Below are positions 1 to 13,985 of a stretch of 13,985 nucleotides of DNA, in pieces. A program made the position numbers and the translations under genes. The stretch is from an uncultured bacterium (GTDB taxonomy: Bacteria > Abyssobacteria > SURF-5): positions 1 to 13,985 of the forward strand of contig CAZEBC010000102.1 in the NCBI GenBank assembly GCA_964510165.1, written 5' to 3'. Each line of letters starts with the position of its first letter. Position 1 is the first letter of the stretch. A model generated the notes under the pieces. It was not told the DNA's origin. It ran no database searches and saw only the letters and a list, made by a program, of their open reading frames with translations.

Positions 1-13
1 CTCTGGTGTCAGG

Positions 14-652
14 CTAGAAATCGGCGAGTTCAGGAGCGATGCCTGCGGCCCTCATGTGGCAGGTATCGTTCATCACGACAACGATAGCGTCGTTCTCAGA
101 AAGTTCGATGACGTTGAAGGCGCAGTTGTCCTGACGGATCCTCCAAAACGCTGAATTTCCCAGCCCGAGCGCCGCGCACATGACCACCTTTGTGACCACC
201 CTGTGGGCGACGACGATCACTTGGCCTTCAGGATGCTTGCTCCTGATGCGCTCTAGTGAGGTAAGCGCCCTTTTCTTCACCATGGCCAGGCTTTCTCCTT
301 TGGGAAACCGCACTCGGTGGGGCGCCTTGTGCCATGTCCGATACATCTCGGCGAAACGCGACGCAGCCTCGGCGTCCGGCAGGCCCTGCCACTCGCCATA
401 GTCCATATCGGTGAGACCGTCGTCGAGCTGTACGGGGATTGAGTGCGGACGCGCCACGAATTGGGCTGTCTCATAGGCGCGGCCGAGCGGACTGGAATAA
501 CAGGCCACGGGGCGCAGGAAGTCGAGATGGTGTCCGAGGGCAACCGCCTCCGCGCGACCGCGGTCGTTGAGGGGAACGTCTGCCCGACCACGAAATATCT
601 GTTCCTTATTCCAATCGGTTTGTCCGTGTCGTATCAAGTAAATGGTTGTCAT
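14..652 (-). CDS. Histidine phosphatase (phosphoglycerate mutase superfamily) protein, CobC/PspA/GpmB-like
   Basis: N-terminal LIRHGQTDWN (RHG phosphohistidine motif), SSPLGRA, DYGEWQG, VAH and C-terminal NDTCH. Start moved from the ORF-track 745 to ATG 652 (MTTIYLIRHG), which has a GGAGG ribosome-binding site upstream. Substrate cannot be assigned. Confidence 0.9.
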   Translation of the reverse strand: MTTIYLIRHGQTDWNKEQIFRGRADVPLNDRGRAEAVALGHHLDFLRPVACYSSPLGRAYETAQFVARPHSIPVQLDDGLTDMDYGEWQGLPDAEAASRFAEMYRTWHKAPHRVRFPKGESLAMVKKRALTSLERIRSKHPEGQVIVVAHRVVTKVVMCAALGLGNSAFWRIRQDNCAFNVIELSENDAIVVVMNDTCHMRAAGIAPELADF

Positions 653-674
653 TTGCGCTTTCCTCCGGCTAATA

Positions 675-704
675 ATAATACCCGATTGCGAGTCATGACT
701 GCAA
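675..704 (-). promoter_or_regulatory. Candidate sigma70 promoter of the histidine phosphatase gene
   Basis: Minus strand reads TTGCAG (704-699), 18-nt spacer, TATTAT (680-675), just upstream of the RBS. Confidence 0.5.
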
Positions 705-706
705 TC
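684..706. promoter_or_regulatory. Near-perfect palindrome, candidate operator
   Basis: GATTGC-G-AGTCATGACT-GCAATC: a perfect 10-bp palindromic core (691-700) with 6-bp inverted flanks and one bulged G. Confidence 0.4.
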
Positions 707-723
707 TTGCCGTCCCATCTCGC

Positions 724-753
724 TTGACACGTTCGACCCGACCATGCTACATT
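724..753 (+). promoter_or_regulatory. Candidate sigma70 promoter of the kdsD-like gene
   Basis: TTGACA (724-729), 18-nt spacer, extended -10 TG at 745-746, TACATT (748-753). Confidence 0.6.
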
Positions 754-793
754 GCGCTCAACGGAAAGAGTCCTGCCTGGGGGGCGTATCTGT

Positions 794-1747
794 ATGTCCT
801 GGATGATTGAGAAAGCCAAGGAAGTACTGACGATAGAGGGAGAGGCGGTGCTAAAGCTTCGTGAGAAGCTTGGGAAGAGCTTCGAGCGCGCGGTGGAGAT
901 GGTCTTGGACTGCAAAGGCCGGGTGATCATAACCGGAATGGGAAAACCGGGCATCATAAGCAGAAAGATTTCGGCCACTTTTGCGAGCACCGGTACTCCC
1001 TCGCTGCCCATGCATCCCGGCGACGCGATACACGGCGACTTGGGAATGGTCACGAAGGACGACGTTGTCGTCGTGATCTCCAATAGCGGCAAGACCGAGG
1101 AGATAACGCGACTCCTGCCCATCATGAAGAAGATTGGAGCAAAACTTATTGCGATGACGGGGGACCTCGATTCCCCGCTGTCTGAACACAGTGACTGTGT
1201 GCTTGATTGCAGCGTGGACGCTGAGGCCTGCCCGTTCAATCTCACGCCGACTGCAAGCACCACGGCGGCCATGGCGCTGGGGGATGCGCTTGCCCTGGTG
1301 GTGCTTCAAAAGCGCGGTTTCCGCCCGGAGGATTTCGCCTTCTTTCATCCGGGCGGCGCCTTGGGGCGACGACTGCTCAAGGTGCGAGACGTGATGCGCG
1401 TCGGGGATCGCAATCCGGTCGTTTCCGAGGATGCGTTGGTTCGCGAGGCGCTTGTCGCCGCCACTCGCGCGCGCGCGGGAGCAGCGGTCATAATTGACTC
1501 GTTGGGAAGGCTTGCCGGCATTTTCACCGACGGCGACCTTCGCCGAAATCTGGAGAAGGACCCGACGCTTCTGTCCAAGCCGGTGAAGGATTATATGACG
1601 CGGTCGCCTCTGGCGATCTCTCCCGACAAGCTGGTTGAGGAAGCCATGCGGCTAATCAAAACCGAGCGGAAGAAGGATCTGCCTGTGACCGATGAAGCAG
1701 GAAGGCCGGTCGGCTTCGTCGACGAGCAGGATTTGCTCGGGATGTGA
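794..1747 (+). CDS. kdsD: KpsF/GutQ/KdsD family arabinose-5-phosphate isomerase (SIS domain + CBS pair)
   Basis: GMGKPG..RKISATFASTGTPS, HPGDAIHGDLGM, SNSGKTEE, EACPFNLTPTASTTA, FHPGGALG and the CBS motif GIFTDGDLRR. Start placed at ATG 794 (ATG 803 is an alternative) because the TTG at 752 lies inside the predicted -10 box. Confidence 0.92.
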   Translation: MSWMIEKAKEVLTIEGEAVLKLREKLGKSFERAVEMVLDCKGRVIITGMGKPGIISRKISATFASTGTPSLPMHPGDAIHGDLGMVTKDDVVVVISNSGKTEEITRLLPIMKKIGAKLIAMTGDLDSPLSEHSDCVLDCSVDAEACPFNLTPTASTTAAMALGDALALVVLQKRGFRPEDFAFFHPGGALGRRLLKVRDVMRVGDRNPVVSEDALVREALVAATRARAGAAVIIDSLGRLAGIFTDGDLRRNLEKDPTLLSKPVKDYMTRSPLAISPDKLVEEAMRLIKTERKKDLPVTDEAGRPVGFVDEQDLLGM

Positions 1748-1762
1748 ACAGAAGAAGCCTGC

Positions 1763-2905
1763 CTACTTCGCCGCTCCTGCGGAACTTCTCTCCCATTTGA
1801 ATGCGAGCAGACCCGCCGCAAAAAACACCGCCAGATAGGCTGTCAGAACCAGAAGGGACGGCCATATCTCGAGCGGGCGCCCGTTCACGTTCATTGCACG
1901 GCGAAGGCCTTCGGCCAGATGAGTCAACGGCAATGCCCATATGAGGGGATGGATTTTCGGGGGCATGATCTCGAGGGGCAGAAATATTCCGCAGAGCATC
2001 AGCATCGGGATGGAAACCACGTTAGCGATGGTTGAAGCCACCTCGGGCGTCTTTGCGAAGCCGGCAATCGTGAAGGCCATCGCGGCTGCAGTCAGGTTCC
2101 CGAGCAGAACGAGGAGCGCAACCGCCGCGATGGGAAGCGCCAGACTTGTCCTAAAAAACGTACGCGCGATGACCAGGATGAGTATGGTTTGCGAGGCTGC
2201 GATAAAGAGACGGAACAGCACGTGACTCAGCACGAAAGCGGAACGGCTGAGAGGGGTTACCCATAAGCGTCGCATTATTCCCTGTTCCCTGAGCCTTACG
2301 ATGGTCGGGGCCAGTGAGAATATGCAACTGGGCATCACCGCCATTGCTATGACACCGGGGATCAGGAAGTCGATGAAGTCAAAGAACTGGTCAACGGTCA
2401 CGATGCGGGTCCGAATGAAAGCGACGGGGAGAACCGACCGTGTTTCGCGAGTGACACAGCCTTCAACCGTTTCCCTGAGCAGATTGAATGCCATCTCAGT
2501 CAACGGAAGGGCGCGTGAGTCAGTGAGCACCTCCATCTTTGCTCCCGATGTGCGCAACGCTTGTTCAAAGCCGCGAGGAAAAATGACGACTATCCGCTGG
2601 TGGGTGCTCCGAGCTTGCTGCCTGGCCTCTTCTTCGGTCAACTCGGTAACAGTAAACTCTGGGGCGTTCTTGAGCGCCTCAACAAATTCTCTGGATGTCC
2701 CGGTCTGGTCGTGATCAACCACGCCGACCGGGAAATTGACATCTTCAGGCCTGAGGCTTCCAATTCCTGCCATGTCTTTGAGAACAGGCCCAAGTAAAAG
2801 CAGCAAGAAAACCGGGAGGAAGAAGACCCAGAATATTTCTTGACGGACGCGGAAAAACATCCTCGCATTCGTGAGGAGCAGATGGCCAATTCCTCTCACT
2901 GCCAA
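1763..2905 (-). CDS. ABC-2 type transporter permease (YbhR/YbhS-like, large extracytoplasmic loop)
   Basis: N-terminal TM (IFWVFFLPVFLLLLLG), loop with VGVVDHDQT, FLIPGVIAM, REQGIMRRLWVTP, GIFLPLEIMP..LPLTH and several C-terminal TM segments. TTG start follows AAGGA; GTG at 2899 is an alternative. Confidence 0.9.
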   Translation of the reverse strand: MAVRGIGHLLLTNARMFFRVRQEIFWVFFLPVFLLLLLGPVLKDMAGIGSLRPEDVNFPVGVVDHDQTGTSREFVEALKNAPEFTVTELTEEEARQQARSTHQRIVVIFPRGFEQALRTSGAKMEVLTDSRALPLTEMAFNLLRETVEGCVTRETRSVLPVAFIRTRIVTVDQFFDFIDFLIPGVIAMAVMPSCIFSLAPTIVRLREQGIMRRLWVTPLSRSAFVLSHVLFRLFIAASQTILILVIARTFFRTSLALPIAAVALLVLLGNLTAAAMAFTIAGFAKTPEVASTIANVVSIPMLMLCGIFLPLEIMPPKIHPLIWALPLTHLAEGLRRAMNVNGRPLEIWPSLLVLTAYLAVFFAAGLLAFKWERSSAGAAK

Positions 2906-2948
2906 GGATTTCCTTTCAGGTCAATAGAAGAGTGGGAGAGCACCCAGT

Positions 2949-3095
2949 TCATGATATCACACATCGAGCATGCGGGTGAACCGGAGAGGGGTCTCGAACG
3001 GGCCGACAAGCGCAACACGGACTCCAGCCGCAGTTCAGGCACAGCTTACATCCTTCGATCATGGCGATTAAGCCGCCGCAGCATGGGCATCTCAT
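2949..3095 (-). CDS. Small Cys-rich zinc-ribbon protein (48 aa), not in the ORF track
   Basis: Manual translation: MRCPCCGGLIAMIEGCKLCLNCGWSPCCACRPVRDPSPVHPHARCVIS*. AAGGAG RBS (3109-3104) lies 8 nt before the ATG, which is 38 nt after the lexA stop. CPxCG...EGCxxCxxCGWSxC pattern. Confidence 0.75.
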   Translation of the reverse strand: MRCPCCGGLIAMIEGCKLCLNCGWSPCCACRPVRDPSPVHPHARCVIS

Positions 3096-3133
3096 TTACC
3101 TTGCTCCTTGCGGTTGAGCCGTCTAGGCGAAGC

Positions 3134-3751
3134 TCAATATCGTCTCAAGAGTCCGACGAGTATCCCCTGGATTCGGATATCTCTGTCCTTGACGATCAGG
3201 GGAGCATGCTCTTCATTGGCGGGTTGGAGACGAATTGAATCCTTCTCACGATAGAATTTCTTAAGGGTAGCGTTTTCGCCATCTAGCAATGCGACGACCG
3301 TTTGTCCGTTTTCCGCGGTGTGTCCTTCGACCACAATCGCGTAGTCGCCGTCCAGGATATGGTCGTCAATCATCGAGTTTCCCTTGACCCTCAAAACGAA
3401 CATGCGCTTGCCGCGATGCGGAACGAGGTCGCCAGGGACCGCGATCGATTCCTTTTGCTCGATGGCCTCAATCGGCTCGCCTGCCGCTATGGTTCCGACG
3501 AGGGGAAGCAAGACGCTTGTTCCCACCTCGTCGAATCCCCCTCCAACCACCTCAATTGAGCGTCTTCGGTTCGGTTCATGTTTAATGAAGCCCTTTTCTC
3601 TGAGAAGGGCAAGGTGTTTGTGGACGGTCGCTACCGAAGAAAGACCCAATGCCGAACCGATCTCTTCGAGGCTGGGCGCATATCCATTCTCAGCGAGGTA
3701 GTTTCTCAGGAAATCCAACACTTCCTTTTGCCGCTTCGTCAGGCTTGCCAT
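3134..3751 (-). CDS. lexA: SOS repressor LexA (205 aa)
   Basis: LTKRQKEVLDFL..GYAPSLEEIG..SSVATVHKHL..KGFI winged-helix DNA-binding domain, IAAGEP Ala-Gly autocleavage site, catalytic Ser in VKGNSM and Lys in ATLKK. Start at ATG 3751 with GGGAG RBS. Confidence 0.97.
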   Translation of the reverse strand: MASLTKRQKEVLDFLRNYLAENGYAPSLEEIGSALGLSSVATVHKHLALLREKGFIKHEPNRRRSIEVVGGGFDEVGTSVLLPLVGTIAAGEPIEAIEQKESIAVPGDLVPHRGKRMFVLRVKGNSMIDDHILDGDYAIVVEGHTAENGQTVVALLDGENATLKKFYREKDSIRLQPANEEHAPLIVKDRDIRIQGILVGLLRRY

Positions 3752-3763
3752 TCGCGTCTCCCG

Positions 3764-3793
3764 TTGACTTGATGATTCGTTAGTTGGTACTAT
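3764..3793 (+). promoter_or_regulatory. Candidate sigma70 promoter of the nuclease-helicase gene
   Basis: TTGACT (3764-3769), 18-nt spacer, TGg-TACTAT (-10 at 3788-3793, extended type). Confidence 0.6.
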
Positions 3794-3820
3794 TATAGGC
3801 GAAACTAAGGCGAAAGTCAA
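3792..3820 (-). promoter_or_regulatory. sigma70 promoter of lexA
   Basis: Minus strand reads TTGACT (3820-3815), exactly 17 nt, TATAAT (3797-3792), which is nearly the consensus. Confidence 0.85.
3797..3815. promoter_or_regulatory. Direct-repeat operator, candidate LexA (SOS) box
   Basis: AGGCGAAA at 3797-3804 and 3808-3815 (11-bp period). The minus strand reads TTTCGCCT-tag-TTTCGCCT, i.e. TTTC-N7-TTTC, filling the lexA promoter spacer. Confidence 0.7.
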
Positions 3821-3835
3821 GCAAAACTTTATCGA

Positions 3836-6223
3836 ATGTCCGTTCGCATTGATATCGAGAGCAAGACCCTGTGGGTAGGTGTCGGCGACCTGGTCCAAGG
3901 TCTCAAGGGAAGCCTTGGCCGTTCCGGCCTCCTCGAATTTCGCGGCAAGTGGGGGCGGGAGGCTCACCGCTCGAAAGCCGCCGAGGCGGTCACGGATGGC
4001 CATCGTCTGAACGAGGTCCACGTCTCGCACTCAATCCGGGTGAATGATTATACGGCGGTCATCTCAGGGAGAATCGATTCAATACTGCTCCACAATGACT
4101 CAACAATCGTGGAGGAGGTCAAGACCGGTGCTCTCTCCGGTGTGCAGATCGAAAGTTGTAATGAGGACAGTTTTCGCACCTTTCGGGACCAACTTCGGGC
4201 TTATCTCTATTTGTTGGAATTCGGTTCCGAGTACAAGAACCTCAGTGGACGCCTGATGCTGGTGAGTCTTCTCGACGGAACCGTCGTACGTGTTCCTGTC
4301 AGCTATGAGGCGGAGCCCACCTTCCTGTTTCTACGCTCAAAGATAATAGGACTTCTGCGTCGGCATGAGCGGCGCGCCGTGAAGAAGAAGAGCCGCAAGC
4401 ATCTGGCCGGCCCGATAAAATTCCCCCATGAGAAGCCGCGCACATATCAGGCCGAGGTGAGCGATGCGGTGACGGAGGCCCTGCAATCGCGTAATCATCT
4501 GTTGTTGAGCGCGCCGACCGGAATTGGGAAGACAGCGGCGGCTCTGCACGCCGCGTTGAGGTTTGCGCTCGCCAAAGGAAAACGAATATTCTGGGCTACT
4601 GCCAAGACCTCTCAACAAGCCATCGTGTCCGAAACGCTTGCCCCGATGCTCTCCAGTTTGGCCGCATTTTCAAGCATGATCGTGGCCGCCAAAGAGAAGT
4701 TGTGCCCGAACGAGATGTATTGCTGTGATGAAGATTACTGCACATACGCGCGAGGTTTGTACGAGCGACTCCACGGATCGGGCGTGGTGGAATCTTTGCT
4801 CGGAAGCCGGTTGATTGGTTTCGGCCAGATTCTCGATGCGGCCCGCAAAGAGAGTCTGTGCCCATTTGAGCTCTCGCTGGAGCTGACGCTCGAGGTGGAC
4901 ATGGTCATTGGCGACTACAATTACGTTTTCGACCCGGCGAGTTACCTGCGTCGTTTGTTTTCCGGAAAACATCGGGATTGGATATTGGTCATAGATGAGG
5001 CTCATAATCTATATCCGCGCGCCAGGGAATACTTCTCGCCCTGCCTTTCGCTCAGGAGCGTGAAAGAGGCTGAGGAGTATGCATTGAGCGCGGGCTGGTG
5101 TCCTCCGGAGGCATTGAGGCTCATCGGCGAAGCAAGGAAATACCTGGTTTCACGGGGTCGAAGACTGCGGAAGAACGGTGGCGAGACGCAAGCAGTCATC
5201 GAAAGCGATAAAGGTTTCTCTCCTCAATTGTCGGACCGAATCGATGCCGTGCTCTCGGGATTTCTTCTCGAAAGAGTCCGGACCGACATCGAGACGGAAG
5301 AGCCGGCGGGCGCCTTCCTGACGGAACTGAGGAGGTTCTGCCGTGGGCTGGAACTGGACGGCGACTTTGCACATATATTCGATACTCGTGACGGAGGCGC
5401 CTTGAAACTGGTTTGCCTTGACCCCTCGCCACAGCTTACCGAGAGGATCGCGGGATTCCACAGTGTGATAGCCATGTCCGCAACGCTGAAACCACAAAGC
5501 TTCTTTGCCAATGTGCTCGGGTTTCCCCGGGACCAGACATTGATGTCAGAATTCGGCTCTCCGTTTCCGAGGGAAAACCGAAAGGTGATCGTCATTCCGG
5601 GAGTCGCGACAACTTTTCAGGCGCGGCGGCACACAGCGCCCGAGGTTGCGAGAACGATAAGGGATTTGGCTTCCCTCCGGTGCGGCAATTATGCGGTCTT
5701 TTTCCCCAGTTTTGCTTACATGGACCTCGTTCGGCCGCATCTGACAGGGTTTCCGGGAAACATCGTCGTTCAGGAGAGGTCCATGCGACAGTGGGAAATC
5801 AAGAAGTTGATGGCAACACTGAAGGAGGGCCGGACCAATCTGTTTCTGGCGATACAAGGAGGCATGTTTGGTGAGGGAGTTGATTACCCTGGCGCTTCCC
5901 TCATCGGGGCTTTCATCGTCGGTGTTGGCCTGCCGGAGCCGACACTGGAAAACGAACTGCTGAGGGAACACTTTGCCGAAAAATACGAGGCCGGTTTCGA
6001 ATATGCATATTTGTATCCCGGGATGACGCGGGTCATCCAGTCGGCTGGCCGGGTCATCCGCTCCGAGAGTGATTCCGGGCTTATTGTTTTAATAGGGAAA
6101 CAGTTTGCTTTGCCCGAATACGCTGCGCTGATACCGAGGGAATGGTATGACTATTCCATCGAGGAATTGGCGGCCGCGGACCCCTATGCCGCAGCGCGGG
6201 AGTTCTGGGAAGGAATCCCTTAA
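3836..6223 (+). CDS. DinG/Rad3/XPD family Fe-S DNA helicase with N-terminal PD-(D/E)XK nuclease domain
   Basis: N-terminal GRIDSIL..VEEVKTG..QLRAY nuclease motifs, Q motif PRTYQ, Walker A APTGIGKT, Fe-S cysteines LCPNEMYCCDEDYC..LCPFE, GDYNYVFDP, DEAH box, MSATL, FFPSF, EGVDYPG and motif VI QSAGRVIRS. Confidence 0.92.
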   Translation: MSVRIDIESKTLWVGVGDLVQGLKGSLGRSGLLEFRGKWGREAHRSKAAEAVTDGHRLNEVHVSHSIRVNDYTAVISGRIDSILLHNDSTIVEEVKTGALSGVQIESCNEDSFRTFRDQLRAYLYLLEFGSEYKNLSGRLMLVSLLDGTVVRVPVSYEAEPTFLFLRSKIIGLLRRHERRAVKKKSRKHLAGPIKFPHEKPRTYQAEVSDAVTEALQSRNHLLLSAPTGIGKTAAALHAALRFALAKGKRIFWATAKTSQQAIVSETLAPMLSSLAAFSSMIVAAKEKLCPNEMYCCDEDYCTYARGLYERLHGSGVVESLLGSRLIGFGQILDAARKESLCPFELSLELTLEVDMVIGDYNYVFDPASYLRRLFSGKHRDWILVIDEAHNLYPRAREYFSPCLSLRSVKEAEEYALSAGWCPPEALRLIGEARKYLVSRGRRLRKNGGETQAVIESDKGFSPQLSDRIDAVLSGFLLERVRTDIETEEPAGAFLTELRRFCRGLELDGDFAHIFDTRDGGALKLVCLDPSPQLTERIAGFHSVIAMSATLKPQSFFANVLGFPRDQTLMSEFGSPFPRENRKVIVIPGVATTFQARRHTAPEVARTIRDLASLRCGNYAVFFPSFAYMDLVRPHLTGFPGNIVVQERSMRQWEIKKLMATLKEGRTNLFLAIQGGMFGEGVDYPGASLIGAFIVGVGLPEPTLENELLREHFAEKYEAGFEYAYLYPGMTRVIQSAGRVIRSESDSGLIVLIGKQFALPEYAALIPREWYDYSIEELAAADPYAAAREFWEGIP

Positions 6224-6240
6224 TATGGGTCGCCAAGGTC

Positions 6241-7683
6241 TCATTCTGACAGGAGTAGGTTGGCGAGTCCTTCTTTGTCTTCGTGGGTGTAAAGGATCAC
6301 AATGTCGGTGCGGCCATCCGCGTTCAGGTCGAACGTTGACATAAGGCCGTAGGCCGGAACCTCGTATTCCCGGTTAGGGTCCTTTGGCAGGATCGTCTCG
6401 CGGTTGGCGAGGAAGAAGGAGAGGCGGTTCTCGTTGGTGCCAACTGCCAGATCATCCAAACCGTCGCCGTTGAAATCGCCCGCTCCCCTGGCCGGTTCTG
6501 CGCCCGACTCGCTGACCTGGATGTAGATGGGTCGTTTCAGCGATGGCTCCTTTTCGTACCGGCCCTGTTCAGTCAGCTTCCGTAGTTCGGCATCGACTCG
6601 GATGCGGTTGGTCAGGAAGTAGTTGATGAAAAAGCCGATCCCAACATTTATGTCCTGCAGCAGCATTTCCATCTTGCCATCGCCGGTTGCATCGAAGAAC
6701 ACAGGCAGAATCAGGCTCGCGTCGCCCGAATACACATGGTCGGGCTCGCTGGTGTACTCGAAGCCTTTCCGCCCGAAATAGATTTGCACTTCGCTCTGCA
6801 AGTTTTTTTTCTGAGACAGGAAGACCACCACCGCGTCGGGGAGGCCGTCAACATTAAGGTCGTCGAAGCTCGTTGCCGCTATGAAGTCCTTTGTGAATTT
6901 CTCTACCAGCGATGTCTTAACATGGCGAGTTGGCATTGGCAAGCCGTTAGTTAAGAAGAAATTCATTTCCTCGAGGTCGAAGACACCCACGTCGGTTCGG
7001 CCGTCCCCATCGAAGTCCAAAAGCTCGATTTTCGGCAGCCGATACGTGATATAGTACTGCCCGCTCTCGCCTCGCAGGGAACCTCTCAGAGGGAATTCAA
7101 GGAATTCTGCCTCTTGGAGCTCGAGACCCTCACTGATTGCGAATACTTGCATGCCGTTGATCGTTGGAAGCAGCACCTCAATCCTTCCGTCGGAGCCGAT
7201 ATCGTCAACCCAATGCGCGCGGGCGGTGCTTCTGCTCATGGAGGGCAGGATGGTGGGGTAGTCTCTAAGCCTATGCGTTTCGACCGAATCGTTTTCAGTA
7301 AGGTCCAATAATGCGACACCGCCCGAGTCGAACAAGAAGATTTCTTCGGCCCTGTCGGAATCGACGTCTTTCAGGTCGACGGCGCTCACGGCCTCATTGA
7401 TTGCGAATTCAAGGTCCGGCTCATTATTGAAGCCCGTGTCTTTCTGAAGATAGACCGCGCAGAATTTTCTGTACGATTCTCGCGAAGGTTTGTGGAAGAG
7501 TAGCAGGTCGGCCTTTCCGTTGCCGTCAATGTCTCCGGAATCAGCCAGAAGGACGATGCCCGGCCGGCGGAACTGGATAATTTGAAATCCGAACGAATCC
7601 TGTGCAAAGATGTCTCTCTGCCCGATGAAGGAGAGAAAGAGAAGCATGGCGAGATGAAGAAGTGCGCCCGGCGATGGTTTCAT
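6241..7683 (-). CDS. Exported FG-GAP/VCBS repeat (beta-propeller-like) protein
   Basis: Hydrophobic N-terminal signal-like segment, then about eight Dx[DN]xDG-type motifs: DIDGNGKAD, DVDSDRAEE, DIGSDGRIE, DFDGDGRTD, DLNVDGLPD, DATGDGKME, DFNGDGLDD, DLNADGRTD. Start overlaps the recN stop (ATGA). Confidence 0.85.
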   Translation of the reverse strand: MKPSPGALLHLAMLLFLSFIGQRDIFAQDSFGFQIIQFRRPGIVLLADSGDIDGNGKADLLLFHKPSRESYRKFCAVYLQKDTGFNNEPDLEFAINEAVSAVDLKDVDSDRAEEIFLFDSGGVALLDLTENDSVETHRLRDYPTILPSMSRSTARAHWVDDIGSDGRIEVLLPTINGMQVFAISEGLELQEAEFLEFPLRGSLRGESGQYYITYRLPKIELLDFDGDGRTDVGVFDLEEMNFFLTNGLPMPTRHVKTSLVEKFTKDFIAATSFDDLNVDGLPDAVVVFLSQKKNLQSEVQIYFGRKGFEYTSEPDHVYSGDASLILPVFFDATGDGKMEMLLQDINVGIGFFINYFLTNRIRVDAELRKLTEQGRYEKEPSLKRPIYIQVSESGAEPARGAGDFNGDGLDDLAVGTNENRLSFFLANRETILPKDPNREYEVPAYGLMSTFDLNADGRTDIVILYTHEDKEGLANLLLSE

Positions 7684-9404
7684 CGATTTCTTCGTGAAAG
7701 CGCCAGCAATTCCTGGGCGTGTTTGAGGGAAATCTGGCCTGTTGCCTCGCCGCCCATCATACGCGCGATCTCGACCACCCGGTCCCGTCCGGTCGGAAAG
7801 ATGACCTCGGTGCGCGTGCGTCCCAGCTTGGCTTGCTTGTTGACGACAACGTGGTTGTCGGCTCTGGCGGCAATCTGGGGCAAATGGGTGACGCAGATCA
7901 CCTGACGGGACGAGGAGACCATGAACAGTTTTTCGGCTATGGCCATGCCCATGCGCGCTCCGATGCCGGCATCAATCTCGTCGAAGATTATCACGGGGAC
8001 CCTGTCGGCCTCAGCTAGTATGGTCCGGATGGCAAGCATGATGCGGGATATCTCCCCACCCGAAGCGATAGCTTTGAGAGGTCTTGGCGGCTCGCCGGGA
8101 TTAGCGGAGAACAGGAATTCCACCTTGTCCACACCCGTGCTCCAGAGCCTCCAGTTCTTGTCCTTGTATCTGACAATTCCATCGGGAGCTTGTTCTTGTT
8201 GTATCGAGACAACAAAGCGTGAATTGCTCATCCCGAGGTCGCGCAGGTGGAGCTGAATCTGCTTCTCAAGCCTGTTGGCGGCCTCGTTCCTTTTTTGCGA
8301 AAGAATGGTCGCCAGCTTTCCAATTTCCTCGCGTCGGCGCTCGATGTCGTGCTGGAGCTTTGCCCGTTCGCTCGATGAGCCGACAAGTTGATTGTATTCC
8401 GCGCGCAGCCGCTCCCTCAGATCGATCAGGGCCTGGAGAGAATCACAGTTGAAACGGCGCTTCAGATTTGATATCGCGGCCAACCTGCTTTCGAGCGCGT
8501 CGAGTTCGGCAGGGTCAAACTCAAGGCGGGATATATAGGATTGCAGCGCCTGGGCGAGCTCCGAGAGCCTGAACCGCAGCTCCTCATAGCTGGACACCGT
8601 GTCCGTGAGGCTGCGGTCAATGGCAGATATTTCCTTGAGGGCCTGCATGATGGAATTCCAGACACTGATAAGCGGTTCCGGATGCATCTCACCGCCTGAA
8701 AGCATGTCGTAAGCCTGGCCGGCCAGACGATGTATGTGCTCTGAGTTGGCAATGACGTCGCGTCGCGACTTCAGTTCCGCGTCCTCGCCTTCCCGAAGTT
8801 GCGCCTTGTCGAGTAACTCAAGTTCCTCCTCCAACTCCGCCAGGCGCTGATTCCGAGTGGTTTCATGCGTGATCAATCGTTCGAGAACTGAAATGCAATG
8901 TTTCAATTCGTTGTATCCCTGCCGGATGAATGCGGCCTCGGCCCCCAATCCCCCGAACTCATCGAGCAGGCTGAGGTGCTTGGCCGCGCTCATGAGCGAT
9001 TGGTGTTCGTGCTGTCCGTGCATGTCCACGAGCAAGTCGCCGACCCTCGAAAGCAGATTAAGTGTGACAACGGAAGTGTTCAGAAAGCACCTGCTCTTGC
9101 CGTCGGCGGCAATCACGCGCCGCAGCAGAAGCTCGTCCTGCGAGCCGTCAAGTTCCAGCGACTCAAGCAGGTCCTTGACGGGAAGACACGCGGAGATGTC
9201 GAATACGGCCTCGATGTCAGCGGCTTGCTCGCCGCTCCGTATAGAGGTGGCCGCTGCTCGCTCGCCCAGCAGCAGACTCATGGCGTCGACAATAATGGAC
9301 TTGCCCGCGCCGGTCTCGCCCGTGAGCACATTGAGGCCCGGCTTCCAAGGAATTATGAGGTCATCGACCAGGGCGAAATTACGGATGTGCAGAGTCTCCA
9401 GCAT
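7680..9404 (-). CDS. recN: DNA repair protein RecN
   Basis: MLETLHIRNFAL start, Walker A TGETGAGKS, DMHGQHEHQ, long coiled coil, NPGEP, signature ASGGEISR, Walker B FDEIDAG, VTHLPQIA, EIARMMGG. ATG 9404 sits 2 nt after the nadK stop. Confidence 0.97.
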   Translation of the reverse strand: MLETLHIRNFALVDDLIIPWKPGLNVLTGETGAGKSIIVDAMSLLLGERAAATSIRSGEQAADIEAVFDISACLPVKDLLESLELDGSQDELLLRRVIAADGKSRCFLNTSVVTLNLLSRVGDLLVDMHGQHEHQSLMSAAKHLSLLDEFGGLGAEAAFIRQGYNELKHCISVLERLITHETTRNQRLAELEEELELLDKAQLREGEDAELKSRRDVIANSEHIHRLAGQAYDMLSGGEMHPEPLISVWNSIMQALKEISAIDRSLTDTVSSYEELRFRLSELAQALQSYISRLEFDPAELDALESRLAAISNLKRRFNCDSLQALIDLRERLRAEYNQLVGSSSERAKLQHDIERRREEIGKLATILSQKRNEAANRLEKQIQLHLRDLGMSNSRFVVSIQQEQAPDGIVRYKDKNWRLWSTGVDKVEFLFSANPGEPPRPLKAIASGGEISRIMLAIRTILAEADRVPVIIFDEIDAGIGARMGMAIAEKLFMVSSSRQVICVTHLPQIAARADNHVVVNKQAKLGRTRTEVIFPTGRDRVVEIARMMGGEATGQISLKHAQELLALSRRNR

Positions 9405-9406
9405 GA

Positions 9407-10312
9407 CTATCTGCGCCCCCAATTGAGCTTGGTCCGAAGCACTTCAAAATAGCTCTTGGTCGCCGAGGCGGCAAGTCTCATGGAATATGGAGACTTTCGC
9501 ACGATGGCCTGGTCCCATTGGTGAAGCTGAACCGCTATCTGTCCGTCGATCATAAGGCCCGGTGAGGCCTGGCGCGATACCACGATCACGCGCAGGGTCT
9601 GGTTGGAGCTGAGGACGAGAGGCCGGTTGGTAAGCATGTGAGGACATATTGGCGTTACGACAATGGCCTCTGCCTCGGGGTAAATGATTGGCCCGCCGGC
9701 CGAGAGCGAGTGCGCCGTCGAGCCGGTCGGCGTGGCTATTATCAATCCATCGCACGCATATGTCGCAAGGAACTCATCGTCTACGTACGTTTCCAGCATG
9801 AGCATCCGTTCGAGGGAATCGCGCTGAATCACCACGTCATTTAGCGCAACCTGCTCCTGATGCGTGGTTCCGTCGGAGTGGATGACCGAACAGGCCAACA
9901 TCATACGCTGCTCTAATCTGTGACGCCCTGCCAACACTTCTTCGAGCGTGGAAAAAATTTCTTCCTCCGTCACGCCGGTCAGAAAACCGAGCCCGCCGAC
10001 CTTGATACCCATGACGGGCGTGGAGGCTCCGTTCATCTGCTTGGCGACGCTTAGCATGGTGCCGTCACCGCCGAAGACGACAATGAAATCGACCGTGCCG
10101 GGCATCTCTTTGGCGGGGATCAGTTGCACCGTGGGCCCTTCGGGCGACTTCACCGACGGATCCATAATATGGGAAACCACCGAGTCAAGCGCCACCTCTA
10201 TTCCTTTATTCTCAAGCCAGGCAACCACCTGCTTAATCAGGGTAAACGCATTGGTCTTGGTAGGATTCACAATCAGTCCCACGCGCTTTATTTTGGGTTT
10301 TTCCTTGTTCAC
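9407..10312 (-). CDS. nadK: NAD(+) kinase
   Basis: GGDGT motif, GGLGFL, LNDVV, DGLIIATPTGSTAHSLSAGGP, TPICPH, KLNWG. GTG start. Confidence 0.96.
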   Translation of the reverse strand: MNKEKPKIKRVGLIVNPTKTNAFTLIKQVVAWLENKGIEVALDSVVSHIMDPSVKSPEGPTVQLIPAKEMPGTVDFIVVFGGDGTMLSVAKQMNGASTPVMGIKVGGLGFLTGVTEEEIFSTLEEVLAGRHRLEQRMMLACSVIHSDGTTHQEQVALNDVVIQRDSLERMLMLETYVDDEFLATYACDGLIIATPTGSTAHSLSAGGPIIYPEAEAIVVTPICPHMLTNRPLVLSSNQTLRVIVVSRQASPGLMIDGQIAVQLHQWDQAIVRKSPYSMRLAASATKSYFEVLRTKLNWGRR

Positions 10313-10318
10313 CGTGCA

Positions 10319-10843
10319 TCAAATCCAAAGGTCGATTAAGGTTGTGATCAGGGACTTGGCGACTGTCATTCCGCGATACGCATGGATGGGCTGTTCGAGC
10401 CTTATCTGTGCGGCGGCATGTAGGGCGCGCTCCTTTCGTTTGCGCGCTTCGTCTTCAATAAGGCGCTGTTTGCTCTTCCCTCGTTTTTTCTCGAGATAAC
10501 TCTTGTAGAGCATCAACTCTCCTTTGTCAAACCAGAATCCTTGGCAGGTTGTGCAGTAGTCAATATGCAATCCCGGCGGGAGGCCGCCTCCGGAATGTTC
10601 GGTCAAGAAGACTTCGCATCGGGGACAATACAGAGCCGCCTCGCGCCGCTGGATGGATATCTCGTCAAGCGCAACTTCGGTTTCGGCTTCCAATGCGGAG
10701 TCACGGCTGACAGCGAAAACGACGTCTTGATCGAGCCAAAGCCCGCGACACGTGGGACATTGGTAAAGCAGCAGCTTCGCGCCATAATGTCCCCAAGCTT
10801 CACGTTCCTGCATCAGCTCTCTGCATTTCGGGCATCTCACCAT
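10319..10843 (-). CDS. Protein with two zf-TFIIB-like zinc ribbons and a charged C-terminal helix
   Basis: CPKC..CPTCRGLWLD and CPRC..CTTCQGFWFDKGEL. Start placed at ATG 10843 (MVRCPKC), preceded by GGAGGGG. Confidence 0.85.
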   Translation of the reverse strand: MVRCPKCRELMQEREAWGHYGAKLLLYQCPTCRGLWLDQDVVFAVSRDSALEAETEVALDEISIQRREAALYCPRCEVFLTEHSGGGLPPGLHIDYCTTCQGFWFDKGELMLYKSYLEKKRGKSKQRLIEDEARKRKERALHAAAQIRLEQPIHAYRGMTVAKSLITTLIDLWI

Positions 10844-10857
10844 GCTTCGCCCCTCCG

Positions 10858-11610
10858 TCAAGAATTATGCCGGGTCAGATACATGAAAAACTCCTTGTTG
10901 CCGGCCGGGCCCAGAATGGGAGAATCAATGACGCCCTTGGAACTGAAGCGGAGGCTTTCCGCAAGAGCGGCGATTCTGTCAATTACCTCAATATGAACAG
11001 CCGGGTCGCGCACAACCCCGCCTTTTCCAACCTTTTCGCGGCCGGCCTCAAACTGCGGCTTGATAAGCGCGATTATTTCGCCGTCATGCGTCAGGACGTT
11101 TGCGAGAGCGGGCAAAATCAAAGATAGAGATATGAAGGAGACATCAACGGTGGCGAACTGGGGACGCTCATCGAATAGAGCGGGCGTAAGCATCCGCGCG
11201 TTGACGCGCTCCATCACGACCACTCTCGGGTCGGTCCGGAGTTGCCAGGCGAGCTGACCGTAGCCAACGTCAACGGCATATACTTTTCGGGCGCCATGGC
11301 GAAGCAGACATTCAGTGAACCCCCCGGTCGAAGCCCCGACATCAATCGCAATCTTGTCTTGGACGACGGGATTGAAATAGCGCACAGCGCACTCGAGCTT
11401 TTCGCCACCGCGGCTGACGAACTCGGCGCCCTCGACCAACTCGACGTCGCTTCCCGGCTTCACGACTTCACCCGCCTTGTCGGCCGGATGTGAGTCAACA
11501 CGAACCCGGCCTGCCAGTATCAGCGCCCTCGCTTTCGCCCTGGTGGGGGCCAAGTTCAAGTCAACCATCAACTTATCAAGTCTTTCCCTCTTGTCGGAAG
11601 TGGCTCTCAT
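10858..11610 (-). CDS. tlyA: TlyA family rRNA 2'-O-methyltransferase (S4 + FtsJ-like domain)
   Basis: RLDKLMV..TRAKARALILAG S4 domain, VSRGGEKL, DVGASTGGFT, VDVGYGQL, DVSFISL, LIKPQFE, GNKEF. Confidence 0.96.
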   Translation of the reverse strand: MRATSDKRERLDKLMVDLNLAPTRAKARALILAGRVRVDSHPADKAGEVVKPGSDVELVEGAEFVSRGGEKLECAVRYFNPVVQDKIAIDVGASTGGFTECLLRHGARKVYAVDVGYGQLAWQLRTDPRVVVMERVNARMLTPALFDERPQFATVDVSFISLSLILPALANVLTHDGEIIALIKPQFEAGREKVGKGGVVRDPAVHIEVIDRIAALAESLRFSSKGVIDSPILGPAGNKEFFMYLTRHNS

Positions 11611-11641
11611 AGACCGTCGCCCGCCTATTTACTTCTTCGGA

Positions 11642-11670
11642 ATTATATCATGAGGGGGATATGGGTTCAA
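11642..11670 (-). promoter_or_regulatory. sigma70 promoter of the tlyA-nadK-recN operon
   Basis: Minus strand reads TTGAAC (11670-11665), 17-nt spacer ending in TGa, TATAAT (11647-11642), about 30 nt upstream of the tlyA ATG. Confidence 0.75.
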
Positions 11671-11748
11671 GAAGGTCAGGCGGACGACATAACGCATGGG
11701 ATGGCCGCAGTCCTCCTCCGAAGGCGAGGCGATTGTATGGAATGAGGA

Positions 11749-11778
11749 TTGACATGGTTTGCGGTCTACTGCTATCAT
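11749..11778 (+). promoter_or_regulatory. Candidate sigma70 promoter of the GT87-like gene
   Basis: TTGACA (11749-11754), 18-nt spacer ending in TGc, TATCAT (11773-11778). Confidence 0.65.
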
Positions 11779-11842
11779 TTGCCTGCGGGCGCGCCGTCCG
11801 GAACCGTTTGCGGGGGCAATATGTTTGGTTGGTGGAGTCTTC

Positions 11843-13111
11843 TTGCAACAAGAACCCGATAACCCATTGAGAGACCACAGCGATGCGTTCCAGTGGCCGC
11901 TCCTCATGTTTCTGGCTCTCCTGCTGATCTTTAATGTCCTGAAGCTTTGGAGCTACGGCAGCGAGATCGCCGGGTACGACTTCTATGAGAAGTGGGAAGT
12001 GGGCCGATCCCTGGCTCGCGCGGAGCCAAGGGATGTTTACTCAGTGCGCACCCTCGGTTCCCATGTCTCGACGCCTTTCCTGTACTCCCTAGCGGCCCTC
12101 CTATCCACTCAGCATTTCATGAGCGATCTGTTGACATACAGGGTCTTTTGCTTCGTAAGCAGTGTGTTTGCCATTATCTGCATCGGCAAGCTGCTTGGCT
12201 ATTCACCGGCAATGACGCTCGCGGCGGCGGTGGTGTTCACGGACTTGTTCGAACCACTGTTGTCTGATGTGAGGGTTGCAAACGTAAACCAGCTTCAATT
12301 GGGCTTGCTGGCATCATTCCTTCTCATCAAGAACGGTCGGAGGCTTCCGGGTCATGACTTCCTGAGCGGTCTTATTCTTGGACTGGCGGTGATGGCGAAG
12401 CCTAACTTGCTGTTTGTGGCGCTTATGCTGACCATGTACTGGCTGATAAACCGTCGCTTCAAGGTGCTGGTACTCGAGTGCGCGGGGCTTGCAGCAGGCG
12501 CGGCCACAGCGGTCCTCACCTCCCGCCTTGTGTTCGGTTCGTACCGGTGCTGGTTCGATTGGCTGGCGATAATGCCTAAAGTGTCCGATTACCGCTACGT
12601 GGTGGACCAGTATAATTGCTCGCTCGCGATGTTGGTTCGGGATTGGGTCGGCGTGAAAGCGTCCGCGTATTTGATGGGAGCCTTCCTTGTGTTGGCGACT
12701 GCTTTTGTTTGGCGGTCGAGAAGGAAACCCGAGACTGTGCCTACGAGAGCGAACGACGATGTGAACGGCGGGGTGCTCGGGGAAGTCCTCATGGTGGCGA
12801 CCGGCTGTCTTATATATCTGCTGTCGGCCACGTTGGTCTGGCTTCACTATTTCGTCTTGACCATTCCGATGGCGCTGGTCGTGTTAAGTCCGCCTCGAAT
12901 GTATTCCTCGGGGGCGTCGGTACCTACAATGAAACCGATTCTCGGCGCGGCTGCAATCTTTCTCATAGCGGAACGTCCAGTGAGGATGTTTTTGCCGATA
13001 ACCCAGCCTCGTCACAGCGCTCTTATCATTTGCATTGGTACATTGGCCCTTTTTTATATGGCATTGTGGGAAATACGATCCCTCAGGAGAGGCACATCTG
13101 CAACCCACTGA
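11843..13111 (+). CDS. Multi-pass membrane glycosyltransferase, GT87/DUF2029 (GT-C fold)-like
   Basis: Many hydrophobic segments plus GT87-like motifs GYDF, TPF, ANVNQL, GLAVMAKP, NCSL and LVWLHY. Start uncertain: TTG 11843 after GGTGGAG is preferred because the ORF-track start 11759 lies inside the predicted promoter. Confidence 0.75.
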   Translation: MQQEPDNPLRDHSDAFQWPLLMFLALLLIFNVLKLWSYGSEIAGYDFYEKWEVGRSLARAEPRDVYSVRTLGSHVSTPFLYSLAALLSTQHFMSDLLTYRVFCFVSSVFAIICIGKLLGYSPAMTLAAAVVFTDLFEPLLSDVRVANVNQLQLGLLASFLLIKNGRRLPGHDFLSGLILGLAVMAKPNLLFVALMLTMYWLINRRFKVLVLECAGLAAGAATAVLTSRLVFGSYRCWFDWLAIMPKVSDYRYVVDQYNCSLAMLVRDWVGVKASAYLMGAFLVLATAFVWRSRRKPETVPTRANDDVNGGVLGEVLMVATGCLIYLLSATLVWLHYFVLTIPMALVVLSPPRMYSSGASVPTMKPILGAAAIFLIAERPVRMFLPITQPRHSALIICIGTLALFYMALWEIRSLRRGTSATH

Positions 13112-13140
13112 GGCGGCGTAACGTAACGGGAGAGGAACAG

Positions 13141-13965
13141 ATGGAACTGAAGGATACTTGTGCGATAGTGACCGGGGGATCGAGCGGCATAGGACTGGCC
13201 ATCGCCGAGCGACTGGTCAGGCGCGGCGCAAACGTGTTTCTGGTCGCCAGACGGCGCGACCAACTGGAACGAGCAAGCACCGAATTGAGAAAGAACGTTG
13301 TCAATTCTTCTCAACGAATCGGCTTCTTCAGCGCGGATGTGGCGGACTTGGACTCGGTGCAGGAAGCGGTAAAGGCGGCCCAGTCGGAGTGCGGTCTAGT
13401 GTCTCTGCTCGTCAATTCGGCCGGGGTATCACTTCCGGGATACATTGAAAAGCTTCCGATCCCAAGCATCGAGACGGAGATCAAGGTCAATTATTTCGGC
13501 ACGGTATACATGATAAAACAGGTTTTGAACGGGATGATGGAGAGGAAGCAGGGTTGGATACTGAATGTGTCAAGTCTTGCGGGCCTGAAAGGCATTTTCG
13601 GCTATGCGGGATACTCCGGCTCAAAGTTTGCAGTAGTCGGATTCTCGGAGGTGCTGCGAAGCGAGGTTCGTCCGTACAATATCAAGGTGTGCGTGTTGTG
13701 CCCGCCCGATGTCGATACGCCAATGCTTCGAGATGAAACCAAGATAAAACCTGTCGAGACCCTGAGGATTTCGGAAGGCGCAAAGTTGATGCAGGCTGAA
13801 GACGTGGCCAGGGCAGCCCTCGAAGGGCTTGAACGCGGAACCTTTCTCATTATCCCAAACTTTTCCGGGAAGATGTTCAACATCGTTAATCGTTTCATGC
13901 CGTCATTGGTCGATGCAATCATCAACAACACCATTGACAAGGTAAGGAAAGAACGAGGGCTTTGA
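13141..13965 (+). CDS. Classical short-chain dehydrogenase/reductase, 3-ketodihydrosphingosine reductase (KDSR)-like (274 aa)
   Basis: TGGSSGIG, ARR (NADP-type), NSAG, VSS, YSGSK catalytic motif and the KDSR-like segment PPDVDTP..E..IKPVET..IS. ATG 13141 has GGAGAGGA upstream. Confidence 0.85.
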   Translation: MELKDTCAIVTGGSSGIGLAIAERLVRRGANVFLVARRRDQLERASTELRKNVVNSSQRIGFFSADVADLDSVQEAVKAAQSECGLVSLLVNSAGVSLPGYIEKLPIPSIETEIKVNYFGTVYMIKQVLNGMMERKQGWILNVSSLAGLKGIFGYAGYSGSKFAVVGFSEVLRSEVRPYNIKVCVLCPPDVDTPMLRDETKIKPVETLRISEGAKLMQAEDVARAALEGLERGTFLIIPNFSGKMFNIVNRFMPSLVDAIINNTIDKVRKERGL

Positions 13966-13985
13966 TGTGCTTTCCCCTTTAAGGG

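Follow-up and report, generated by a model that had tools for sequence, protein, structure and literature searches.

We consider it very probable that a 48-codon open reading frame (ORF) behind a lexA gene of the window, which is the whole 13,985-nt stretch of DNA that was analysed, is a real gene, that its product (the microprotein in the following) is a homologue of the terminal zinc finger of the class II ribonucleotide reductase (RNR) NrdJ, and that this gene and the one for a self-cleaving LexA paralogue, designated LexA-Z, make up a conserved unit of two genes, lexA-Z having a promoter and a direct repeat of its own. The positions of the features are compiled in Table 1.

Table 1. Features of the window in the region of the microprotein gene.
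Feature	Position	Strand	Basis or remark
Microprotein gene, 48 codons and TGA stop, ATG start	2949..3095	minus	ORF list
Putative six-Cys zinc-ribbon core, codons 1-27	3015..3095	minus	invariant columns; hhalign to NrdJ tails
Variable Cys/Pro-rich tail, codons 28-48	2952..3014	minus	alignment; predicted disordered
Shine-Dalgarno motif AAGGAG, 8 nt upstream of the ATG at 3095	3104..3109	minus	sequence
Spacer from lexA-Z stop to microprotein start, 38 nt	3096..3133	minus	without terminator-like site
lexA-Z, 205 aa	3134..3751	minus	Pfam, NCBIfam, alignment
lexA-Z promoter, TTGACT, 17-nt spacer, TATAAT	3792..3820	minus	11/12 consensus matches
Candidate LexA-Z operator, direct repeat TTTCGCC-N4-TTTCGCC	3798..3815	minus	fills the promoter spacer
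XPD/DinG-type helicase, 795 aa, N-terminal PD-(D/E)XK nuclease domain	3836..6223	plus	Pfam, NCBIfam
ABC-2 permease	1763-2905	minus	downstream of microprotein

The translation of the ORF, MRCPCCGGLIAMIEGCKLCLNCGWSPCCACRPVRDPSPVHPHARCVIS, comprises 10 Cys and two His residues as counted from the sequence, and the ORF is intact in the form in which it had originally been described. The same is true of its surroundings, namely the Shine-Dalgarno (SD) motif at 8 nt and the start 38 nt past the lexA-Z stop codon (positions 3134-3136) with no terminator-like site in between. The start codon and the SD motif are kept across loci, and a purine-rich, GGAG-like stretch precedes the microprotein start in every locus compared. 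The spacers between the two genes range from 35 to 166 nt, the longest ones (138-166 nt) being those of L005 and L052, and a hairpin followed by a T-run is absent from eight of the nine; the exception is L052, where a terminator-like hairpin is followed by T4. No separate promoter was identified for the microprotein gene, and the spacing suggests that it is co-transcribed with lexA-Z. A search for RNA runs covering positions 2700-4000 listed none.

Eleven genomes of the phylum were present in the collection, six of which carry an intact lexA-Z (G000, G001, G004, G005, G009 and G010), and in all six an ORF with the six-Cys core follows the orthologous lexA. The pair was additionally found in three of 14 confirmed metagenome loci (L051, L052 and L056), giving nine intact loci in all, i.e. 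the window and eight others. The core is kept across two families of the phylum. For its codons 1-28 a pooled pS of 0.87 and a pooled pN of 0.13 (ratio 0.15) were obtained from 28 pairs among the eight intact sequences of the window's family, with pair ratios between 0 and 0.31; synonymous sites are saturated and nonsynonymous change is low. Between L005 and L006 the core has a pN of 0 and a pS of 0.78. This substitution pattern indicates that the ORF is under selection at the protein level. Behind lexA orthologues the ORF is retained together with its SD motif and the spacing of its Cys residues, as the original prediction would have it. Moreover, the window ORF is unchanged in contigs of three public DNA runs (X1, X2 and X3) from two studies, one of which may be that of the source sample.

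A chance ORF in the 3′-UTR of lexA, which would be no gene, is extremely improbable. The absence of the exact window protein and of four orthologues from a collection of 15 billion proteins might be taken to favour it. However, this reading is effectively refuted by the conservation pattern, that is, by the core ratio across two families of the phylum, the contrast of zero pN and high pS between L005 and L006, and the retention of start codon and SD motif; furthermore, related metagenome proteins (P0001-P0005) were called as genes. The absence of the five proteins from the collection therefore means that gene callers passed over them. The gene is unannotated in these genomes, and the three related metagenome clusters that were looked up (P0001, P0004 and P0005) carry the name 'hypothetical protein'.

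The six Cys residues of the core (C3, C6, C16, C19, C22 and C27) are invariant in three alignments and form the array CX2C-X9-CX2CX2C-X4-C. The full set of invariant residues consists of M1, C3, P4, C6, G7, G8, G15, C16, L18, C19, C22, G23, W24, S25 and C27; the loop has a hydrophobic character (I-V-A-x-L), and there is next to no variation at L18, N21 and W24. It had been supposed that the first 27 to 30 residues are the functional core and that the tail may be unconserved. Residues 1-27 proved to be the conserved core, but the second part holds only to some extent, as several members retain, over residues 28-36, a loose C-[FC]-x-A-[HR]-P-[FV] pattern. In the G010 member the module is C-terminal and is preceded by a Pro/Ala-rich leader. 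The AF2 model of the microprotein consists of two short hairpins corresponding to a zinc ribbon, with a pLDDT of 88 for residues 1-20, of 77 for residues 21-30 and below 50 for residues 33-43. The sequence suggests that the microprotein binds zinc; by alignment with NrdJ, C3, C6, C19 and C22 would be the zinc ligands and C16 and C27 a redox pair.

The likeness of the core to the C-terminal Zn module of NrdJ, which was part of the original prediction, was borne out by profile comparisons. The alignment of the microprotein profile to a profile of 16 NrdJ tails with hhalign gave a probability of 98.6 % (E 9.8e-16, 28 columns), and the NCBIfam model NF006417 (NrdJ) was matched by 10 of 10 microprotein members at its last 26 positions with a best E of 3.3e-4, all of these matches lying far under its cut-off of 961 bits, a value meant for the entire enzyme. 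The best structural match in BFVD was a phage NrdJ (prob 0.98, rmsd 0.7 Å, 27 columns) at a non-significant E of 0.083. The array CxxC-X9/10/12-CxxCxxC-X4-C was found in all 17 NrdJ tails from 17 loci, where it ends 0-1 residue before the stop codon; X10 or X12 loops occur in two of these tails, and most share the spacing of the microprotein. The Cys pattern that the original prediction gave for the extreme C-terminus of NrdJ is therefore present there, and its occurrence on TSCPD-domain proteins was seen among the larger profile matches as well. The microprotein itself is not the C-terminus of an RNR or of a TSCPD/IscU-like protein, but a separate ORF in which the module makes up residues 1-27. 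By these comparisons its core is homologous to the six-Cys zinc finger at the end of class II NrdJ, but free-standing.

Other searches were less specific. Foldseek against the PDB returned generic zinc ribbons only (E ≥ 0.3), a PDB sequence search with the microprotein gave nothing better than E 0.005, the ESM Atlas search gave no match at 0.9 or above, a single-sequence word search was empty, and no Pfam family was found for the microprotein at E ≤ 1. Short Cys-rich profiles can inflate profile-profile scores, and the single-sequence database matches all lie under curated cut-offs. Weak matches were obtained to the TFS4/RpoM-2 and HVO_0416 zinc fingers; the HVO_0416 family NF041910 was matched by eight of 10 microprotein members (best E 0.0072), the window protein reaching 11.9 bits, which is under the curated cut-off of 80 bits.

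Among 1.84 billion representatives, 111 proteins match the microprotein profile at E ≤ 1e-3 and four at E ≤ 1e-10. Ten of the larger ones were chosen from the 111: four have an RNR barrel and three a TSCPD domain, one having both, so that six of the ten are RNR-derived, one is a multi-zinc-ribbon protein and three are without family. Of the 35 small ones inspected, many stand alone, measure 31-115 aa and have the module at one end or the other. Some of the stand-alone modules adjoin HerA-like and RadC genes, and two small integrase-bearing viral contigs carry one without an RNR gene. Because stand-alone modules occur in unrelated contexts, including viral contigs that lack RNR, the module need not act on RNR. 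It could instead be a generic Zn/thiol module, for instance a redox or metal sensor or a zinc ribbon binding nucleic acid or RNA polymerase, in which case the likeness to the NrdJ tail would come from the common descent of a mobile mini-domain rather than from a common target. The many stand-alone proteins, the examples next to genes for HerA-like and RadC proteins or on small contigs of temperate viruses, and the weak matches to other zinc fingers are in line with a generic module. Nevertheless, we regard such a module as somewhat unlikely: the recognisable fusion partners are RNR or TSCPD (six of 10) and never another enzyme family, and NrdJ is the most consistent match, being found with all 10 members.

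The gene upstream of the microprotein is a LexA by Pfam (PF01726, 6.7e-22; PF00717, 1.5e-29) and by NCBIfam (TIGR00498, 7.6e-60, 202 bits vs. a cut-off of 110.95). It keeps the AAG cleavage site as well as the Ser and Lys of the S24 protease, and the alignment shows no variation in AAG, in G[DN]SM or at the Lys. The GTG start at 4030 (298 aa) is an artefact of the ORF list, as the relatives all start as at 3751 (MASLTKRQ...). The original prediction had placed the microprotein directly behind lexA; the gene is a lexA, but it is one of two paralogues and not 'the' lexA of the host. The two lexA genes of the host genome are 44 % identical, and the recognition helix of LexA-Z differs from that of the other paralogue. 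The latter is located on contig C75, its promoter holds the palindromic box TATACAAATGTATA, and the next gene, which overlaps it, has weak RadA/Rad51-like matches under the threshold and may be ImuA-like. In G002, G007 and G008 no lexA other than one of the C75 type was found. Near-matches to the box TATACAAATGTATA were considered as further sites and dropped; they lie beside unrelated genes and look like chance.

The direct repeat in the lexA-Z promoter is perfect in six of the nine loci with upstream sequence; the L052 and G010 copies each deviate at two positions, and L005 lacks it. We infer from its position and conservation that it may be the operator of LexA-Z. The copy in the window is the only perfect one in the 4.17-Mb genome; a single copy with one mismatch lies ~120 nt upstream of a Top6B/Top6A pair. 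Due to the fact that one perfect copy and one with a mismatch are too few, the LexA-Z regulon cannot be defined. If the repeat is the operator, LexA-Z would run a very small regulon with the microprotein as its constant cargo, and, the perfect form being nearly unique, the microprotein would look like the main output of a small dedicated circuit and not one member of a broad SOS regulon.

Further candidate sites were rejected. The palindrome GGCGAAC-N5-GTTCGCC in the recA leader, considered as an operator sharing the half-site TTCGCC, was classed as a REP-like element because nine of 21 CGAAC-N5-GTTCG sites have long flanks in common. A Cheo-box-like sequence over the helicase start (CGAATGTCCGTTCG, seen by eye) was dropped, as inspection by eye showed nothing corresponding to it at that position of L007. 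The nrdJ promoters of six relatives have TTGACTTTCG in common with the lexA-Z promoter, the L071 copy ending in A for G. This is a hint only: the 10-mer has eight copies genome-wide, which corresponds to the chance frequency, and the upstream region of the host's nrdJ is partly N.

The helicase gene is divergent from lexA-Z, with an 84-nt control region common to both, and the same arrangement is found in L007, L051 and L052. It was not found at E ≤ 1e-30 in G001, G004, G009, G002 and G007 and was dropped as a part of the constant unit. Because the flanking genes differ between genomes and only the window, L007, L051 and L052 have the helicase, the constant unit consists of lexA-Z and the microprotein gene, which are the only pair conserved at every locus. 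Neither of the two was found in G002, G007 and G008, and G003 (77 % complete) gave no lexA match. In G006 both genes are decayed: the last 55 codons of lexA-Z are left, and the microprotein frame contains an in-frame TAA. The two genes are lost or decayed together.

A joint decay of repressor and effector, as seen in G006, is expected if the effector is harmful when unrepressed. In addition to the place of the microprotein in a conserved unit whose only constant neighbour is a lexA, it would suit an SOS checkpoint effector that is unrelated to RNR and blocks cell division or replication initiation; genes for division inhibitors of the SulA, YneA, SosA and SidA types often adjoin lexA. Such a function is nonetheless unlikely: no Pfam similarity to these families was seen at E ≤ 1, inspection of the sequences revealed no hydrophobic stretch long enough for a membrane anchor, and the retention of six NrdJ-type Cys residues, including the pair that would not serve as ligands, would be left unexplained. 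The strict co-occurrence and co-loss with LexA-Z (six of six intact phylum genomes and three metagenome loci, the microprotein being absent wherever LexA-Z is absent) might also be that of a feedback partner which, bound to LexA-Z or RecA, modulates the cleavage of the repressor or its binding to DNA. The phage GIL01 protein gp7, which acts with LexA, and DinI, which acts with RecA, are precedents for this. We hold a role of this kind to be quite improbable; it explains neither the retained redox pair nor the specific likeness to the NrdJ tail, and a second microprotein paralogue in G005 sits away from any lexA. The prediction of a complex of LexA-Z and the microprotein scored 0.00, which is evidence neither way.

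With respect to RNR, the host NrdJ has 774 aa and ends in ...CPDCGAQIEREGGCIVCRACGYSKCN. It thus keeps a C-terminal ribbon of its own, a point raised with the original prediction, and the Cys spacing of this six-Cys tail is identical to that of the microprotein. The nrdJ gene is the only RNR locus found in the host genome (97 % complete). A tailed NrdJ is present in genomes with and without the microprotein, which therefore does not co-vary with its proposed target. According to Loderer et al. (2017, PMC5704485), all six Cys residues of the Cys-rich C-terminal domain (CRD) of S. nassauensis NrdJd are required for TCEP-driven turnover, four of them being attributed to Zn and the other two to a redox pair. 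One subunit's CRD is able to reduce the active site in a different subunit, the CRD-less enzyme was not reconstituted by a CRD expressed on its own, and the native reductant is given there as unknown. Burnim et al. (2022, PMC9669993) predict the same zinc finger, with the Cys pair at the opposite end from the Zn site. According to both papers (PMC5704485, PMC9669993), about 70 % of class II RNRs have the six-Cys zinc finger, and neither its reductant nor its precise role is settled.

On this background we tentatively propose, as the most likely reading of those considered though well short of confidence, that the microprotein is a damage-induced mimic of the NrdJ redox tail which acts in trans. 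DNA damage would activate RecA, LexA-Z would cleave itself, and the transcript of lexA-Z and the microprotein gene would be derepressed. The microprotein would fold round one Zn ion held by C3, C6, C19 and C22 and present the redox-active pair C16/C27 in the manner of the NrdJ tail, and this diffusible copy of the tail would act on NrdJ, the only RNR of the genome. In a throttling variant its competition with the tethered tail, over either the active site or the reductant, would lower dNTP synthesis; in a booster variant it would shuttle extra electrons in trans, and dNTP synthesis would be raised. We lean slightly towards throttling, i.e. a replication brake, because the two genes are lost or decayed together and NrdJ already has its own tail. 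The failure of the separately expressed CRD to reconstitute the CRD-less enzyme, as reported by Loderer et al., argues against a simple booster role. The wider proposition, in which a diffusible mimic of the RNR redox tail is under the control of a LexA paralogue of its own and damage in this way directly retunes, and probably throttles, the only RNR at the step of active-site re-reduction, is a conjecture that we regard as doubtful.

Some observations run against a mimic of the tail. The module of the microprotein is followed by 20-30 residues, which might hinder entry into the active site, while NrdJ modules end C-terminally. The lack of co-variation with NrdJ, the stand-alone modules in contexts without RNR, the missing repeat of L005, the long spacers of L005 and L052 and the terminator-like hairpin of the latter likewise speak against the model.

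Several known systems resemble the pair in part. With the finger of the NrdJ CRD the microprotein shares the six Cys residues, the spacing of the host tail, the GG, EGC and CG[WY]S context and the predicted zinc-ribbon fold. Unlike that finger, it is unattached to an RNR or an IscU-like/TSCPD domain, has its module at the N-terminus with a tail of 20-30 aa behind it (at the C-terminus in G010), and combines a hydrophobic loop and the near-fixed residues L18, N21 and W24 with a position behind a lexA paralogue. An RNR tail as a separate polypeptide is also known from NrdJb of the split NrdJa+b enzyme of Pseudomonas aeruginosa, which, according to PMC5704485 and PMC9669993, is a whole CRD of 150-220 aa that complements a tail-less NrdJa and is encoded in the nrd locus. 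The microprotein, in contrast, corresponds to the last ~27 residues only, its host has a complete NrdJ, and its gene lies with lexA. The six-Cys module and a separate CRD protein, NrdJb, are already known, and the lexA-linked stand-alone core is a new variant. Among the literature matches listed, neither a 27-residue stand-alone form nor a link to lexA was found; such ORFs might figure in the supplementary tables that accompany Loderer et al. and Burnim et al.

A functional analogy only can be drawn to Sml1, a small protein that hinders the regeneration of the catalytic Cys residues of the large subunit of eukaryotic RNR (PMC6382339, citing Zhang et al. 2007). Sml1 competes with the C-terminal Cys tail of the large subunit and is tied to the DNA-damage response (PMC6382339). 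It has no sequence relationship with the microprotein, whose action on NrdJ is hypothetical, and Sml1 is removed after damage, whereas the microprotein would be induced. With regard to the regulator, Pseudomonas putida resembles the host in having two lexA genes, one paralogue being co-transcribed with and controlling the small operon lexA2-imuA-imuB-imuC, as stated in PMC5261740. Here, however, it is the C75 paralogue that holds this kind of position, before a RecA/RadA-like gene (sub-threshold matches), and the cargo of LexA-Z is a 48-aa putative zinc microprotein instead of polymerases.

For these genomes, a conserved microprotein was missed by the gene calls behind the 15-billion-protein collection, and a second circuit built on LexA, whose candidate operator is an unusual direct repeat, came to light in a poorly known candidate phylum. 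If the proposed action on NrdJ is true, a natural free-standing copy of the finger under damage control would add a new layer of RNR regulation and provide a probe for the chemistry of the tail, and it would represent a bacterial counterpart of Sml1-type control, made from a piece of the enzyme itself. The free module on small temperate phage-like elements could, if this is true, serve the manipulation of host dNTP supply. Moreover, the microprotein might give access to the reductant that CRD-type NrdJ enzymes use physiologically, and in its host it may link DNA damage to the supply of DNA precursors.

The locus of lexA-Z, the lexA paralogue of the window, and its downstream six-Cys microprotein gene is decayed in one other genome of the phylum (G006:C67 885-1276; loci L008/L040), where lexA-Z is reduced to its final 55 codons, preceded by a uvrB-like 3′ end, and codon 17 of the microprotein frame is an in-frame TAA. 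In this genome, which is 97% complete, no further lexA was detected. A sister-family microprotein was found in genome G010 (C4; L076 1454-1687, minus strand), where a Pro/Ala-rich leader is followed by the six-Cys module at the C-terminus and the protein ends 2 residues beyond the last Cys; this version had escaped a protein search.

Contigs of X2 and X3 differ from the window at 5 positions within lexA-Z and at 0 in the microprotein ORF. In contigs from other samples, X1 and X5, there is a cluster of four substitutions shortly after the lexA-Z -10 box (window 3783-3788) as well as an additional ATG at the helicase start (window 3835). Elsewhere in the window, a minus-strand housekeeping block was observed (Table), and the 450-aa ORF at 11759-13111 was assigned to no Pfam family.

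Features in the window, in the host genome (G000) and in related or viral contigs
Feature	Location	Loci	Strand
RecN-like SMC ATPase, 580 aa	within window 7680-11610		minus
NAD kinase	within window 7680-11610		minus
Zn_ribbon_TFIIB protein, 180 aa	within window 7680-11610		minus
TlyA-like FtsJ/S4 methyltransferase	within window 7680-11610		minus
Second lexA paralogue, sharing 44% identity with lexA-Z	G000:C75:1478-2080	L041; relatives L042, L043, L037-L039	
Bacterial topoisomerase VI pair, Top6B (521 aa) and Top6A (360 aa)	G000:C204:1781-4444	L025, L081	
Second microprotein paralogue, MKCPCCGGTLVSAGGCSLCLNCGWSRC...	G005:C95:21536-21675	L023 4037-4176	
Stand-alone six-Cys microproteins, MRCPCCGGRLASGGGAC...	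position 3001-3100	L074/L075 (same contigs as L057/L062)	

The host encodes a second lexA paralogue with a palindromic TATACAAATGTATA-type box in its promoter, and this type is the sole lexA detected in G002, G007 and G008. Downstream of it lies an overlapping gene with weak RadA/Rad51-like matches, followed by a putative DNA polymerase gene.

A single one-mismatch copy of the LexA-Z repeat, the candidate operator in the lexA-Z promoter, occurs in the host genome (C204:4561-4579), approximately 120 nt upstream of the Top6B/Top6A pair. The palindromic family GTAGGGGCGAAC-N5-GTTCGCCC is REP-like; it comprises 9 of the 21 CGAAC-N5-GTTCG sites of the host genome (3 in the reversed-genome control), namely 8 other sites and one copy in the recA leader (C301:1171, L082), located between a promoter-like site and the recA start. 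Moreover, TTGACTTTCG is common to the lexA-Z promoter and the nrdJ promoters of six relatives (L068-L073, with the last G replaced by A in L071); this 10-mer has just 8 occurrences in the host genome, which is chance level. The upstream region of the host nrdJ (L065 1-395), which is interrupted by an N run, contains one TTTTCGCCTAT only.

The second paralogue of the microprotein in G005 has a strong Shine-Dalgarno sequence, no lexA nearby and a preceding gene named by eye as alpha/beta-hydrolase-like; its contig ends within the frame. The stand-alone microproteins are carried by two viral contigs of approximately 15.6 kb, rated 100% complete, with an integrase on one, a small terminase-like gene on the other and an RNR gene on neither. 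Additionally, the profile matches P0014, P0017, P0047 and P0092 form a subfamily of stand-alone modules with the common C-terminal ending ...[LIM][FY]YF[NGD]N[VL]N.
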